Shown here piece by piece: positions 1-64,000 of a stretch of 64,000 nucleotides of DNA. A model generated the notes under the pieces. It was not told the DNA's origin and searched no databases. It saw only the letters and a list, made by a program, of their open reading frames with translations. Source of the stretch: Treponemataceae bacterium (GTDB taxonomy: Bacteria; Spirochaetota; Spirochaetia; Treponematales; Rectinemataceae); the NCBI GenBank assembly GCA_963677895.2, contig CAXXGJ010000025.1, positions 96,001 to 160,000 on the forward strand, given 5' to 3'. The stretch's first letter is position 1. Every line of letters starts with the position of its first letter. The position numbers were made by a program, and so were the translations under genes.

Positions 1-1
1 C

Positions 2-211
2 GAAGGCGCCTTCTACCTCTTCCCCAAGATCCCCGGCAAAGGCGGCGACGCGGTCTTCCTGGACCTGCTCAGAGAAGAAAACATCCTCGTCGTCCCGGGC
101 TCGGCCTTCGGAACCCCAGGTTACTTCCGCATAGCCTTCTGCGTCGATCCGGCCGTCATCGACGGGGCTCTGCCGGGATTCGAGAGGGCGATGCGCAAGG
201 TAAAGGGATAG
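2..211 (+). CDS. PLP-dependent class I/II aminotransferase, C-terminal fragment (5' end outside window)
   Basis: Manual translation EGAFYLFPK...ILVVPGSAFGTPGYFRIAFC...KVKG*; GAFY, VVPGSAFG and FRIAF are typical AspC-type C-terminal motifs; TAG at 209-211. Confidence 0.85.
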   Translation, partial: EGAFYLFPKIPGKGGDAVFLDLLREENILVVPGSAFGTPGYFRIAFCVDPAVIDGALPGFERAMRKVKG

Positions 212-285
212 AGGCAGCTGCACCTCAAATTTGCGCACAAAACGGGAAAATAGTGTTATTGTGAACGCTCAAGGAGATATCCGCA

Positions 286-1035
286 ATGCATATCGGTATT
301 TTTGAAAACCTCGACAGTCTCGGAAAACACGCGGCCGATATCGGCGCTCAGGGCATCCGCGACGCCATCGCCGCCAAAGGCGAAGCCAACATCATCCTCG
401 CCACCGGCGCCAGCCAATTTTCCATGCTCGAGCACCTGATCCAGGAACCGGGAATAGACTGGTCTCTCGTGACGATTTTCCACCTGGACGAATATGTCGG
501 AATGAGCATTTCCCATCCGGCCAGCTTCCGTAAATACATGAAGGAAAGAGTCGTCGAGAAACTGCCCACGCTCAAAAAATTCAACTATATCGGGGCCGAC
601 GCCGTCCCGCTCAGGGCTGAACTCGCCAGGCTCGCCGCGCTCATAAAGGAAAAACCCATCGACGTGGCCTTCATCGGCATCGGGGAAAACGGACACCTCG
701 CCTTCAACGACCCGCCCGCCGATTTCGAGACCGAGGAACCCTACATCGTGGTGGACCTGGACGAGAAATGCCGCATGCAGCAGGTGGGCGAAGGCTGGTT
801 CAAAGGCCTCTCCGACGTCCCAGCGCAGGCCGTCTCGATGAGCATCCGCCAGATCATGAAGTCGAAGACCATCGTCTGCACAGTGCCCGATTCCCGCAAG
901 AAGGAAGCGGTCGCCATGGCGCTGAACGCCCCCATCTCTCCCGAGGCGCCCTGCTCGATAATGCGCCGGCACCCCTCCTGCTATCTGATGCTCGATTACC
1001 CGGCCGCCGAGCTCATTCTCTCCGGCGACAAATAA
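286..1035 (+). CDS. nagB: Glucosamine-6-phosphate deaminase family protein
   Basis: LATGAS, HLDEYVG and [13 protein letters not shown] motifs; AAGGAG RBS upstream. Confidence 0.88.
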
Positions 1036-1050
1036 TCAATCCGGCATGCC

Positions 1051-2670
1051 CTATTCATAGCGGGCATGCCCTTCGGCCACGTAGCGGTCGGTAATGCCCT
1101 TGATGGCTTCGACCGCTTCGTGGCAGAGCCTTCCCTCGCTGGAGACGACTTCCCAGCGGACCATACCCTCTTCGCTGCGGGAAATGCGCTGGGCGACCTG
1201 ATACCACGCTCCGGAAACATCGGTATCGGCGCCGATGATTTCCGGCAGGCCTGACCTCATCAGCGTGGCATCCAGGCTCGTGCCGTCTTCCATAGTCTTC
1301 AGAACCGAAAGCCCCCGCCCCGCGAATTCGGTCTCGACATCTTCCATCACGCGTTCCATCAGGGCCTCGTCGATGAAATGGCAGGGCCATTCCCTCGCTC
1401 GGGCGATCTGCTTCTGACGCTCCATGGCCTTCTCGAAGCGTTCGGGATGATTCGCCCACAGCCTGGCCGTCAACAGGGTGAAATACAGCGTATTCTCCGT
1501 GGCCGCGAAGCCCTTGGAGAAATCGTCGAGATCGTAGGGAAAATTCATGTAGTAATGGGCCGATTCCTCGGAAGCGACCAGATACTGCCGGCCGCAATGG
1601 GTCCGCAGCGCCTCTTTTATGAACGAATGCCCATTGCGGATGATATGGACATCGATTCCCCGGGATGCCTGGTCGACCATCGCCAGAGGATTCGCCTTTA
1701 CATCAGAGTACATATGCGGACGCCATGGCGCTGACGCGCCTCCGTCGAAAAAGCCGGAAGCGTGGACACCCCGGAAAAACTTCATTATCTCCGGAACAAG
1801 GACGCCGAGATTGAAGGATGGGGCCAGCTGCTCGCCTCGGGCGTTCATCACATCCATCCGGTCCCCGTCACCGTCGTAGCAAAAGCCGAAATCGTAGCCT
1901 CCACCCTTCATCAGATCCCAGGTGGGTTGTATGCTTTTCAGAATGCCGGGATTGGGATCCCCCCTGGGAAAGAATCCGTCAGGCACGAGATTCCTCGTCC
2001 GGACCTTGGCGCCGGCCAGCCCCAAAGCCTCGCTTACCTCGGTTCCCGCGGCGCCGCAGAGGAAATCCGCCAGGACAGGCAGCCCCGAGAGGGAATCGCG
2101 CTCCACGCCCGCGAGTCTCATGGAATAGTCGATGAACTGGTCGAGATAGCGCCGCACGGTCACCTTCGCCCTTCCGGATGGGGATCGGACGAGGTCGCCG
2201 TCTTCCAGATAAAGGGCAAGTATGCCGGTGATGCCGCCGGCCGGTCCCGAATCCATGGCAAGCGTCATCATGCCCCGGGACATTAGCTTCAACCCGATAT
2301 ACTCGCCTGGATTGTGGCTAGCGGTGAACATGACCGCCGCGCTGTCCGGATTCCGCATGCAGCTATAGTAAAATTGGCAGGTGGAACTCTGCAGGGGATT
2401 GAGGATTACCTCGATGCCCATCTCGGGCAGCAGTTCCACGGCCAGCTCCATAAGGGCGGGCGCGGCCAGCCTGGCGTCGCGCCCCAGCACCACGGAATCG
2501 GCGCCCAGCGCTTCCTTGACGTAGCGGCCTACGGCGATGATCAGCCGCGAACTGAGGGCCGGAGTCAGCCTGCTTTCCTTCGTCCTTATGTCGTAGGCCT
2601 TGAACATGCCAAGGTTGAGTTTTTGCCTCTGCGATTCCGATACCGTGGCCATGAGCGATTGATAATCCAT
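1051..2670 (-). CDS. Phosphomannomutase/phosphoglucomutase family protein
   Basis: FKAYDIR, TASHNP (phospho-Ser), DGDGDR metal loop, SEESAH; start set at ATG 2670 with GAGG upstream. Confidence 0.88.
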   Translation of the reverse strand: MDYQSLMATVSESQRQKLNLGMFKAYDIRTKESRLTPALSSRLIIAVGRYVKEALGADSVVLGRDARLAAPALMELAVELLPEMGIEVILNPLQSSTCQFYYSCMRNPDSAAVMFTASHNPGEYIGLKLMSRGMMTLAMDSGPAGGITGILALYLEDGDLVRSPSGRAKVTVRRYLDQFIDYSMRLAGVERDSLSGLPVLADFLCGAAGTEVSEALGLAGAKVRTRNLVPDGFFPRGDPNPGILKSIQPTWDLMKGGGYDFGFCYDGDGDRMDVMNARGEQLAPSFNLGVLVPEIMKFFRGVHASGFFDGGASAPWRPHMYSDVKANPLAMVDQASRGIDVHIIRNGHSFIKEALRTHCGRQYLVASEESAHYYMNFPYDLDDFSKGFAATENTLYFTLLTARLWANHPERFEKAMERQKQIARAREWPCHFIDEALMERVMEDVETEFAGRGLSVLKTMEDGTSLDATLMRSGLPEIIGADTDVSGAWYQVAQRISRSEEGMVRWEVVSSEGRLCHEAVEAIKGITDRYVAEGHARYE

Positions 2671-2912
2671 GGAATTCCTCGCGGCCGACGGAAGACTCAC
2701 CTTTTGGGCTTCTCTATTCCCGCCTTCACGCCCCCGCCGCCATATTCAGGAAAGTATACAAGTAAAAATCATCCATCACAAGGAAAAAGAAACAAAAAGA
2801 AAGAAAAACAAAGACAAAGCGAGATTCTAGCCACCGCGAATCCCCGCGGCTCTACGCGATGCCAGCCGTTCTTTCTCTTCAATTCCGGGAGCGACTATCG
2901 CATACTAAACGT

Positions 2913-3515
2913 ATGAATATCCAATCGCGTGGCGCCGACCCTCTGCGCATCGACGAACTCGCGATTCCCCGCTTTCCGGGCATCATCGGCATGACCTCCT
3001 GTCCCGGCAGGAAGCGAGTCTTCCAGCGCCGCGAAGTCCGCGATCGCGGCGGCGGTGATGACGGTATTCACGAGGCTGATCGCGACAGCGACCTTGCGGC
3101 CGATCTGGCCTTTATCCAAACCTGGGGAGCGGAAATTCTCCTAAGCCTCATCGAGCCGCAGGAGTATGCGGCATATGGCGTCGAGCGGATGCGCGAACTG
3201 ATTCCCGAAGGCCTTCTCCACCTTCGGCTTCCAATCCCGGATGGCTCGACGCCCGACGCTTCCTGGGAAAAGTCATGGGAATCCGCCGGCCCCAAGATCC
3301 GCGCGATCCTGCGCCGCGGGGGACGAGTCTGCGTTCACTGCATAGGAGGACTCGGGCGGACAGGGCTTGTCGCCGCGCGGCTTCTGGTGGAACTTGGCGT
3401 TCAGCCGCAGGAAGCCATCCGAATGGTCAGGAAGACCCGCCCGGGCGCGATTGAGACCGCCGCGCAGGAGGACTATGTCAGGTCGCTCCCGCCGGCACGC
3501 GAGAGCTTTTCATAG
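2913..3515 (+). CDS. Dual-specificity/tyrosine phosphatase (CDKN3-like)
   Basis: HCIGGLGRTG CX5R active site, LPIPD acid loop, RPGAIETAAQ Q-loop. Confidence 0.88.
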   Translation: MNIQSRGADPLRIDELAIPRFPGIIGMTSCPGRKRVFQRREVRDRGGGDDGIHEADRDSDLAADLAFIQTWGAEILLSLIEPQEYAAYGVERMRELIPEGLLHLRLPIPDGSTPDASWEKSWESAGPKIRAILRRGGRVCVHCIGGLGRTGLVAARLLVELGVQPQEAIRMVRKTRPGAIETAAQEDYVRSLPPARESFS

Positions 3516-4204
3516 GTTTTATATCGTCCATGTTTGCCCGACTCGGCGAGAAGACCGGCACGGCAGAAACAATAGAGAATCTTACGCGCCCTTTGAGGAT
3601 GAATGCCAAGAGCCTCCCCCAAGGCAGCCGAGGTAAAGGGCGACGCGAGACTCTTCGGAATGAGAGCGAGCCATTGGCCGCGGGTCCGGAAAGAACGCGA
3701 CGAAATAACTTCGAGCAGTTCTTTGTCGACCGTCCTGTCGCCCTTGCGCCACCATGATCCCGATCCGTCGCGGACCTTCGTCTCCACGCTCCTGACCATG
3801 AGAATCTCGACCGTGACGTTGCGCGCCGCCATGAACCCGGGCGCACGGATGAGTTCGTCGAAGAGGCTGTACAGATCGCCCCGCTTCGGACTCATGCGGA
3901 CCGAAAGCAGCTCGTTCGTCAACGGATCGAGTCTGCGCAGCTCGCGCCTCGCCGACACCGGGTAAACGACGCGCACGCGGTACCCCTTCCCGGCGAATTC
4001 GAGAACCTTGGGCGCAAGCTGGCCAAGATGCCCGGTTTGCACCTCCAGAAGCTCGCCGTCGGCGCGAACGAGATCCACCACCTTGCCTTCGACCAAGGCT
4101 TCCAGTCGATCTCCCGGCTTGGCGAGATAGTCCTTGAGTTGGGCGTGGAGACTGTATTCCGAATAGAGGTTAATGCCTGACCGCTCGGCGGCGATGGATC
4201 CCAT
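3473..4204 (-). CDS. Conserved hypothetical protein, possible PD-(D/E)xK-like fold with C-terminal HTH
   Basis: E-x-SLH..LK and VDL...EVQTG pattern; C-terminal FTSAALGEALGI..RARKILY is HTH-like; the longer ORF extension overlaps the gene at 4322 and is not accepted. Confidence 0.6.
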   Translation of the reverse strand: MGSIAAERSGINLYSEYSLHAQLKDYLAKPGDRLEALVEGKVVDLVRADGELLEVQTGHLGQLAPKVLEFAGKGYRVRVVYPVSARRELRRLDPLTNELLSVRMSPKRGDLYSLFDELIRAPGFMAARNVTVEILMVRSVETKVRDGSGSWWRKGDRTVDKELLEVISSRSFRTRGQWLALIPKSLASPFTSAALGEALGIHPQRARKILYCFCRAGLLAESGKHGRYKTYEKLSRAGGSDLT

Positions 4205-4321
4205 GGCCATAAGTATGCACGAGACGGACGAGAATGCCCAGCGGGGACGTTCAGGGTATTCGGGCATTGACAGATAAGCGAAACCAGACGAACTTGATAA
4301 TGAATACAGCGGAGGTTCAGC

Positions 4322-5191
4322 ATGAAATATTCGGGCATACTTCTCCCGTTTTGCATGGCATTCCTCGTCGCGGGCTGCGCGAGCGCCCCTCCTCCAGCCA
4401 CGCTTCAAGCCCCCGCGCCCAAGGCCGACATCTGGCCGAAGATATACAGCGACGAATCCTACCTCTCGACCTTCGCTTCGACATGGTCCGAGGATGAAGC
4501 GGTTGGCGCGATAAAGAACCTGCAAAACTCCATGGTCGAATTCAACGCCAACCTTCCCCTGTCGGAATTGAGCGTCGACCCTTACGGCATGAGGGCCCGC
4601 TGGTCCTGGATCGAAAACGGCTCATTCCAGAAAAGCGCCGGAATCGTCATACCCTTCGACATGGTCTCATCCATGCTTCTCGAGCATTATCCGGCCCTCG
4701 AAAAAGACTATAAATGGGGACTCCTCGTCTATATAACGGGGGGAAGCCCCGTATCGCTGCGCATGCCCACGAGGGATCTGGCGGAACGTCTCGGCAAGGC
4801 GGTCATCGTGCTGGCCAAAGCCAGGGCGGCGAAGCTGTCCATGCCCAATCCTCGTTTCGGCGCGGCCCTCGGAGCCCTGAGCGAGGCCCAAGCGCAAGCC
4901 GCCGGCATTCTGCCTACGGGAGGCATCATCCTGTCCTGGATATTCAAGGAGAGCCCCGCCGAAAAAGCCGGTTTCTCGCCCCAGGACATCATCACGGGCA
5001 TTGGAGGAAAGCCGGTGCGAAAAACCGACGACCTTTTCTCCGCGCTGGACGCCGCCGCGGCCGCGGGAGCCACCGAGATAAAAATATCCGGCATTAGGCG
5101 CAGCTATAGAACGGAGGGGAAGACCAATGTCGAAATCTTCGTTCCCCTCGCCTTCACCCTGGCGATAGACCAGACGGGAGCGGCCAAATGA
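4322..5191 (+). CDS. Lipoprotein with C-terminal PDZ domain
   Basis: Lipobox LVAGC after a hydrophobic stretch; PDZ motif SPAEKAGF..QDIITGIGGKPV; GGAGG RBS. Confidence 0.8.
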   Translation: MKYSGILLPFCMAFLVAGCASAPPPATLQAPAPKADIWPKIYSDESYLSTFASTWSEDEAVGAIKNLQNSMVEFNANLPLSELSVDPYGMRARWSWIENGSFQKSAGIVIPFDMVSSMLLEHYPALEKDYKWGLLVYITGGSPVSLRMPTRDLAERLGKAVIVLAKARAAKLSMPNPRFGAALGALSEAQAQAAGILPTGGIILSWIFKESPAEKAGFSPQDIITGIGGKPVRKTDDLFSALDAAAAAGATEIKISGIRRSYRTEGKTNVEIFVPLAFTLAIDQTGAAK

Positions 5192-5853
5192 AAACCAGAC
5201 AATATCTTCTCTTCGTCGCCATGGGCTTCCTCGTACTTTTCAGGGCATTTTCCCAGGGGGCCGACCCCAAGATGGTAACGCCGGCCTGGATACTGGAAAA
5301 ACAATTCGAACAACAGCAGGAAGAAAAGAAAGTGGCCAGCCCGGCGGGGGCTTTCAACGTCTTCTTCATAGGCTATGACTATCCCTTGACCTCGGGGCCG
5401 CTGTCGCCCCATCTCGATACATGGAAGAGCCCGCTCAATTTCGCCTTCGGCATGGAAACGTCCATGTCAAACGAATCTTCGTTCCTGACCGGCGTCGAGG
5501 GGGAACTCTTCATGACCTTCAATGACCAGGGGTCTTTCTTTCTCATGAACGATATGGTCATGTTCGGGTACTCCATCAATCTGAAGCCGGTAAGGCTCAA
5601 CATGGGCGTCCGCGCCGGCTTCTCCATCCTGGATGTCATGGGCACGACGGAGACGTATACAGGACTTGGGCTGATCATCGGCCCCGAAGCCTCCATTTAC
5701 CTGACCTTCGCTCCAGATTCCTGGCTATGGCTCAGGGGCCGTTATGCCATGGCCGGCTACATGAGCATGGACTCATCCTCGAATCCGATTTCGCAGGGGG
5801 ACGATTCCCTCACCTTGATCAGTCTCGAGGCCGGATTGGCTTTCAAGCTTTAA
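5188..5853 (+). CDS. Secreted hypothetical protein, probable small outer-membrane beta-barrel
   Basis: Signal peptide, alternating amphipathic strands, C-terminal SLEAGLAFKL; ATGA overlap with upstream gene. Confidence 0.6.
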   Translation: MKTRQYLLFVAMGFLVLFRAFSQGADPKMVTPAWILEKQFEQQQEEKKVASPAGAFNVFFIGYDYPLTSGPLSPHLDTWKSPLNFAFGMETSMSNESSFLTGVEGELFMTFNDQGSFFLMNDMVMFGYSINLKPVRLNMGVRAGFSILDVMGTTETYTGLGLIIGPEASIYLTFAPDSWLWLRGRYAMAGYMSMDSSSNPISQGDDSLTLISLEAGLAFKL

Positions 5854-5862
5854 AATCGTGGA

Positions 5863-6864
5863 TTAAAGCGAAAGAATCTCCCGCCAGACGCGTTCGTCCA
5901 CGGGGATGCCTTCTGCCGCGTTGCGCTCTCTTACAGCCCTCATCCGCTGCCCGGCATAGACGATGGGCCTGGACGAGCCGTCGGGTTTCGACGAGAGCAG
6001 ATCCTCCACGGCCTCCCGCACGATCTCTTCCACGCGCTCAGGCGGCGCGATGGCGGAAATATTGATCGCGACGAAGGTCTGCGAAATCGCGTACTCGCCG
6101 CCGAGCCTGCCGATGGCCGATGTCGTATTGCCGAGCGAAAGTCCTCCCGAGAAAATATCCAGGGCGAAGGAAAGCGCCGCTCCCTTCCAGTACCCGGCCG
6201 GCATCATCCTTTTTGTCTCCAACACAGCCTCGGGATCGCAGGTCAGATTGCCCGCGGCATCGAATCCGGCCGCATAGGGCATCTGTTCGCCTTTGAGCGC
6301 GGCGAGTTCCAGCGCGCCGTACGAATACTGCGACATCGCCATGTCGACGACGATATGATCTTCCTTCCATGGGAAAGCAATCACGAGCGGATTGTTGCCC
6401 AGCCGCGGATCGACGGCTCCCCATGTCGGCATATTGGGCAAGGTATTGGTAAAGCAGATACCCGCCATGCCCTGTTCGCAGGCCTGATAGCCATAGGTCG
6501 CGGCCCGGAGCCAGTGGTTCGTATTGCGCAGGGCCACACAGCCGATGCCATGCTCCTTCGCGAGGTCGATCGCCCGTCCCATGCAGGCCCAGGCGTTGAC
6601 GATCCCGAAGCCCAGCCCGCCGTCATAGTTCTCCAGCCCGCCAAAAGCGTTGATCAACACCGGTTCCGCCTTCATGTCCAGCGTCCCGTCGTCGATGCCT
6701 CTCACCAGCCGCGCGAAACGATTGATCCCGTGGGTGTAGGTGCCCTCGAGTGAATTGCGCGCCACTTCGAAGGCCACCTTCCGCGCATGTTCCGGTGGAC
6801 AGTCTCGTCCGAGCAGTATTTTTTCAAACGCGGTCCGAACTTCCCCGACCGGAATCTTCAGCAT
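5863..6864 (-). CDS. dlgD: 2,3-diketo-L-gulonate reductase (3-dehydro-L-gulonate 2-dehydrogenase, Ldh_2 family)
   Basis: THGINRF, LRNTNHWLR, LGNNPL, DMAMSQYSYG and GYWKG match YiaK/DlgD; GGGAGG RBS before ATG 6864. Confidence 0.85.
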   Translation of the reverse strand: MLKIPVGEVRTAFEKILLGRDCPPEHARKVAFEVARNSLEGTYTHGINRFARLVRGIDDGTLDMKAEPVLINAFGGLENYDGGLGFGIVNAWACMGRAIDLAKEHGIGCVALRNTNHWLRAATYGYQACEQGMAGICFTNTLPNMPTWGAVDPRLGNNPLVIAFPWKEDHIVVDMAMSQYSYGALELAALKGEQMPYAAGFDAAGNLTCDPEAVLETKRMMPAGYWKGAALSFALDIFSGGLSLGNTTSAIGRLGGEYAISQTFVAINISAIAPPERVEEIVREAVEDLLSSKPDGSSRPIVYAGQRMRAVRERNAAEGIPVDERVWREILSL

Positions 6865-6924
6865 CGCGGAGCCTCCCTTTTCGAATCGATCCATGCCACG
6901 ACGATACCATGCGCACAATCCAAT

Positions 6925-6949
6925 AAAAAAGGCTTCCTTTCGGAAGCCT
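6925..6949 (-). terminator. Intrinsic terminator after tRNA-Leu
   Basis: Minus strand AGGCTTCC-GAAA-GGAAGCCT followed by a T run. Confidence 0.85.
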
Positions 6950-6955
6950 AAAAAT

Positions 6956-7035
6956 TGCCCGGAGGGGGACTTGAACCCCCATGCTTTCGCACTAGAACCT
7001 GAATCTAGCGTGTCTGCCAATTCCACCATCCGGGC
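6956..7035 (-). tRNA. tRNA-Leu(CAG), CCA not encoded
   Basis: GCCCGGA/TCCGGGC acceptor stem, TGGTGGAATTGGCAGACAC D-arm, CTAGA-TT-CAG-GT-TCTAG anticodon arm, variable arm, GGTTCAAGTCC T-loop. Confidence 0.97.
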
Positions 7036-7272
7036 GAACGGAGTCTGTTATGCGGAGTGTATTTTTACCGGTACAGGCACGCTCTGTCAAGCACTCGGAT
7101 GCGTTTCGCGTCAACAGAAGGCTATTTCAACGTTTGATACCATGGTTTCAAATTCGGCTTTTCTCAACTTGCTAGATTTGACATCCCGGGGTAGTATGAT
7201 CTCGATGCGTAAAGTGGAGCGGAATTGCCTGCGCTTATCCCTTCCGACAGGCAAAAAAACCATGGAGACACT

Positions 7273-8625
7273 ATGAAACTTTCAGCCTGGAATCGCGATA
7301 TGAGCGGTTTTGATTACCTGTCCCTGCTTGTCATCGACATTGACGGCAGGCTTCGCGCGGTGAGTCTTCCCGCGAATTATGCGAGCGAAAAAGTACTGAA
7401 AAAAGGCATCGGCTTCGACGCTTCCAACTTCGGTTACGCGAAGGTTCATTCTTCCGACATGGTGGCAGTGCCCGACCTGGATACGGCTTTCATCGAGGAG
7501 AAAGAAGGTTTCAGGATACTTCATGCCTTCTGTAGCGTAAAAACGACGGATGGACTGCCTTTTGCCCATTATCCGAGGGAGGTGGTGGCAGCCGCGCTGG
7601 AAAAGGTAAGGCAAAGCGGCATCGGCGAGGATGTCATGCTGCTCGTCGAGCTGGAATTCTATGTGTTCGACAGCGTGAAATACTCGACGACGGTCGATCA
7701 TTCCTATTATTTCGTCGAGAATTCCGAGGGTATCGGACAAGAATCCGAGGATGCGCCGAGGGTGGGGCTTTCGAGGGCGTATCATCTTTCTTCGCCTGAC
7801 GATCGCTATCAGCTTCTGCGTAATAGAGCGGTGCAATCGATGATCGACGCGGGAATTCCCGTTAAATATCACCACCATGAGGTGGGTTCCTCCCAGCTCG
7901 AGATCGAGCTGGATTTCATCTCGCTGCAAAAGGCGGGCGACCTGGTGACCCTCGCGCAGTGGATTCTCCGCAACGAGGCGGCCGAACTCGGGCTTTATGT
8001 CACCTTCATGCCTAAACCGATGTATAAGATCGCGGGCAGCGGCATGCATGTGCATCAGTTCATCGTAAAGGACGGCGCGTCGGTGTTCCCGGGCGAAGGG
8101 CTTTACGGGCTCTCGAAGACGGGGCTGGCTTACACCGCGGGCATTCTTTCCCACGCGCTTTCGGGCTCCCTTCTAGCCTTCTCGAATCCTTCGACGAACT
8201 CCTACCGTCGCCTGGTGCCAGGTTATGAGGCGCCGGTGAGCGCGACCTTCGCCCAGGGGTCGAGGGCCGCCGCGGTCCGCATTCCCGGGTATTTGGGCAA
8301 AGGCGAGGCGCGCATAGAGTTCAGGACCGGCGACGCCACGGCTAATGTTTACTATTTCATCGCGGCCATGGTCCTGGCAGGTCTGGACGGGATCCAGCGG
8401 GGGCTAGATCCTGTGGCGATGGGTTTCGCTTCCGACAAGGTGACGCCGAAAAACACCTTCCCGACGGGGCTATACCATGTCCTGTCGGGGCTCCGCAAGG
8501 ATAAAAAGTACCTGGAAGGCATCTTCCCCGAAGAGCTCATCGCGGTGTGGACCGAACGCAAGTCCAAGGACGCCGAATATGTCTACAACGCTCCCGTTCC
8601 GCAGGAATACGAGCTTTACTTCTGA
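7273..8625 (+). CDS. glnA: Glutamine synthetase type I family
   Basis: IGFDAS, ELEFY, HHHEVG..QLEI, TFMPKP, GSGMHVHQ, NSYRRLVPGYEAP, RIEFR. Confidence 0.88.
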   Translation: MKLSAWNRDMSGFDYLSLLVIDIDGRLRAVSLPANYASEKVLKKGIGFDASNFGYAKVHSSDMVAVPDLDTAFIEEKEGFRILHAFCSVKTTDGLPFAHYPREVVAAALEKVRQSGIGEDVMLLVELEFYVFDSVKYSTTVDHSYYFVENSEGIGQESEDAPRVGLSRAYHLSSPDDRYQLLRNRAVQSMIDAGIPVKYHHHEVGSSQLEIELDFISLQKAGDLVTLAQWILRNEAAELGLYVTFMPKPMYKIAGSGMHVHQFIVKDGASVFPGEGLYGLSKTGLAYTAGILSHALSGSLLAFSNPSTNSYRRLVPGYEAPVSATFAQGSRAAAVRIPGYLGKGEARIEFRTGDATANVYYFIAAMVLAGLDGIQRGLDPVAMGFASDKVTPKNTFPTGLYHVLSGLRKDKKYLEGIFPEELIAVWTERKSKDAEYVYNAPVPQEYELYF

Positions 8626-8676
8626 TGGGAAAGCTTTTTCGGAAATGGCGTTTTACTGCCTAAGAGGAGAATAGCA

Positions 8677-10302
8677 ATGCCTGAGTTCGTTTTTTCGGGC
8701 GACGAAGCGATAGGACGCGGAGCCCTGGATGCCGGGGTTTCGGGTGCTTTTGCCTATCCGGGCACTCCATCCACCGAGATCATGGAGTTCATCCAGGACA
8801 ATCTGGATGCTTACCTGGCCCAGTTTTCGGAGGCCGAACGAAAATCGGTCGTCGCCCAGTGGTGCGCCAACGAGAAATCCGCCTACGAGGCCGCCCTGGG
8901 AGCTTCCTTCGCCGGCAAGCGGGCGATGGTTTCCATGAAACATGTAGGTCTCAATGTAGCCATGGATCCTTTCGTCAATTCGGCGCTCGTGCGCATACGA
9001 GGCGGGCTCGTGCTGGTGGTAGCCGACGATCCCGGCATGCATTCGAGCCAGGATGAACAGGATTCGAGGATTTTGGCCGATTTCGCGCGGGTTCCCTGTT
9101 TCGAGCCTTCGGACCAGCAGGAGGCCTACGAGATGACGCGCGCCGCCTTCGATTACTCCGAGGCGCACGAGGTGCCCGTGATGCTCCGCGTCACGACGAG
9201 GCTGGCCCATGCGCGGTCGCTGGTGCGGACGAAGGCGGCGCGTTTGCCCAACGCCCTCGCGAAACGCGCCGACTCCAAGTCGTGGATACTCATGCCCGAC
9301 AACGCGCAGAAAAACTGGAAGACGTTGCTGGAGAAGAATATTCTTTTCCGGCGGGACGCTGAGGGTGCCGCGACCTTGAAGTTGCGCGACAAAAGCCTGG
9401 GTATAATCACCTGCGGATTGGCCCTGCGCTATTATCTGGAAAACGAGGACGATTGGGCCGCCGCGCATGACGGCGCCCGCCCTTCGCACCTCCACATAGG
9501 GCGTTATCCGATCGAGGGCAATAAGATAAGGGAACTGGCCGCTCACGTGAATAAGATCCTCGTCGTCGAGGAAGGCCAAGTTTTCATGGAAAGGTTCATC
9601 GTCGGCGTATTTCCGGCACCCCTGCCTGTCATGGGAAAACTGTCGGGAGCGATCCCCGAGGACGGGGAATTGTCCGCGGATTCCGTACGCAAGGCTTTGG
9701 GGCTTGCCCCGAAAAGCGCCCTGCCCTCTCCGGGGATTCGAATACCGCAGCGGCCGCCCCAGTTTTGCCAGGGTTGTCCTCATGGGGATTCCTTTTCCGC
9801 GCTGAAGGAGGCGCTCAAGGACGAAGCCGACTTCCTGACCGCTTCCGACATCGGCTGCTATACGTTGGCGGCTCTTCCTCCCTACAATGCCGTGGACACC
9901 TGCGTCGATATGGGCGCGTCGATAGGCATGGCTCGCGGGGCTTCCTCCGTCGGCCAGAAAAAAGCGGTGGCTATCATTGGCGATTCCACCTTCTATCATT
10001 CGGGCATGACGAACCTTCTCGACGCCGTGGCGCATAAGACAACAATCACCGTGCTTATCCTCGACAACAGCACGACGGGCATGACGGGCGCCCAACCTAC
10101 CATTTCGCCGGGATTCAGACTGCGGGCTATTATTGAGGGTTTGGGCGTCGAAGCGGAACATGTCCGCGAGTTGGAGGCTCACCGCAGGGATCACGAGGCG
10201 AATGTCGCCGTCCTTCGCGAAGAGCTGGCTTATGAGGGCGTATCCGTGATCATCATGAAAAGGGAATGCCTTGAGTATCTCAAGAAAACGAGGCGGTCAT
10301 GA
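8677..10302 (+). CDS. iorA: Indolepyruvate ferredoxin oxidoreductase alpha subunit (no C-terminal ferredoxin domain)
   Basis: YPGTPSTEI, MKHVGLNVA.DP, DDPGMHSSQ.EQD, CQGCPH, DIGCY, GDSTF.HSG, DNSTTGMTG. Confidence 0.93.
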   Translation: MPEFVFSGDEAIGRGALDAGVSGAFAYPGTPSTEIMEFIQDNLDAYLAQFSEAERKSVVAQWCANEKSAYEAALGASFAGKRAMVSMKHVGLNVAMDPFVNSALVRIRGGLVLVVADDPGMHSSQDEQDSRILADFARVPCFEPSDQQEAYEMTRAAFDYSEAHEVPVMLRVTTRLAHARSLVRTKAARLPNALAKRADSKSWILMPDNAQKNWKTLLEKNILFRRDAEGAATLKLRDKSLGIITCGLALRYYLENEDDWAAAHDGARPSHLHIGRYPIEGNKIRELAAHVNKILVVEEGQVFMERFIVGVFPAPLPVMGKLSGAIPEDGELSADSVRKALGLAPKSALPSPGIRIPQRPPQFCQGCPHGDSFSALKEALKDEADFLTASDIGCYTLAALPPYNAVDTCVDMGASIGMARGASSVGQKKAVAIIGDSTFYHSGMTNLLDAVAHKTTITVLILDNSTTGMTGAQPTISPGFRLRAIIEGLGVEAEHVRELEAHRRDHEANVAVLREELAYEGVSVIIMKRECLEYLKKTRRS

Positions 10303-10877
10303 ACTATAATATCATCCTCGCGGGAGTCGGCGGACAGGGTAGCCTCTCCATTTCCGTGGTGATAGCGCGAGCGGCCATGGCCGCCGGTTTTCTCGTCAAG
10401 CAATCGGAAGTCCACGGCATGTCCCAGCGCGGCGGCCAAGTCCTCGCCCATCTGCGCATCGCCGATTCGGAGATTCACAGTCCGACGATTCCGATGGGTT
10501 CCGCGGATCTCGTTCTCGCGTTCGAACCGCTCGAAGCCCTGCGCTATGTTTCCTGGCTCTCCGCCGATAGCGGCTTTGTCGTTTCCGCAAGGACTCCAAT
10601 AAGAAACATTCCCAATTATCCGGAGATCGAAGCCATCATCGCTGAAATAGAAAAGCTGCCAAGACATCGCATCCTCGATGCCGAGGCGATAGCCAAGGCC
10701 GCTGGCAGCGCGAAATCAGCCAACGTCGTCCTCGTGGGAGCGGCCGCGGATTTGACGCCGATTCCCGCCGATCTCATCGAGAAGGAAATCTCGGCGCTTT
10801 TCGCTCGGAAGGGCGAGGCTATCGTTCAAGCCAATATGAGGGCATTCAAAGATGGTCAAGCACAATTTGTCCGCTAA
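10299..10877 (+). CDS. iorB: Indolepyruvate oxidoreductase beta subunit
   Basis: GVGGQG, SEVHGMSQRGG, FEPLEALR; ATGA overlap with iorA. Confidence 0.93.
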   Translation: MNYNIILAGVGGQGSLSISVVIARAAMAAGFLVKQSEVHGMSQRGGQVLAHLRIADSEIHSPTIPMGSADLVLAFEPLEALRYVSWLSADSGFVVSARTPIRNIPNYPEIEAIIAEIEKLPRHRILDAEAIAKAAGSAKSANVVLVGAAADLTPIPADLIEKEISALFARKGEAIVQANMRAFKDGQAQFVR

Positions 10878-10884
10878 AAACACC

Positions 10885-13308
10885 ATGAGTCCAGGCCAGG
10901 TCGAACTCGCGAAGCGATTTTCGGCCATTCTGGCCCCGGCTAAGGCCCAGGGCAGGGATTCGCTCACCGAAGTGGAAGGCCTGGCGATGCTGGAGGCTAT
11001 GGGCGTGTCGGCCCCGCGTCATCATTTCGTGGCATCGGCGGAGGATTACGAGGCGCTTGCGGGACGGACCGCCGCCGAGAACGGCGTCGTATCGGGCAAC
11101 GCGGCATCGGGCGACGGCAGCCATCTTTTTTCGGGTACTCGCGCCGTGGTAAAAGTGATCAGCCCGCAGATTCTGCACAAGACGGAAATGGGCGGCGTCG
11201 CCATCGTCGCCAACGAGACCAATGCCATACTCGCCGCCATTAGGCAGATGGAAGCCCGCTTCGTCATGTTCCATGTCGATGGATTTACCGTCAACGAATT
11301 CGTGCAGTTCGAACCGAGGCTAGGACACGAGATTATCTTCGGCTATCGTTTCGCGGCCGACTTCGGCCCTGTCGTCAGCTTTGGACCCGGCGGCATTTAT
11401 GCCGAGTTCCTGGCCGAAAAGTTCAAGCCTGGATCGGCCAACGTATGTTTCTCTCCGAGGACCGCGACGCGCGAACTAGTCAGAGAAATGCTGGCGCACA
11501 ACGTTGTCTACGGTCTCGTGAGCGCTGGTCTGCGCAACACCGAAGCATCCATTCCCGGAGAGGCGCTTATCGACGCGCTCATGAACTTCATCACCGCCTC
11601 CGAGGCTCTCGCGGCAAGCGGCGTTTCCGAGTTCGAAGTGAATCCCATGGTCATCCGCAAGGTCCCAAGCGCAAGCTCGACCGCCGGGGTTTCGGCGGCC
11701 ATGCCCACCTCGCCCACCTCGCCTACCTCACCTCCCTCGCTACTCGTCGCCCTCGACTGTCTCGTCAAGTTAAAGGATTTTTCGTCCATCGGCCTCTTCC
11801 CCGCTGCCGACGGCAGGCCACGCAACGCCGCCCAGGACACTCGTCCCGTCGAGAACATCGGCCGCATCCTCGAGCCGGAAAGCGCCGCGATAATCGGCGT
11901 CTCGGAAAAAGGAATGAACAACGGCCGCATAATCCTGCGGAATCTTCTCGAAAACGGTTTCGATCCAAAACGCATCTACATCGTAAAGCCCGGAGCCGAA
12001 AGCATAGACGGCTGCCGCTGCGTTCCCGATGTCGCCCATCTTCCCGAAAAGGTCGATTTATTCGTCCTCGTCATCCCGGCCGCAGGCACGCCCGAGACTC
12101 TCGCGCAGATCGCGTTGAGCGACAAAGCCTGGTCAGTCATCGTGATTCCCGGCGGTCTCGAGGAAAAGTCGGGATCGGACGCTATAGTGAAAGAAATGCG
12201 GAAGACCTTCGACGAGGCGCGGGCTCGCGGCGCCGGTCCTCTCATCAATGGCGGCAACTGTCTCGGCATAAGGTCGGTATCGGGCAGGTACAACACGCTT
12301 TTCATACCCGAACACAAGCTTCCGATGCCCAAGGGCGCGGTCGCCCCGCTCGCCGTCATCTCGCAGTCCGGCGCTTTCTCCATCACGAGGATTTCAAAGC
12401 ACCCCGACATCAATCCCAAGTACGTGATCACGCTCGGCAACCAGATGGACCTCACCATAGGCGACTATCTCGAATATATGCGCGACGACCCCGACATAAG
12501 AGTCTTCGCCGTCTACGTCGAGGGATTCAAGGCGCTCGACGGCCTCAAGACCCTGAATGCCGCGAAAGCCATCATCGAATCGGGCCGGACGGTGATCTTC
12601 TATAGGGCGGGAAGGACGAGCGCCGGGGCCGGCGCGGCCGCCAGCCACACGGCAAGCATCGCGGGTGATTATCCCGTTACGCGAGAGCTCTTTGCCCAGT
12701 CGGGCGCCATTGTCTGCGGAAGTCTAGACGAATTCGACGACGCGATCACCGTTTTTACCCTCCTCGAGGGCAGGAAAGCGAAGGGGAACAGGCTGGGAGC
12801 CGTGTCCAACGCCGGTTTCGAATGCGTGGCGATAGCGGACAATCTTGGCGGGATGAAGCTGGCGAAATTCTCGAACGCGACGAACGCGGTATTAGCGAAG
12901 GTCCTGGATGACGCGGGCATCACGGAAATCGTGGATGTGCATAATCCTCTCGATATAACGCCCATGGGAAGCGATGACGCTTACGATCGCTCTTTCAGGG
13001 CCGTGCTGGCCGATGAGAACACCGACCTCGGCATCGTCGGCATCGTGCCTTTTACCGTGCGCATGAATTCTCTCGCCGCCGAGCCTTCCGTCCACGACGA
13101 AGACGTGAGAATGGCCGATTCCATCGCCAATCGCTACGGCTCGCTGATGTCGGAGACTAAAAAACCCTTCGTAACGGTCGTCGACACGGGACCGCTCTAC
13201 GATCCGCTTTGCAGGCTGCTCGAGAAATATGGCGTCGTTGTCTTCAGGACGGCGGACAGGGCTCTTAAAATGCTTGAACTATGGAGAACTTCCCCCGCGG
13301 CGAGGTGA
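10885..13308 (+). CDS. ADP-forming acyl-CoA synthetase (acetate-CoA ligase family), ATP-grasp domain first (beta-alpha fusion)
   Basis: N-terminal SPQILHKTEMGGV, FGPVVSFG.GG and EVNP; C-terminal CoA-binding/ligase part with GNCLG, SQSGA, GNQMD, ASHTAS (phospho-His) and NPLD; start uncertain (10852 or 10885). Confidence 0.88.
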   Translation: MSPGQVELAKRFSAILAPAKAQGRDSLTEVEGLAMLEAMGVSAPRHHFVASAEDYEALAGRTAAENGVVSGNAASGDGSHLFSGTRAVVKVISPQILHKTEMGGVAIVANETNAILAAIRQMEARFVMFHVDGFTVNEFVQFEPRLGHEIIFGYRFAADFGPVVSFGPGGIYAEFLAEKFKPGSANVCFSPRTATRELVREMLAHNVVYGLVSAGLRNTEASIPGEALIDALMNFITASEALAASGVSEFEVNPMVIRKVPSASSTAGVSAAMPTSPTSPTSPPSLLVALDCLVKLKDFSSIGLFPAADGRPRNAAQDTRPVENIGRILEPESAAIIGVSEKGMNNGRIILRNLLENGFDPKRIYIVKPGAESIDGCRCVPDVAHLPEKVDLFVLVIPAAGTPETLAQIALSDKAWSVIVIPGGLEEKSGSDAIVKEMRKTFDEARARGAGPLINGGNCLGIRSVSGRYNTLFIPEHKLPMPKGAVAPLAVISQSGAFSITRISKHPDINPKYVITLGNQMDLTIGDYLEYMRDDPDIRVFAVYVEGFKALDGLKTLNAAKAIIESGRTVIFYRAGRTSAGAGAAASHTASIAGDYPVTRELFAQSGAIVCGSLDEFDDAITVFTLLEGRKAKGNRLGAVSNAGFECVAIADNLGGMKLAKFSNATNAVLAKVLDDAGITEIVDVHNPLDITPMGSDDAYDRSFRAVLADENTDLGIVGIVPFTVRMNSLAAEPSVHDEDVRMADSIANRYGSLMSETKKPFVTVVDTGPLYDPLCRLLEKYGVVVFRTADRALKMLELWRTSPAAR

Positions 13309-13330
13309 GCTCCAACCGCGGCGAGGTGAG
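13295..13330 (+). repeat. 15-bp direct repeat (period 21) duplicating the 3' end and stop codon of the acyl-CoA synthetase gene
   Basis: CCGCGGCGAGGTGAG at 13295-13309 and 13316-13330. Confidence 0.85.
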
Positions 13331-15193
13331 TCAGTTCCGGGGGACGACCGCGACGCCGATGGCGCCGAGCCAGGCGATCGACGAGAGCAACGGCCCCATG
13401 TCCGACACGAAAATCTCGGCTTTGGCGCTTGCCTGAGATCTGCAGAGGCCGGCCAGTTTTTCGGCCTCCTCCTTCGCCGCCACGTGAACGATATGGATGG
13501 TCCAGGCCGCGTCTGACGAAATCAGTCGGCGAATTCTGGCGAACAGCGCCGAAACGGCGTTCTTCTCGCCTACATAGAGCCCTTTCGTCACCGCTTTTCC
13601 CTTTTTGTCCGTTCCCAGCAGGGGTTTCAGGCCGAATTTCCTCAAGACGAGGCTTTTGATTCCATGCAGCCGTCCCGAACGGATGAGGCTCGCGAGGTCC
13701 CGTACGGCCACGAAGAGAGCGACATCCTCCCGTTTCTTTTCGAATTCGGCCCGGATTTCTTCGGCCGAAGCCCCCGATTCCGCGCGCGCTACCGCCAAGG
13801 CGGTCAGAGCTCCGGCTCCGGCGGTGATCGTCTTCGAATCGACGCAGCGAACTCTGCCTCCAAAGCCTAAGGCGGCTTTTTCTCCCGCCTGGAAGGTGCC
13901 GGACAGGGCCGAGGTAAGGCCGAGATAAAGCGCTTCGTCAGCCTGGGAAAGCGCGAGGGTAAAAGCCCGGACAAAGGCGGATTCCACCGGCTGGCTCGTC
14001 GACATCGAGAAGCCGGGATCACTGGTCATCCTCGAATGGATGCTTTCCAATTCCATGGCCGCGCCATCGGGTCTTGTGATACCGCCTATCGTGATCAGGG
14101 CGGGCACCTTTATAATGCCGTGCTCGAGCATGTAGTCGGCCGGCAGATCGCAGCCCGTGTCCACGACGATGGCGCATGGCCTTTTGGCCGCGCTCGCGGA
14201 GCGGACGACAAGCCTGCGCTGGAGTTCCATATCGTCCACTTTATGCTGTTCCACCCTGCCTGCCGACTCGAGCAGGTCGAATACGGCCGAGGGTCTGTCG
14301 CTATGCACGTGAACCCTGGCTATTTCCTCGTCGCCGGCGACGACGATGCTGTTTCCGAGGTCGGAAAGCCTCTCCCGGACCGAATCCAGGGGGACGGAAA
14401 CATTGTACAGCAGGGCTTCCGTGCAGTATCGAGGTCCTTCGGGATCGCCCGGATCATCGATGCCGCCCGCGTTCACGGAAAACGCTGCTTCGGCGGGGAT
14501 TTCAGCCTGAAGGCCGGCCTGCGTCCCGCTTACGCGGCCCGGTCTGCCCAGAATGGTTCGCGATCGCGGCCTCATGCCGGGTTTCAGCAATTCGGCTACG
14601 CCGTCGAGAAGGTGGATGAAGCCCTTGGCTCCGGCGTCCACGACGCCGGCCCTGCGCATTTCCGGAAGGAAATCGCGCGTCCGCTCGAGGGAAGCTTTCG
14701 CCGCGTCGAGGCCGGAGTGGAAAACCTGGAAAATATCGTCGCAATGGGTCGCCGAATCGTGGAGGGCCAGTGCCCAATCGTGGAGCACGGTGAGGATCGT
14801 TCCTTCGCGGGGGCTGGTGAGGGCGGCTCTGGTTTTTTCGGCCGCGATGACGGCGCCTTGGGCCAATCGCTTGGCTCCGATCCTCGCTTCTGAACCCAGT
14901 TCGTGGGCAAGGCTCTGAAGAAACTGCGCCAGGATGGCGCCAGAATTTCCCCTGGCTCCCTCGAGGGCCGAACGCGCGGCCTGCCTGAGTACGCTGCCCG
15001 CGTCCCGATGAAGCGCCGATCTCAGGGAAGCGGCGATCGAACGCATGGTGCTGGCCATGTTGGTGCCCGTGTCCCCGTCGGGCACGGGGAATACATTGAT
15101 CGCGTTAAGATTTTCGGCGTTGGATATTATGGACTGCGACCCCGCCAGGAAGGCCGTGCGCAGCCTTGCTCCGTCAATATAAGCTATTTTCAT
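13331..15193 (-). CDS. DAK2 (FakA-like) - DegV (FakB-like) fusion, putative single-chain fatty acid kinase
   Basis: NVFPVPDGDTGTNM, GARGNSG, VVDAGAKG; middle domain YCTE..VHVH..KVDDM; DegV motifs TSQP, SALSGT, SGRL. Confidence 0.88.
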   Translation of the reverse strand: MKIAYIDGARLRTAFLAGSQSIISNAENLNAINVFPVPDGDTGTNMASTMRSIAASLRSALHRDAGSVLRQAARSALEGARGNSGAILAQFLQSLAHELGSEARIGAKRLAQGAVIAAEKTRAALTSPREGTILTVLHDWALALHDSATHCDDIFQVFHSGLDAAKASLERTRDFLPEMRRAGVVDAGAKGFIHLLDGVAELLKPGMRPRSRTILGRPGRVSGTQAGLQAEIPAEAAFSVNAGGIDDPGDPEGPRYCTEALLYNVSVPLDSVRERLSDLGNSIVVAGDEEIARVHVHSDRPSAVFDLLESAGRVEQHKVDDMELQRRLVVRSASAAKRPCAIVVDTGCDLPADYMLEHGIIKVPALITIGGITRPDGAAMELESIHSRMTSDPGFSMSTSQPVESAFVRAFTLALSQADEALYLGLTSALSGTFQAGEKAALGFGGRVRCVDSKTITAGAGALTALAVARAESGASAEEIRAEFEKKREDVALFVAVRDLASLIRSGRLHGIKSLVLRKFGLKPLLGTDKKGKAVTKGLYVGEKNAVSALFARIRRLISSDAAWTIHIVHVAAKEEAEKLAGLCRSQASAKAEIFVSDMGPLLSSIAWLGAIGVAVVPRN

Positions 15194-15250
15194 CTCACTT
15201 ATACATTATTGCAATTTTTGTCAAAGAGCAAGACGGGGCGGAAACCGGGT

Positions 15251-15904
15251 TCAGCGCCTGCGGCGCAGGAACCTCATCCTGTCGAAGGATTTTTCCTTTC
15301 CTTTCAGAATGCGCCCGATGTTCGCCCTGTGGGTAAAAACGACAAAGGCGGCCAAAATGACCGAAAAACCCAGTAACCATGGCGAGGGAGGCGATCCCGC
15401 CGCGCCCAAGGCCACAGCCGCGGGCAGGATGAGGGCGGCGACGATGGAACTAGCGGAAACGATGCCGGTCGCGCCCAGGACGAGGAGAAAGCCGGCCGCC
15501 GAATACAGCGCGGCGCCCGGGGCGATGGCGAGGATGGCGCCCGCCCCCGTCGCCACACCCTTGCCGCCCCTGAATCCCGCGAATATCGGATATACGTGCC
15601 CCAGGACGGCGAGGAGGGCGCCGGCAATTTTCAACGCTATCGAAGGAAGAACTGCGTCGCTTGAAGCCGAGCCCAGAGCCGAGCAGACGGCGACGGCCAG
15701 GGCGCCCTTGGCCACGTCCACGGTGCTGACCCCTATGCCCGCCAGCGCTCCGAACTGTCTGAAAATATTGGTGGCTCCGGTGGCGCCGCTTCCGCCTTCC
15801 CTCGGATCTTTATGGAAGAATAACTTTCCGACGATGACGCCCGTCGGGAAGGATCCGAGGAGATAGGCGGACAGTAGTCCCAGGGCGAGCTTCACGATAC
15901 TCAT
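15251..15904 (-). CDS. plsY: Acyl-phosphate:glycerol-3-phosphate acyltransferase
   Basis: YLLGS.P, GSG..GATN, D..KG, GH.YP...FRGGKGVAT, HRANI. Confidence 0.93.
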   Translation of the reverse strand: MSIVKLALGLLSAYLLGSFPTGVIVGKLFFHKDPREGGSGATGATNIFRQFGALAGIGVSTVDVAKGALAVAVCSALGSASSDAVLPSIALKIAGALLAVLGHVYPIFAGFRGGKGVATGAGAILAIAPGAALYSAAGFLLVLGATGIVSASSIVAALILPAAVALGAAGSPPSPWLLGFSVILAAFVVFTHRANIGRILKGKEKSFDRMRFLRRRR

Positions 15905-15954
15905 AGTGGTACGATAAGAGTTTTCAGGCGGGAAAACAAGATTGAGCGGGCGAC

Positions 15955-15991
15955 AAAAAAAGGGGAGGCCCTTCGCGCGGCCGCCCCTTTT
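15955..15991 (-). terminator. Intrinsic terminator downstream of the 5'-nucleotidase gene
   Basis: Minus strand AAAAGGGGCGGCC-loop-GGCCTCCCC followed by T7; a second hairpin at 15997-16031. Confidence 0.7.
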
Positions 15992-16042
15992 CCGTGAACC
16001 GGAATCCTGTCGTTTTCGACCGATTCCGGTTCTCCCTGAAAT

Positions 16043-17563
16043 TTATTTTTTATAGATGAGATTGTCCGCCGTAATGGTGCCGAGATGCTGGGCATATTTC
16101 TGGAAAACCTCTGCGTCAGAGGGGAAATCGTTCTGCGCCTTGCCGATCAGCATGCGGTAATCGTCGCCGCCGTTGAACTCGAAATTCAGCGTCGTAAAGA
16201 GATAGTCCTTATTCGGGTCTACGGGCTGGCCGCCGACGAGGATATTGGAGACTCTCTCTCCCGCGGGTTTGGTCACGTCAAGCGTGTAACTCCAGCCTGC
16301 CAGGTGAGGGAAACGTCCGTCGGGAGCCGGCAGCTTGCCGACGCCGTTTTCCAGGACGGCTTTGAGCTCGGAACCCTTGAGTTTTCCGGTCTGGATATAG
16401 TTGCCGAAGGGCATGACGGTGTAGATCTGTTTCAGAGTGATGTCGCCGGCGGGGATGGAATCGCGGATGCCGCCGCCGTTCATGAGGGCGATATCGGCGC
16501 CCGTCACATAGAGCATTCCGTTGGCGATGAGGGTGCCGAGGTTGGACTGCTGGGTGCGGACGATCTCGCGTTTACCTTCGAGTGCCACGGTGGTCTTTCC
16601 GACGACCTGCAGAAGCACTGAATCCTGAGCCTTGGCCAGGGAAGTGACCATGGCCCCGATCTTCGCGTCGCCCTTCAGCTCGGGCGAATTCGCGACGGTG
16701 ATGGTCCGGGCGGTCTTGGACTGCACCGCGCCGTCGACGATAACAAGCTCCACGACGCCGAGGCCGGCGCCGTAGGAACCGGTGCTGGCGATGAGGGTTT
16801 CGGTCGTGTTTTCTTTCTGCAGCGTCTCGAGGGTGGTATGGCTATGGCCGTCGATGATGACATCGATGGCGGGGATGGCCTCAGCGATCTGCAGAGAAGT
16901 CGGATCCGAGGATTTATCGGTGCCGATATGGGAGACGAGGACGAGGACATCGTACTGTCCGGCGAGCTCGATGGCCACATTCGACGCTTCCACGATGGGA
17001 TCGGTGAAGGTCACGCCTTCCGTGTTCTTGGGGTCGGCCTTATAGACGGTCTCGGGAGTGGCGAGGCCGAAAAAGGCGATCCTGACACCCTGGACATTCT
17101 CGATGATATAGGGAGTGAAAGCCCTTTTACCGTCCTTCCAGACGTTGGCCGCGAGAATATCGAATGCCGCCTTCTTCTCGAGCAGCAGCAGTCGGTCGAA
17201 ACCATAATTATAATCGTGGTTTCCGGTCGTCATGCAGAAATAGCCGACGGCGTTCATGAGTTTCACGATGCTTTCGCCCTGGTCGATATTGGCGATGGGC
17301 AACCCGTGGAAGGTGTCGCCGGCATCGATGAGGAAGGTGTTCGGGTTCTTGGCTTTAGCCGCCTGGTAAGCTGCCGCGATCCTGGAATAGCCCAGTTCGG
17401 TCTTGCTCTCGACGATGCGGGCATGCATGTCGTTGGTGTGCAGAAGCGTGATTTTCACTTCCTGCGGAACTTGATCGGAGACGACAGGAGCGGTTGCTAT
17501 AAATGCCATCGTGAACATGATAGCAAACGAAAGCGCGATGCCGGCGATTTTTTTCATCATCAA
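16043..17563 (-). CDS. Secreted bifunctional metallophosphatase/5'-nucleotidase
   Basis: Signal peptide; HTNDMH, DAGD, GNHD, DGHSH, NGGGIR, PFGN. Confidence 0.92.
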   Translation of the reverse strand: MMMKKIAGIALSFAIMFTMAFIATAPVVSDQVPQEVKITLLHTNDMHARIVESKTELGYSRIAAAYQAAKAKNPNTFLIDAGDTFHGLPIANIDQGESIVKLMNAVGYFCMTTGNHDYNYGFDRLLLLEKKAAFDILAANVWKDGKRAFTPYIIENVQGVRIAFFGLATPETVYKADPKNTEGVTFTDPIVEASNVAIELAGQYDVLVLVSHIGTDKSSDPTSLQIAEAIPAIDVIIDGHSHTTLETLQKENTTETLIASTGSYGAGLGVVELVIVDGAVQSKTARTITVANSPELKGDAKIGAMVTSLAKAQDSVLLQVVGKTTVALEGKREIVRTQQSNLGTLIANGMLYVTGADIALMNGGGIRDSIPAGDITLKQIYTVMPFGNYIQTGKLKGSELKAVLENGVGKLPAPDGRFPHLAGWSYTLDVTKPAGERVSNILVGGQPVDPNKDYLFTTLNFEFNGGDDYRMLIGKAQNDFPSDAEVFQKYAQHLGTITADNLIYKK

Positions 17564-17702
17564 ACCTCCTTGATAATGGGCTCGAATAATCGAGCACAGG
17601 GCAAATTATATTCTCGTTTCATCCATCTAACAAGAAGAATCGCATGTCAATGGAAAGCTTGCTCTCTTTTCCAATGGGCACGATGCGTATTATGATTCAC
17701 TC

Positions 17703-19877
17703 ATGCATTCATCAGCTCGCCCGGGTCGCGGCCAGGGGCTTTCTCGCGCGATTTCCGGACTCAAGGGGCTTTTTCCCCTCCTGCTTCTCCTCGCCCTGAC
17801 AGCCCCCCCGGCTCTGGCCCAGGCGGGACAGGATTCGGCCCAGGATTTTCTTGTCGGCGGGCAGGCAGGGCTGTACCGCGCGACACTCAATCAGAATAAG
17901 GCGGAAACCCGGATCGTATGGGACGAGGGCTCGGTGAGCTCCATCGTGCCCTTCGAGGGCGGCTGGTATTTCCTCGGTTCGAAGGGAATCACCTACAGCG
18001 CCGACCTGCGCGCCTTCGAAAACCGCTCGGCCGGTTTACCGATGAAGGTTCTGAAGATTTTTGAAGGCAATGCCTTCAGATTGTCTCGGGAAACCGTCGA
18101 AATAAAGTCTCTGGCTGTCGACCCGGCTCAACCCAACCGTCTCGCCCTCTGCACGGGCACGGAAATCTGGTACAGCGAAACCTACGGGAAATCCTGGATT
18201 TCCCTGGGCGGTCCCTCGCTGATACAGGGCCTTAAAGCCGTATCCTTCGGCCCCTGGCAGGGGACAGCGCAGCATGTCGTCTGGGTTTCCCATACCATAA
18301 AGGGTTTGTTCGCGAGGGACGTGAACGGGAAAAATGGGTGGGTCGGCGTCTCTTCTGGCTTGCCGAAGGTTTTCGGCAGCAATATCGAGGAAGTATCGAG
18401 TTTTGCCCTCGTTCAGACGGGAAAGCCATCGGGAGCCTATTCCAATGGTTCCTCGAATGGTTCCGCCTGGAACCTCATCGCCGGCTTGAGCTTCCTGGGA
18501 AAAATCTTCCAATGGGACCAGGCTCAGAAGACCTTCTCCGAACGCTATTCCGACATCAAGGATTTCGGCGGGGTGGAATCCCTCGTTCCGGCGGGACAGG
18601 ATTCGGGTTTCGCCATTTCGAACGGCCAAATCGGCAGATTCCTGCTCACGCCGGGAACGGGCAGGATGACGCTGAAGCCCGACGAATGGCTCACCCTGGC
18701 CTCGAAATCGATCTCGGAAGCCATTCGTTCGCGGTACGACGATTCGGCGCTCTGCCTGGCCTGGCTGCCCGACATCGACAAGGCCAATTCCTCTAAAAAG
18801 CCCCTTCCCATAGCGATCGGTGAGCTCTGGCAGCTGTCCAGGGACGATCCTGAGCTCTCCGAGGCCGCGCTGCGGCGCAGGCAGCTGGCCGACGGCAAGG
18901 ACGGGATCTACCTACAGACCGGTTTCGTCATCAACCCCGAGACCCGGGCCAAATATTTCAGCCTCATCAAATCGCTGGGACTCAACAGCCTCGTCGTCGA
19001 CATGAAGGATGATTACGGCCGCTTCCGCTTCGCTCCCCGCCAGCCCCTCCTCCAGGGAATGGACAGGACGGGCGAAATCCTGGATATCGAATCCTTTGCC
19101 GCCGAAGCGAAGGCGCAAGGCATTTATCTTATAGCGAGAATCGTGGTGTTCAAGGACGAAGCGCTCTATAAATGGAAGGGCGGCGCGCTCGCCTTGCGCG
19201 ATTCGGTTTCGGGCGGCTCATGGCAGGGCATTAAGGCGGACGGCCAGCCGATCCAGGAATACTGGGTCGATCCCTATTCGACCGATGTATGGCAGTACAA
19301 TGTCGAAATAGCCAAGGAAGTGACGGCGCGCGGTTTCGACGAAGTCCAGTTCGACTACATACGTTTCCCCACCGATGGCGAGAATCTGGATAAGGCCAGA
19401 TTTCCCAGACAGGAAACGGGCATGACGCAGGACTCGGCGCTGGAATCTTTCCTGCGCTTCGCGCGGGAATCGCTCGACGTACCGATCGGCGTCGATATCT
19501 ATGGGGCCAATGGCTGGTACCGCTCGGGCACGAGGACCGGCCAGGATGTCGAAATGCTCTCCAATTATGTGGATGTCATCAGTCCGATGCTCTATCCCTC
19601 GCATTTCGAGCAGGCTTTTCTGGCTCAGGCCCCCGCCGAATTGAGACCGTACAGGATCTACAGACTAGGCACGCTGCGCAATCTGGCCATAGCGCGCGAC
19701 AGGGCCATCGTGCGTCCCTACGTCCAGGCCTTCTACCTCAATGTCAGCTACGACAAGACATATTACGGCCCGAGTTATGTCGTGGAAGAAGTGGAAGGCG
19801 TATTGGATGGGGCGAACCAGGGCATGACCTTCTGGAACAATTCGGGACGATACGCGGATCTGCCTGTCCCGCGCTGA
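17703..19877 (+). CDS. Secreted protein with N-terminal beta-propeller-like region and C-terminal DUF4015 putative glycoside hydrolase domain
   Basis: LVVDMKDD.G, IARIVVFKD, WVDP, GFDEVQFDYIRFP, SPMLYPSH; Asp-box-like WYSETYGKSW. Confidence 0.8.
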   Translation: MHSSARPGRGQGLSRAISGLKGLFPLLLLLALTAPPALAQAGQDSAQDFLVGGQAGLYRATLNQNKAETRIVWDEGSVSSIVPFEGGWYFLGSKGITYSADLRAFENRSAGLPMKVLKIFEGNAFRLSRETVEIKSLAVDPAQPNRLALCTGTEIWYSETYGKSWISLGGPSLIQGLKAVSFGPWQGTAQHVVWVSHTIKGLFARDVNGKNGWVGVSSGLPKVFGSNIEEVSSFALVQTGKPSGAYSNGSSNGSAWNLIAGLSFLGKIFQWDQAQKTFSERYSDIKDFGGVESLVPAGQDSGFAISNGQIGRFLLTPGTGRMTLKPDEWLTLASKSISEAIRSRYDDSALCLAWLPDIDKANSSKKPLPIAIGELWQLSRDDPELSEAALRRRQLADGKDGIYLQTGFVINPETRAKYFSLIKSLGLNSLVVDMKDDYGRFRFAPRQPLLQGMDRTGEILDIESFAAEAKAQGIYLIARIVVFKDEALYKWKGGALALRDSVSGGSWQGIKADGQPIQEYWVDPYSTDVWQYNVEIAKEVTARGFDEVQFDYIRFPTDGENLDKARFPRQETGMTQDSALESFLRFARESLDVPIGVDIYGANGWYRSGTRTGQDVEMLSNYVDVISPMLYPSHFEQAFLAQAPAELRPYRIYRLGTLRNLAIARDRAIVRPYVQAFYLNVSYDKTYYGPSYVVEEVEGVLDGANQGMTFWNNSGRYADLPVPR

Positions 19878-19952
19878 AATGGCGGCATAATGCCCGAACC
19901 GGCGTACACATTGTCACTTTTCTTTTTGGGTGAAGTAGCATACTCTTGGTAT

Positions 19953-21275
19953 ATGTCACATATGTGGAAAGAAGGCCATCTCTCGCCCGCGCAGAAACGC
20001 GCGCTCGTCTGGGCGACCGCCGCCTTGGCGGCATGCCTGGCCATGAATGCCTATCATTATTCCCTTGAAGGCGCGAAAGGCCTCTATGTCTGGAACAGGA
20101 CGGGCATGTTCCGCGCGCTCATTCTCATGGGCTTTATTCCCGCCACGGTCGCCTTCCTTTCGTTTCCCCTCGAAAAGCTCAGGAACAAGGGCGCTTCCAG
20201 GCTATTCCGCGGTCTCTCCATCGCCCTGTCGCTCATAGTAATCGTAGCGTCGGTCGGCATCGGCGCGATGCTCATAGCGGGCCCGAGGCTCGGCACCCTG
20301 GAGCCGGCGCGCCTCAACCTCATCAACCCCATCGACGGCATAACGCCCCGGCAGGCGGTAAAAACGGCTTTCCAGTCGGGCAGCGCGCCGGCGGCTCCGT
20401 CAGGTTTCCCCTTAGTCGCCCCTTTCTCCGCTTTCCTCGCGGCTCCGTCAGACCCGACGCAGCCTCTCCTTCGCCTCAGTTTTTCCTCCGACCCTCACTG
20501 GGGAGTCGATACGTCCAACGGCAGGGCCAGGACGGACATTCTCGCGAACATAGCCGAGAACAAGCCCGACGCCTTCTTCATGCTGGGCGATACGGTGGAA
20601 ACCGGCTCCAAATCGATGATGTGGAACTTCGCCCTCTCCGACCTCGAAGCCATAATGCCCAAAATCCCCCTCCGCCCCCTCCTGGGCAATCACGACGCCT
20701 TGCTGGGCGGACAGTATCTCTTCAGGAAAGCTTTCTTCCCGGACGGCTTCAAGAGCGATTCGGGTTCTCCCTATTATTATTCCATAGACGCCAAGGCCGC
20801 CCGGATCATCGTCCTCGACCTCCCCTGGGGCACTGAAAACTTCAACAAAAAGCAGAAGACCTGGCTAGAGAGCGTCCTCAAGAAAACCGACAGGACGAAG
20901 CCGGTCATCGTGCTCAGCCACAGCTATTTTTACGCATCGGGCTACGACGACCCCTCATACGACAAACCTTGGTACGATCACTACCAGAATATCCCGGCCG
21001 TGACGCCCCTGTTCGAACAGTATGGCGTGGATCTCGTGATTTCCGGGCATAATCATTACCAGGAATATCTCGAACACGCCGGCGTACGCTACGCGATCAT
21101 CGGAAGCATGGGCGGCATAAGCGATCCCCCGCCGAAGTATATTTCGCCCGCTACAAAATGGATGGCCGTGGCGACCTTCGGCTGGCTCGACGTGGATATT
21201 CTCCCCGCCGAAGTCGTCCTTTCATTCAGGAACGAACGAGGCGAGCTACTTCACGAAGAGCGCTTCGGGTATTGA
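19953..21275 (+). CDS. Membrane-anchored calcineurin-like metallophosphoesterase
   Basis: Three N-terminal TM helices; SDPH, LGD.V, LGNHD, SH, SGHNH; start uncertain. Confidence 0.85.
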   Translation: MSHMWKEGHLSPAQKRALVWATAALAACLAMNAYHYSLEGAKGLYVWNRTGMFRALILMGFIPATVAFLSFPLEKLRNKGASRLFRGLSIALSLIVIVASVGIGAMLIAGPRLGTLEPARLNLINPIDGITPRQAVKTAFQSGSAPAAPSGFPLVAPFSAFLAAPSDPTQPLLRLSFSSDPHWGVDTSNGRARTDILANIAENKPDAFFMLGDTVETGSKSMMWNFALSDLEAIMPKIPLRPLLGNHDALLGGQYLFRKAFFPDGFKSDSGSPYYYSIDAKAARIIVLDLPWGTENFNKKQKTWLESVLKKTDRTKPVIVLSHSYFYASGYDDPSYDKPWYDHYQNIPAVTPLFEQYGVDLVISGHNHYQEYLEHAGVRYAIIGSMGGISDPPPKYISPATKWMAVATFGWLDVDILPAEVVLSFRNERGELLHEERFGY

Positions 21276-21343
21276 CCCACAGGACACTCATTCTCCCCCA
21301 AATGCCGCGGCGCCCGCCTATGGAAAACTCAAAAAATAAAAAC

Positions 21344-21398
21344 TTGACAGTTACTACATGTAGTGTAATAATACTACCTAGGTTGTTATTTTACTACA
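21344..21398 (+). promoter_or_regulatory. Sigma70-type promoter with three phased RpiR/HexR-like operator boxes
   Basis: TTGACA at 21344; 15-mers TTGACAGTTACTACA (21344), TGTAATAATACTACC (21364) and TGTTATTTTACTACA (21384), exactly 20 bp apart. Confidence 0.7.
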
Positions 21399-21414
21399 TT
21401 TTCAGGAGGAGATC

Positions 21415-22404
21415 ATGCTCAGAAAGCTCTCATTGGTCACTATGATGGTCCTTTTGGCGCTGTCGTTCGCGAACGCCGCGCCCAACAAGATCATCATCAA
21501 GGTAGGATACGGAACAGCCGGCGGGCCGATCCACGAAGGCGCCCTCGAGTTCGAGAAACGCGTGGAAAAGGCCAATCCCAATATCGATGTGCAAGTCTTC
21601 CCGGGCGGGCAGCTTGGTTCAGAAGGCGAGATTGTCGGCCAGCTTCAGGCCGGAATCACCGACCTGCTTCCCACGACGACAGGCCCGCTTGGGCAGATCG
21701 ACTCGGCATTCTATGTTCTCGAGACCCCTTTCGTGTTCCTGGATGAAGAGCAGGCTGACAAGGTTCTGGATGGTCCCATCGGCGAGAAGATTCTCAAAGT
21801 CCTCGAGCCTAAAGGCCTCGTCGGTCTCGCGTTCTGGGAAAACGGATTCCGCGAGATAACGAACAACGTCAGGCCCATCAGAGCCCCGGCTGATCTCAAG
21901 GGTCTGAAGATGAGAACCCAGCAGAACAGGCTCCACATCAAGTATTTCACCGATCTCGGAGCGAGCCCCACGCCTCTGGCCTTCACCGAAATTTACAACG
22001 CCCTCGCGACGAAAGTCGTCGACGGACAGGAAAATCCCTACTCCCTCATCGCCACCAACAAATTCTACGAGCAGCAGAAATACGTGTCCCAGACCGACCA
22101 TGTCTACTCCGCCGTCCCCGTGTACTACTCGAAGGCGAAATGGGACAAGCTTCCGGCCGATGTCCAGAAGCTCGTCAAGGACACGATCTACGACCTCAGG
22201 CTCTGGCAGCGCCAGCGCGGTCGCGAGATGCAGAAAGACTACGTGGCCGAGATCGGCAAAAAATCCCAGGTAGCCATTCTCAGCATCGCCGAGAAAGCGG
22301 CGTTCCAGAAAGCGGCTGCTCCCGCCTACGCTTGGGCGAAGAAAGAATTCGGCAAATCCTACGAAAACCTGCTCGATGACGTTTTGGAAGCGGCCGCCAA
22401 GTAA
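21415..22404 (+). CDS. TRAP transporter substrate-binding protein DctP
   Basis: Signal peptide; GQLGSE, WENGFR, DLKGLKMR, EIYNAL...VDGQEN. Confidence 0.93.
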   Translation: MLRKLSLVTMMVLLALSFANAAPNKIIIKVGYGTAGGPIHEGALEFEKRVEKANPNIDVQVFPGGQLGSEGEIVGQLQAGITDLLPTTTGPLGQIDSAFYVLETPFVFLDEEQADKVLDGPIGEKILKVLEPKGLVGLAFWENGFREITNNVRPIRAPADLKGLKMRTQQNRLHIKYFTDLGASPTPLAFTEIYNALATKVVDGQENPYSLIATNKFYEQQKYVSQTDHVYSAVPVYYSKAKWDKLPADVQKLVKDTIYDLRLWQRQRGREMQKDYVAEIGKKSQVAILSIAEKAAFQKAAAPAYAWAKKEFGKSYENLLDDVLEAAAK

Positions 22405-22469
22405 TCATTTTCCAGCATTTATCGCAAGCGCCGGTACTCCGTGCCGGCGCTTTGTTTCAGGAGTAGCGT

Positions 22470-22961
22470 ATGTCCGACACACAGAAAAAAGAGTTGCCCA
22501 TATTGATAAAAATCGAGCGGGGAGTTCTCACCATACTGGGAACCGTCGCCACGCTCATCATGTTCTTCAACGCGGCATCGCGGTATCTTTTCAAGACGAC
22601 CTTCGTATGGGCCGAAGAATCGATCAGGATTCTTTTTGTCTGGACGATGTTCATCGCGGTCACCACCGCGTTTTTAAGGAATGAGCACATAGGCTTCGAC
22701 GGCATAGCCAAGAAAAAGGGCACGCCTAATCTCATATACAGAATCACGTACGCGCTTTCGCTCATCGTAGTCGGAGCGATCCTCTGCCTCTATGGCTTTA
22801 AATACAACACGTTTACCGGTGGGGTACCCCTTACCGGCACCGGTCTTCCCACGGCCGTACTGATGTGGCCCGGCATCCTCGCCGGAGCCGCGTGGACGGT
22901 TATTGGCATCCAGAAATTGGCAAAGATCTTTGCGGGAGCCAAGGGAGAAAACACCAAATGA
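22470..22961 (+). CDS. TRAP transporter small permease DctQ
   Basis: RY.F....WAEE.IR and EHI..D; four TM helices. Confidence 0.9.
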   Translation: MSDTQKKELPILIKIERGVLTILGTVATLIMFFNAASRYLFKTTFVWAEESIRILFVWTMFIAVTTAFLRNEHIGFDGIAKKKGTPNLIYRITYALSLIVVGAILCLYGFKYNTFTGGVPLTGTGLPTAVLMWPGILAGAAWTVIGIQKLAKIFAGAKGENTK

Positions 22962-24241
22962 GCACATTGATACTCTATCTCGTCATATTCGGAATTCTGT
23001 TCGCGGTGGGGGTTCCCGTCGTGCTTTCGCTCGCCGCCGCCGCGGTCGTGATGCTCTTGACCAATGGTTTGGATCTTCTCATATTCGCGCAGAAGTTCGT
23101 CGTCTCCATGGACAACTACGGCCTTACGGCCATGCTGTTCTTCATCCTGGCCGGGGAACTGATGAACGGCGGAGGAATGACGCGAAGAATCGTCGCCGCC
23201 GTGTCCAAGCTCGTAAAAGGCATCCCCGGCGGCCTGGCGATCGTGACGCTCGTCTCCTGCGCCATCTTCGCCGCCATCAACGGTTCCGCGATAGCGACGG
23301 CCATTGCCATCGGCGCCATCATGTATCCCGCCATGGTCAAGCAGGGCTATCCGCCCGCCTTTTCCGCGGCGACCATCGCCGCGGGCGGCATCATCGGCCC
23401 GATAATTCCCCCATCCATTCCCATGATCGTTTACGGCTCCACGACGGGCGACTCCGTGGCCGCTCTTTTCGCGGGAGGCTTCCTCCTCGGCATCCTGATG
23501 ACAGCCGGCGAAGTAGTCGTCGCCTACCTTTACTGCAAGAAGCACGGTTACGGCGTCAACGTCCCCAACATCGATTTCGGCAACACGAAAGGAATTGGCT
23601 GGGCCTTGATATTCCCGATACTCATCATGGGATTCATCGTCACCGGCATCATGACGCCGACCGAGACTTCGGCCATGGCCGTCGTGTACGCGTGGATCGT
23701 GGGTACCTTCATCTACAAGGAATTCAAGTTCAGGGAATTCCCCGAGATGATGGTGCGATCCATGAAAAGCTCGGGCGCCGTAATGGCGATCGTCGGGGCC
23801 GCCACCGCCGTGGCATGGGTCCTCACCTACGTGCGCGTGCCACAACAGGTGACCGAACTCATGGTATCGACGATACATTCACCCTCCCTCTTCATGATCG
23901 TCACCTTCGGCATTCTGTTCATCGTCGGCATGATAATGGACCTCACCCCCGCGATCCTGATCCTGACGCCCATTTTCGTCGGCCCCGTCGCCGCCTTCCA
24001 TATCGACCCGATCTTCTTCGGCGTATTCTTCTGTTCCACGCTCACCGCGGGTTTGATAACGCCGCCTGTGGGAACCCTCATCTACATCGGCTGCTCCATG
24101 TCGGACAGATCGCTCACCGATGTCGTCAAGGAACTGCTTCCCTATATCGTCGTCGTCTACGCGGTGCTGTTCGTGGCCGCCATATTCCCTGATCTCATCA
24201 CCTTCATACCGAAGAATGTCCTGCATCTCTACGGCGGATGA
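22958..24241 (+). CDS. TRAP transporter large permease DctM
   Basis: FFILAGELMN.GG, IIPPSIPMIVY, TPTE, TPPVG; ATGA overlap. Confidence 0.93.
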   Translation: MSTLILYLVIFGILFAVGVPVVLSLAAAAVVMLLTNGLDLLIFAQKFVVSMDNYGLTAMLFFILAGELMNGGGMTRRIVAAVSKLVKGIPGGLAIVTLVSCAIFAAINGSAIATAIAIGAIMYPAMVKQGYPPAFSAATIAAGGIIGPIIPPSIPMIVYGSTTGDSVAALFAGGFLLGILMTAGEVVVAYLYCKKHGYGVNVPNIDFGNTKGIGWALIFPILIMGFIVTGIMTPTETSAMAVVYAWIVGTFIYKEFKFREFPEMMVRSMKSSGAVMAIVGAATAVAWVLTYVRVPQQVTELMVSTIHSPSLFMIVTFGILFIVGMIMDLTPAILILTPIFVGPVAAFHIDPIFFGVFFCSTLTAGLITPPVGTLIYIGCSMSDRSLTDVVKELLPYIVVVYAVLFVAAIFPDLITFIPKNVLHLYGG

Positions 24242-24264
24242 GAGAAAGGGCAAAGGATTGCGCA

Positions 24265-25764
24265 ATGAATAATGAAGCGCTGGTTCTGGCGGTCGACATA
24301 GGCACTTCCTCGGTGCGGGCGATGGCTTTCGACGCCGGGGGCGGGATACAAGCCCGCGCCCAGATCGCCTATCCTGTCATCAGGCCTCGCCCATATTTCG
24401 AGGAGCAGGATCCCCTTCTCGTCCACTCATCGACCTATAGGGCGATAGCCCAACTTCTATCTTCGGGTTCGATCGATCCAAAACGCATAGCCTGCCTTTC
24501 TTTCTCTTCGCAGATGTACAGCGTCCTGGCCCTGGACGCGGCGGGAAATCCGCTGACCAACAGCCTGCCCTGGTCCGACGGCCGGGCGGAGGCCCAGGCC
24601 GAGGACATGAAGAAAGCGCGCGGAGCCATGTGGCTCTATCCCCATACGGGATGCCCCATGAATTCGATCTATCCGATCGCCAAAATTGGATGGCTTCGCG
24701 AAGAATCGCCGGAAGTCTTCGGAAAGGCTGCCCGCTTCGTCTGCATAAAGGAATTCGTGACGAAGCCCCTCATTGGGGAATGGGCGGTGGATTACTCCAT
24801 GGCCTCGGCATCGGGAATGTTCGATGTCGCAAGCCATGCCTGGCACGCCGAGGCTCTCGATGCCGTGGGAATAAGAGAGTCGCAGCTGTCGAAGCCCGTA
24901 TCGGGCACTCTAGGCTTCAGGCTCCTCGCGGATTCCCCGCTCGCCGGGCTCGGACTGCCCGCGGATACGCTCGTATTCCTGGGCGCGGGCGATGGACCCC
25001 TTGCCAACATAGGGTCGGGGGCTTCGGAAATCGGGGCCATCAACATCGATCTGGGCACTTCGGGCGCCGCGCGCTGCACGACCGACGCCCCCGTCACCGA
25101 CAATACCGCCAGTCTCTGGTGTTTCTGCCTCGACGATGCCCACTGGGCATATGGCGGCATCGTCACCAATGTGGGCAACTCCTACCAGTGGCTCGCCTCC
25201 AATGTCGCCGAAGCATCCGGCTCAAACCTCGAGGCCGCTTTCGAGCTTCTCAACAAACGGGCCGCCGCCGTCGCGCCGGGATCGGAAGGACTTCTCTTTA
25301 TGCCCTACCTGCGGAAAGCTCGCTCGCCCTATTGGGACGGGAAGCTCCGGGGCACTATGTACGGCCTCACCGCCGACCACGGATTCGGCCACATGTCGCG
25401 CGCCCTCCTGGAGGCGGTCGCCTACGATCTAAAAACCATCATAGGGCTCATGGACCGGAGAATAGCCACCATTCCGCATATCCTGCTCACGGGAGGGCTT
25501 TCGCGCTCGCCCGTCATCCCCCAGCTCCTGGCCGACGTCCTCGGCAGAGAGATAAGGATTCCCGAGCAGAACGAGGGATCCATCGCGGGAGCTGCGATTC
25601 TGGGCTTTAAAGGCTTGGGCCACCTGGATGGGCTCGAGTTTCCGCGAGCCTCGTCGCGCTATGCGTCGATGCTCCCCGATCCGGAGAGAGAAGAGCTGTA
25701 TCGTGAATTTTACGGGAAGTACACGCGTCTCGTCGAAACATTCCGCAACGCGGATCTGCCCTGA
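24265..25764 (+). CDS. FGGY-family sugar-acid kinase (gluconokinase-like)
   Basis: DIGTSS, EQDP, WSDGRA, GAGDGPLAN.G.G, GTSGA.R, PYL...RSP.W. Confidence 0.85.
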   Translation: MNNEALVLAVDIGTSSVRAMAFDAGGGIQARAQIAYPVIRPRPYFEEQDPLLVHSSTYRAIAQLLSSGSIDPKRIACLSFSSQMYSVLALDAAGNPLTNSLPWSDGRAEAQAEDMKKARGAMWLYPHTGCPMNSIYPIAKIGWLREESPEVFGKAARFVCIKEFVTKPLIGEWAVDYSMASASGMFDVASHAWHAEALDAVGIRESQLSKPVSGTLGFRLLADSPLAGLGLPADTLVFLGAGDGPLANIGSGASEIGAINIDLGTSGAARCTTDAPVTDNTASLWCFCLDDAHWAYGGIVTNVGNSYQWLASNVAEASGSNLEAAFELLNKRAAAVAPGSEGLLFMPYLRKARSPYWDGKLRGTMYGLTADHGFGHMSRALLEAVAYDLKTIIGLMDRRIATIPHILLTGGLSRSPVIPQLLADVLGREIRIPEQNEGSIAGAAILGFKGLGHLDGLEFPRASSRYASMLPDPEREELYREFYGKYTRLVETFRNADLP

Positions 25765-25774
25765 GGAGCTTTCG

Positions 25775-26749
25775 ATGAAAATATTGATTACATCCAAATC
25801 CTTCGGCCGGTACGCGCCCGATGCCGTCCAATTCCTTGCGGAAAATGGTTTTGAACTGACGCGAGGCTCGAAACCCACGATGACCGCCGACGAAATAGCG
25901 AAAGAAGTTCCCGGATTCGACGCGCTCATCGTGGGAAACGACACAATAGACAAAAAAGTGATCGACGCGGCCGCGGATCTCAAGCTCATCTACATGAACG
26001 GAACGGGCCTCGACGGCATAGACGTGGATTACGCCACGAAAAAAGGAATCCTCGTCGCCAACGCGCCGGGGGCGAACCGCAACGCCGTGGCCGAACTGGC
26101 CGTGGGGCTGATGCTCGTCTCGGCCAGAGCCATCGACGCGCACATAGATCTGCTGAAACAAGGCAGATGGGAGAGAAGCGCGGGGGTGGAGATCTCGGGC
26201 AAGACCATCGGGTTCCTGGGTCTCGGCAACATAGGCAAACGCATCGTCGAACTGCTCGCCGGATTCGGCGTACAGGCCATCGCCTACGATCCTCAACCCG
26301 ACGAAGCCTGGGCATCGAGCCGCGCCGTGAGGTTTACCGACTGTATGGAAGACGTATTCGCCCAGGCCGATTTCCTCATCCTCGCCCTTCCCTGCAACGA
26401 CCAGACGAGGAACATCGTCAACAAGGAGAGGCTCGGCCTCATGAAGCCGACCTCCCGCATCATCAACACGGCGAGGGGCGGCCTCATAGACGAAGCGGCA
26501 TTGTGCGAGGCCATCGGGGCGGGCAGGATAGCCGGAGCCGCGCTGGATGCCTTCGAGCGGGAACCCCTGCCCGAGGATTCCCCGCTTCGCATGCCGGGAA
26601 TCACGCTTACGCCCCACATGGCCGCCACGTCCATCGAGACGGCCGCCAACATGTCCTGGATAGTCGCAAGGAACATTGTCGATATCCTGAAAAATGGCCG
26701 AACGCAGAGCGCCGTCAACAAGGATCGGGTCGCCGCGGCGGCTCGATGA
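25775..26749 (+). CDS. D-2-hydroxyacid dehydrogenase (phosphoglycerate dehydrogenase-like)
   Basis: NAPGAN..AVAE, GLGNIG, INTARGGLIDE, ALDAFE.EP, TPHMA. Confidence 0.9.
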   Translation: MKILITSKSFGRYAPDAVQFLAENGFELTRGSKPTMTADEIAKEVPGFDALIVGNDTIDKKVIDAAADLKLIYMNGTGLDGIDVDYATKKGILVANAPGANRNAVAELAVGLMLVSARAIDAHIDLLKQGRWERSAGVEISGKTIGFLGLGNIGKRIVELLAGFGVQAIAYDPQPDEAWASSRAVRFTDCMEDVFAQADFLILALPCNDQTRNIVNKERLGLMKPTSRIINTARGGLIDEAALCEAIGAGRIAGAALDAFEREPLPEDSPLRMPGITLTPHMAATSIETAANMSWIVARNIVDILKNGRTQSAVNKDRVAAAAR

Positions 26750-26784
26750 TCATAGGTCGGTAGATATACCAAGAGGAGCAGAAA

Positions 26785-27732
26785 ATGGCAATCAAAGGAA
26801 ATCTCGTCCCGAATATCACGATGTTCGATCGCGAGGGAAATATCGACGAGGCGAAGACCTCGTGGCACATGAACTGGATGTTTTCCCATGGCGTCGACGG
26901 ACTTTTTCTGACCGGATCCTATGGAGCCGGCCCCCTCATGACCAATGAGGAGAGGATCAGAATCTTCCGGCTCGCGAAAAAGGCCGCGGGCGGATTCAAG
27001 GGGAAAATCCTTTTGCCCCACGTCGGCTGCATCGACACGAAAAGTACCGTGGAGCTGGCGAAAGCCGCCCAGGAGATCGGCGTGGACGCGATTGGCGCCG
27101 TGCCGCCCTTTTACTACAAGCACAGCGACGAGGCGATCATCGAGTATTACAAGGCCATTCTGGAAGCGGTGAAGATCCCTGTATTCGCCTATAACAATCC
27201 GGAGACCTCCAGGTACACCTTCAACCTGAAAACCATCTTGAAGCTGAAGGAACTGGGGCTGTCAGGCATGAAGGACAGTCCGCTCAACATCGGATTCATC
27301 TCCCAGGTCGCCTATCTCGCCCAGGAAGCCGAAGCCAGGGGAGAAAAGCCCTTCCAGCTGATCGTCGGCACTTCCACGGGATGGCTGCCCATCTATTACA
27401 TGGGCGTGAAGGCGACGATAGCCGGCATGAACAACTGGGCTCCGGAAATCACGGCCGAGATGGTGCGGGCAACCTTCGCTGGCGAGATGGACAGGGCGAG
27501 GCAGGCCTACCTCGTGATGATGGACCTCTCGGCCAAGCTCCATTTCACCGATTCGACCATCGCGAGCCACATGGCGCTGTACGCGCGCGGCTACGATGCC
27601 GGATTCCCCAGAAAGCCTATGCTTCTCCCCCCCTTCTCCGATCCCAAGTACAGGGAAATCAGGACGAATATGGAGCAGGCCTTCGCCAAACTCAGCCTGA
27701 CTTTTGAAACGGGGAGCTTCAAGATCGATTGA
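26785..27732 (+). CDS. DHDPS/NAL-family class I aldolase
   Basis: G..GL...GSYGAG, VPPFYY, YNNP, GMKDS (Schiff-base Lys). Confidence 0.87.
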   Translation: MAIKGNLVPNITMFDREGNIDEAKTSWHMNWMFSHGVDGLFLTGSYGAGPLMTNEERIRIFRLAKKAAGGFKGKILLPHVGCIDTKSTVELAKAAQEIGVDAIGAVPPFYYKHSDEAIIEYYKAILEAVKIPVFAYNNPETSRYTFNLKTILKLKELGLSGMKDSPLNIGFISQVAYLAQEAEARGEKPFQLIVGTSTGWLPIYYMGVKATIAGMNNWAPEITAEMVRATFAGEMDRARQAYLVMMDLSAKLHFTDSTIASHMALYARGYDAGFPRKPMLLPPFSDPKYREIRTNMEQAFAKLSLTFETGSFKID

Positions 27733-27762
27733 CCTGACTGCGGTTCTGGCCCCCTTCCAAGG

Positions 27763-27791
27763 TTGTGACGGGGGCCATGTCACGATATAAT
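27763..27791 (+). promoter_or_regulatory. Sigma70-type promoter of the RpiR regulator gene
   Basis: TTGTGA (27763-27768), 17 bp spacer, TATAAT (27786-27791). Confidence 0.6.
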
Positions 27792-27798
27792 GGAGGCA

Positions 27799-28638
27799 AT
27801 GAGCTCGATGCAGCAGATAATGGAAAAGTACAACAGCCTCCGCAAGTCGGAAACGAAGGTTGCCGATATCATTTTGGAACATCCCGAAGCCGCTATCCAT
27901 TTTTCGGTCAGCGAGCTGGCCGAACAGGCGGGCGTAAGCGATCCGACCGTCATACGGTTTTGCCGGAGCCTGGGTTTCAAGGGATTTCAGGATTTCAAGA
28001 TCTATCTCGCGCAGAGCATCATTCCGGGCATCAGGAACATCCACGAGACGGTGAACCAGGGCGAAAATGTTCCCGACCTCGTGCGCAAGGTGTTCGACGC
28101 GAATACGGCCGCGATCCAGAGCACGCTCGGCACGCTCGACTTCGCTTCGATCGACGAGGCCATCAAGGAACTTTCGAACGCCAGAAGAATCATGTTCTTC
28201 GGCCTGGGCAACTCGGCCGTCGTCGCCAAGGATGCCTACCACAAATTCTTCCGGATCGGGATTCCCTGCGAATGGTTCGAGGACAGCCACATGGCGATGA
28301 TGGCCGCCTCGATCATGAAGCCGGGGGACGTGCTCGTCGTGATTTCCCACTCGGGATCGACCACCGACATCGTCGACGTGCTCGACGTGGCTTCCAAGGC
28401 CGGCGCGCGCAGCATCGCCATCGTCAGCCACCATAAGTCGCCGGTTTCGGGCAAGGCCGACCACACGCTCTGCGTCGCCTCGACCGAAACCGAATACAGG
28501 TTCGAACCCATGGCCTCCCGGATCGCGCAGCTCAGCGTCATCGACGTGCTGTCGGTGGGCGTTTCGCTTCTGCACAGCGATGTCTACATAGCCAATCTGG
28601 AGAAATCAAGGAAGGCTTTGGTCCGCAAACGCTACTGA
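27799..28638 (+). CDS. MurR/RpiR family transcriptional regulator
   Basis: HTH ELAEQAGVSDPTVIRFCRSLGFKGFQDFK; SIS domain GLGNS, ISHSG; start could be 27790, 27799 or 27808. Confidence 0.92.
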   Translation: MSSMQQIMEKYNSLRKSETKVADIILEHPEAAIHFSVSELAEQAGVSDPTVIRFCRSLGFKGFQDFKIYLAQSIIPGIRNIHETVNQGENVPDLVRKVFDANTAAIQSTLGTLDFASIDEAIKELSNARRIMFFGLGNSAVVAKDAYHKFFRIGIPCEWFEDSHMAMMAASIMKPGDVLVVISHSGSTTDIVDVLDVASKAGARSIAIVSHHKSPVSGKADHTLCVASTETEYRFEPMASRIAQLSVIDVLSVGVSLLHSDVYIANLEKSRKALVRKRY

Positions 28639-28639
28639 T

Positions 28640-29284
28640 TCAATAGCCCAGGCTTTCTCCCACGATGATCACCGTAAAATCGGTCAGGGCCGGCTTTCTC
28701 TTGAGGATCTGGTAGATCCGGCAGCTGCGCATGGGGCCGTCGCAATCCATGCAGTATCCCGATTTGGTGCAGGGATTGGGCCTTCCCAGGCGCTTGTTGT
28801 TCATGGGTCCCGCCACTTCCTCGAGTCTCGTGAAGGCGTCTTCAAGGTCAGCCACGATCTTGTTCGCGCCGGCCACCGCCACGACCTTGGACGGTCCGAA
28901 GCACAGAGCGCCCACGCGATTGCCGTTCGCGTCGACATTCACGATAAAGCCGTCGCGCGTGACGGCGTTGACGCTCGATACGAATACGTCGCAGGTAAGC
29001 TGGCTGCGAAGGGTCGAGAGTCTTTCCTCGGGCGTGATCCCCGGCCTGTTGTGGTCGAGAAGCACGGCGCCGGCGGCGAGCGCCTTGTCCTGTATTCCCA
29101 TCGATTTCACGGTCATCGAACCGCCGAAACCCACCTTCATGCCGGGCTTGACGAACTTCATGACGAGTTCGGCCGCTTCTTCCTTCGTTTTCGCGTACAC
29201 GGCGTCGAAACCGTTCTTGACGAGCGCCTGACAGACGCGCTCGCCCCTCGCTTCATTGGACCACATCTCGACTTCGGTCATCAT
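28640..29284 (-). CDS. LUD-domain (lactate utilization-type) protein with C-terminal Cys cluster
   Basis: GFGGSMT, SSVNAVT.DG..VNVD..GNRV, GANKIV, PC...GYCMDC....RSC. Confidence 0.85.
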   Translation of the reverse strand: MMTEVEMWSNEARGERVCQALVKNGFDAVYAKTKEEAAELVMKFVKPGMKVGFGGSMTVKSMGIQDKALAAGAVLLDHNRPGITPEERLSTLRSQLTCDVFVSSVNAVTRDGFIVNVDANGNRVGALCFGPSKVVAVAGANKIVADLEDAFTRLEEVAGPMNNKRLGRPNPCTKSGYCMDCDGPMRSCRIYQILKRKPALTDFTVIIVGESLGY

Positions 29285-29342
29285 CTTCCTCCATGCGAAT
29301 ACTTCAATGTTTCAGCATTGTGCAGCGCTTTCCGGCGCAAAT

Positions 29343-29456
29343 CAACAACCTCGCAGCAAGCTGCGAGGTTGTTGGTTCTACAAGGCATTGGATTAAATGC
29401 GGGTTTCATACCATTTTACTTTTTTTATAAAAAGAACGCGGCAAGCCGCGGGGTAT
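29343..29456. repeat. Pair of GCAAGC-loop palindromes; possible non-autonomous IS200/IS605-type (PATE/REP-like) remnant
   Basis: CAACAACCTCGCAGC-AA-GCTGCGAGGTTGTTG (29343-29374) and CGCGGC-AA-GCCGCG-GGGTAT (29437-29456). Confidence 0.6.
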
Positions 29457-29501
29457 GAATCCCGCGAGCGAATCAAGAATAGTCATCCATGGCTTCCACG
29501 T

Positions 29502-30275
29502 TCAGGAGGCTCTTTCAATCCAGCCCATGCTCCGCGAGATATCATGAGCGGCTTTCACGACATGGACGGCTACTTTTTCGGCGTCCAGCTCGGGGCGGAT
29601 TTCGATGGACCAGGAAGTGCTTATCGCGGAAATGATCTTGCCACGATAGTCCCTGATCGGCGCGGCGACGCAGTTCGTGCCCGGCTCGGCTTCCTGGTCG
29701 TCGCGGGACCAGCCGCGCTCCCGGCACCGGCTCATGTCGCCGATGAGCGCCGCGAGATCGCCATGGGTATGGGGGCCGAAGGGTTTGAACTCCTCGCCCG
29801 CGAGGAGGAGCCTGATCTCATCGTCGTCCATGTCCAGCATCAGGGCCTTGCCGAGGGCGGTGCAGTAGAGCGGTTTCTGCTGTCCGATGATCGCGTACTT
29901 CCGCATGCTCGCGAATTGGTCATGACGGTCGATGTAGACCATCTTGCTGCCCTGCCTGCAGGCGAGAAAGACGATGGTTCCGAAGGCCGCGGCCAGCTCC
30001 TTCATCGCGGGAGCGGATTCGGTCTTCAGCTCGAGGCTATTGAGATACATGCTGCTCAGTTCGATAAAGCCCGGACCCAGCCGGTATTTGCCCGTGTCTT
30101 CCGCTTTCCTGGCGAACTCTCTCTGCTGGAGAACGGCGAGAAGGCGAAAGGTCGTGCTGCGGGGAAGCCCCGCTGAGTCGGCGATTTCGGAAAGGCCAAG
30201 CCCGCCGGCGGCCCGGGCGAGAATGTTGAGTATGTCGAATGCCCGATCGAGAGATTGGACCTTCATTTCGGCCAT
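29502..30275 (-). CDS. IclR family regulator (KdgR-like), divergent from kduI
   Basis: VQSLDRA, LSEIA...GLPRSTTFRLL, YCTALGKAL, DDQE...G..CVAAPI. Confidence 0.92.
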   Translation of the reverse strand: MAEMKVQSLDRAFDILNILARAAGGLGLSEIADSAGLPRSTTFRLLAVLQQREFARKAEDTGKYRLGPGFIELSSMYLNSLELKTESAPAMKELAAAFGTIVFLACRQGSKMVYIDRHDQFASMRKYAIIGQQKPLYCTALGKALMLDMDDDEIRLLLAGEEFKPFGPHTHGDLAALIGDMSRCRERGWSRDDQEAEPGTNCVAAPIRDYRGKIISAISTSWSIEIRPELDAEKVAVHVVKAAHDISRSMGWIERAS

Positions 30276-30318
30276 GATCGGATTCCTCCAAATTTCGTTC
30301 CGCCGCCTATGACGCGCC

Positions 30319-30388
30319 TTGACAGGAACGACAAAAAGATTATCATTAGGCAGGTCTATGTTCTGGAATTATATTCCATAGTGTGGAA
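30319..30388 (+). promoter_or_regulatory. kduI promoter with overlapping IclR-type palindromic operators
   Basis: TTGACA (30319), 16 bp spacer, TATCAT (30341); TGGAA-TTATA-TTCCA (30364-30378) and TTCCA-TAGTG-TGGAA (30374-30388). Confidence 0.7.
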
Positions 30389-30452
30389 CAAGTACAGGGC
30401 CGCCGGGCAATTTTTTGCCCCGGATGCCCGGATTCAACACAGAGAGGTATGT

Positions 30453-31283
30453 ATGGAAATCAGGGAATATGTAAACTCCGAGTACGCGAAGGGTCTGGAT
30501 ACCGAAGGACTCCGTTCGAATTTTCTCATCCGGAACGTTTTCGTCCCCGGCGAGATAACGATGACGTACAGCCATGTGGACAGGATGATAGCAGGCGGGG
30601 CGACGCCGGCCGGCGAAACGCTCAGCCTCGCCGCGACGAAGGAACTGGGCACCAGCTACTTCCTCGAGCGCAGGGAGATGGGCATCATCAACATCGGCGG
30701 CGCGGGGAGCGTCACCGTGGACGGAACGCGGTACGCCGTGGGTGCGCGCGACGGATTCTACGTCTCCATGGGATCGAAGGTGGTGGCCTTCGCGAGCGAC
30801 GACGCGAAGAATCCCGCCAAGTTCTACTTCAACAGCGCGCCGGCCCACAGAGCCTGTCCCACCAGGCTCGTCACTCTTGAACAGGCCAAGCACGTGGAGA
30901 TGGGAAGCGCGGCCGAATGCAACAAGCGCGTCATCAACCAGTTCATCCACCCGGCCGTCCTGGAAACCTGCCAGCTCGTCATGGGCATGACCATGTTCTC
31001 GGAAGGAAGCGTCTGGAACACGATGCCGGTCCACACGCACGAACGCAGGATGGAAGTCTACCTCTACTTCGACATGCCGAAGGACAGGCTCGTCTTCCAC
31101 CTCATGGGCAAACCGGGCGAGACGAGGCACATCGTGGTGCGCAACGAGGAAGCGGTGATCAGCCCCAGCTGGTCCATCCACGCCGGCGTCGGCACGGGCG
31201 CCTATACCTTCATCTGGGGCATGGCGGGAGAAAATCAAACTTTCACCGACATGGACGGAGTATCCATGGACAAATTGAACTAA
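30453..31283 (+). CDS. kduI: 5-dehydro-4-deoxy-D-glucuronate isomerase
   Basis: YSHVDR, FLERREMGIINIG, WNTMP.HTHERRMEVY, SPSWSIH.G.GT. Confidence 0.96.
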   Translation: MEIREYVNSEYAKGLDTEGLRSNFLIRNVFVPGEITMTYSHVDRMIAGGATPAGETLSLAATKELGTSYFLERREMGIINIGGAGSVTVDGTRYAVGARDGFYVSMGSKVVAFASDDAKNPAKFYFNSAPAHRACPTRLVTLEQAKHVEMGSAAECNKRVINQFIHPAVLETCQLVMGMTMFSEGSVWNTMPVHTHERRMEVYLYFDMPKDRLVFHLMGKPGETRHIVVRNEEAVISPSWSIHAGVGTGAYTFIWGMAGENQTFTDMDGVSMDKLN

Positions 31284-31305
31284 ACTTAGGGAAGGAAGTG
31301 AAACA

Positions 31306-32067
31306 ATGATACTGGATAAATTCAAGCTGGACGGAAAAGTCGCGATTGTCACGGGAAGCTCGACGGGACTGGGCCAGGGCGTATGCCTGGCGTACGCCGA
31401 GGCCGGCGCCGACGTCGTCGGCGTCGATTATGTCGAATCGACCGAGACGAAAAAACTCGTGGAAGGGCTGGGCAGGAAGTTCCTCGAAATCAAGGCCAAT
31501 CTCATGTCGATCGAGCCGATTCCCGGCATCATCGCCCAGACTCTGGCCGCTTTCGGACGCCTCGACATACTCGTGAACAACGCCGGCATCATCCGCCGCG
31601 AGGATGCCATCGATTTCTCGGAGAAGAATTGGGATGACGTGATGAACATCAACGCCAAGACGCTTTTCTTCTTCAGCCAGGCGGCCGCGAAGCAGTTCAT
31701 CGCCCAGGGTTCGGGCGGCAAGATCATCAATATCGCCTCGATGCTCTCCTTCCAGGGCGGCATCAGGGTTCCGTCCTACACCGCGTCGAAGAGCGCCGTC
31801 ATGGGCTTGACGAGGCTGATGGCCAACGAATGGGCCAAGTTCGGCATCAACGCCAACGCGATGGCTCCCGGATACATGGCGACGAACAATACTCAGGCGC
31901 TCAGGGCCGACGCGGAACGGAGCGAGGCGATTCTCGGACGCATTCCCGCCGGACGATGGGGCACTCCCGCCGACGTGCAGGGTCTCGCGGTTTTCCTCGC
32001 GTCGGCGGCGAGCGATTACGTGAACGGATACACGGTCGCCGTGGACGGAGGCTGGCTGGCGCGTTGA
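31306..32067 (+). CDS. kduD: 2-dehydro-3-deoxy-D-gluconate 5-dehydrogenase
   Basis: NNAGIIRR, ASMLSFQGGIRVPSYTASKS, VDGGWLAR. Confidence 0.96.
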   Translation: MILDKFKLDGKVAIVTGSSTGLGQGVCLAYAEAGADVVGVDYVESTETKKLVEGLGRKFLEIKANLMSIEPIPGIIAQTLAAFGRLDILVNNAGIIRREDAIDFSEKNWDDVMNINAKTLFFFSQAAAKQFIAQGSGGKIINIASMLSFQGGIRVPSYTASKSAVMGLTRLMANEWAKFGINANAMAPGYMATNNTQALRADAERSEAILGRIPAGRWGTPADVQGLAVFLASAASDYVNGYTVAVDGGWLAR

Positions 32068-32095
32068 ACGAGGTTGGCTGACGCGCCGAACGAGG
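32053..32095 (+). repeat. Imperfect tandem duplication (period 22) of the kduD 3' end
   Basis: TGGCTGGCGCGTTGAACGAGG (32053-32073) vs TGGCTGACGCGCCGAACGAGG (32075-32095). Confidence 0.75.
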
Positions 32096-32114
32096 CGCGA
32101 TAGGAGGTGGTTCC

Positions 32115-32573
32115 ATGATTGCGACAAACCTGAGGAATATCGGACGCTACAAGGGCTTGGGCGACAACCTCGACGAAGCCATCGACTGGCTATCGGGGAG
32201 CGACTGGAAAAACCTGCCCGACGGGAAACATGAGATAAACGGCGAAAATGTCTACGCCATCGTCTCGCGCTATCCTTCGAAACCCGCCGATGCCTGCCGC
32301 TTCGAGACGCACCGCCAATACATCGACATCCAGCTGGTCGCATCGGGCGCCGAACTCATCGAGGTGAGAACGGCCGAGGGACTGAAAGTGGCGGAACCCT
32401 ACAAGCCCGACATCGAGTTCTACGCCGCGCCAGAAGCGGGATCGTACGATACGCTGCTGATGGTGCCGGGAGCGGTGGCCATACTCTTTCCCGAGGATGC
32501 CCATCGCCCCTGCATAGCGATCGAGGGCGTTCCGATAGCGATACATAAAGTGGTGATAAAAGTAGCCATCTGA
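32115..32573 (+). CDS. YhcH/YjgK/YiaL family protein
   Basis: FETHRQYIDIQ, FPEDAH.P, KVVIKV. Confidence 0.92.
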   Translation: MIATNLRNIGRYKGLGDNLDEAIDWLSGSDWKNLPDGKHEINGENVYAIVSRYPSKPADACRFETHRQYIDIQLVASGAELIEVRTAEGLKVAEPYKPDIEFYAAPEAGSYDTLLMVPGAVAILFPEDAHRPCIAIEGVPIAIHKVVIKVAI

Positions 32574-32601
32574 AGAAATTTCTGCAAGGAGAAACGCGAC
32601 G

Positions 32602-33639
32602 ATGAATGTAGTGACCTTCGGGGAAATAATGCTCAGGCTCAAGTCGCCGGGACAGGAAAGGCTTTTCCAGTCTCCGTTCATGGAAGCCACCTTCGGCGGA
32701 AGCGAAGGCAACGTGGCCGTGGCCCTCGCGAGGATGGGACAGCCGGCCAGCTTCGCCACGGTGCTTCCCGACAACCAGATCGGCAGGGAATGCGTGAGGG
32801 AACTGCGCTATCACGGCGTGGATGTCTCCCTCATAAAATTCAAGCCGGGACGCATGGGCATTTATTTCTTCGAAAACGGAGCCAATCAGCGACCGTCCAA
32901 CGTCATCTATGACAGGGCCGGATCGGCGATCGCCGAGATCGAGCCGGGCGACATCGACTGGGCGGCGGCCTTCGCGGGAGCCGGATGGTTCCACCTCTCG
33001 GGCATCACGCCGGCTATCTCCAGGAAATCGGCCGACGCCTCCATAGCGGCGGCGAAGGCCGCGCGCGAGGCTGGACTCACGGTTTCCTTCGATCTCAATT
33101 TCCGCGCGAAGCTCTGGAAATATGGGGCCAAGGCCAAGGACGTCATGTCCGAAATCGCGGCCTACGCCGACGTCCTCATCGGGAATGAGGAGGATTACCA
33201 GAAATCGCTCGGAATCGAGGGGCCGGCGAGCGCGGGCGCGGGCGCGATAGATACCGCCGAGTATTCCGCGATGTGCGCTCGAGCTCTCGCTAAGTTTCCC
33301 GCGGCGAAATACGCCGCCGTGACGTTGCGCGAAAGCCATTCAGCCGACAGCAACGACTGGTCGGCGATGCTCGCTTCGCGTGAAAGCGCGCGCGAAGGCG
33401 CGATGGTTTCAAGACGTTATGCGATAACTGATATCGTCGACAGGGTGGGCGCCGGCGACAGCTTCTCCGCCGGACTCATCTACGGACTCATCCAGTACGG
33501 CGAGCCGAGGCAGGCCCTCGAATACGCGGTCGCCCTCTCCTGTCTCAAGCATTCCATGTCGGGCGATTTCGCCCTCATCGAACCGGGCGAAGTGCAGAAG
33601 CTCTTGGGTGGCGACGCTTCGGGACGAGTCCAGCGTTGA
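32602..33639 (+). CDS. kdgK: 2-keto-3-deoxygluconate kinase (PfkB family)
   Basis: FGEIMLRL, HLSGITPA, DLNFR.KLW, VDRVGAGDSF. Confidence 0.88.
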   Translation: MNVVTFGEIMLRLKSPGQERLFQSPFMEATFGGSEGNVAVALARMGQPASFATVLPDNQIGRECVRELRYHGVDVSLIKFKPGRMGIYFFENGANQRPSNVIYDRAGSAIAEIEPGDIDWAAAFAGAGWFHLSGITPAISRKSADASIAAAKAAREAGLTVSFDLNFRAKLWKYGAKAKDVMSEIAAYADVLIGNEEDYQKSLGIEGPASAGAGAIDTAEYSAMCARALAKFPAAKYAAVTLRESHSADSNDWSAMLASRESAREGAMVSRRYAITDIVDRVGAGDSFSAGLIYGLIQYGEPRQALEYAVALSCLKHSMSGDFALIEPGEVQKLLGGDASGRVQR

Positions 33640-34677
33640 ATGCCGCGGTTTAGGGTAGCGAAGGAAGGACCGGCCGACTTCAGGACGATTTCGGAGGCCC
33701 TGGCCGCGATGGCCGCCGTCGAAGCCGATGCTTGCGGCGCCGAAGCCGGCCATCGCGGCGCCGATGCGGCCGTGATTTCCATCGCCGCCGGAATCTATCG
33801 CGAAAAATTGAGAATCGAGCGCCCGGGAGTAACCCTGATCGGCGAGGGGCGCGACTCGACGATCATAAGCTGGGACGATCACGCCACAAAACCTCTCCCC
33901 TCCGGCGAGCCGATGCGTACCTTCAATTCTTATACGCTCTATGTCGGATCCGCGGATTTCCAGGCGCGCGACCTTTGCGTGGAAAATTCGGCGGGCGACG
34001 GAAGAGCGGTGGGACAGGCGGTGGCCTGTTACGTCGACGCCGACAGGGCGGCATTTTACGGATGCGAATTCCTCGCGCGTCAGGACACCCTCTGCCTTGG
34101 CCCTTTGCCCGCCAATCCCCTCCCCAAGGGTTTGAACACGCTCCATCCCGTCGCGATAGCCAAGGCGGGCGACGAGTCACGGCCTTTCAGGCACTATTTC
34201 AGGAACTGCCGTATCGAGGGCGACATCGACTTCATCTTCGGGTCGGCCGCTGCCCTCTTCGAAGATTGCGACATAATCAGCCTGGAGCGAGGGGAGACGG
34301 TGAACGGCTATGTGACGGCGCCGTCGACACTTCCGGGCCAGCGCCATGGTTTCGTCTTCCTGGATTGCAGGCTGGGCGGAAACGCGGCCAAGGGCAGCGT
34401 GTTTTTGGGACGCCCCTGGCGCGCCTCGGCCAAGGCGGCCTTTCTGCGCTGCGAACTGGGCGGACACATAGCCGGATACGGATGGGACAACTGGGACAAC
34501 CCAGCCAACGAGCGCAGCGCCGAGTTCGCGGAGTTCGGCAATCGGGGCGAGGGAGCCGCCGGCGAGCGCGCGGCCTGGTCCCTCAAACTGGATGAAAAAA
34601 GCGCCGGCGGCTTTACGCCTCAGGCCATACTTTCAGGCGCTGACGGCTGGAGTCCTTGGGCTGGATCCCCGGACTAG
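33640..34677 (+). CDS. Pectin methylesterase (CE8), no signal peptide
   Basis: GIYREK, QAVA, QDTL, EGDIDFIFG, LGRPW, GWDNW. Confidence 0.92.
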   Translation: MPRFRVAKEGPADFRTISEALAAMAAVEADACGAEAGHRGADAAVISIAAGIYREKLRIERPGVTLIGEGRDSTIISWDDHATKPLPSGEPMRTFNSYTLYVGSADFQARDLCVENSAGDGRAVGQAVACYVDADRAAFYGCEFLARQDTLCLGPLPANPLPKGLNTLHPVAIAKAGDESRPFRHYFRNCRIEGDIDFIFGSAAALFEDCDIISLERGETVNGYVTAPSTLPGQRHGFVFLDCRLGGNAAKGSVFLGRPWRASAKAAFLRCELGGHIAGYGWDNWDNPANERSAEFAEFGNRGEGAAGERAAWSLKLDEKSAGGFTPQAILSGADGWSPWAGSPD

Positions 34678-36122
34678 ATCCCTGAGCCGGATTTCGTGGC
34701 CGACAGAGGCTGCGCGGGCGTTATCGCGCATCCTTCCTCGACTTGAATGCCGCAGCCGCCGCAGTTATGAATCTGGACGCCGCTGAGTGAACAATCAACA
34801 TTTTTCAGCCTCAAGCCCCTGTGGGTCGTTTCCTCGAGCCCCTGGTACATTTCCGATTGACTCACCGGCACGAGATTGTCGCCGGCCATGGAAATCACGC
34901 AGTTCTCCAATATGAGATTGCCAATTCTCGATTCGGGAAGACCGACAATGAAGCCAGCCGAAGCCCGGCATTCGGAAGCCACGAGATTCGCCACCTTGAT
35001 ATTCCGGAATTGAGGAGTCAGGGGCGAAACCTCTTGGGGGAATTTAGAGAAAAGCGCGGGGGCATCTTCGGCTTGCGCCCCGCAGTTGTAGTAAAGATTG
35101 ACGGTGAGGGGAGCGAGGACTCTTTCCATCACAAGGTTCTGGAACAGCAAATTCTGGACCTTGCCGCCCCTTCCCCTTCGGCTCTTAATGCGTATGCCGC
35201 GGTCCGTTCCTATGAAGCGGCAATTGCTTACATCCACATTCTCGATGCCGCCGGCCGTTTCGCTTCCTATCACCACCCCGCCATGGCCGCTCAGGAAGGT
35301 GCATCCGGAAATCTTGACATTGCGCGTCGGCCGGTTTTCCGCCAGGCCCTGGGGACCCGCTCCCGCCTTGAGGGCGAGGCAGTCGTCGCCCACGTTCACG
35401 ACGCAGTCGACGATGGTTATGTCGGAACAGGAATCTATGTCGATGCCATCGGTATTCGGGGCATCGCTGGGATTCTCGATCCTGACGTTGTCTATGAGAA
35501 TCCTGCTGGAAAAAACGGGGTGCAGCGTCCAGAACGGCGAATTTCTGAGCGTCACGCCTCGAAGCGTCACGCCCTCGCAGGAGAGGAATTGGACGAGAGG
35601 GGGTCTGAGGAACTGGGTCTCGCGGCCTCCTCCGCCTGAGGGTTGGTTCAACCCCAGGCGGTTGAGGGCTCCAAGTCTTTTTTCGATGGCGCTGACCGGC
35701 CCCGCCTGTTTCTCCGCTTTCTTTCTGCGATGGGTTTCCCACCAGGTTTTCCCGTTTCCGTCTATGACGCCCTCGCCGATGATCGCCACGTTCCTGGCGT
35801 TCTTCGCGAAGACGAGAGGATGCATGGCGTGGCAGACGATGCCTTCCCAGCGCGTCTCGACAGGTTCGTAGCGTTCGGGATCGTCGATGAAAAGAAGGGT
35901 CGCACCTCTCGCCAGCTCCAGGGTCGTATTGTCCGGAAGTTCGATCGGCCCCGTGAGGAAGGTGCCTGCCGGCACGAGGATGTGGCCTTCGCCCTTTTCG
36001 CGGATGCCGGCGAGCAGCCGGGAAAAAACGGGCGAACAGTCCACCAGCCCGCCTGGTTCCGCGCCGAAATCCATTATGTTGTCGCTGGGAATCATAGACT
36101 TGAATTGTCGTTCTAATCCCAT
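34674..36122 (-). CDS. GH28 polygalacturonase (exo-type, cytoplasmic)
   Basis: NTDGID, GDDC, GHGG, RIKS catalytic motifs; no signal peptide. Confidence 0.93.
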   Translation of the reverse strand: MGLERQFKSMIPSDNIMDFGAEPGGLVDCSPVFSRLLAGIREKGEGHILVPAGTFLTGPIELPDNTTLELARGATLLFIDDPERYEPVETRWEGIVCHAMHPLVFAKNARNVAIIGEGVIDGNGKTWWETHRRKKAEKQAGPVSAIEKRLGALNRLGLNQPSGGGGRETQFLRPPLVQFLSCEGVTLRGVTLRNSPFWTLHPVFSSRILIDNVRIENPSDAPNTDGIDIDSCSDITIVDCVVNVGDDCLALKAGAGPQGLAENRPTRNVKISGCTFLSGHGGVVIGSETAGGIENVDVSNCRFIGTDRGIRIKSRRGRGGKVQNLLFQNLVMERVLAPLTVNLYYNCGAQAEDAPALFSKFPQEVSPLTPQFRNIKVANLVASECRASAGFIVGLPESRIGNLILENCVISMAGDNLVPVSQSEMYQGLEETTHRGLRLKNVDCSLSGVQIHNCGGCGIQVEEGCAITPAQPLSATKSGSGI

Positions 36123-36223
36123 GAACTGACAATTGTCTTTAATGGTGTCTTTTTGGATTTTTCTGATATCCAGCTATCGAGAATCGTGAATTTCCATTGA
36201 CATATCTCCCCACTGGCCCGAAA

Positions 36224-39200
36224 ATGAGAAAAAAGCGGCACGTCGGCATGCGCGGAGGAGAAGAGCCTATTCGCCCCGGAAAAGATTCCAAAAACAGAAA
36301 ACGCATCGCCTTCCTTCTCGCTTCCATCCACAGCGGGTCATCCACGAAGGTCTGGCCCGAAATTCTCGCCGAAAGCAAAAAACATCAGTGCACACTCTTC
36401 GTTTTTCCCGGCGGAAGACTTGCCAGCCATGATGAATTCGAATACATGAGGAACGGCATTTTCGGCCTGGTTGGCGCCCAGAGCTTCGACGGGGCCATAA
36501 GCTGGGCTTCTTCACTGAGCGGATTCGCTTCTGAAAAGCAGGTGGAGGATTTCCTGCTTTCCCATATCGACATGCCCCTCGTCACCTTCGGGCTCAAGAT
36601 CAGGGACACTCCCGTCGTCAACATAGACACCTACGCGGGCATGAAACAGCTCGTCTTTCATTTGGCCAAGCGGCATAAATGCGAAAGGATCGCGTATGTC
36701 GGGGGCCCCCGCGCCCATTCCTCGGCCGAGGACCGCTACAGGGCCTACCGCGACGCGCTCGGGGAACTGGGGCTGCGCTTCGACCCAAACTTGGCTTCTC
36801 TCGACAATTCATGGACCGAAGGACGAAAGGCCATGCTCGATCTTCTCGACGGGAGGAAGCTGAAACCGGGCACCGATTTCGACGCGCTCTGCGCCGCCAG
36901 CGATCTTTTGGCCTTCGAAGCCGCCGAGCTCCTTCAGGAGCGAGGATTCAGGATACCGGCTGACATCGCTCTGGGCGGTTTCAACGATACGGACGAGAGC
37001 AATCTTTTCTCGCCTACCTATACGACGGTGCGAATGCCTTTCGAGCGGCAGGCTCCGCAGGCTTTCCATATGCTGCTCGACAGGCTGGACGGGAAAAATC
37101 CGGCCGACAAGGTGCTGAAGACAAAACTTGTCATAAGGCAATCCTGCGGATGTCTCACCGAATCGGTTCACCTGGCGGGGATGACCGCATCTTCCCGCTG
37201 GAAAGGAATGGCGGCGGATGCCGCCGCCGCGTCCGAAGCCGAAATCCTTCATTTCGTTGCCAGCGTCGCGGGTTTTACGCCCGAAGAATCTTCGCTGTAC
37301 CTCGAGCCCATAGTATCCAGTTTTCTCGCCTGCCTGTCCGGCAGATCGAGAGGACGCTTTCTCAATACCCTCGACACCATCCTGAACGGTTTCATTTTCC
37401 GGGACGGGGATATAGAGACATTCCAGGATATCCTTTCGGCGCTGAGAATCAGCTGCAGAAGCCGGACGGCTTCGCCCGCGTCGGAGGCCATGTTCGAAAC
37501 GCTTCTCAGCCAGGGGAGGGTTCTCGTATCGGACGCCGAAAAACGGATAAGCAACTATAGGGCATGGAAGGAAAAAGAGTTCGACCATTGGCTCTATATC
37601 CTCAACCACGAACTGCTTTGCGCCAAGGATTTCGAGGCCATCGTGAGTATAGCCGGCCGCTGTCTCCCCAAACTGAATATCCAATCCGGCTTTTTCGTGC
37701 TGAACGGGAAAGATCCCGCTCACAGGATCTTCGCCGGAGGCTTCGACGCGACGGGAAGCCACGACGGCGGCGCGAAGATCCTGGAGCCGAAAGCCAACAG
37801 AAGGCTTTTCCCCTCGAGCCAGATTCTGCCGGAGGATATATATCCAGTCGGCAAGGGAGCCTATATCGTCCTCCCTCTCTATTATGAATCGACCTCGCTC
37901 GGCTATGTGATTCTGCGGCTCGAGAAGAGCGACGCCTATATTTTCGAGGAACTGCGCGCCATGTTTTCCTCGGCGATGCGGGGAGTCCTTCTTTTCGAGC
38001 AGGTGAACGAGGCGCGCAAAAGAGCGGAGAAAGCCGAAAAGATGAAGACGGAGTTCCTGGCGGGCATATCGGGAGAACTCCAGGAGCCCATGGGTTTCAT
38101 CTACGGCGCCGCGACCCGGCTTCTGGCGGACGCGAAGCCCGAACAGAGGGAGGATCTGGAAGCCATAGCTTCCTATTCAGCCCGTCAAATGGAACTCACG
38201 CGACATCTTCTGGATTTATCGCTGGCGCAGGTGGACGATCTCGCCTTGCACAGTTCGCTTTTCGACCCGCGATCTTTTATGGAAGGCTTCGCGGCGGCAT
38301 CGAGGGTCCAACAGCGAAGGAAAAAATGGGGTCCCGTCGGCATCTCGCCACCGGCGGGCAGCTCGCCACCGATAGGTGGCGAGCCACTGGTAAGTGGCGT
38401 TCCGCTCGCCTGGGGCGATGTCGCTCGCGTCGCGCAAGTCCTGGAAATCTTCCTCGACTGCCTTTTCCGCGATCTGGGGACTCCAAGCGTCGAAATTGTC
38501 CTTGGGATTTCGCCTTCCGGCATAGGATTCAAGATCGGCGGAGGCCCGAGCGGCGAGCGCGCCGCCCGGAACCTCGACGAGCTGCGCAGCCTCCTGGAAG
38601 CAGGTCCCGGAATCGCCTCGATGGAAAGGATGAAGATAGAATTGGAGCTCGCCAAACGCATTGCTTTCCTCCATGGAGGCAGCCTGCGATGCGAGGGAGA
38701 CGCCGAAGCTTTCAGCCTCGAACTTTGTCTGCCCTATCCATCCATGGAACCCTCGGCGCAGCGCGACGCGTCCGATCGCTGGAGCGCCGCCGTCGCGGCA
38801 TCAGGCACCATTGGGGTTCTCGGCGGGCGGCTTCCGGCCCCGCTGCTGGCCCTTTTCCCGGGATGGACGGCAAAAAAAATCGGCATCGCCGAAGCCGGCG
38901 GCTCGATGGTCCAAGCCGAGGCAATCTCCCTTCTCTACATCGACCCGACTTCCATGCAAGGAGAGGAGGCGGCGGCCGCCGGCCTTCTCCTCGACAACGG
39001 CGCCTTCCGAAGAGTGGGTTGTTATGTTCCCGCCTCAAGCTTCGCGTCCATTCCGGCATCCTGGGAAACGAATTCCGCGGCCGACAGTCCTTCCCTCGGC
39101 GATTTTCTCCTGCGCTTCGTTCCCGCAAAAGCATCCAACACCGTTCTCGTCCTGGGGGCTGCCGAACGCGGCGAAGATCCGGCCGGAAGCTGGGCGATCA

Positions 39201-39871
39201 GCCTGGCGGCATCCTCGGCGGAAGAAGCGCCGAGACTCCTGCGTTGCCGGGATCCGGAAGAACTCGAGCTTCTCGCGGAGCGTGAACCGCCTTGCCTCCT
39301 CATCCTTTTAGGCCAGAAAAGCGAATTCATCGGCGCCATCGCGGATTCTCCCGCCCTCGCCAACATTCCCCTGCTCTGCGTCGCGGCGAGATTCGACGAC
39401 GCTTCCTTCGAAAAGCTCATCGCCGATAGGCCCAGGACGATTATCTGCAATTCCGGCGATGTTTTCCGCGACGTTATCGCTTCCATCGCGGGCCGCTTGC
39501 CCGGTGGGGAGGAGCTCCTACCCGCGCCGACGGGCGCCATAATCATGAAGGCGATCGTTTTCCTCAACCGATATTTCCGCGAACAGGTTTCGCGCTGGAA
39601 GCTCTCCGAATACGTGAACGCGAGCGAAGACTATCTCTCGAGAATATTCCATAAACAGATGGGAATCCCGCTGTGGGAATACCTGAACAGGCTCCGAATC
39701 GGCTACGCGATTGAGCTTCTGAAGAGTTCGGCCGAGAGCGTCGCGGAGGTGGCCTCCAGGTCGGGATTCCAGGATCAGGCGTATTTCTGCCGCGTCTTCA
39801 GGAGGATTACCGGCGCGACGCCGGGAGCCATTCGAAAAGAATCGGGAAGCAATGTCAGAATAGTACAATAA
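36224..39871 (+). CDS. Hybrid regulator: LacI-type sugar-binding sensor + GAF-like linker + degenerate HisKA/HATPase + degenerate receiver + AraC HTH
   Basis: IAYVGGP...AEDRYRAY, ASD..A, GFND, TTVR.P, LVIRQSCGC; KTEFLAGISGELQEP; ELAKRIAFLHGG; YLSRIFHKQMG...RIGYAIELL...GFQDQAYFCRVFRR; start uncertain. Confidence 0.85.
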   Translation: MRKKRHVGMRGGEEPIRPGKDSKNRKRIAFLLASIHSGSSTKVWPEILAESKKHQCTLFVFPGGRLASHDEFEYMRNGIFGLVGAQSFDGAISWASSLSGFASEKQVEDFLLSHIDMPLVTFGLKIRDTPVVNIDTYAGMKQLVFHLAKRHKCERIAYVGGPRAHSSAEDRYRAYRDALGELGLRFDPNLASLDNSWTEGRKAMLDLLDGRKLKPGTDFDALCAASDLLAFEAAELLQERGFRIPADIALGGFNDTDESNLFSPTYTTVRMPFERQAPQAFHMLLDRLDGKNPADKVLKTKLVIRQSCGCLTESVHLAGMTASSRWKGMAADAAAASEAEILHFVASVAGFTPEESSLYLEPIVSSFLACLSGRSRGRFLNTLDTILNGFIFRDGDIETFQDILSALRISCRSRTASPASEAMFETLLSQGRVLVSDAEKRISNYRAWKEKEFDHWLYILNHELLCAKDFEAIVSIAGRCLPKLNIQSGFFVLNGKDPAHRIFAGGFDATGSHDGGAKILEPKANRRLFPSSQILPEDIYPVGKGAYIVLPLYYESTSLGYVILRLEKSDAYIFEELRAMFSSAMRGVLLFEQVNEARKRAEKAEKMKTEFLAGISGELQEPMGFIYGAATRLLADAKPEQREDLEAIASYSARQMELTRHLLDLSLAQVDDLALHSSLFDPRSFMEGFAAASRVQQRRKKWGPVGISPPAGSSPPIGGEPLVSGVPLAWGDVARVAQVLEIFLDCLFRDLGTPSVEIVLGISPSGIGFKIGGGPSGERAARNLDELRSLLEAGPGIASMERMKIELELAKRIAFLHGGSLRCEGDAEAFSLELCLPYPSMEPSAQRDASDRWSAAVAASGTIGVLGGRLPAPLLALFPGWTAKKIGIAEAGGSMVQAEAISLLYIDPTSMQGEEAAAAGLLLDNGAFRRVGCYVPASSFASIPASWETNSAADSPSLGDFLLRFVPAKASNTVLVLGAAERGEDPAGSWAISLAASSAEEAPRLLRCRDPEELELLAEREPPCLLILLGQKSEFIGAIADSPALANIPLLCVAARFDDASFEKLIADRPRTIICNSGDVFRDVIASIAGRLPGGEELLPAPTGAIIMKAIVFLNRYFREQVSRWKLSEYVNASEDYLSRIFHKQMGIPLWEYLNRLRIGYAIELLKSSAESVAEVASRSGFQDQAYFCRVFRRITGATPGAIRKESGSNVRIVQ

Positions 39872-39922
39872 TCCGACTGAAAATTTGCAAAATCATACTA
39901 TACTATGATTGGTGGTAACAGT

Positions 39923-40879
39923 ATGACATCACCAACGACAACCATCGCTTCTGCCCGCGCGGGCAGGACAGGCGGCAGTGGCCTCTGGAAGAGCATCAAG
40001 CGCCACAAATCGGTCTACCTGCTGGCCTCCATCTCCTTTACTTACTTCATCATCTTCAAGTATGTTCCCATCTGGAACGCGCAGATAGCCTTCAAGGATT
40101 TCATGGCCCTCGACGGCGTCCTGGGAAGCCCCTGGGTCGGCCTCCAGAACTTCAAGGATTTCGTCAATTCCTACTATTTCTGGGAACTCATACGCAACAC
40201 GGTGATGTACAGCATCGGCAAGATGATCTTCTCCATTCCCGCCGCGATTTTCCTGTCGGTGACCCTCTACGAGTGCCGCGTCTATTTCCTGCGCAAGTCG
40301 GTACAGACCCTCGCCTACCTGCCCCACTTCCTTTCCTGGGTCATAATGTACGCCATCCTTCTCGCCATCCTTTCGCCCTCGAACGGCATCGTCAACGACG
40401 TCATCAAGCTCTTCGGCGGCGAGCCGATATCCTTCCTCACCGACGCGAAGGCCTTCCCGTGGATCGTCATCCTCTCGGACATGTGGAAGGAAATGGGCTG
40501 GAGCGCCATCATCTTCCTCGCGGCGCTTATGGGCATCGATCCTTCGCTCTTCGAAGCCGCCACCGTCGAAGGCGCCAGCGCCTGGCAGCGCGTGCGCTAT
40601 ATCACCCTGCCCTCGATCCGCCCCGTCATCGTGATGGTTTTCCTCCTGAGGCTGGGAACCATACTGGACGCCGGCTTCAACCAGATATTCATGCTCTATT
40701 CGCTGCCCGTATACAGCGTGGCCGACATCATCGACACATGGATATACCGCCAGGGGCTCCTGGAATTCCGCTTCGGGCTGGCGACGGCAGTAGGTCTCTT
40801 CAAAGGAGTGTTCGGCCTCATTCTCATCGTGGTTTCCAACAGGCTTATCCGCAAACACACCGATTCCGGGTTGTACTAA
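39923..40879 (+). CDS. Oligogalacturonide/carbohydrate ABC permease (YteP/LplB-like)
   Basis: SPWVG..NF, YLPHFLSWV, WKEMGW..IIFLAA, EAA..EGA EAA loop. Confidence 0.92.
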   Translation: MTSPTTTIASARAGRTGGSGLWKSIKRHKSVYLLASISFTYFIIFKYVPIWNAQIAFKDFMALDGVLGSPWVGLQNFKDFVNSYYFWELIRNTVMYSIGKMIFSIPAAIFLSVTLYECRVYFLRKSVQTLAYLPHFLSWVIMYAILLAILSPSNGIVNDVIKLFGGEPISFLTDAKAFPWIVILSDMWKEMGWSAIIFLAALMGIDPSLFEAATVEGASAWQRVRYITLPSIRPVIVMVFLLRLGTILDAGFNQIFMLYSLPVYSVADIIDTWIYRQGLLEFRFGLATAVGLFKGVFGLILIVVSNRLIRKHTDSGLY

Positions 40880-40893
40880 TGAGGTATGGAAAC

Positions 40894-41778
40894 ATGAAAA
40901 GCAGCATCCGACTGACAAATAGCGATAAATTCTTCCACTTCCTCGTCAATACGAGTCTTTTCGTCATTCTCGCGATTTTCGTGATACCTATATGGAGCAC
41001 GATAACCCTTTCATTCCGCCCCAACACCTTCATCGGATCGGCGCTGGACGGCATGCTCCTGGCGCCCTGGAAATGGTCGACATCGGCCTACGAAGCCCTC
41101 CTCGGCCACAGGGCCTTCCTGACCTCGACCTTCAACAGCTTCCGCATATTCTTTCAGGGTGTGGCCACCGCACTTTTCCTCACGGTGCCCCTCGCCTACA
41201 TACTGTCGATCAAGACCCTGCCGGGGCGCAAGATTCTCTACGGCATCGTCATCATCCCCTATCTTTTCAATGTGGGACTCATCCCCAACTACCTACTCGT
41301 GGCCAAGCTCGGCCTCATGGACAAGCTGGCCGCCGTCTACCTGCCGGGGGCTATCAGCGTCTACAACACCCTCATCATGAAGAGCTTCTTCGAGGGAATC
41401 CCCGATGAGCTCAAGGAATCGGCGCGCATCGACGGGGCTTCGGAGATCACTGTTCTCTTGCGGATCATCCTCCCCCTCTCCAAGCCCATACTCCTGACGA
41501 TAGGCCTCTATTATGGGGTGCATTTCTGGAACGATTTCTTCAACGCCATGCTCTACCTCAACGACAGCGCCCTCCAGCCCCTCCCCATCCTCCTGCGCAA
41601 CATTCTCCTGTCCTCGGGGATGAACGAATATGTCGAAGTGAACGCCTTCGGCGAGGCGCCCATCGCCGCCATCAAGGCCGCCAGCGTACTTTTAGCGGCG
41701 ATTCCCATGCTCATCGCCTATCCCTTTATCCAGCGTTATTTCGTAAAAGGGACGATGCTGGGAAGCGTGAAGGGCTGA
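40894..41778 (+). CDS. Carbohydrate ABC permease (YtcP-like)
   Basis: GLIPNYL, ESARIDGA, WNDFF, YPFIQRYFVKG.MLGSVKG. Confidence 0.92.
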   Translation: MKSSIRLTNSDKFFHFLVNTSLFVILAIFVIPIWSTITLSFRPNTFIGSALDGMLLAPWKWSTSAYEALLGHRAFLTSTFNSFRIFFQGVATALFLTVPLAYILSIKTLPGRKILYGIVIIPYLFNVGLIPNYLLVAKLGLMDKLAAVYLPGAISVYNTLIMKSFFEGIPDELKESARIDGASEITVLLRIILPLSKPILLTIGLYYGVHFWNDFFNAMLYLNDSALQPLPILLRNILLSSGMNEYVEVNAFGEAPIAAIKAASVLLAAIPMLIAYPFIQRYFVKGTMLGSVKG

Positions 41779-41833
41779 ATCGGGTTCCATATCGGGGCTT
41801 TTGTCCCCGTCGCGATAGATCAAGGAGGTTTCC

Positions 41834-43387
41834 ATGAAACGAACAATCAGAATCATGATGACGCTCATTCTCGCCATGGTCTGCATCGGATCGACATTCG
41901 CCCAGGGGGCGAAGCCGGTGACGATCGAGATGTGGTATGGAGCGGCCATCACCGAGGCGGGCCCGCCCCCCGACGACTGGGTGGTCTACAAGATACTGCG
42001 CGAAAAATACGGGATCGAGCTCAAGATCACGGCCGAGCCTTCGAACGAGAACGACCAGGACGTGAAGATTCTGGCCGCGGCGGCTGCCAACCAGCTGCCC
42101 GACCTCTTCATGGTGCGCCGCGATCCCTGGCAGACCTTGATCAAGCAAGGCCTCGTGGCCCCCATAAACGACATGTATCCTCTCATGCCCAACAGGGCCG
42201 AGAATCATTTCAACGAGGATTCCATCGCCTTCTCGACGATCAGGGGCAAAAGCTACGGTTTCGCCTTCCCCGGCTCCCTCCAGAAGAACGAAGGCCTCGT
42301 CATCAGGAAAGACTGGCTCGACAAGCTCGGCCTCAAGATGCCAACCACCCTCGACGAGCTCTACGATGTCTGCTATGCCTTCACCTTCAAGGATCCCGAC
42401 GGCAACGGCAAGAACGACACCTACGGCTACGGCGCCTTCGTCGAGCTTTTCGACCAGGAGCAGTACCTCGGCAGGCGCTTCGAGCCCATCATGGGCGCCT
42501 TCGGCGTGGCCGGCACCTGGAACATGACCGAGAAGAATTTCGGACTCAACGCGAAAAAGCCCGAGTTCTTTGAAGCCCTCAAGTTCGTCAACAAGATGGT
42601 GGAGAACAAGGTCGTCGACCCCGACTGGCCTTCCCTCAAGAAGGACGATTTCCGCGCCGCCTGGAAACAGGGCAAGTTCGGCGTGATGAGAGAGCAGAAT
42701 GCCGCCCTCGCCGCCCAGGCCAACTACGCCCCCTTCGACAAGAATTTCCCCAACGGTGAATGGGTCGCGCTTCCCCCTCCCAAGGGTCCGAAAGGTCTCG
42801 CCGCCACGGGCGTCATGGATGCCAACTACAGGATCTATGCCGTCTCCCCCAAAGCCATAAAGGCCGGAAAGAAGGAAGCGATCGCCAAATTCCTCGACTG
42901 GATGGCTTCCGAAGAAGGCTATAAGCTCATCGGCTGGGGCGTCGAAGGCGTGAACTATTCACTCGACGCGAACGGCGACATCACGGAGAAGAACGTACCC
43001 GCCGACACCAAGTTCTCGTCTCCCAAGGGACAGACGGTCACGCAGCTCCGCAATATGGTTTTCTACAACAGCACCCTCGAGCTCAACGCCCGCTATCCCT
43101 ATTTCACGACCGCCAATGGCCGCAAGATCGGCCCCCTGGGTTACCTGAAGTCCTTCCAGTCCTATCCCTGGATCAACGTGACGGGTATGGGCACGATAGC
43201 CCCCTCCCCGAACAACGCCGACCTCAAGCGCTTCATCAACCAGGGCGTTCAGGAATTCGTACTGGGCAAGACGGCGCTGACGAAGGAAAACTTCGACGCT
43301 TTCGTGACCCAGATGGACAAGCTGGGCGCCGCTGCCTGGGAAAAGGCCGCCAGGGCGCAGATGGATGAGAACGGATACCTGAAATAA
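41834..43387 (+). CDS. Carbohydrate ABC substrate-binding protein (YtcQ-like)
   Basis: Signal peptide; IRKDWLDKLGL.MPTT.DE, DPDGNGKNDTYG, GVEGVNY. Confidence 0.9.
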   Translation: MKRTIRIMMTLILAMVCIGSTFAQGAKPVTIEMWYGAAITEAGPPPDDWVVYKILREKYGIELKITAEPSNENDQDVKILAAAAANQLPDLFMVRRDPWQTLIKQGLVAPINDMYPLMPNRAENHFNEDSIAFSTIRGKSYGFAFPGSLQKNEGLVIRKDWLDKLGLKMPTTLDELYDVCYAFTFKDPDGNGKNDTYGYGAFVELFDQEQYLGRRFEPIMGAFGVAGTWNMTEKNFGLNAKKPEFFEALKFVNKMVENKVVDPDWPSLKKDDFRAAWKQGKFGVMREQNAALAAQANYAPFDKNFPNGEWVALPPPKGPKGLAATGVMDANYRIYAVSPKAIKAGKKEAIAKFLDWMASEEGYKLIGWGVEGVNYSLDANGDITEKNVPADTKFSSPKGQTVTQLRNMVFYNSTLELNARYPYFTTANGRKIGPLGYLKSFQSYPWINVTGMGTIAPSPNNADLKRFINQGVQEFVLGKTALTKENFDAFVTQMDKLGAAAWEKAARAQMDENGYLK

Positions 43388-43411
43388 GGCGAAAAAAGAC
43401 TTAAGCTGACA

Positions 43412-43446
43412 GGCGCGGCCGGGAGTATTCCGGCCGCGCCTCCTTT
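43412..43446 (+). terminator. GC-rich stem-loop after the SBP gene
   Basis: GGCGCGGCCGG...CCGGCCGCGCC followed by TCCTTT. Confidence 0.6.
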
Positions 43447-43457
43447 ATGGAACCACC

Positions 43458-44570
43458 ATGGACAAAGCACAACACACAGAATCAGGCAGGCTGCTCACCG
43501 ACCTCGCCGATGCAGCACTCCAGGCCTGCAGACCCGACACGGTGCGCTGGAACTACGAGAACGGCCTCATCCTTCAGGCAGTCAGGGAAGCCTCTAAACG
43601 GCAGCTGGGGAGCACCTATGACGCTGCATTGCGAAAAATCGCCGAAGCCCTCGTCACCCCCGAAGGATTCATCGTCGGCTATAGAACCGACGAATTCAAC
43701 CTGGACCAGATAAACGCTGGCAAATTCGTCTTCTCGATGTGGAAGGACAGCGGCGATAAACGCTATAAAATTGCCCTGGAGCAGCTCATGGAGCAGCTGG
43801 CATCGCATCCCCGCACGCCTTCGGGCTCTTTCTGGCATAAAAAGATCTACCCTAACCAAATCTGGCTGGATGGGCTCTACATGTTCGGCCCCTTCGCCGC
43901 CCGCTGCGCGGCTGAATTTTCCAATCCAGCCCTTTTTGATGATGTCTGCCTCCAGCTTTTCCATGTGAGGGAAAGTATGAAGGACAGGGCTACGGGGCTC
44001 TACTTACACGCCATGGATGAATCGCGTCGCATGGGTTGGTCCAATCCGGGAACGGGGCTTTCGCCCCATATCTGGGGCAGAGCGGTGGGCTGGCTTTCGA
44101 TGGCTCTCATCGACATCCTGGACTGGCTGCCCGAAAGCCATCGAGACAGGCTGGCTGTCGTCGCGATGTTCAAGGATCTCATGAAGTCGGTTGTTGCGGT
44201 CCAGGACGGCTCGGGGCTCTGGTACCAGATCCTCGACATGGCCAGTGAACCTGGCAACTATCTCGAGGAATCGGCTTCGGCCATGTTCGCCTACTCGCTT
44301 TTCAGGGGCATGCGCATGGGAATGCTAAGCCCGGAGACTTTTGCAGTGCCTGCCGAGAGGGCGCTGGCGGGGATCAAAGATCGTTTTGTCTCCCGCGATG
44401 CCACAGGCAGAGTTCATGTGGGCGGCATCTGCAAGGTGGCCGGCCTGGGAGGCAATCCTTATCGCGACGGTTCCTACGCCTATTACATGAGCGAACCTGT
44501 AGTCTCGGATGACTACAAGGGCACTGGTCCCTTGATCCTCGCGCTCTGCGAGGCTTGCGAGAAACTCTGA
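43458..44570 (+). CDS. GH105/GH88 unsaturated (rhamno)galacturonyl hydrolase (YteR-like)
   Basis: WNYENG, NLDQIN.G, FWHKKIYP.QIWLDGLYM, WGRA.GW, GLWYQ, NYLE.SAS, VAGLGG. Confidence 0.92.
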   Translation: MDKAQHTESGRLLTDLADAALQACRPDTVRWNYENGLILQAVREASKRQLGSTYDAALRKIAEALVTPEGFIVGYRTDEFNLDQINAGKFVFSMWKDSGDKRYKIALEQLMEQLASHPRTPSGSFWHKKIYPNQIWLDGLYMFGPFAARCAAEFSNPALFDDVCLQLFHVRESMKDRATGLYLHAMDESRRMGWSNPGTGLSPHIWGRAVGWLSMALIDILDWLPESHRDRLAVVAMFKDLMKSVVAVQDGSGLWYQILDMASEPGNYLEESASAMFAYSLFRGMRMGMLSPETFAVPAERALAGIKDRFVSRDATGRVHVGGICKVAGLGGNPYRDGSYAYYMSEPVVSDDYKGTGPLILALCEACEKL

Positions 44571-44629
44571 GCATCGGCATAATAACGCCGTCAAGCATGC
44601 CTTGGTATTAGTCCTGAGGAGTGCGCGCC

Positions 44630-46702
44630 ATGGAATTAAAAAACGTGAAACCAGGATTCCCCGCCTGCCTTGCTATCGTCTTTCTGCTCTCAACAATCGG
44701 GATCTTCCACGCGACAGCACAGACAGGGCAGCCTGGCGACAGCCAGCAGCTCTCCCTGAGCGCTCTTGGCTATGATACTTCCATCGGCCTTGTCCGCGAA
44801 GCCATCGCCCGCGACCTCGCCGTAGGCGTCGCCAGCAGCTCGGTAGCCATAACGGATGGCGGCAGGATCGTCTATTCCGAAGGCTTCGGCATGGCTGACC
44901 GGGAAAGAGACATCGCGGCGGATCGCAATACACTCTTCAACATCGGATCGATCAGCAAAGTCTTCACCGGCGCCGCCCTCATGCTCCTCGTCGACGACGG
45001 ACTTCTCGAACTCGACGATAAAGTGGTCGAGCATTTGCCTGAATTCGCGATGGAAGATCCTCGGCACCGAGACATCACGCTGCGCATGCTCCTCAACCAC
45101 AGCTCGGGGCTGCCAGGCTCCACGCTCTCCAACAGTTTCGGGGCGGAGCGCAATCCGGGGTTCCATGAGCAGCTGCTCTCCACCCTTCGCCGCTCCAAGC
45201 TCCGTTCCGACCCGGGAAAGTTCGCTTCCTACTGCAATGACGGTTTCAGCCTCGCGGAACTCGTTATCGAGCGCGTGAGCGGAAAGCCCTACGAAGAATT
45301 CCTGCGAACGAGGCTGTTCGCACCATTGGGGCTTGAAAAAACCGGCCTGAGCGTCGGGCTTCGTCCCGGGGAAACCAGCGCTGCCTTCTACAGGTCCCAA
45401 GACGGGGCTAAGGATGCTCTGGAGGTGGTGTCTGCCACAGGCGCTGGAGGCATTGCGTCCACTGCCGAGGATCTTTGCCGTTTCGCCGATTCTTTCTCGC
45501 TGGGAGGGACGAGGATTCTTTCCCAGGCATCCCTGCGCGAAATGATGAAGCCGCAGCCTTCCCTCGCGGCTATCGCGGCCGACAGGAATCCGGAGATGCC
45601 CTTCGGGCTGGGCTGGGATGTCGCCCTCCCCTCATTTTACGCCGACAAGGGTATCCAGGTATTCTGGAAGGGGGGAGATACCTACCACTACCACGCCTTG
45701 ATCCTGACAAGCCCCGAACGTCGGCTGAGCCTGACGATCCTCCAGTCCGGCGAGGGCACCGGCCTCATACGCCTCGCGAAGGAGCTATTCGAAAGCCTGC
45801 TTGCCGAAAAAGGCGTCATGGTCGCCCGCCCCCCTATCGCCTCCGTCCCGATTACATACCTGCCTGTGCCCGAGGAGTTTAGGGATTTTGAAGGCTACTA
45901 CGGGCCATCGCTCTTTAGGCTCGCCCTCTCGCCTTCAGGCGATTCCTTCATCCAATACATCTCGATAGGCAGCCAGGAGCTCCCGGTCTTAACCATGCGT
46001 TATACGGGCGGCCATTTCGAGGACGGGCAGGGCGGAAGATACTTCCTTACCCGCATGGGCAGAAAACAGTACTTGGCAGGCTCCATGTTCGATGACTGCA
46101 TAAGGATGGTGATGGGTCAGAGACTGCCGGAAAAGGCTGGGGAACAGACACTGCGTATGAACATCGACGGGAAGGTATGGCTGAAGAGGAGCGTAAAGCC
46201 CTTTGTTACCTCAGGCGACAGCGCCACCCATATCCTCGTTTCGAGTCTCGCCAGTTCCCTTCCCGGCTATGTCGACTTCGCGGGCATCAAGGAAATCACC
46301 GCGCCCGACCGCGCCGGCATGACCATCGAGGCCATCTCGGAACAACAGGAATTGCTGCTGGCAGAAGAGGAGGATCGAGTCTGGGTCTGGCTAGCTGAAG
46401 CCCTCTACTGCCCTGTCGACTCGGCTACAGCCCTCGCTACGGGAGCGAACACTACACGCATAGGGCAAAAGGGTCTCAACGAATGGCGCACGGCCAGCGC
46501 GGAGCGGCTGCTCCGTATCAGCCTTCCTTCATCGGGTAGGCTCATCGTGTTCTCCGCCGATCGCTCGGTCATCCACGACAGCGCCTTCGATACCCACCAT
46601 ACAGGCAGCCTCATTCACGTGGTGGAACTGCGCGTACCGGCCGGCAGCTTTGTGGAACTGGCAGGAAATCCTCAAGACCTATTCAGCATCGTTGTGGAAT
46701 AA
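44630..46702 (+). CDS. Secreted serine hydrolase (class C beta-lactamase/PBP-like) with C-terminal extension
   Basis: Signal peptide; FNIGSISK (SxxK), LLNHSSGL, YCN (YxN), KGG. Confidence 0.88.
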   Translation: MELKNVKPGFPACLAIVFLLSTIGIFHATAQTGQPGDSQQLSLSALGYDTSIGLVREAIARDLAVGVASSSVAITDGGRIVYSEGFGMADRERDIAADRNTLFNIGSISKVFTGAALMLLVDDGLLELDDKVVEHLPEFAMEDPRHRDITLRMLLNHSSGLPGSTLSNSFGAERNPGFHEQLLSTLRRSKLRSDPGKFASYCNDGFSLAELVIERVSGKPYEEFLRTRLFAPLGLEKTGLSVGLRPGETSAAFYRSQDGAKDALEVVSATGAGGIASTAEDLCRFADSFSLGGTRILSQASLREMMKPQPSLAAIAADRNPEMPFGLGWDVALPSFYADKGIQVFWKGGDTYHYHALILTSPERRLSLTILQSGEGTGLIRLAKELFESLLAEKGVMVARPPIASVPITYLPVPEEFRDFEGYYGPSLFRLALSPSGDSFIQYISIGSQELPVLTMRYTGGHFEDGQGGRYFLTRMGRKQYLAGSMFDDCIRMVMGQRLPEKAGEQTLRMNIDGKVWLKRSVKPFVTSGDSATHILVSSLASSLPGYVDFAGIKEITAPDRAGMTIEAISEQQELLLAEEEDRVWVWLAEALYCPVDSATALATGANTTRIGQKGLNEWRTASAERLLRISLPSSGRLIVFSADRSVIHDSAFDTHHTGSLIHVVELRVPAGSFVELAGNPQDLFSIVVE

Positions 46703-46838
46703 GGTGGCCGGCCTGGGCGGGAACCCTTACCGCGATGATTCTTTCGCCTATTACATGAGCGAACCCATCGTGTCCGACGACTTCAAGGGTGCCGGCCCCT
46801 TCATGCTGGCGCTCTGCGAGGCGCTTGCGAATAATTGA
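46701..46838 (+). pseudogene. Orphan second copy of the last 45 codons plus stop of the GH105 gene
   Basis: KVAGLGGNPYRDDSFAYYMSEPIVSDDFKGAGPFMLALCEA vs 44433-44570 KVAGLGGNPYRDGSYAYYMSEPVVSDDYKGTGPLILALCEA; ungapped, same length. Confidence 0.93.
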
Positions 46839-46839
46839 T

Positions 46840-46984
46840 AGGATTTACAGTTTTTGACAGGATAACAGGATGGGCAGGATTTACAGATAAGAATTTAGGT
46901 AAAGAAAAGAAAGAGCGAAACGATGCTTTTTTCTTTTTTTACCCAAATATTTTCCCGTAAATCCTGTCCTAACGTAAATCCTGT
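46840..46984. repeat. Long imperfect inverted repeat with iterated CAGGAT/ATCCTG ends (REP/MITE-like; probable bidirectional terminator)
   Basis: AGGATTTAC 46840, CAGGAT 46858 and 46866, CAGGATTTAC 46875; GTAAATCCTG 46957 and 46974; A-rich and T-rich inner arms; lies between convergent genes. Confidence 0.75.
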
Positions 46985-48247
46985 CTAGCTCTTCTCCGCG
47001 AAGCCTGTCAGCGCGTGGGCGACCAGGTTCGTCAGCGATTCCACCTTCATGCCCATCGCGTAGTAGTCATTCAGCTCGGTGAGCTGGGTGTGGCAGTTCT
47101 CGCAGGCGGTGCAGATGATATCGGCGCGGGCTGCCTTGATCTGATCGACCTTCACCTTGGCCGATTTCATGCGGAATTCCTGCTCGCCCATCGAGATGAG
47201 CCCGCCGCCTCCGCCGCAGCACCAGTTTTCCTCGCGGTTCGGCGTGAGTTCTACGAAATCGCCGGTGAGGGCGCCGATAATGCGCCTGGGCTCCTCGATG
47301 ACGCCGCCGTTCCTCGCCAGCTGGCAGGGATCGTGATAGGTGAGACGGCCCTGAAGCGTGCCCGGTTTCAGGGAAATCCTGCCCTCGGCGATATAGCGGT
47401 CGATAAGCTCCACGATCGAAGTCACTTTGAAATCGTGCTTCCCCGATTGGAACTTCATGACGCGGGTGGCCGTGCCGCATTCCACGACGACGACTTCCTT
47501 CACGTTGAGGCGGATGGCCTCGTCGACGATGCGCTGGGAAATCTTCGCCTGTTTTTTGGCGTCGCCCAGCCAGGCGGCGAAATTGACCGCCTCGAAATAG
47601 CTCAAGGTCCAGTTTTCCTTCGCGGCGTTCATGATGGCCGCGGCCGGAATGATGGAGTGCGCGCCCGAGAGCCCGACATAGAGAACATCGGCGTCCTGGA
47701 CATCGACGGGGATCGTCTTCCTGCCTTCGGGCGTCGGAGCCAGGGCTTCCACCTGGGATTCGAGATTTTTGATGGCTTCCCTATAGTTTTCGCCCGACTC
47801 GACAAAGGTCTCGCCCTTGGCGATCGACATGTCGGAGAGCATCGCGAGAAGCTGAGGCTGCCGTTCCACGCCGATGAGGAGAAGCTTGGCTATGCCCATG
47901 ACCTGCTGGGTGTCGATGCCGAAGGGGCAGAAGCCGATGCAGCGGCGGCAGCCCGTGCAGGAAAAGGCGGCTTCGTAAGCCTTGTCCATGCCGATATCGC
48001 CGAAGGAAATCGTCTCGCCGAGCCAGGGCGCGAACTTGCCTTGAAGCTTGAAATAGCGCTTGAAAAGCTTGCGGATCACCTCGGCTCTGCCGACGGGCGT
48101 ATATTTGGTCTCGGGCATCGACGCGTAGACGTGGCAGGCTTCGACGCAGAGCCCGCAGCGAGCGCAGGTGTCTAGGTAAAGACGCATGGCCTTGTTGAGC
48201 TTCGTCTCGAAAAGGCGCTTCAGATGGCCGGTCGTTATATCATCCAT
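46985..48247 (-). CDS. DsrK/TmcB/HdrD-like Fe-S oxidoreductase (two [4Fe-4S] motifs + CCG domain)
   Basis: CARCGLCVEAC and CTGCRRCIGFCP; degenerate first CCG domain (EAVNF...ECGT); YHDPC, WCCGGGGG, TACENC. Confidence 0.88.
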   Translation of the reverse strand: MDDITTGHLKRLFETKLNKAMRLYLDTCARCGLCVEACHVYASMPETKYTPVGRAEVIRKLFKRYFKLQGKFAPWLGETISFGDIGMDKAYEAAFSCTGCRRCIGFCPFGIDTQQVMGIAKLLLIGVERQPQLLAMLSDMSIAKGETFVESGENYREAIKNLESQVEALAPTPEGRKTIPVDVQDADVLYVGLSGAHSIIPAAAIMNAAKENWTLSYFEAVNFAAWLGDAKKQAKISQRIVDEAIRLNVKEVVVVECGTATRVMKFQSGKHDFKVTSIVELIDRYIAEGRISLKPGTLQGRLTYHDPCQLARNGGVIEEPRRIIGALTGDFVELTPNREENWCCGGGGGLISMGEQEFRMKSAKVKVDQIKAARADIICTACENCHTQLTELNDYYAMGMKVESLTNLVAHALTGFAEKS

Positions 48248-48250
48248 GGC

Positions 48251-48988
48251 TTACCTCCTTCTCAGCATATTCAGCGGCAGGCTGAAGAATATGTGCACGA
48301 TCTTGCTGAAAGGCAGGATCATCATGAAAAGTTCAGCCAGGAAGACATGAAGCACGATGAAATGATAATGCGAACCATGCAGTACGAGTCTGGGGTTCAT
48401 GAAAGTGAAGCTCGAGAGGATGCCGAAGTAGCCGCGGAAATTGGCCTTCGTCATGACAAAGCCTTTGGCGGTCCAGGAATTTCCCCAGCTGATCATATCG
48501 CCCAGAAGGAAGGTGAAGAGAAGGAGAAGGAGGAGCAGATAGTCGGCGGGCACCGAGATATGCCTGTTCTCGCCCTTGAATCGCCTGAAAAGAAAATAGA
48601 AGGCGGGAACCGTGACCGAAACGCCGACGAATCCCGCGCCCACCATGTGGCGTGAAGCCGCCGGCACGATGTTGATGCCGGGGAAGAGGTCCAGATGGCC
48701 CAGGATCAGGAAGGCGATGCCCAGATGGAACCACATGAGGAAAAACCAGAAGACCGGTTTGCGCTTTCTGATCATCGGCATGCCGAAGGCGTCGCCCAAA
48801 GCCGCCAGGGCCGGGCGCTTCCTCGCGGGGAAGGTTTTCAGGCTGTAGGCGGGTGCGGGAGAGGAAATGATGGAGGCGATCTTCACGGCGATGCCGACGA
48901 CCATGACGGTGATGGAGATATAGACGAGAGGCACCATGATGAAGTAGTAGAGGCCATCCAGGAAAAGGGCGAAGCCAGTAGGGGCCAC
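48251..48988 (-). CDS. NarI/DsrM-like di-heme cytochrome b membrane subunit
   Basis: Five TM helices; heme-ligand His pairs in WFHLG...LGHL and LHVF...PFSKIVH; GTG start. Confidence 0.85.
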   Translation of the reverse strand: MAPTGFALFLDGLYYFIMVPLVYISITVMVVGIAVKIASIISSPAPAYSLKTFPARKRPALAALGDAFGMPMIRKRKPVFWFFLMWFHLGIAFLILGHLDLFPGINIVPAASRHMVGAGFVGVSVTVPAFYFLFRRFKGENRHISVPADYLLLLLLLFTFLLGDMISWGNSWTAKGFVMTKANFRGYFGILSSFTFMNPRLVLHGSHYHFIVLHVFLAELFMMILPFSKIVHIFFSLPLNMLRRR

Positions 48989-48997
48989 GGCGAGGCC

Positions 48998-49237
48998 TTA
49001 CTTTTGTCGCTTCACGTAGAAGCGGATAAGGCCGGAATCTTGTTTCGTTTCGAGAACGGCATTGCCTGTCGATTTAGCCCAGGAAGGGACATCGGCGAGG
49101 GAACCCGGATCGGTGGAGAGCATCTCGACGACCTCTCCCACCTTCATCTTCGCGACTTCCATGCTGAGCTTGACGATGGGCATCGGGCAGGCGAGCCCTT
49201 TGCAGTCGAGCGTTTTCGTGACGGCGTAATCAGACAT
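48998..49237 (-). CDS. tusA: TusA/SirA family sulfurtransferase
   Basis: LDCKGLACPMP, STDPGS..DV.SWA...GN. Confidence 0.92.
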   Translation of the reverse strand: MSDYAVTKTLDCKGLACPMPIVKLSMEVAKMKVGEVVEMLSTDPGSLADVPSWAKSTGNAVLETKQDSGLIRFYVKRQK

Positions 49238-49264
49238 ATATTTCTCCTTAAGCGAAAAACTTGA

Positions 49265-49801
49265 TCAAATGAATAACTGGACGGCTGATTCCTTGGCGTC
49301 CGCGAGGAAGGAAGCCACCCCGACGACTTTCATGCCGGGATAATCGATCATCTCTTCCATCTTCATCCCCATGAGATCCATCGACATCTGGCAGATATTG
49401 ATTTCGACGCCCAAGGCTCCGGCCGCTTCGAAAAGCTGATCCAGGCTGGCGACGTTTTTTTTAGTCATGAGGCTTTTGAGCATCGCGGTGCCGGCGCCCG
49501 CCATGTTCATCTGCGAAAGCTTCAGCTTGTTGCGTCCTTTCGGGAGCATGAAACCGAACATCTTGCCCATGAAATCCTTGCCGCCTGCCTTCTTGGAAGG
49601 ATCGCGCAGGGCGGCGGTTCCCCAGAAGGTATAGAAAAGCACGACCTTCATGCCCATGGCGGCGGCGCCGGTGGCGATGATGAGGGATGCTATCTGCTTG
49701 TCGAGTTCGCCCGAAAAAACGACCATGGAGAGCTTGTTCTCCATGCCGGGGGCGGAGTTCACCTTAGCCTTGAGCTCACTGAGCTCTTTTTCGATGTCCA
49801 T
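49265..49801 (-). CDS. DsrE/DsrF/DrsH-like (DrsE_2) sulfur carrier
   Basis: VFSGELDK, IIATGAAAMG..V.LFYTFWG, LSQMNM.G.G, ICQMSMDLMG. Confidence 0.9.
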   Translation of the reverse strand: MDIEKELSELKAKVNSAPGMENKLSMVVFSGELDKQIASLIIATGAAAMGMKVVLFYTFWGTAALRDPSKKAGGKDFMGKMFGFMLPKGRNKLKLSQMNMAGAGTAMLKSLMTKKNVASLDQLFEAAGALGVEINICQMSMDLMGMKMEEMIDYPGMKVVGVASFLADAKESAVQLFI

Positions 49802-49824
49802 AGAGTGTTTTCCTTGAGAGAACG

Positions 49825-50127
49825 CTAGTTGTCGCCAGCGCGGCAGCTTTCGAGACAGTGGAGGAGTTCGACGAGATGAGGTTGGGCGAGGCGATAGACG
49901 GCGAAGCCGTTTTCCCTGCGGAATTCGACGAGATCGGCCATGCGGAGAATGCGCAACTGTTGGGAGACGAGCGACTGCGGGACGGCGAGCCGCTCCGTTA
50001 GGTCGCTTACGTGCGCTTCGCCGCCGCAGAGCTGGGCGACTATCATGAGACGTATCGGGTGAGAAAGAGCCTTGAGTATTTCGGCAATATCGGCCGCGCG
50101 CGCCGAATCGTTCTTCAGGTCGCTCAT
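49825..50127 (-). CDS. ArsR/SmtB family repressor (BigR/SqrR-like persulfide-sensor candidate)
   Basis: LKALSHP.RL.IV..LC.GE..V, QSLVSQQL.ILR; Cys in helix 2 and near the C-terminus. Confidence 0.9.
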   Translation of the reverse strand: MSDLKNDSARAADIAEILKALSHPIRLMIVAQLCGGEAHVSDLTERLAVPQSLVSQQLRILRMADLVEFRRENGFAVYRLAQPHLVELLHCLESCRAGDN

Positions 50128-50147
50128 CGGAATATCCGCTTCCTCAG

Positions 50148-50214
50148 GATATAGTGTTATCTTTATATCGCTATATCTTTATAAAACTATATTCCGTCGG
50201 CGCGCGCATGTCAA
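50148..50214 (-). promoter_or_regulatory. Promoter and putative ArsR operator of the sulfur module
   Basis: Minus strand TTGACA (50214-50209), 17 bp spacer, TATAGT (50191-50186); inverted repeat GATATAG/CTATATC (50148-50177) and direct repeat TATCTTTATA (50158, 50174) just downstream. Confidence 0.75.
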
Positions 50215-50219
50215 TAAGT

Positions 50220-51875
50220 TCAGGCGCCGGCCATCATCGCTTCCACGTCGGCGTCGGCGCCGCCTATACCCTTGATGCCGAATTTCTCGACGAGGACAGT
50301 CGCGACGGCGGGCGACAGGAAACCGGGGAGCGTCGGTCCGAGCCTGATGTTCCTGAATCCGAGGTACAGCAGGGCGAGCAGTACCAGCACGGCCTTCTGC
50401 TCATACCAGGCGATGTCGAAGGACAGGGGCAGCTTGTTCACGTCGTCCAGGCCGAAGATTTCCTTGAGCTTGAGAGCGATGAGGGCGAGCGAATAGGAGT
50501 CGTTGCACTGGCCGGCGTCGAGGACGCGGGGAATGCCGCCGATGTCGCCCAGATTCAGTTTGTTGTAGCGGTACTTCGCGCAGCCCGCGGTGAGGATGAC
50601 GGCGTCCTTGGGCAGCTTTTCCGCGACGTCGGTATAGTAGGAACGGCCGGGCTGGCGGCCGTCGCAGCCGGCCATCACGACGAAGCGTTTGATGGCGCCG
50701 GTTTTCACCGCGTTCACCACGGTGTCGGCCAGGGCGAAGACCTGGTCGTGGGCGAAGCCGCCGACAATCTCGCCGTTTTCGATTTCGGTTGGAGGCGGGC
50801 ATGTCTTGGCCAGGGCGACGATGGCGGAAAAATCCTTCATTTTACCGGGAGCGCGGTCCTCGATATGGACGCAGCCCTCGAAACCGACGACGCCGGTGGT
50901 GAAGACGCGCGCCTTGTAGCTTTCCCTGGGGGGAACGAGGCAATTCGACGTGAAGAGAACGGGGCCATGGAAGTTCTCGATGTCGCCGTTCTGGCTCCAC
51001 CAGGAGCCGCCGTAGTTTCCGTAGAGATTGTCGTACTTATCAAAGAAGGGATAGTAGTGGGCGGGCAGCATCTCGCCGTGCGTATAGACGTCGACACCCG
51101 TGCCCTTGGTCTGCTCGAGAAGGTCCTGGAGGTCGACGAGGTCGTGGCCCGAGATGAGGATGCCCGGCCTGTCGCGGACGCCGGTCTTCACGTTAGTGAC
51201 GCGGGGATTTCCGTAGGCTCCCGAATTGGCGCCGTCGAGCAGCGCCATGGCCTTTACGCCGTATTCGCCCGTCTCGAGGACGAGGGCGGTGAGCTGGTCG
51301 AGGCTCTTCGTGGCGTCGGTGAGGTCGGCGAGGGCGCGCAACATGAATTTGAACACCTCGGGCGACTTTTTGCCGATAGCCCAAGCGTGCTCGACGTAGG
51401 CGGCCATCCCTTTGAGCCCGTAAAGAACGAGGGATTGGAGGGCACGGACATTTTCGTCGGCGATTTCCTTCCAGCCGCCCTTGCCCTGGGAGGCCGCGGC
51501 GCGCAGGGCTTCGGGGCTGGCCGCCGTCCAGGTGGCCGCGTCGGGAAGGGATCCGCTCGTCTTGACGCCGGCCTTGGCGCAGGCGGCCCTGAGATTTTCG
51601 CGATATCCAAGACCTTCGAAGATCCAGCGCTCGAAATCCCGGTTCGAAAAATTGGCGTTGGTGATGGTGGCGAAAAGCATCCTGTCCACGAAGAATGCCG
51701 CGGCTTCGTCGTAGATTCCCTTTTCGGCCGCTTTCGTGGCCCAGAATCCAATACCTTTGCACACATGGATCATGAGATCCTGCAGATCCGACACTTCGGC
51801 GGTCTTGCCGCATACGCCCTTGGCCGCGGCGCAGCCCGAGTTTTTCATTGTTTCCTGACACTGATGGCAGAACAT
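50220..51875 (-). CDS. hcp: Hybrid cluster protein (hydroxylamine/NO reductase)
   Basis: [10 protein letters not shown]....[55 protein letters not shown]. Confidence 0.96.
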
Positions 51876-51934
51876 TTCCACCTCCCGCATCTATGCGTGT
51901 AATCGGCGCCCCAGGGGCGGCCGTTGGGTTTCCC

Positions 51935-52366
51935 CTATTCCAATGCTCGATCGACGCGGGAAAAACTGCGGGCGATATCGTCTATCGTCGTGTTTTCGAG
52001 CGTCGCTCTCACTTTTTCTTCCACATCGTCGCAAAGCGACTTGAACGCGCATGTTTTCGTCGCGCATATGGCGCGCTCGAAGAGGCAGTAGTTGGAGGGC
52101 AAGGGCCCGTCGAGCGCCTCGAGCACTTCCATGCAGGGCATTTCGGAGGCGGGCTTGAGCAGGGAAAAGCCGCCGCCGATGCCGCGCACCGAGGCGATGA
52201 TGCCCTTGGCGGCGAGGCTCTGCAGAATCTTGGCCAGGTAGCTGGGAGAGACGCCGAGACGCTCGGCGGCGGCCTTCGCGGCGATCGAGCCGCCGTCGCG
52301 GGATGCCAGCGCGAGAGCGTGGAGCGCGGCGTTCGTTCTATCCGAGATCGCCAGTACTCTGTCCAT
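51935..52366 (-). CDS. Rrf2 family transcriptional regulator (Fe-S Cys retained)
   Basis: SPSYLAKILQ.L...GII.SVRG..GGF.L; CLF....C....C. Confidence 0.92.
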   Translation of the reverse strand: MDRVLAISDRTNAALHALALASRDGGSIAAKAAAERLGVSPSYLAKILQSLAAKGIIASVRGIGGGFSLLKPASEMPCMEVLEALDGPLPSNYCLFERAICATKTCAFKSLCDDVEEKVRATLENTTIDDIARSFSRVDRALE

Positions 52367-52431
52367 TCATGCTCCTTGGCATTGCGGCCGACTTGTCTCT
52401 TAGGATTTGTTCGGGTTGCCGTCGTGCCGCT

Positions 52432-52480
52432 TAAATCAGATATGCATATCCTATTTTAACGCATTTTTGGATTTTGTCAA
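52432..52480 (-). promoter_or_regulatory. Rrf2-hcp promoter with palindromic operator
   Basis: Minus strand TTGACA (52480-52475), 16 bp spacer, TAAAAT (52458-52453); perfect palindrome GATATGCATATC (52439-52450) inside a longer imperfect one. Confidence 0.7.
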
Positions 52481-52501
52481 GGGCGGACGAGCGCTTAACC
52501 T

Positions 52502-55500
52502 TCAGACCCGGGTGAGGTTTTCGATCGTCAGGCTTATGGCGCCCCTGTTGTTCTCGACGAGGCCGGCGATCCAGAGCGGGTGTTCTTCGAAGAGCAGGTG
52601 GCGGTATTTGCGGTAGGCCTCGGGAAAGAGAACCGCCTCGAAGATGGCCGTCTCGTCTTCGAAGGAGACGAACTCCATGGTTTCCTCGCTGGAGGTGAGG
52701 ACGGGCTTGGCCGTTATGGGCCAGCCGAGGAGGCGGACGCGGCGGCCCACGTTGCGCCGCAGGTCGATGGCGCGCTCGCGGGGGGCGGCAAAGGCGCGCG
52801 GCCAGAGCTCCAGGGGATGGGAATCAAGGGTGGTGCCGAGGTATTTGAGCTCGGCGACGCGCTTCTTGCGCGTGGAGCCTGGAGGGGGTTCGGGAGCGCG
52901 CGGCGCCGGGGTGTGCGGCTCGCGGGCGCGGGACGCCTGAGCGCGGGGCTCCAGGCGGCGGGGCTCAGGGACGAGGCTTTCGCCATCGGGCGCGAAAAGT
53001 TCGAGCGGCCTGCCGGCGGCTAGGGAAGCGCCTGAGGTTCCAGGGAGGCAGGAAGCCCCGGGGCCGCCCGAGGTGGCGGGGCCTCCCGCCACGCCCTCGC
53101 GCGCCGCGCAGAGGGAAAGGAGAACCATGAGGGCGTCGGAGCGTTTCGCGCCTCCAAGGAGGCTGTCGAAGGCACCCGAGCCCACCAGGGCTTCGGCGTC
53201 GGTCCGCTCGAAGCGCTGGCGGCGCGCGAAGTCCTCGACGGAAAGGTAAGGCCCTCCCCGCTTCCGTTCGCGGAGCATGTCGGCGGCGACGCCCGCGCCG
53301 AGCGAGGAGAGCATGCAGAAGCCGAAGCGGATCTTGCCTCTTCGACCCCTGCATCGCTGGTCGCTCAGGTTGATGTCGGGAGGAAGGAGGGCGAGCCCCA
53401 TCCGCCTCGATTCGCTCGCGTAGGCAAGCGTGGAGTAGAATCCCCCGTGGTTGGAGAGGACGGCCGCCATGAACTCGGCGGGATAGTGGGCGCGCAGGTA
53501 GGCGGACTGGAAGGAGAGCATGGCATAGCTGGCGGAATGGGCCTTCACGAAGGAATAGCCTGAGAACGAACAGATCATGGCCCAGACCGCCTCGGTGCTG
53601 ACCTCGTCGGCGCCCTGCGCCGCGGCGCCTTCGAAAAAAGCGCTCCTGTATTCCTGGAGCCTGGTGTCGGCGTCCTTCTTCGAAAGGATCTTGCGGATGC
53701 CGTCGGCTTCGGAAGAGGAGAAGCCGGCGAGGGCTATGGCCGCCTTCGACACGTCCTCCTGGTAGCAGAGGATGCCGTAGCTTTCGTCGAAAAGCCCTTT
53801 GAGAAGGGGATGAAAGGCCTTCCAGGACTTGCCCCGCAGGCGATCGACATATTCGTCTATATATTTGTTCGCCGCGGGACGGATGATGGACGAATGGATG
53901 ACAAGGTGCTCGAAATCCCCCCTCCCCGTCTTGATCTGCAAAAGGCGCATGGCGGGGCTCTCCACGTAGAAGACGCCCATCGTGTCCCCCCGCGCGAGAA
54001 GGGCGACCGTGTCGGCGTCGTCGATCGGCTTCCATTTTCCCGTATCGAAGGACGGATCGTTTTCGCGCAGGTCGGCAAGCGCGTCCCTGACGACGGCGAG
54101 CGAGCGGTTTCCGAGAAGGTCTATTTTCACGAGGCCAGCCTCCTCCGCCCCCTCCTTGTCCCAGGCGATCACCCTTATGCCATTGCCCGTCTCCTCGACC
54201 GGAACGTGGTCGACCAGATTGTCCGGCACGATGATGACGCCGCCCGAATGCGTGCCCAGATGCCGCGGCAGGCCGACGATGCCCGCCGCCCGCCGCGCGA
54301 TGATCTTCCATTCGGGATCGGCCGAAGAGAGGGTCCCGTCGGTATCCACCTTGAGGGAGCGCTCGAAGTCCGAAATCTCGGCGTCGGGCATGCCGAAGGC
54401 CCTGGCGGTTTCGCGCAGGCCCGAGCGCGAGCGGAAGCAATTGTGGTTGGCCACCCTGGCCGTATGCTCGGGCCCGTAGGCTTTCACCACTTCGTCCAGG
54501 AGGGCGTCGCGCTCGTCCCAGGCGAAATCCACGTCGATGTCGGGCGGGTCTTTCCGCCCCGGGTTCAGGAAACGCTCAAAGTAGAGGGAATGGCGGATGG
54601 GATCGACCTCGGTGATGCCGAGGCAGTAGGCGACGATGCTCGCGGCCGCGCTGCCGCGGCCGCATATGCGCGATGCCTTCTTTATTATGTCCCAGACCAC
54701 GAGAAAATAGTCGCAGAATCCCTTGGACTCGATGAGCGCAAGTTCGCGCTCGATTCTCGCTTTCACCTCGGCGGTCACGGGCGAGTAGCGCCACGCCGCG
54801 CCTTCGTAGACGTAACGGCGAAGAAGTTCGGAGGATGAGGCCTCGGGGCTTGCCCTATGCGTCGCTTCCGAAACGGCGGCAGGGCTTTCCATATGGGTCT
54901 TTTCCGGAACGGCGGCGGCCGCCATTCCGAAACGGGGGAAGACAAAGCCCGAAAATGGCTCTCCCAGGGCTTCGCGCGCGATGAGGGCGTTGAAGGCGAA
55001 GGCTTCCTCCATCCACGCGGCCTGGGAAGGGAGAACGGCCCAGGGGCCGGCGGCCGGGACGACATCTGGGCCGGCACCTGGAGCGGCGGCTGAAGCGGCG
55101 GCCGGGACGGCATTCCAGAGCGCCTCGGGCGGGTCCAGCAAGTCGTCGCCGATATCGTGGATCGTGAGGTTCGCGCCGATGGCAAGAAGCAACCGCTGAA
55201 CTTCGCGCTGCTCCGGCTCGAGAAAGCTCGCCTCTGGCGTCGCGACGGGCCTGTGGCCTGAGGCGGCGAGGCGGCGCCACTTGGTTCTGTTGCAGGGCGT
55301 GACGAGGGCGAAGAGGTAATAGCGGGGTGAAAAGCGCGCGAGGAGGTTCTCGTCGTCCGTGAGGATGAAGAGGTCGCAGGAGCTTGCTTCCAGGATGCCA
55401 GCCACGGCTCCCCGGAGATCGTAGGGGGGAAGGCGACCCTTTCCGCGACGCTTCGCCGGCCTATCGGCCTTTTCGGCCGCCTCCGCGGTCGCGGAGGCGG

Positions 55501-55783
55501 CAGCCCTCGCGGTCAGGAGCCGCGAAATCGCCGAAAATCCCGCCTTCGTCGCGGCGATGAGGACGGCGCGGCCTCCTTCATACACAAGCTCCGTTCCGAC
55601 GATCGGTTTCAAGCCCGCCTTTCGGCAGGCCTCCGTGAAGGTGGGGAGGCCATAGACGCCGTTCCGGTCCGTCAGCCCGAGGCGCGGCAGGCCTGCTGCC
55701 TTCGCCGCCGCCACCCACGCCGCGGGCTGGACGACGCCGCGCATCATCGAGTAGGAGGAGCGGACGACGAGGGGCACGAGCAT
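52502..55783 (-). CDS. dnaE2: Error-prone DNA polymerase III alpha (DnaE2-type)
   Basis: Degenerate PHP domain, GRGSAA.S, FERFLN, PPDIDVDF, KIDLLG, YQED, F.KAHS.SYA, C-terminal OB fold; co-transcribed with imuB-like gene. Confidence 0.9.
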   Translation of the reverse strand: MLVPLVVRSSYSMMRGVVQPAAWVAAAKAAGLPRLGLTDRNGVYGLPTFTEACRKAGLKPIVGTELVYEGGRAVLIAATKAGFSAISRLLTARAAASATAEAAEKADRPAKRRGKGRLPPYDLRGAVAGILEASSCDLFILTDDENLLARFSPRYYLFALVTPCNRTKWRRLAASGHRPVATPEASFLEPEQREVQRLLLAIGANLTIHDIGDDLLDPPEALWNAVPAAASAAAPGAGPDVVPAAGPWAVLPSQAAWMEEAFAFNALIAREALGEPFSGFVFPRFGMAAAAVPEKTHMESPAAVSEATHRASPEASSSELLRRYVYEGAAWRYSPVTAEVKARIERELALIESKGFCDYFLVVWDIIKKASRICGRGSAAASIVAYCLGITEVDPIRHSLYFERFLNPGRKDPPDIDVDFAWDERDALLDEVVKAYGPEHTARVANHNCFRSRSGLRETARAFGMPDAEISDFERSLKVDTDGTLSSADPEWKIIARRAAGIVGLPRHLGTHSGGVIIVPDNLVDHVPVEETGNGIRVIAWDKEGAEEAGLVKIDLLGNRSLAVVRDALADLRENDPSFDTGKWKPIDDADTVALLARGDTMGVFYVESPAMRLLQIKTGRGDFEHLVIHSSIIRPAANKYIDEYVDRLRGKSWKAFHPLLKGLFDESYGILCYQEDVSKAAIALAGFSSSEADGIRKILSKKDADTRLQEYRSAFFEGAAAQGADEVSTEAVWAMICSFSGYSFVKAHSASYAMLSFQSAYLRAHYPAEFMAAVLSNHGGFYSTLAYASESRRMGLALLPPDINLSDQRCRGRRGKIRFGFCMLSSLGAGVAADMLRERKRGGPYLSVEDFARRQRFERTDAEALVGSGAFDSLLGGAKRSDALMVLLSLCAAREGVAGGPATSGGPGASCLPGTSGASLAAGRPLELFAPDGESLVPEPRRLEPRAQASRAREPHTPAPRAPEPPPGSTRKKRVAELKYLGTTLDSHPLELWPRAFAAPRERAIDLRRNVGRRVRLLGWPITAKPVLTSSEETMEFVSFEDETAIFEAVLFPEAYRKYRHLLFEEHPLWIAGLVENNRGAISLTIENLTRV

Positions 55784-55785
55784 GG

Positions 55786-56979
55786 TCAGGCCCTCCCTTC
55801 CGACAGGCGGGGGACGAGGATGCCGGCCGTCATGAACGCGCAGGGAGTCAGGGCGACAAATCCATATTTTCGGTGAACCTTGTCCAGGGCCGTCTGCAGC
55901 CGCGCTGACTTCGATTCCGAGGGCTCGAAGAGGTCGAGTTCGGGCCCCGCCGCGCCGAATTCGGAAAGCTCGACGCCGAGGCGGCGCACCCGCACGCGGC
56001 GCTCCATGGCTCGCTGGGCTATGTCCCAGGCCATGGCGGCGATCTCGTCGTCCCTCGTGAGGATGCGCGGCGACCGGGCCGAAGCTGAGGCGAAGCGCCC
56101 GTCGCTGTAGTCGATCCTGAGCGTCACCTTCCGCGCGCCGAGGTTTTCCTTGCGCGCGGCGAAGCCGAGGGTCGCCGCGAGATAGGCGAGATGAAGGCGG
56201 AGCGCCTCCTGCTCGGCGGTGTCGGGCTCGAGAACCGCGGAATCCCTGAGGCAGCGCCTTTCGGGGGGCTCGGGATTGACCGGCGAATCGTCGATGCCTC
56301 TCGCCCTCGCCACGAGGTCGGGTCCGCGGGGGCCGATGGCCCTCGCCTGAAAGGCTCCAAGGTCGGCTATCCCGCCGATATCGTCGATATCGAGGAGACT
56401 GAGCCTGTCCTTGAGCACCGGGCCCACGCCGGGCAGAAGCTCCACGGGCTGAAGCCTGACAAGGCTGGATTCCTCGTGCGGAAGGAGGGCGACGAAGCCG
56501 CCCGGCCTGAATACCCTGGTGGCCACCTTCGACACCGTCTTGTTCGAGGCGAGAGCGAGGCTCGGCTGAATGCCGGTCTCCTCCATTATTCTAATCCGGA
56601 TCTTTTGGGTCGCGTCCTCAGGCACGCCGTTTATGCGAGAGGTTCCCGCCAGATCGATGAAGAGATGTCCCTGCCCGGCCTTCTCGACGAGGGGAGAAAA
56701 GGACATGCCGATCTCCCACATGGCGTCGTCAGCTTTTCGGTACAGGTCAGGGTGAGGAGGCCTCACCGCGAGGCCGGGAAGACGGTGCCGCGCCAGCGAC
56801 AGCATCATGCCCCGCCTGATGCCTTCCCTGTGCGCTTCCGGCGAAAGATCGAGGACGATGGCGCGGGCAGCTCCCTCCCTCGCGACCACGAAGGGACGTG
56901 ACCTGAGGCTGCGGTCCAGCCCCTCCTCGATGGCGGCCATGAGACCCACGGCGTTGACGTGGAGGACCGTGCCGCCCAT
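55786..56979 (-). CDS. imuB: Y-family polymerase homologue, catalytically degenerate (ImuB-like)
   Basis: LHVNAVGLMAAIE replaces HxDxDxFYASVE; GQGHLFID replaces SIDEAFLD; LPGVG; clamp-like ELDLF; LDKV..KYG tail. Confidence 0.85.
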   Translation of the reverse strand: MGGTVLHVNAVGLMAAIEEGLDRSLRSRPFVVAREGAARAIVLDLSPEAHREGIRRGMMLSLARHRLPGLAVRPPHPDLYRKADDAMWEIGMSFSPLVEKAGQGHLFIDLAGTSRINGVPEDATQKIRIRIMEETGIQPSLALASNKTVSKVATRVFRPGGFVALLPHEESSLVRLQPVELLPGVGPVLKDRLSLLDIDDIGGIADLGAFQARAIGPRGPDLVARARGIDDSPVNPEPPERRCLRDSAVLEPDTAEQEALRLHLAYLAATLGFAARKENLGARKVTLRIDYSDGRFASASARSPRILTRDDEIAAMAWDIAQRAMERRVRVRRLGVELSEFGAAGPELDLFEPSESKSARLQTALDKVHRKYGFVALTPCAFMTAGILVPRLSEGRA

Positions 56980-57935
56980 CAGCCGCCTCCTTTCGAATCA
57001 ACGGCGTTCGATACGCTGTCCCCGGAAAGCCCGGCCCATAGTTCGGCCATGAGCGCCGCGCTCGCCGCCGCTCCATTTCCCCCGCCCGCCGTTACGTTTC
57101 CGTCGCCCGCCGCCACGCCGTATTCGCCCGCCGCGTTTCCGCCGCCCGGCGCGAAAATCACCCTGAGCTTGGCCGCCTGGGCCGCGAGCGCCTCGAGCCG
57201 GGGCAGCCAAGAGGACAAATCGGTCCTGTCGTTGAGTTTCAGGTACACGAGGGAAGAGGTCACGACATCGATGGAAGGAGGCGATCCCGGCTTCCTTGGC
57301 ATGTCGAGAAGGCAAAGAGCCACGCCGCGCGCCTTCAGGCCCTCGATGACCCGCGCCGAATACCAGTCGGCGCCGTAGAAAGCCACGGCGAGGGGCAAGC
57401 CCGAAAGATCCTTCGTCACGCGGTCGAGATGCCGGCGCGCGGCGGCGCCGTAGGAGCAGGAAGCGGGAAATTCGATGAGGAGAGCGGCTATGGCTGCCTT
57501 GGCCCAGGGCGTCGCCATGAGACGGCGGCAATCGGCGACGGCTTTCGCATAGGCGGCTTCCCTGTCCGCCGCCGTTGCCGCGCCTTCCGCCGTCGGCCTT
57601 CCCTTCGCCAATCCGCCCTCCCCCAGCATTCCCTCGGCCGGCCCGATGAAGTCTTCGCCCAGGCGGAGACAAAGATCGGAGAAGCCTCGCGCCAAGGTCG
57701 GCGCGGACGCCAAGGCCGAAGCAGGCACCAAAGCCGAGGCGGGCGCCAAGGCACCTTTCGGAGCGGACTGCGGGGCTGGACCGGCAGGCGCCAGTGTCCA
57801 CGCCCAGGCCCCGAAAGGCAGCTCCACCGTCGTGAGACCCGGGACAGGCGACGCGCCTAACTCGCGGGGTCCATTCCCCGCGGGCGCGATGCCAAAGTGG
57901 ACATCGGGCGATATCATCCACCTGTCTCCGATCAT
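56979..57935 (-). CDS. Degenerate DUF72 (YecE-like TIM-barrel) protein
   Basis: TVEL, LLIEFPAS, PLAVAF...W, LCLLDMP, TS.LVYLKL, L.SW..RL, RVIF follow DUF72 block order; stop overlaps the imuB start. Confidence 0.7.
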   Translation of the reverse strand: MIGDRWMISPDVHFGIAPAGNGPRELGASPVPGLTTVELPFGAWAWTLAPAGPAPQSAPKGALAPASALVPASALASAPTLARGFSDLCLRLGEDFIGPAEGMLGEGGLAKGRPTAEGAATAADREAAYAKAVADCRRLMATPWAKAAIAALLIEFPASCSYGAAARRHLDRVTKDLSGLPLAVAFYGADWYSARVIEGLKARGVALCLLDMPRKPGSPPSIDVVTSSLVYLKLNDRTDLSSWLPRLEALAAQAAKLRVIFAPGGGNAAGEYGVAAGDGNVTAGGGNGAAASAALMAELWAGLSGDSVSNAVDSKGGG

Positions 57936-57941
57936 ACGTTA

Positions 57942-57971
57942 ATTATAACTATACATTTGTTAAGTATTCAA
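57942..57971 (-). promoter_or_regulatory. Mutagenesis-cassette promoter with a candidate LexA (SOS) box in the spacer
   Basis: Minus strand TTGAAT (57971-57966), 18 bp spacer, TATAAT (57947-57942); imperfect palindrome CTATACATTTGTTAAG (57949-57964). Confidence 0.72.
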
Positions 57972-58125
57972 GAGTAAAAAGCGGGCCTTTTATTGACCGA
58001 TATCCTGATACGTCGCTATGTAATTCTCACATCTATTGTTGACTGGTCCTAAAAACCATGTTACAAATAATTTATTATTACGATGTTTTTTTATTACTAG
58101 ACTTATACGACGTATGGGGGTGCCC

Positions 58126-59292
58126 ATGTATGACTTTGATTCGCTCCTCTCGAGAAGAGGAACTTCTTCCACCAAATGGGATGCCCTTTCCAGAGACTAC
58201 GGCAACGCCAACTTGCTCCCTTTTTGGGTCGCCGATATGGATTTCGAACTCCTGCCGGAACTAAACGAAGCATTGAGACAGCGCACCATCAATGCAACAT
58301 ATGGATATACCTTTGCCAGCGATTCATACTTCCATAGCATTGAAAAGTGGTATGCGGTGCGTCATGAGATGTCGATAAAGAAAGAAGAAATCGTCAACGT
58401 GCCCGGCGTGCTCACCGGGCTCAGCTTGGCGATAAGCGCCCTATGTGGAAAGAACGACAGAATCCTCATCAATACTCCCGCATACCCTCCTTTTTTATCG
58501 CTTGCAAAAAACAGCGATCTTGAGCTGGTTCACTCGCCCCTTCTCAAGAAAAAGGTAGGATATGAATTTGATTTTCAGGATATTGAAAAAAGGCTTAAGC
58601 AAGGAATACGTTGTCTCGTTTTATGTAGTCCTCATAATCCGGTAGGCCGCGTCTGGACTCGGAACGAGCTCGCCAGAATTGTGGAATTGTGCGATTCGTA
58701 TGGGACCTTCATCCTTTCGGACGAAATACATTGCGATCTTGTCTATCCAGGTCACCAGCACCTACCCTTGACAAGCATATCGGAACGCGCAAAACAAATT
58801 TCCCTTATCGCTTCCGCCCCGAGCAAGACATTCAATATTGCCGGCCTGAAAAACTCTTATCTGGTCATTCCGAATAGCGAGGTTCGCGAAAAGATAAAAG
58901 CGATGGTCGAGAAATATCATCTCTATACCAACCTTTTCGGGTTATTGGCAACCGAGATCGCCTACAGCCATGGCGACGAGTGGCTGGACGAACTATTGGC
59001 CTATCTCTGGAAGAACGCATGTTTTGTACGCGATTTTGTGGCGCACAGAAAACTAAAGATCAACGTGGAGCTGCCTGAAGCGACCTATCTGATGTGGATG
59101 GACTTCTCCAGATATGGCATGAGCCAAGAAGCGCTAATGGAAAGACTAAAAAACGTTGCCGGGGTCGCGCTGAACAACGGTCTTGATTTTGGGGACCAGT
59201 ATCTCGGGTATGCGCGATTGAATATCGGCACAACGAGGAAGTTACTCGAGGAAGGCATGAGGCGCATTGCCGATGCCTTCATTGACCTCTGA
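58126..59292 (+). CDS. MalY/PatB family PLP-dependent C-S lyase
   Basis: STKW, WVADMDF, YGY, CSPHNPVGRVW, SDEIH.DL, APSKTFNIAGL, ATYL.W.D. Confidence 0.92.
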   Translation: MYDFDSLLSRRGTSSTKWDALSRDYGNANLLPFWVADMDFELLPELNEALRQRTINATYGYTFASDSYFHSIEKWYAVRHEMSIKKEEIVNVPGVLTGLSLAISALCGKNDRILINTPAYPPFLSLAKNSDLELVHSPLLKKKVGYEFDFQDIEKRLKQGIRCLVLCSPHNPVGRVWTRNELARIVELCDSYGTFILSDEIHCDLVYPGHQHLPLTSISERAKQISLIASAPSKTFNIAGLKNSYLVIPNSEVREKIKAMVEKYHLYTNLFGLLATEIAYSHGDEWLDELLAYLWKNACFVRDFVAHRKLKINVELPEATYLMWMDFSRYGMSQEALMERLKNVAGVALNNGLDFGDQYLGYARLNIGTTRKLLEEGMRRIADAFIDL

Positions 59293-59333
59293 TATACATC
59301 GTTTGCAGATAATCACAGGATGGAGGTGAAACA

Positions 59334-60443
59334 ATGGATCGAAAAGCCATAGATCTCATTTTTCTTTCTGAAAAAGACATGATCGAATCCGGAGTGCAGG
59401 ATACGAAAAAATGCCTTGCCGTGATGGAAGAAACCTTTCGTTTACTTGGAGAAGGTGACTATCTCATGGGCGGACCGAATGGTAACAGCCATGGAAGTCT
59501 GCTATGGTTCCCCGAACAAAGCCCCTTCCCGAAGATGCCGATAGCGGGCCCTGACAGGCGATATATGGCAATGCCGGCATACCTAGGCGGACGATTCAAC
59601 ATGACCGGGGTAAAATGGTACGGATCAAACATCAAGAACCCGGAAAAGGGTTTGCCTCGTTCTGTACTGCTTGTCTGCCTCAATGATGCGGATACCGGCG
59701 AGCCTTTGGCCATAATGTCAGCGAATCTCCTCAGCGCCATGAGGACTGGCTGCGTGCCAGGAGTGGCCACGAAGTACCTCGCCCGAAAAAATGCGAAGAC
59801 GCTTGGGATAGTCGGATGTGGGGTGATGAACAAGGCCTGTTCCAAGGCGATCCTGGAAAACCTACCAGGGGGAGAAAAAGTCTATATTTACGATATAGTC
59901 CGACGAAACGCGGAAAAATTCGCTTCGGAACTATCAAAAGAATATGGTTTGGAAATGGTTATCGTCGAGAGCCTCGAGGCCGCGATCTCCGATTCGGATG
60001 TTGTCAGCATCGCGGCTTCAGGCTCGATTGCGGTCAAGGTAGAAAAGAATTGGCTGAAGAAAGGATGCTTATTCACGATAACCGGACATGTTGACCTGGA
60101 AGACAGCTGCTATATCGAAAACAAACTCATATTTGACGATTGGAAAATGCACAAAGCCTGGCTCGAAGAAGGCTTGATGCATGAAAAAGGAATTATAAGC
60201 ATTTCGAAATGGGTTCCTTCTTACCAGATACTGAAGTTATACGATGACGGACTATTGCCCGATGACAGAATGTTCAGCCTTGGGGATGTCGCCTTCGGCA
60301 AGGAACCGGGAAGAAAAAACGATGAAGAGATAATCATCTTCTCCGCGGGTGGGTTACCGGTTGAAGATGTCTCCTGGGGTTATTCCGTATACCAAGAAGC
60401 TTTGGCTAAGGGTTTGGGCCAAAAACTCGCGCTTTGGGGATAA
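59334..60443 (+). CDS. Ornithine cyclodeaminase/mu-crystallin family protein (tyramine oxidase subunit B-like)
   Basis: GDY.MGG...NSHG, DRRYMAMPAYLGGRF...GVKWYGSN, LSAMRTG, GCG, GGLPVED..W. Confidence 0.85.
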   Translation: MDRKAIDLIFLSEKDMIESGVQDTKKCLAVMEETFRLLGEGDYLMGGPNGNSHGSLLWFPEQSPFPKMPIAGPDRRYMAMPAYLGGRFNMTGVKWYGSNIKNPEKGLPRSVLLVCLNDADTGEPLAIMSANLLSAMRTGCVPGVATKYLARKNAKTLGIVGCGVMNKACSKAILENLPGGEKVYIYDIVRRNAEKFASELSKEYGLEMVIVESLEAAISDSDVVSIAASGSIAVKVEKNWLKKGCLFTITGHVDLEDSCYIENKLIFDDWKMHKAWLEEGLMHEKGIISISKWVPSYQILKLYDDGLLPDDRMFSLGDVAFGKEPGRKNDEEIIIFSAGGLPVEDVSWGYSVYQEALAKGLGQKLALWG

Positions 60444-60640
60444 ACAGCTTAAGAGTGACTGGCGATCCGAACAAGGAGGTCGGATATTAAAGAGTCGCGA
60501 CAGGATATCGGTCTACAAGATTTGTTTTCGCCGGGTAAGGATTTAAGGCAATCCAGACAACATAGATGTCGGGTTTCCTTTCACCATATATCACGGAAGT
60601 GAAGGATGGTGATTATTTTATCGCAAGGGGGAGGATAGCT

Positions 60641-62152
60641 ATGAAACTTGGAACAAAGTGGCTTGTGGTTCTATTGCTTTTCTGCATGACCTTTTCGCCG
60701 TTCGCTCAGGGCACGCAGGGTAAAAACCTGAAAGATACGGTGACGGTGGTCTTGAAAGGTGAGCCCAGTAACATCGACCCGCATGGCAATGGGGAACTTG
60801 TCGCATTTACAACGCAGATGCAGATTTACGACAACCTGCTAAAAAAAGACGCGAACGGCGCAATTGTGCCGGAGCTGGCGACCAAGTGGCAAGTAATCGA
60901 CAAACAGACCATCCGATTTTTCTTGAGAGAAGACGTATATTTCCATAATGGAGAAAAACTGACTGCTGAGGACGTCAGGTTTTCTATAGCGAGGGCAACC
61001 CAGAAACCTTCCAGTTCCGCCATATTCAAAGGATTCGATGGGGAGAAGACAAAGGTCGTCAATGATTATACGATTGATATTGTCACGAAAGGACCTTTTG
61101 CCGGCATCTACAATTATCTCTGTTCTTCTCGAGGTAATATTCTCAGCAAAAAAGCGGTTATGGAGATGGGGGATGCCAAATTCGGACGAAATCCAGTAGG
61201 CAGCGGCCCGTTCGTCTTTGACACCTGGAGAACCGGCACCGATATCAAGCTAGTCAGGAATGAAAAATATTGGGGCACAAAACCTGCTTTCTCCACCATG
61301 ATTCTCAAGTTTGTCCCCGAAACCGCTTCGAGAGCGATAGAAATAGAGAGCGGTAATGCCGATGTAATTTTCGATCCCGACCCCGCCGATATTCCCAGGC
61401 TGAGCAAGAACAAGAATCTCAAGGTCATATCCGGACCTAGCTATGCTAATAGCTACATAGTATTCAAAATGTCCGACCAGGTTTTTAGCGATATAAAGCT
61501 TAGGCAAGCTCTTTCCCTGGCCCTCAACAAGGCGGGCATTGTCCAAGCGATCTATGGTGAACTCGGAAAGCCTTCGCAGAGTGTTTTCGCCAGCACCATA
61601 TTTTCGTACAAACCGATGGGTGTAACAGAATACAATGTCGAAAAGGCTGCGGCGCTCATGAAGGAAGCTGGCTACAAGAATGGACTCGATGTCGTGCTTG
61701 CCACCCCGAATACGAAACAGCTTATGGATATCGCCGAAATCGCACAGAACATGTGGAAGAAAATTGGAGTAAACGCGACGATTAAAACGACGGCGATGGC
61801 GGAATTCCTTGCCGCGGGACGGCGCGGTGAAAACCAAATTGCTATTTCCGCCGCGAATTATACTACTGGGGATCCGGGACACGCTCTTGCCGATTTCGAT
61901 ACTCGAAGCGATGGATTCTTCAAGCCAATAGACAAGAAAATCGACGCTTATCTGGATCAGGGCGCTTCGACATTCGAGACGGAAGCAAGGAAGAAAGTCT
62001 ACCAGGAAGTCCAGCAATATATCTACAATCAGTACTATATGCTGCCAATCGCTGATACGAACGTCAATTACGTAACAACTAACAAAGTTGAGAATTTTTT
62101 CTGCGATCCGGGGAATTCGCCTTATCTCGGCGATATTAAAGTATATCAATAA
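60641..62152 (+). CDS. ABC substrate-binding protein, family 5 (peptide/nickel-type)
   Basis: Signal peptide; PELA..W, LREDVYFHNGEKLTAEDV.FS, PVGSGPF, LRQALSLA. Confidence 0.92.
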   Translation: MKLGTKWLVVLLLFCMTFSPFAQGTQGKNLKDTVTVVLKGEPSNIDPHGNGELVAFTTQMQIYDNLLKKDANGAIVPELATKWQVIDKQTIRFFLREDVYFHNGEKLTAEDVRFSIARATQKPSSSAIFKGFDGEKTKVVNDYTIDIVTKGPFAGIYNYLCSSRGNILSKKAVMEMGDAKFGRNPVGSGPFVFDTWRTGTDIKLVRNEKYWGTKPAFSTMILKFVPETASRAIEIESGNADVIFDPDPADIPRLSKNKNLKVISGPSYANSYIVFKMSDQVFSDIKLRQALSLALNKAGIVQAIYGELGKPSQSVFASTIFSYKPMGVTEYNVEKAAALMKEAGYKNGLDVVLATPNTKQLMDIAEIAQNMWKKIGVNATIKTTAMAEFLAAGRRGENQIAISAANYTTGDPGHALADFDTRSDGFFKPIDKKIDAYLDQGASTFETEARKKVYQEVQQYIYNQYYMLPIADTNVNYVTTNKVENFFCDPGNSPYLGDIKVYQ

Positions 62153-62169
62153 ATAGAACATCGACAGGT

Positions 62170-62205
62170 GATGGCTGACAGGAATGTACCCAGTCAGCCA
62201 TCTTT
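62170..62205 (+). terminator. Stem-loop after the SBP gene
   Basis: GATGGCTGAC (62170-62179) / GTCAGCCATC (62193-62202) then TTT. Confidence 0.55.
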
Positions 62206-62237
62206 ACGGTTACATAAAATTCCAAAGAGAGGTTCCC

Positions 62238-62984
62238 ATGGATGTTTTGATTATCGACCAGATGACTTGGCCCGAACTGAACGATGAAATGAAGAACATA
62301 AAGCTGGCGATCGTTCCGGTAGGATCTTGTGAGCAACATGGACCCAACACCACCTTCGCGACGGATACCGCGAGAGCGGCAGCCTATTCAAAACTGCTGG
62401 CAAAAAGGTTGGGAAACAAAGTAGTGGTATTCCCCGCAGTCAATTATGGCTTATCCCTTCACCATATGGATTTTCCAGGCACGGTGACATTACGTGTTGA
62501 GACTATGCTGCATCTCCTTGAAGATATTGCGGTCTCGATAAGCAAACATGGGATAAAGAAAATACTGTTCCTCAACGCTCACGGGGGGAATTTCCCGGCA
62601 CTCGACGGGGCGATCATCAAATTGAAACAAGAACATTCGATCGACGCATATTGGTCCGCAATAGGATCGGAGATATCCACTGGCGGGCTTGTTGGCCTTC
62701 CGAAACTAATCGGACATGCCTGCGAGGTGGAAACCTCCCAGACGCTGTATCTATGCCCAGAAATAGTAAGAAAAAACAGAGTCCCTTCCCAAATGCAAGA
62801 CAGTATGCTTACGCGCGATTCGTTCGTGAAGGGAAATGCCGCATGGAGCTGGAAATATGACGCATCGCTAAATGGCGCGCTTGGGGACGCGAGAAAAGCG
62901 ACTGCGGAAATTGGCAAGGAGATGACTGAGGCGTCCCTTGAATATATGGAAAAGATCGTGGATGAAATCATTGCCAGGAAATGA
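62238..62984 (+). CDS. Creatininase family amidohydrolase
   Basis: MTWPE, PVGSCEQHGP..TD, HHMDFPGT, NAHGGN, HACEVETS, G.LGD...AT.E.G. Confidence 0.92.
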   Translation: MDVLIIDQMTWPELNDEMKNIKLAIVPVGSCEQHGPNTTFATDTARAAAYSKLLAKRLGNKVVVFPAVNYGLSLHHMDFPGTVTLRVETMLHLLEDIAVSISKHGIKKILFLNAHGGNFPALDGAIIKLKQEHSIDAYWSAIGSEISTGGLVGLPKLIGHACEVETSQTLYLCPEIVRKNRVPSQMQDSMLTRDSFVKGNAAWSWKYDASLNGALGDARKATAEIGKEMTEASLEYMEKIVDEIIARK

Positions 62985-63114
62985 ACGACGGGTGTTCTGA
63001 TCAACAAGCTTGGAAAGCATTACGCGAAAACAGCCGATGAACGGAACACCGCTTCATTTTATATTAACCTATTTTCTCGATCGCACTAATCTCAATCAAA
63101 CATATTTTCGCTCA

Positions 63115-64000
63115 CTATAAACAGGGGGAATTTATCTCTTCGTAATAGTGACAGGCGACAAAATGGTTCCTCTCCACTTCCCTAAGTTCCGGTTGGCTTT
63201 TACCGCATGTTTCCTTTGCGTAGATGCATCTCGGAAAGAACCTGCATTTCTCTTCAGGGTTGATTGGTGACGAAATTTCTCCTTTTAAAATCACCCTCTT
63301 GATTTTATTTTTCATCACCTTAGGTCGGGGTATAGCGGAGAGCAATGCTTTTGTATATGGATGGTAATGTTTCCTGAACAATTCCTTTGATTCCGTTTTC
63401 TCAACAATCTTGCCGAGATACATAACCGCTATCTCATCGGAAATATGACGTACAACAGATAAGTCATGCGTTATAAAGAGGTACGTTAGCCCCAGTTCAG
63501 CCTGTAGGTCTTGCATCAGGTTCAGTATCTGCGCCCTGATGGAGACATCAAGGGATGACACCGGCTCATCGCACACAATAAACTTCGGATTTAAAGCGAG
63601 AGCTCTCGCGATACCGACACGCTGCCTTCTTCCTCCGTCAAGTTCATGTGGATACGCATTCACAAGACGTTGCGCGATTCCTACAGTCTCCAGAAGTTTG
63701 TTAACCCGCTTGTTCAAATCGGCGGAACTCTGGAATTTATTGTAAATGATCAAAGGCTCGCCAACAATTTCCCCGATAGTCATCCTTGGATTTATCGAGG
63801 AATATGGATCCTGGAAGATCATCTGCATATCTTGCCGGATAGTCTTTAGTTCGTTTTTCCCAATGTCAGAAATATCTTTGCCGTCAAACGTCATCGTTCC
63901 TGCGGTGGGTTCAAGCAGATGCAGTATCACTCTTCCTAGTGTCGACTTCCCGCATCCTGATTCTCCAACAACGCCGAGCGTTGTCCCTCGCGCCAATCCA
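63115..64000 (-). CDS. Oligopeptide/dipeptide ABC ATP-binding protein (5' end outside window)
   Basis: GESGCGKST, FQDPYSS, LDGGRRQR, CDEP, ITHDL, HPYT..LL, C-terminal Cys cluster. Confidence 0.92.
   Translation of the reverse strand, partial: GLARGTTLGVVGESGCGKSTLGRVILHLLEPTAGTMTFDGKDISDIGKNELKTIRQDMQMIFQDPYSSINPRMTIGEIVGEPLIIYNKFQSSADLNKRVNKLLETVGIAQRLVNAYPHELDGGRRQRVGIARALALNPKFIVCDEPVSSLDVSIRAQILNLMQDLQAELGLTYLFITHDLSVVRHISDEIAVMYLGKIVEKTESKELFRKHYHPYTKALLSAIPRPKVMKNKIKRVILKGEISSPINPEEKCRFFPRCIYAKETCGKSQPELREVERNHFVACHYYEEINSPCL

Follow-up and report, generated by a model that had tools for sequence, protein, structure and literature searches.

A conserved dsrE2-tusA-M-K cassette encoding a candidate membrane quinol:protein-sulfur oxidoreductase with TusA as its putative substrate

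The window analysed here (a whole stretch of 64,000 nucleotides from a Treponemataceae bacterium) contains an operon in which genes for an ArsR-type regulator, a DsrE2-like protein and TusA are followed by those for a NarI-type membrane protein (M) and an Fe-S protein (K). We conclude that the cassette is a variant of the DsrMK/HdrDE kind, with a function that we infer. Our reading, a tentative one that falls just short of probable, is that M-K is a stand-alone membrane quinol:protein-sulfur oxidoreductase with TusA, not DsrC, as its protein substrate, serving as a detoxification system or an electron sink. The cassette, of which a literature search found no description, points to a possible path between sulfur carried on a protein and the quinone pool of the membrane.

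The original prediction described five minus-strand genes with gaps of 3-27 bp behind one TTGACA-17-TATAGT promoter with an operator-like repeat, and this layout was fully reproduced (Table 1), the gaps from arsR to K being 23, 27, 9 and 3 bp. The promoter is the best of five sites in a 6 kb scan and begins 5 bp past the hcp stop codon; TTGACA is also found upstream of arsR in several relatives. The repeat proved to be an inverted repeat lying downstream of the -10 box and ahead of arsR, and it is likely the autoregulatory site of ArsR: two matches were observed within the window where 0.08 were expected, and the motif occurs upstream of 23 of 27 arsR-bearing loci versus 1 of 37 loci lacking arsR (shuffled mean 0.085).

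Table 1. Positions of the cassette genes, their putative control elements and the adjoining genes in the window
Feature	Position	Strand	Description
arsR	49825-50127	minus	100 aa; HTH_5 domain
dsrE2-like	49265-49801	minus	178 aa; DrsE_2 domain (PF13686); ICQMS, C137
tusA	48998-49237	minus	79 aa; TusA domain; CPMP, C17
M	48251-48988	minus	245 aa; Nitrate_red_gam domain
K	46985-48247	minus	420 aa; Fer4 x2 and one CCG domain
sigma70-type promoter TTGACA-17-TATAGT	50186-50214	minus	11/12 matches
inverted-repeat operator (candidate)	50148-50177	no strand	13-nt arms 50148-50160 and 50165-50177, 4-nt spacer
long imperfect hairpin	46856-46985	no strand	immediately 3' of K; -54 kcal/mol
hcp (hybrid cluster protein)	50220-51890	minus	upstream context, outside the conserved unit
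Rrf2 regulator gene	51935-52366	minus	upstream context, outside the conserved unit

The association of the genes is well conserved. Of 50 metagenome loci whose flank extends for 1.9 kb or more, 48 have dsrE, tusA and M upstream of K, and the order dsrE2-tusA-M-K was found in 15 of the 16 relatives' loci having enough flank and in all five loci of a Bacillota sister lineage whose proteins are 43-47% identical (the dsrE match being weak in one), whereas five homologues at 32-39% identity have dsrC as the next gene. The five-gene synteny proposed earlier thus holds for these four genes, arsR being the variable part. The upstream slot is occupied by ArsR, by a CC-bearing MarR (16 loci) or by a CsoR/CstR-like protein (2 loci), mutually unrelated repressors that all bear Cys. 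In a clustering of neighbours, swamped by alternative-frame ORFs, only MarR, extra DsrE-like genes (6-8 loci) and lineage-specific genes recurred. A plasmid search gave no orthologue (best match 29% identity). One sequencing run, tentatively taken for RNA, yielded five short contigs of a relative (~94%) over dsrE, tusA-M and K, which we discounted as RNA evidence since they may be DNA and the run had been located by means of this very stretch.

As predicted, K combines two ferredoxin motifs (two [4Fe-4S] motifs) with one intact CCG site (C308, C343, C344, C382, C385), and all 13 Cys ligands of its clusters are kept in 104-105 of 105 sequences. The first CCG domain is degenerate, with only Cys257 left; this relay Cys, which lies within ECGT, is invariant, and so is E219. 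The motif of this domain, originally likened to DsrK/TmcB, is ECGT and not ECGH: the His of DsrK, TmcB and HmcF is Thr in K and in 120 of its 120 closest homologues, and is retained in the Bacillota sister lineage. DsrK His331, proposed for proton transfer, is replaced by Thr in K, an observation that speaks against our proposal.

The best family match of K is DsrK, at 237.6 bits with NF045796 (cut-off 400) and 23-35% identity to seven DsrK proteins that pass the cut-off; it scores 209 bits with the TmcB profile (735) and 182 with HmcF (750), and M scores 35 with TmcC (240). In our trees (FastTree with 107 rows, quick IQ-TREE runs with 62 and 45 rows, with long-branch warnings and midpoint rooting only) the TusA-linked K proteins form a single clade outside DsrK (SH-aLRT 100), with TmcB/HmcF as a weakly supported neighbour group (81 and 90); nesting of the clade with a basal, dsrC-adjacent subset of DsrK was rejected (p-AU 1.8e-5) and a position as sister to all DsrK was compatible (p-AU 0.28). 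Because K scores below the cut-off and falls in a separate clade, we rejected its assignment as a true DsrK. Among the PDB structures searched there was no DsrK-like chain; the predicted model of K structurally matches HdrB chains and EtfD (9OJN).

For M, the predicted NarI-type protein with four haem-ligand His was recovered by alignment, in which H88, H98, H214 and H232 coincide with the four haem His of NarI, each being kept in 93-94 of 94 sequences. A profile search matched NarI (E 2e-12) and phmmer against the PDB gave potassium-channel noise only. Helix 3 is continuous and bears glycine, as in NarI, so that by the criterion of bioRxiv 10.64898/2026.08.25.746951 M would be of the open quinol-site type (with a DsrM-1-like helix 3).

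The Cys residues noted in the ICQMS motif of the DsrE-like protein and the CPMP motif of TusA were both confirmed. C137 of the former is invariant in 76 of 76 sequences; this protein scores 170 bits with PF13686 and 65 with the equivalog profile NF047629 (cut-off 210), and it matches 3PNX (E 3e-29) and the DsrE2B protein 2QS7 (E 3e-14). DsrE2B of Metallosphaera did not react with any sulfur compound tried and did not bind TusA (PMC4175335), which counts against our proposal. TusA scores 85 bits with PF01206, below the equivalog cut-offs of E. coli TusA and YedF, its C17 and P18 (CPxP) are present in 83 of 83 sequences, and it is the sole TusA found in the host genome.

A direct contact between TusA and K is predicted by co-folding, with an ipSAE of 0.74 where the best of three controls gave 0.00; this ipSAE mark was attained for 116 of 157 solved pairs versus 2 of 215 mismatched pairs, and the runs share at least 97% of contacts at a partner pLDDT of at least 87. 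The predicted interface includes TusA residues 16-18, among them Cys17, and K residues 133-162, 193-199 and 217-223. In A. fulgidus DsrK, with Cys329 as the relay, His210, Phe258 and Glu292 contact DsrC (2026 DsrMKJOP cryo-EM preprint, bioRxiv 10.64898/2026.08.25.746951). Mapped by spacing from the relay Cys over 12 DsrK homologues, these positions correspond to K 140-144 (11/12), 192-196 (12/12) and 219 (10/12), within or adjoining the interface predicted for TusA. In the TusA clade a loop, probably the one with the Phe that opens the trisulfide, is shortened by 5-8 residues, and K has Cys as its last cluster ligand in 27 of 27, features that would fit a carrier substrate with a single Cys. 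Clade-specific residues at the predicted interface are L137, D139, K144, L193 and G195; conservation there (0.685) is no higher than in the remainder of K (0.684). E. coli TusA binds IscS through the same face (PMC2854127; mapped by offset), so the co-fold may reuse a generic face. The earlier idea that TusA and DsrE replace DsrC is thereby upheld in part, TusA being a plausible direct substrate, and on balance we consider it quite probable that TusA is the substrate of K.

The statement that no DsrAB or DsrC is at hand to use the M-K pair, first made for the window, was extended to whole genomes: neither DsrC nor dsrA turned up in the host (92.8% complete) or in any of 32 other carriers searched, all incomplete genomes, DsrC was found in none of 61 relatives (20 of them K carriers) and none of 13 further carriers, and none of 27 carriers had dsrA above the cut-off (the control G159 passed). 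The host encodes only one other CCG protein besides K. It likely has a quinone pool and an NADH:quinone reductase. A gene that we take, from its Pfam domains, to be Ndh2-like occurs in 20 of 20 carriers among the relatives versus 25 of 41 non-carriers, and a UbiA-family gene in 20 of 20 versus 27 of 41, counts that come from kin and do not amount to a statistical test. In the host, menB and mqnA/D were not found and ubiD/mqnL is split in this assembly; matches to PF02621 (MqnA/D) in 17 of 61 relatives, none of them in the host, are weak and look like cross-matches. Ferrochelatase was not found in the host either, and hemB is missing there and in 20 of 22 ECGT-clade genomes searched. The host also encodes a soluble CoA-disulfide-reductase-rhodanese protein that could do the same job as M-K. 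This protein and the gaps in haem and quinone synthesis speak against the proposal.

The closest solved structures of ArsR are BigR (3PQJ, E 3e-15) and SqrR (E 2e-13), and its score with the curated BigR profile is 74 bits (cut-off 155). It resembles these regulators (PMC10054925) in the candidate autoregulatory operator and in the sulfur-carrier genes downstream, and differs from them in its Cys residues. Its Cys were first placed in helix 2 and at the C-terminus; the conserved ones form the helix-5 pair C91xxxC95 (C91 in 28 and C95 in 27 of 30 orthologues), and the supposed helix-2 residue, Cys34, is present in only 19 of 30 and lies three residues beyond Ala31, with which the helix-2 sensing Cys of BigR/SqrR aligns. 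Because the helix-2 Cys is misplaced, two-Cys sensing of the BigR/SqrR type is unsupported, and since the Cys pair is not split over helices 2 and 5 we rejected membership of that group.

In the mechanism that we propose, NADH would reduce menaquinone via an Ndh2-type dehydrogenase, M would oxidise the quinol at its NarI-like site, and electrons would pass over the two haems of M into K, with its pair of [4Fe-4S] clusters and its one non-cubane cluster. DsrE2 may gather sulfane sulfur from polysulfide or persulfides and load it on Cys17 of TusA, which would dock where the pocket of K opens and pass the sulfur to Cys257, two electrons then releasing sulfide. The Cys-bearing repressor would lift once reactive sulfur accumulates. 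The outcome would be a detoxification route or an auxiliary electron sink, in either case dependent on the scavenging of precursors for haem and quinone. The contact of TusA with K is here a modelled one, and we infer the cofactors, the form of sulfur, the direction, the induction and the role of DsrE2. The original interpretation is thus partly borne out, in the lack of DsrC/DsrAB, in synteny and in TusA, and not in BigR/SqrR sensing or DsrK identity.

Given TusA as the substrate, we think it somewhat more probable than otherwise that K acts reductively, on a persulfide. The polysulfide/HS- potential is about -260 mV. As that of menaquinol is about -70 mV (PMC10861901), its electrons would have to move uphill to reduce a persulfide under standard conditions, and further uphill if their path leads inward across the membrane. 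The opposite direction, in which K would oxidise sulfide onto Cys17 of TusA, or TusA-bound sulfur further, and deliver the electrons to menaquinone, is downhill; M-K would then be a substitute for sulfide:quinone reductase or a persulfide generator, with exported flavin reductases of the host reoxidising the quinol. DsrMK also runs oxidatively in sulfur oxidisers, TusA/DsrE feed oxidative sHdr and rDsr (PMC11094781, PMC8477390), and several FMN-binding flavocytochrome-c family proteins encoded by the host could drain quinol. We nevertheless hold this direction to be distinctly unlikely: the host, a fermenter of the hydrogenase/Rnf type, has reductant to spare, and in it we found no cytochrome bd, no HdrB above the cut-off and no NIR_SIR-family enzyme to handle the product, and a persulfide-making system would be unexpected under de-repression of the persulfide type.

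Rather less probable again is an oxygenated adduct on TusA (a Cys-S-thiosulfonate, with tetrathionate or thiosulfate as its source, or a perthiosulfenate), from which M-K and quinol would release thiosulfate or sulfite, as a cytoplasmic tetrathionate/thiosulfonate reductase. TusA and DsrE3A of Metallosphaera react with tetrathionate but with neither polysulfide nor GSSH (PMC4175335), a perthiosulfenate is what DsrK itself reduces, its putative H-bond partner Glu corresponding to the invariant E219, and such an adduct would be energetically easier than a persulfide. However, the host genome has no YeeE/YedE family gene as an importer, no transporter or sulfite-handling neighbour recurs across the loci, all 27 K have Cys in place of the Asp ligand for which a fit to oxygenated sulfur was suggested, and in vitro TusA and DsrE3 of bacteria take on polysulfide (PMC11094781).

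A module for thiol repair or stress, in which quinol would reduce oxidised, nitrosated or metal(loid)-bound Cys on TusA/DsrE2 with sulfur not its main business, or in which M-K would supply reductant or sulfur to the hybrid cluster protein, appears slightly less probable still. It draws on hcp and rrf2 immediately upstream, with no terminator-like site found between hcp and arsR, on two related loci (L038 and L103) in which arsR is missing and hcp abuts dsrE, and on the helix-5 CxxxC of ArsR, which is not a persulfide-sensor pair; all-helix-5 Cys sites are known in atypical As(III) sensors (PMC10054925). On the other hand, only 3 of 80 metagenome loci and 2 of 19 relatives' regions have hcp close to the cassette, a genome of the same genus lacks it there, and we rejected hcp/rrf2 as a conserved part of the cassette; no arsenic or metal efflux genes recur near the loci, and a CstR-like regulator takes the same slot elsewhere. 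That M-K is merely left over, as an orphan, from DsrMK or TmcBC, with tusA/dsrE2 as co-regulated, non-interacting passengers would agree with the best family match of K and the compatible sister position to DsrK, but is very improbable with DsrC in no carrier searched, all cofactor ligands intact in ~100 sequences, linkage still in place at 43% identity, residues peculiar to the clade in the predicted interface and a co-fold that passes.

Several known systems resemble the quinol:TusA oxidoreductase that we favour. DsrMK, the minimal form of DsrMKJOP (a menaquinol:DsrC-trisulfide oxidoreductase; PMC10861901; bioRxiv 10.64898/2026.08.25.746951), shares the NarI-type di-haem subunit and an Fe-S subunit that bears two cubanes, a non-cubane site of the CCG kind, an extra relay Cys and Glu at the Glu292 position, but the present carriers, as far as searched, lack DsrC/DsrAB, have tusA and dsrE2 in the operon, and have a K of a separate clade with ECGT and a shortened wedge loop. 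TmcBC/HmcEF of sulfate reducers likewise join a single-CCG Fe-S subunit with an ECG Cys to a NarI-type anchor; K is only ~28% identical to them and far below their profile cut-offs, and periplasmic cytochrome genes are absent from the operon and its recurring neighbours. HdrDE of methanogens has the same two-subunit plan, whereas K has one of two CCG sites intact and a protein as its proposed substrate in place of CoM-S-S-CoB. A tusA-dsrE relay beside an Hdr-family enzyme is also found in sHdr-LbpA with TusA/DsrE2/DsrE3 (PMC11094781, PMC4175335), which is a soluble HdrA/B/C system with a shdrC1B1AHC2B2 core that needs lipoate-binding proteins and oxidises sulfur, unlike the predicted two-subunit, quinone-linked membrane complex M-K. 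The YTD cluster (yedE-tusA-dsrE-chp) found in sulfur disproportionators (PMC12998232, PMC13490349) also unites tusA with a dsrE-family gene in anaerobes, but has no M or K genes, and the cassette has no yedE or chp. Soluble flavoprotein persulfide reductases of the Pcar_0429 type, with rhodanese, TusA and DsrE domains (PMC3543383), tie a persulfide relay to a reductase, with sulfide release proposed, in one NAD(P)H/FAD chain, whereas M-K would use haem, Fe-S and quinone at the membrane.

The cassette touches on the turnover of zero-valent sulfur in anaerobes without Dsr or molybdo-polysulfide reductases and on the roles of the many orphan DsrK/HdrD-like proteins. Since it names a candidate substrate (TusA), a docking site and residues (TusA C17; K C257, E219, K144 and T259), the four-gene system could be assayed by the method used for DsrMKJOP. 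If the proposal is true, an enzyme family that contains one non-cubane cluster has exchanged the protein that serves as its carrier, which is relevant to the evolution of DsrMK and to the dependence of its mechanism on the trisulfide, and dsrMK-like matches in metagenomes are not necessarily a sign of the Dsr pathway. A bolder and rather doubtful extension is that the cassette represents a widespread, undescribed class of membrane quinol:TusA-persulfide reductases, a sister solution to DsrMK with TusA in place of DsrC, by which fermenters without Dsr/Psr/Sre, using Ndh2 and scavenged haem and quinone, would reduce zero-valent sulfur in a short redox loop able to add to the proton motive force; genomes at present classed as fermentative only would in that case conceal sulfur respiration.

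Finally, the hairpin behind K, of which partial copies occur on two other contigs, is likely a transcript end or a REP-like element.

The cassette is real; its regulator varies, and the other four genes form a conserved unit: dsrE2, tusA, M (encoding a NarI/DsrM-type di-haem membrane subunit) and K (encoding an Fe-S subunit). The five minus-strand ORFs lie where the original prediction had placed them, with gaps of 23, 27, 9 and 3 bp, and matched in order the Pfam families ArsR, DrsE_2, TusA, Nitrate_red_gam, and Fer4 with one CCG domain. A K orthologue (at least 62% identity) was found in 20 of 61 genomes (the host and 60 relatives); the nearest titled record, with a K 98% identical, is a Rectinemataceae spirochaete. 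The conservation of synteny anticipated earlier was borne out: of 19 relatives' regions fetched, three end within the cassette, and 15 of the remaining 16 carry dsrE-tusA-M-K (dsrE is absent from one), as do two Bacillota records. Among the best 80 of 580 metagenome loci, a set biased to close relatives that gives no species count, 50 have at least 1.9 kb upstream; M was present in 50, tusA in 49, dsrE in 48 and all three in 48 of these, and the genes run dsrE-M-tusA-K in a few. Among 401 sampled Bacillota genomes, five encode K at 43-47% identity, and all five of these sister loci have tusA-M-K with dsrE upstream (a weak match only in one). Among 11 inspected regions with K homologues of 32-39% identity, tusA occurs in the operon in none, and dsrC directly follows a K with a GECGH-type motif around the relay cysteine in five.

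As had also been claimed, no DsrC or DsrAB was found for the M-K pair. DsrC, the usual partner of DsrMK, was found in none of the 61 genomes and none of 13 further carriers, dsrA scored above the cut-off in none of 27 carriers (the control genome passed), and a NIR_SIR match was found in none of five other carriers. In the host genome (92.8% complete) DsrC-family and NIR_SIR-family genes, HdrB, YeeE and cytochrome bd were not found, and apart from K it encodes a single CCG protein, an unrelated subunit of 424 aa. A search of the full-text literature found no description of the cassette, subscription papers and supplements being outside its scope and a passing mention being possible. TusA and DsrE are not mentioned in the accessible parts of the main text of a DsrMKJOP cryo-EM preprint (bioRxiv 10.64898/2026.08.25.746951), and a few genomes with dsrMK and without DsrAB have been reported, no TusA link being stated in the accessible part of that paper (PMC10504309).

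The cassette is outside DsrMK by profile, tree and partner genes. K falls short of the DsrK, TmcB and HmcF profile cut-offs and is 23-35% identical to seven DsrK proteins that pass the DsrK one. The TusA-linked K proteins grouped into a single clade in both a 107-row and a 62-row tree (SH-aLRT 100 with 62 rows); this clade was separate from DsrK, and its placement beside the TmcB/HmcF group had weak support. A topology with the clade as sister to all DsrK was not rejected (p-AU 0.28). Nesting with the basal dsrC-adjacent DsrK was rejected (p-AU 1.8e-5). With broken rows and rows below 80% length left out, all cluster cysteines and Cys257 of K are conserved in 104-105 of 105 sequences, C17 of TusA in 83/83, C137 of DsrE2 in 76/76 and each of the four histidines of M in 93-94 of 94. 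The K model (pLDDT 92.7) matched EtfD and HdrB, and no DsrK-like chain was among the structural or sequence matches in the PDB copies searched. The alignment of the M profile with NarI spans all four histidines and an unbroken helix 3 that carries glycine. By description only, this pattern resembles that of the stand-alone DsrM-1, whose quinol site is open, in the accessible text of the preprint (bioRxiv 10.64898/2026.08.25.746951). M-K is built like DsrMK and probably works like it, on TusA. Elsewhere in the family, a DsrC-like domain without terminal cysteines is fused to the C-terminus of a K-family protein in P0131, and P0124 and P0134 are M-K fusions, P0124 being basal in the TusA-linked clade. 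Two dsrAB clusters (L169 and L170, in genomes G159 and G117) have two K-family genes each, one of TECGH type, placed on the Tmc/Hmc side in the tree, and one GECGH DsrK adjoining dsrC.

Co-folding supports a predicted binding of TusA to K. With a 12-row alignment for K and none for TusA the pair scored 0.74, a mark that 116 of 157 solved complexes and 2 of 215 mismatched pairs attained, and the best of three controls scored 0.00; runs shared at least 97% of contacts, with a partner pLDDT of at least 87. Residues 16-18 of TusA are modelled in contact with K, whose interface comprises 133-162, 193-199, 217-223 and 352. According to the accessible part of the preprint, Cys329 of DsrK is a persulfidated relay, His210 and Glu292 contact the DsrC sulfur, Phe258 is a wedge exposing the trisulfide, His331 is a possible proton donor and Asp500 an altered ligand (bioRxiv 10.64898/2026.08.25.746951). 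Counting back from the relay cysteine in 12 DsrK homologues placed Glu292 of the A. fulgidus protein at E219 (10/12), Phe258 at 192-196 (12/12) and His210 at 140-144 (11/12), in or next to the modelled interface, so that the predicted TusA site would be the DsrC site; the PDB copies searched did not contain the DsrMKJOP-DsrC structure. In the TusA clade the putative wedge loop is 5-8 residues shorter and without the aromatic stretch, L137, D139, K144, L193 and G195 of K are clade-specific, and the last cluster ligand is Cys in 27/27. The short loop and Cys ligand would fit a one-cysteine carrier without a trisulfide to open. Mean conservation of the interface is 0.83 vs 0.66 for the rest in TusA, whose modelled K-binding face corresponds, mapped by offset, to that used for IscS in the accessible part of PMC2854127. 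In K the values are 0.685 vs 0.684; this equality and the face shared with IscS count against a TusA site.

We tentatively favour, at a little under an even chance, a reading in which M-K and the NADH dehydrogenase reduce TusA-bound sulfane sulfur to sulfide. DsrE2 would collect the sulfur, electrons would pass from NADH through this dehydrogenase, menaquinone and the haems of M to the clusters of K, and K would act through Cys257. The main weakness is energetic, menaquinol being a poor reductant for persulfide; polysulfide lies at about -260 mV. Menaquinol is placed at about -70 mV in the accessible part of PMC10861901. DsrMKJOP does, however, release sulfide with menadiol. The energetics keep two rivals in play, of which an oxidative direction of M-K is unlikely and an oxygenated adduct on TusA as the substrate less likely still, the latter being favoured by a Metallosphaera TusA that takes thiosulfonate from tetrathionate (PMC4175335, as far as accessible; DsrE2B of that organism was inert). 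A thiol-repair or Hcp-linked role, resting on an hcp neighbourhood present in few loci, is less probable again. That tusA and dsrE2 are passenger genes beside an orphan DsrMK is highly improbable.

The host encodes [FeFe] hydrogenases, Rnf, several FMN-binding flavocytochrome-c family proteins and an NADH dehydrogenase with a membrane C-terminus, which we take to be an Ndh2; its locus presumably resembles one for flavin-based extracellular electron transfer. The Ndh2-like enzyme was matched in 45 of the 61 genomes (20/20 carriers vs 25/41 non-carriers) and a UbiA-family gene in 20/20 vs 27/41, counts among kin that show consistency with the favoured sulfur-reducing reading and are no statistical test; UbiA was also present in 13/13 further carriers. 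The mqnL/ubiD-mqnP-ubiX cluster, followed by an NMT1-type ABC transporter and accompanied by no early futalosine or men genes, is possibly a quinone-precursor salvage unit, and in three genomes of another family it adjoins the Ndh2-like gene. Since menB and mqnA/D were not found in the host genome, the host probably completes its quinone from a precursor that it imports. Haem would need scavenging, as hemB and ferrochelatase were not found in the host either. hemB was not found in 20 of 22 genomes searched from the clade with the ECGT motif, and the four invariant haem histidines of M are kept there, again implying scavenging; all five Bacillota sister genomes have hemB. A CoA-disulfide-reductase-rhodanese fusion is likely a soluble persulfide reductase in the host.

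Coordinates of features in the window and in the host genome (G000)
Feature	Coordinates	Strand	Remark
Promoter TTGACA-17-TATAGT	50214-50186	-	top of five consensus sites in a 6 kb scan
Operator-like 13-nt inverted repeat	50148-50177		between promoter and arsR
hcp (hybrid cluster protein) and Rrf2 regulator gene	50220-52366	-	directly upstream of cassette
Glycoside-hydrolase-like gene	43458-44570		
Beta-lactamase-family gene	44621-46702		
82% identical copy	46701-46830		of last 130 bp of glycoside-hydrolase-like gene
DUF72, Y-family polymerase (ImuB/DinB-like), error-prone DnaE	52502-57935	-	cassette
NADH dehydrogenase adjoining polyprenyl synthase gene	G000:C2:253524-255533		loci L197, L216; also L228
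mqnL/ubiD-mqnP-ubiX, then transporter	G000:C25:52471-58123		locus L180, likewise L221, L217; ubiD split near 53200 in host assembly, whole in two same-genus genomes
CoA-disulfide-reductase-rhodanese fusion, then stand-alone rhodanese	G000:C38:463227-465306		

The promoter and operator-like repeat of the original prediction were both recovered, and a long hairpin lies downstream of the cassette. The operator half-site occurs twice in the window vs 0.08 expected, and a degenerate motif lies upstream in 23 of 27 arsR-bearing loci vs 1 of 37 without arsR (shuffled mean 0.085), the contrast between the two groups being the informative part because the motif was derived from the same sequences. No terminator-like site was found between hcp and arsR; in L038 and L103 arsR is absent and hcp abuts dsrE, and L038 retains the motif nonetheless. 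Two-cysteine sensing of the BigR/SqrR type was not supported: these are the best solved relatives of the ArsR protein, but their helix-2 sensing cysteine aligns with Ala31, and C34 is kept in only 19 of 30 orthologues (C91 in 28, C95 in 27). Persulfide sensors of the ArsR family are defined by a helix-2/helix-5 cysteine pair, and all-helix-5 sites are known from atypical As(III) sensors (both from the accessible part of PMC10054925).

ArsR occupies the regulator slot in 20 of the 50 metagenome loci that have at least 1.9 kb upstream (among the best 80 of 580). The slot is empty in some loci and is taken in 16 (L101, L107, L110, L112, L117-L133) by a MarR-family protein that has a conserved pair of adjacent cysteines (CC), and in two by a CsoR/CstR-like protein, assigned by what we take to be a CstR fingerprint. 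The exchange of MarR- and CstR-like repressors, together with the sulfur-carrier cargo, favours reactive sulfur as the inducer. Additional small DsrE-like genes occur in several MarR-type loci, and in some a gene for a FadL-type porin lies downstream of K. Elsewhere in the window, the 82% identical copy suggests that the beta-lactamase-family gene was inserted or exchanged here, and a DUF72-polymerase-DnaE cassette is also present.
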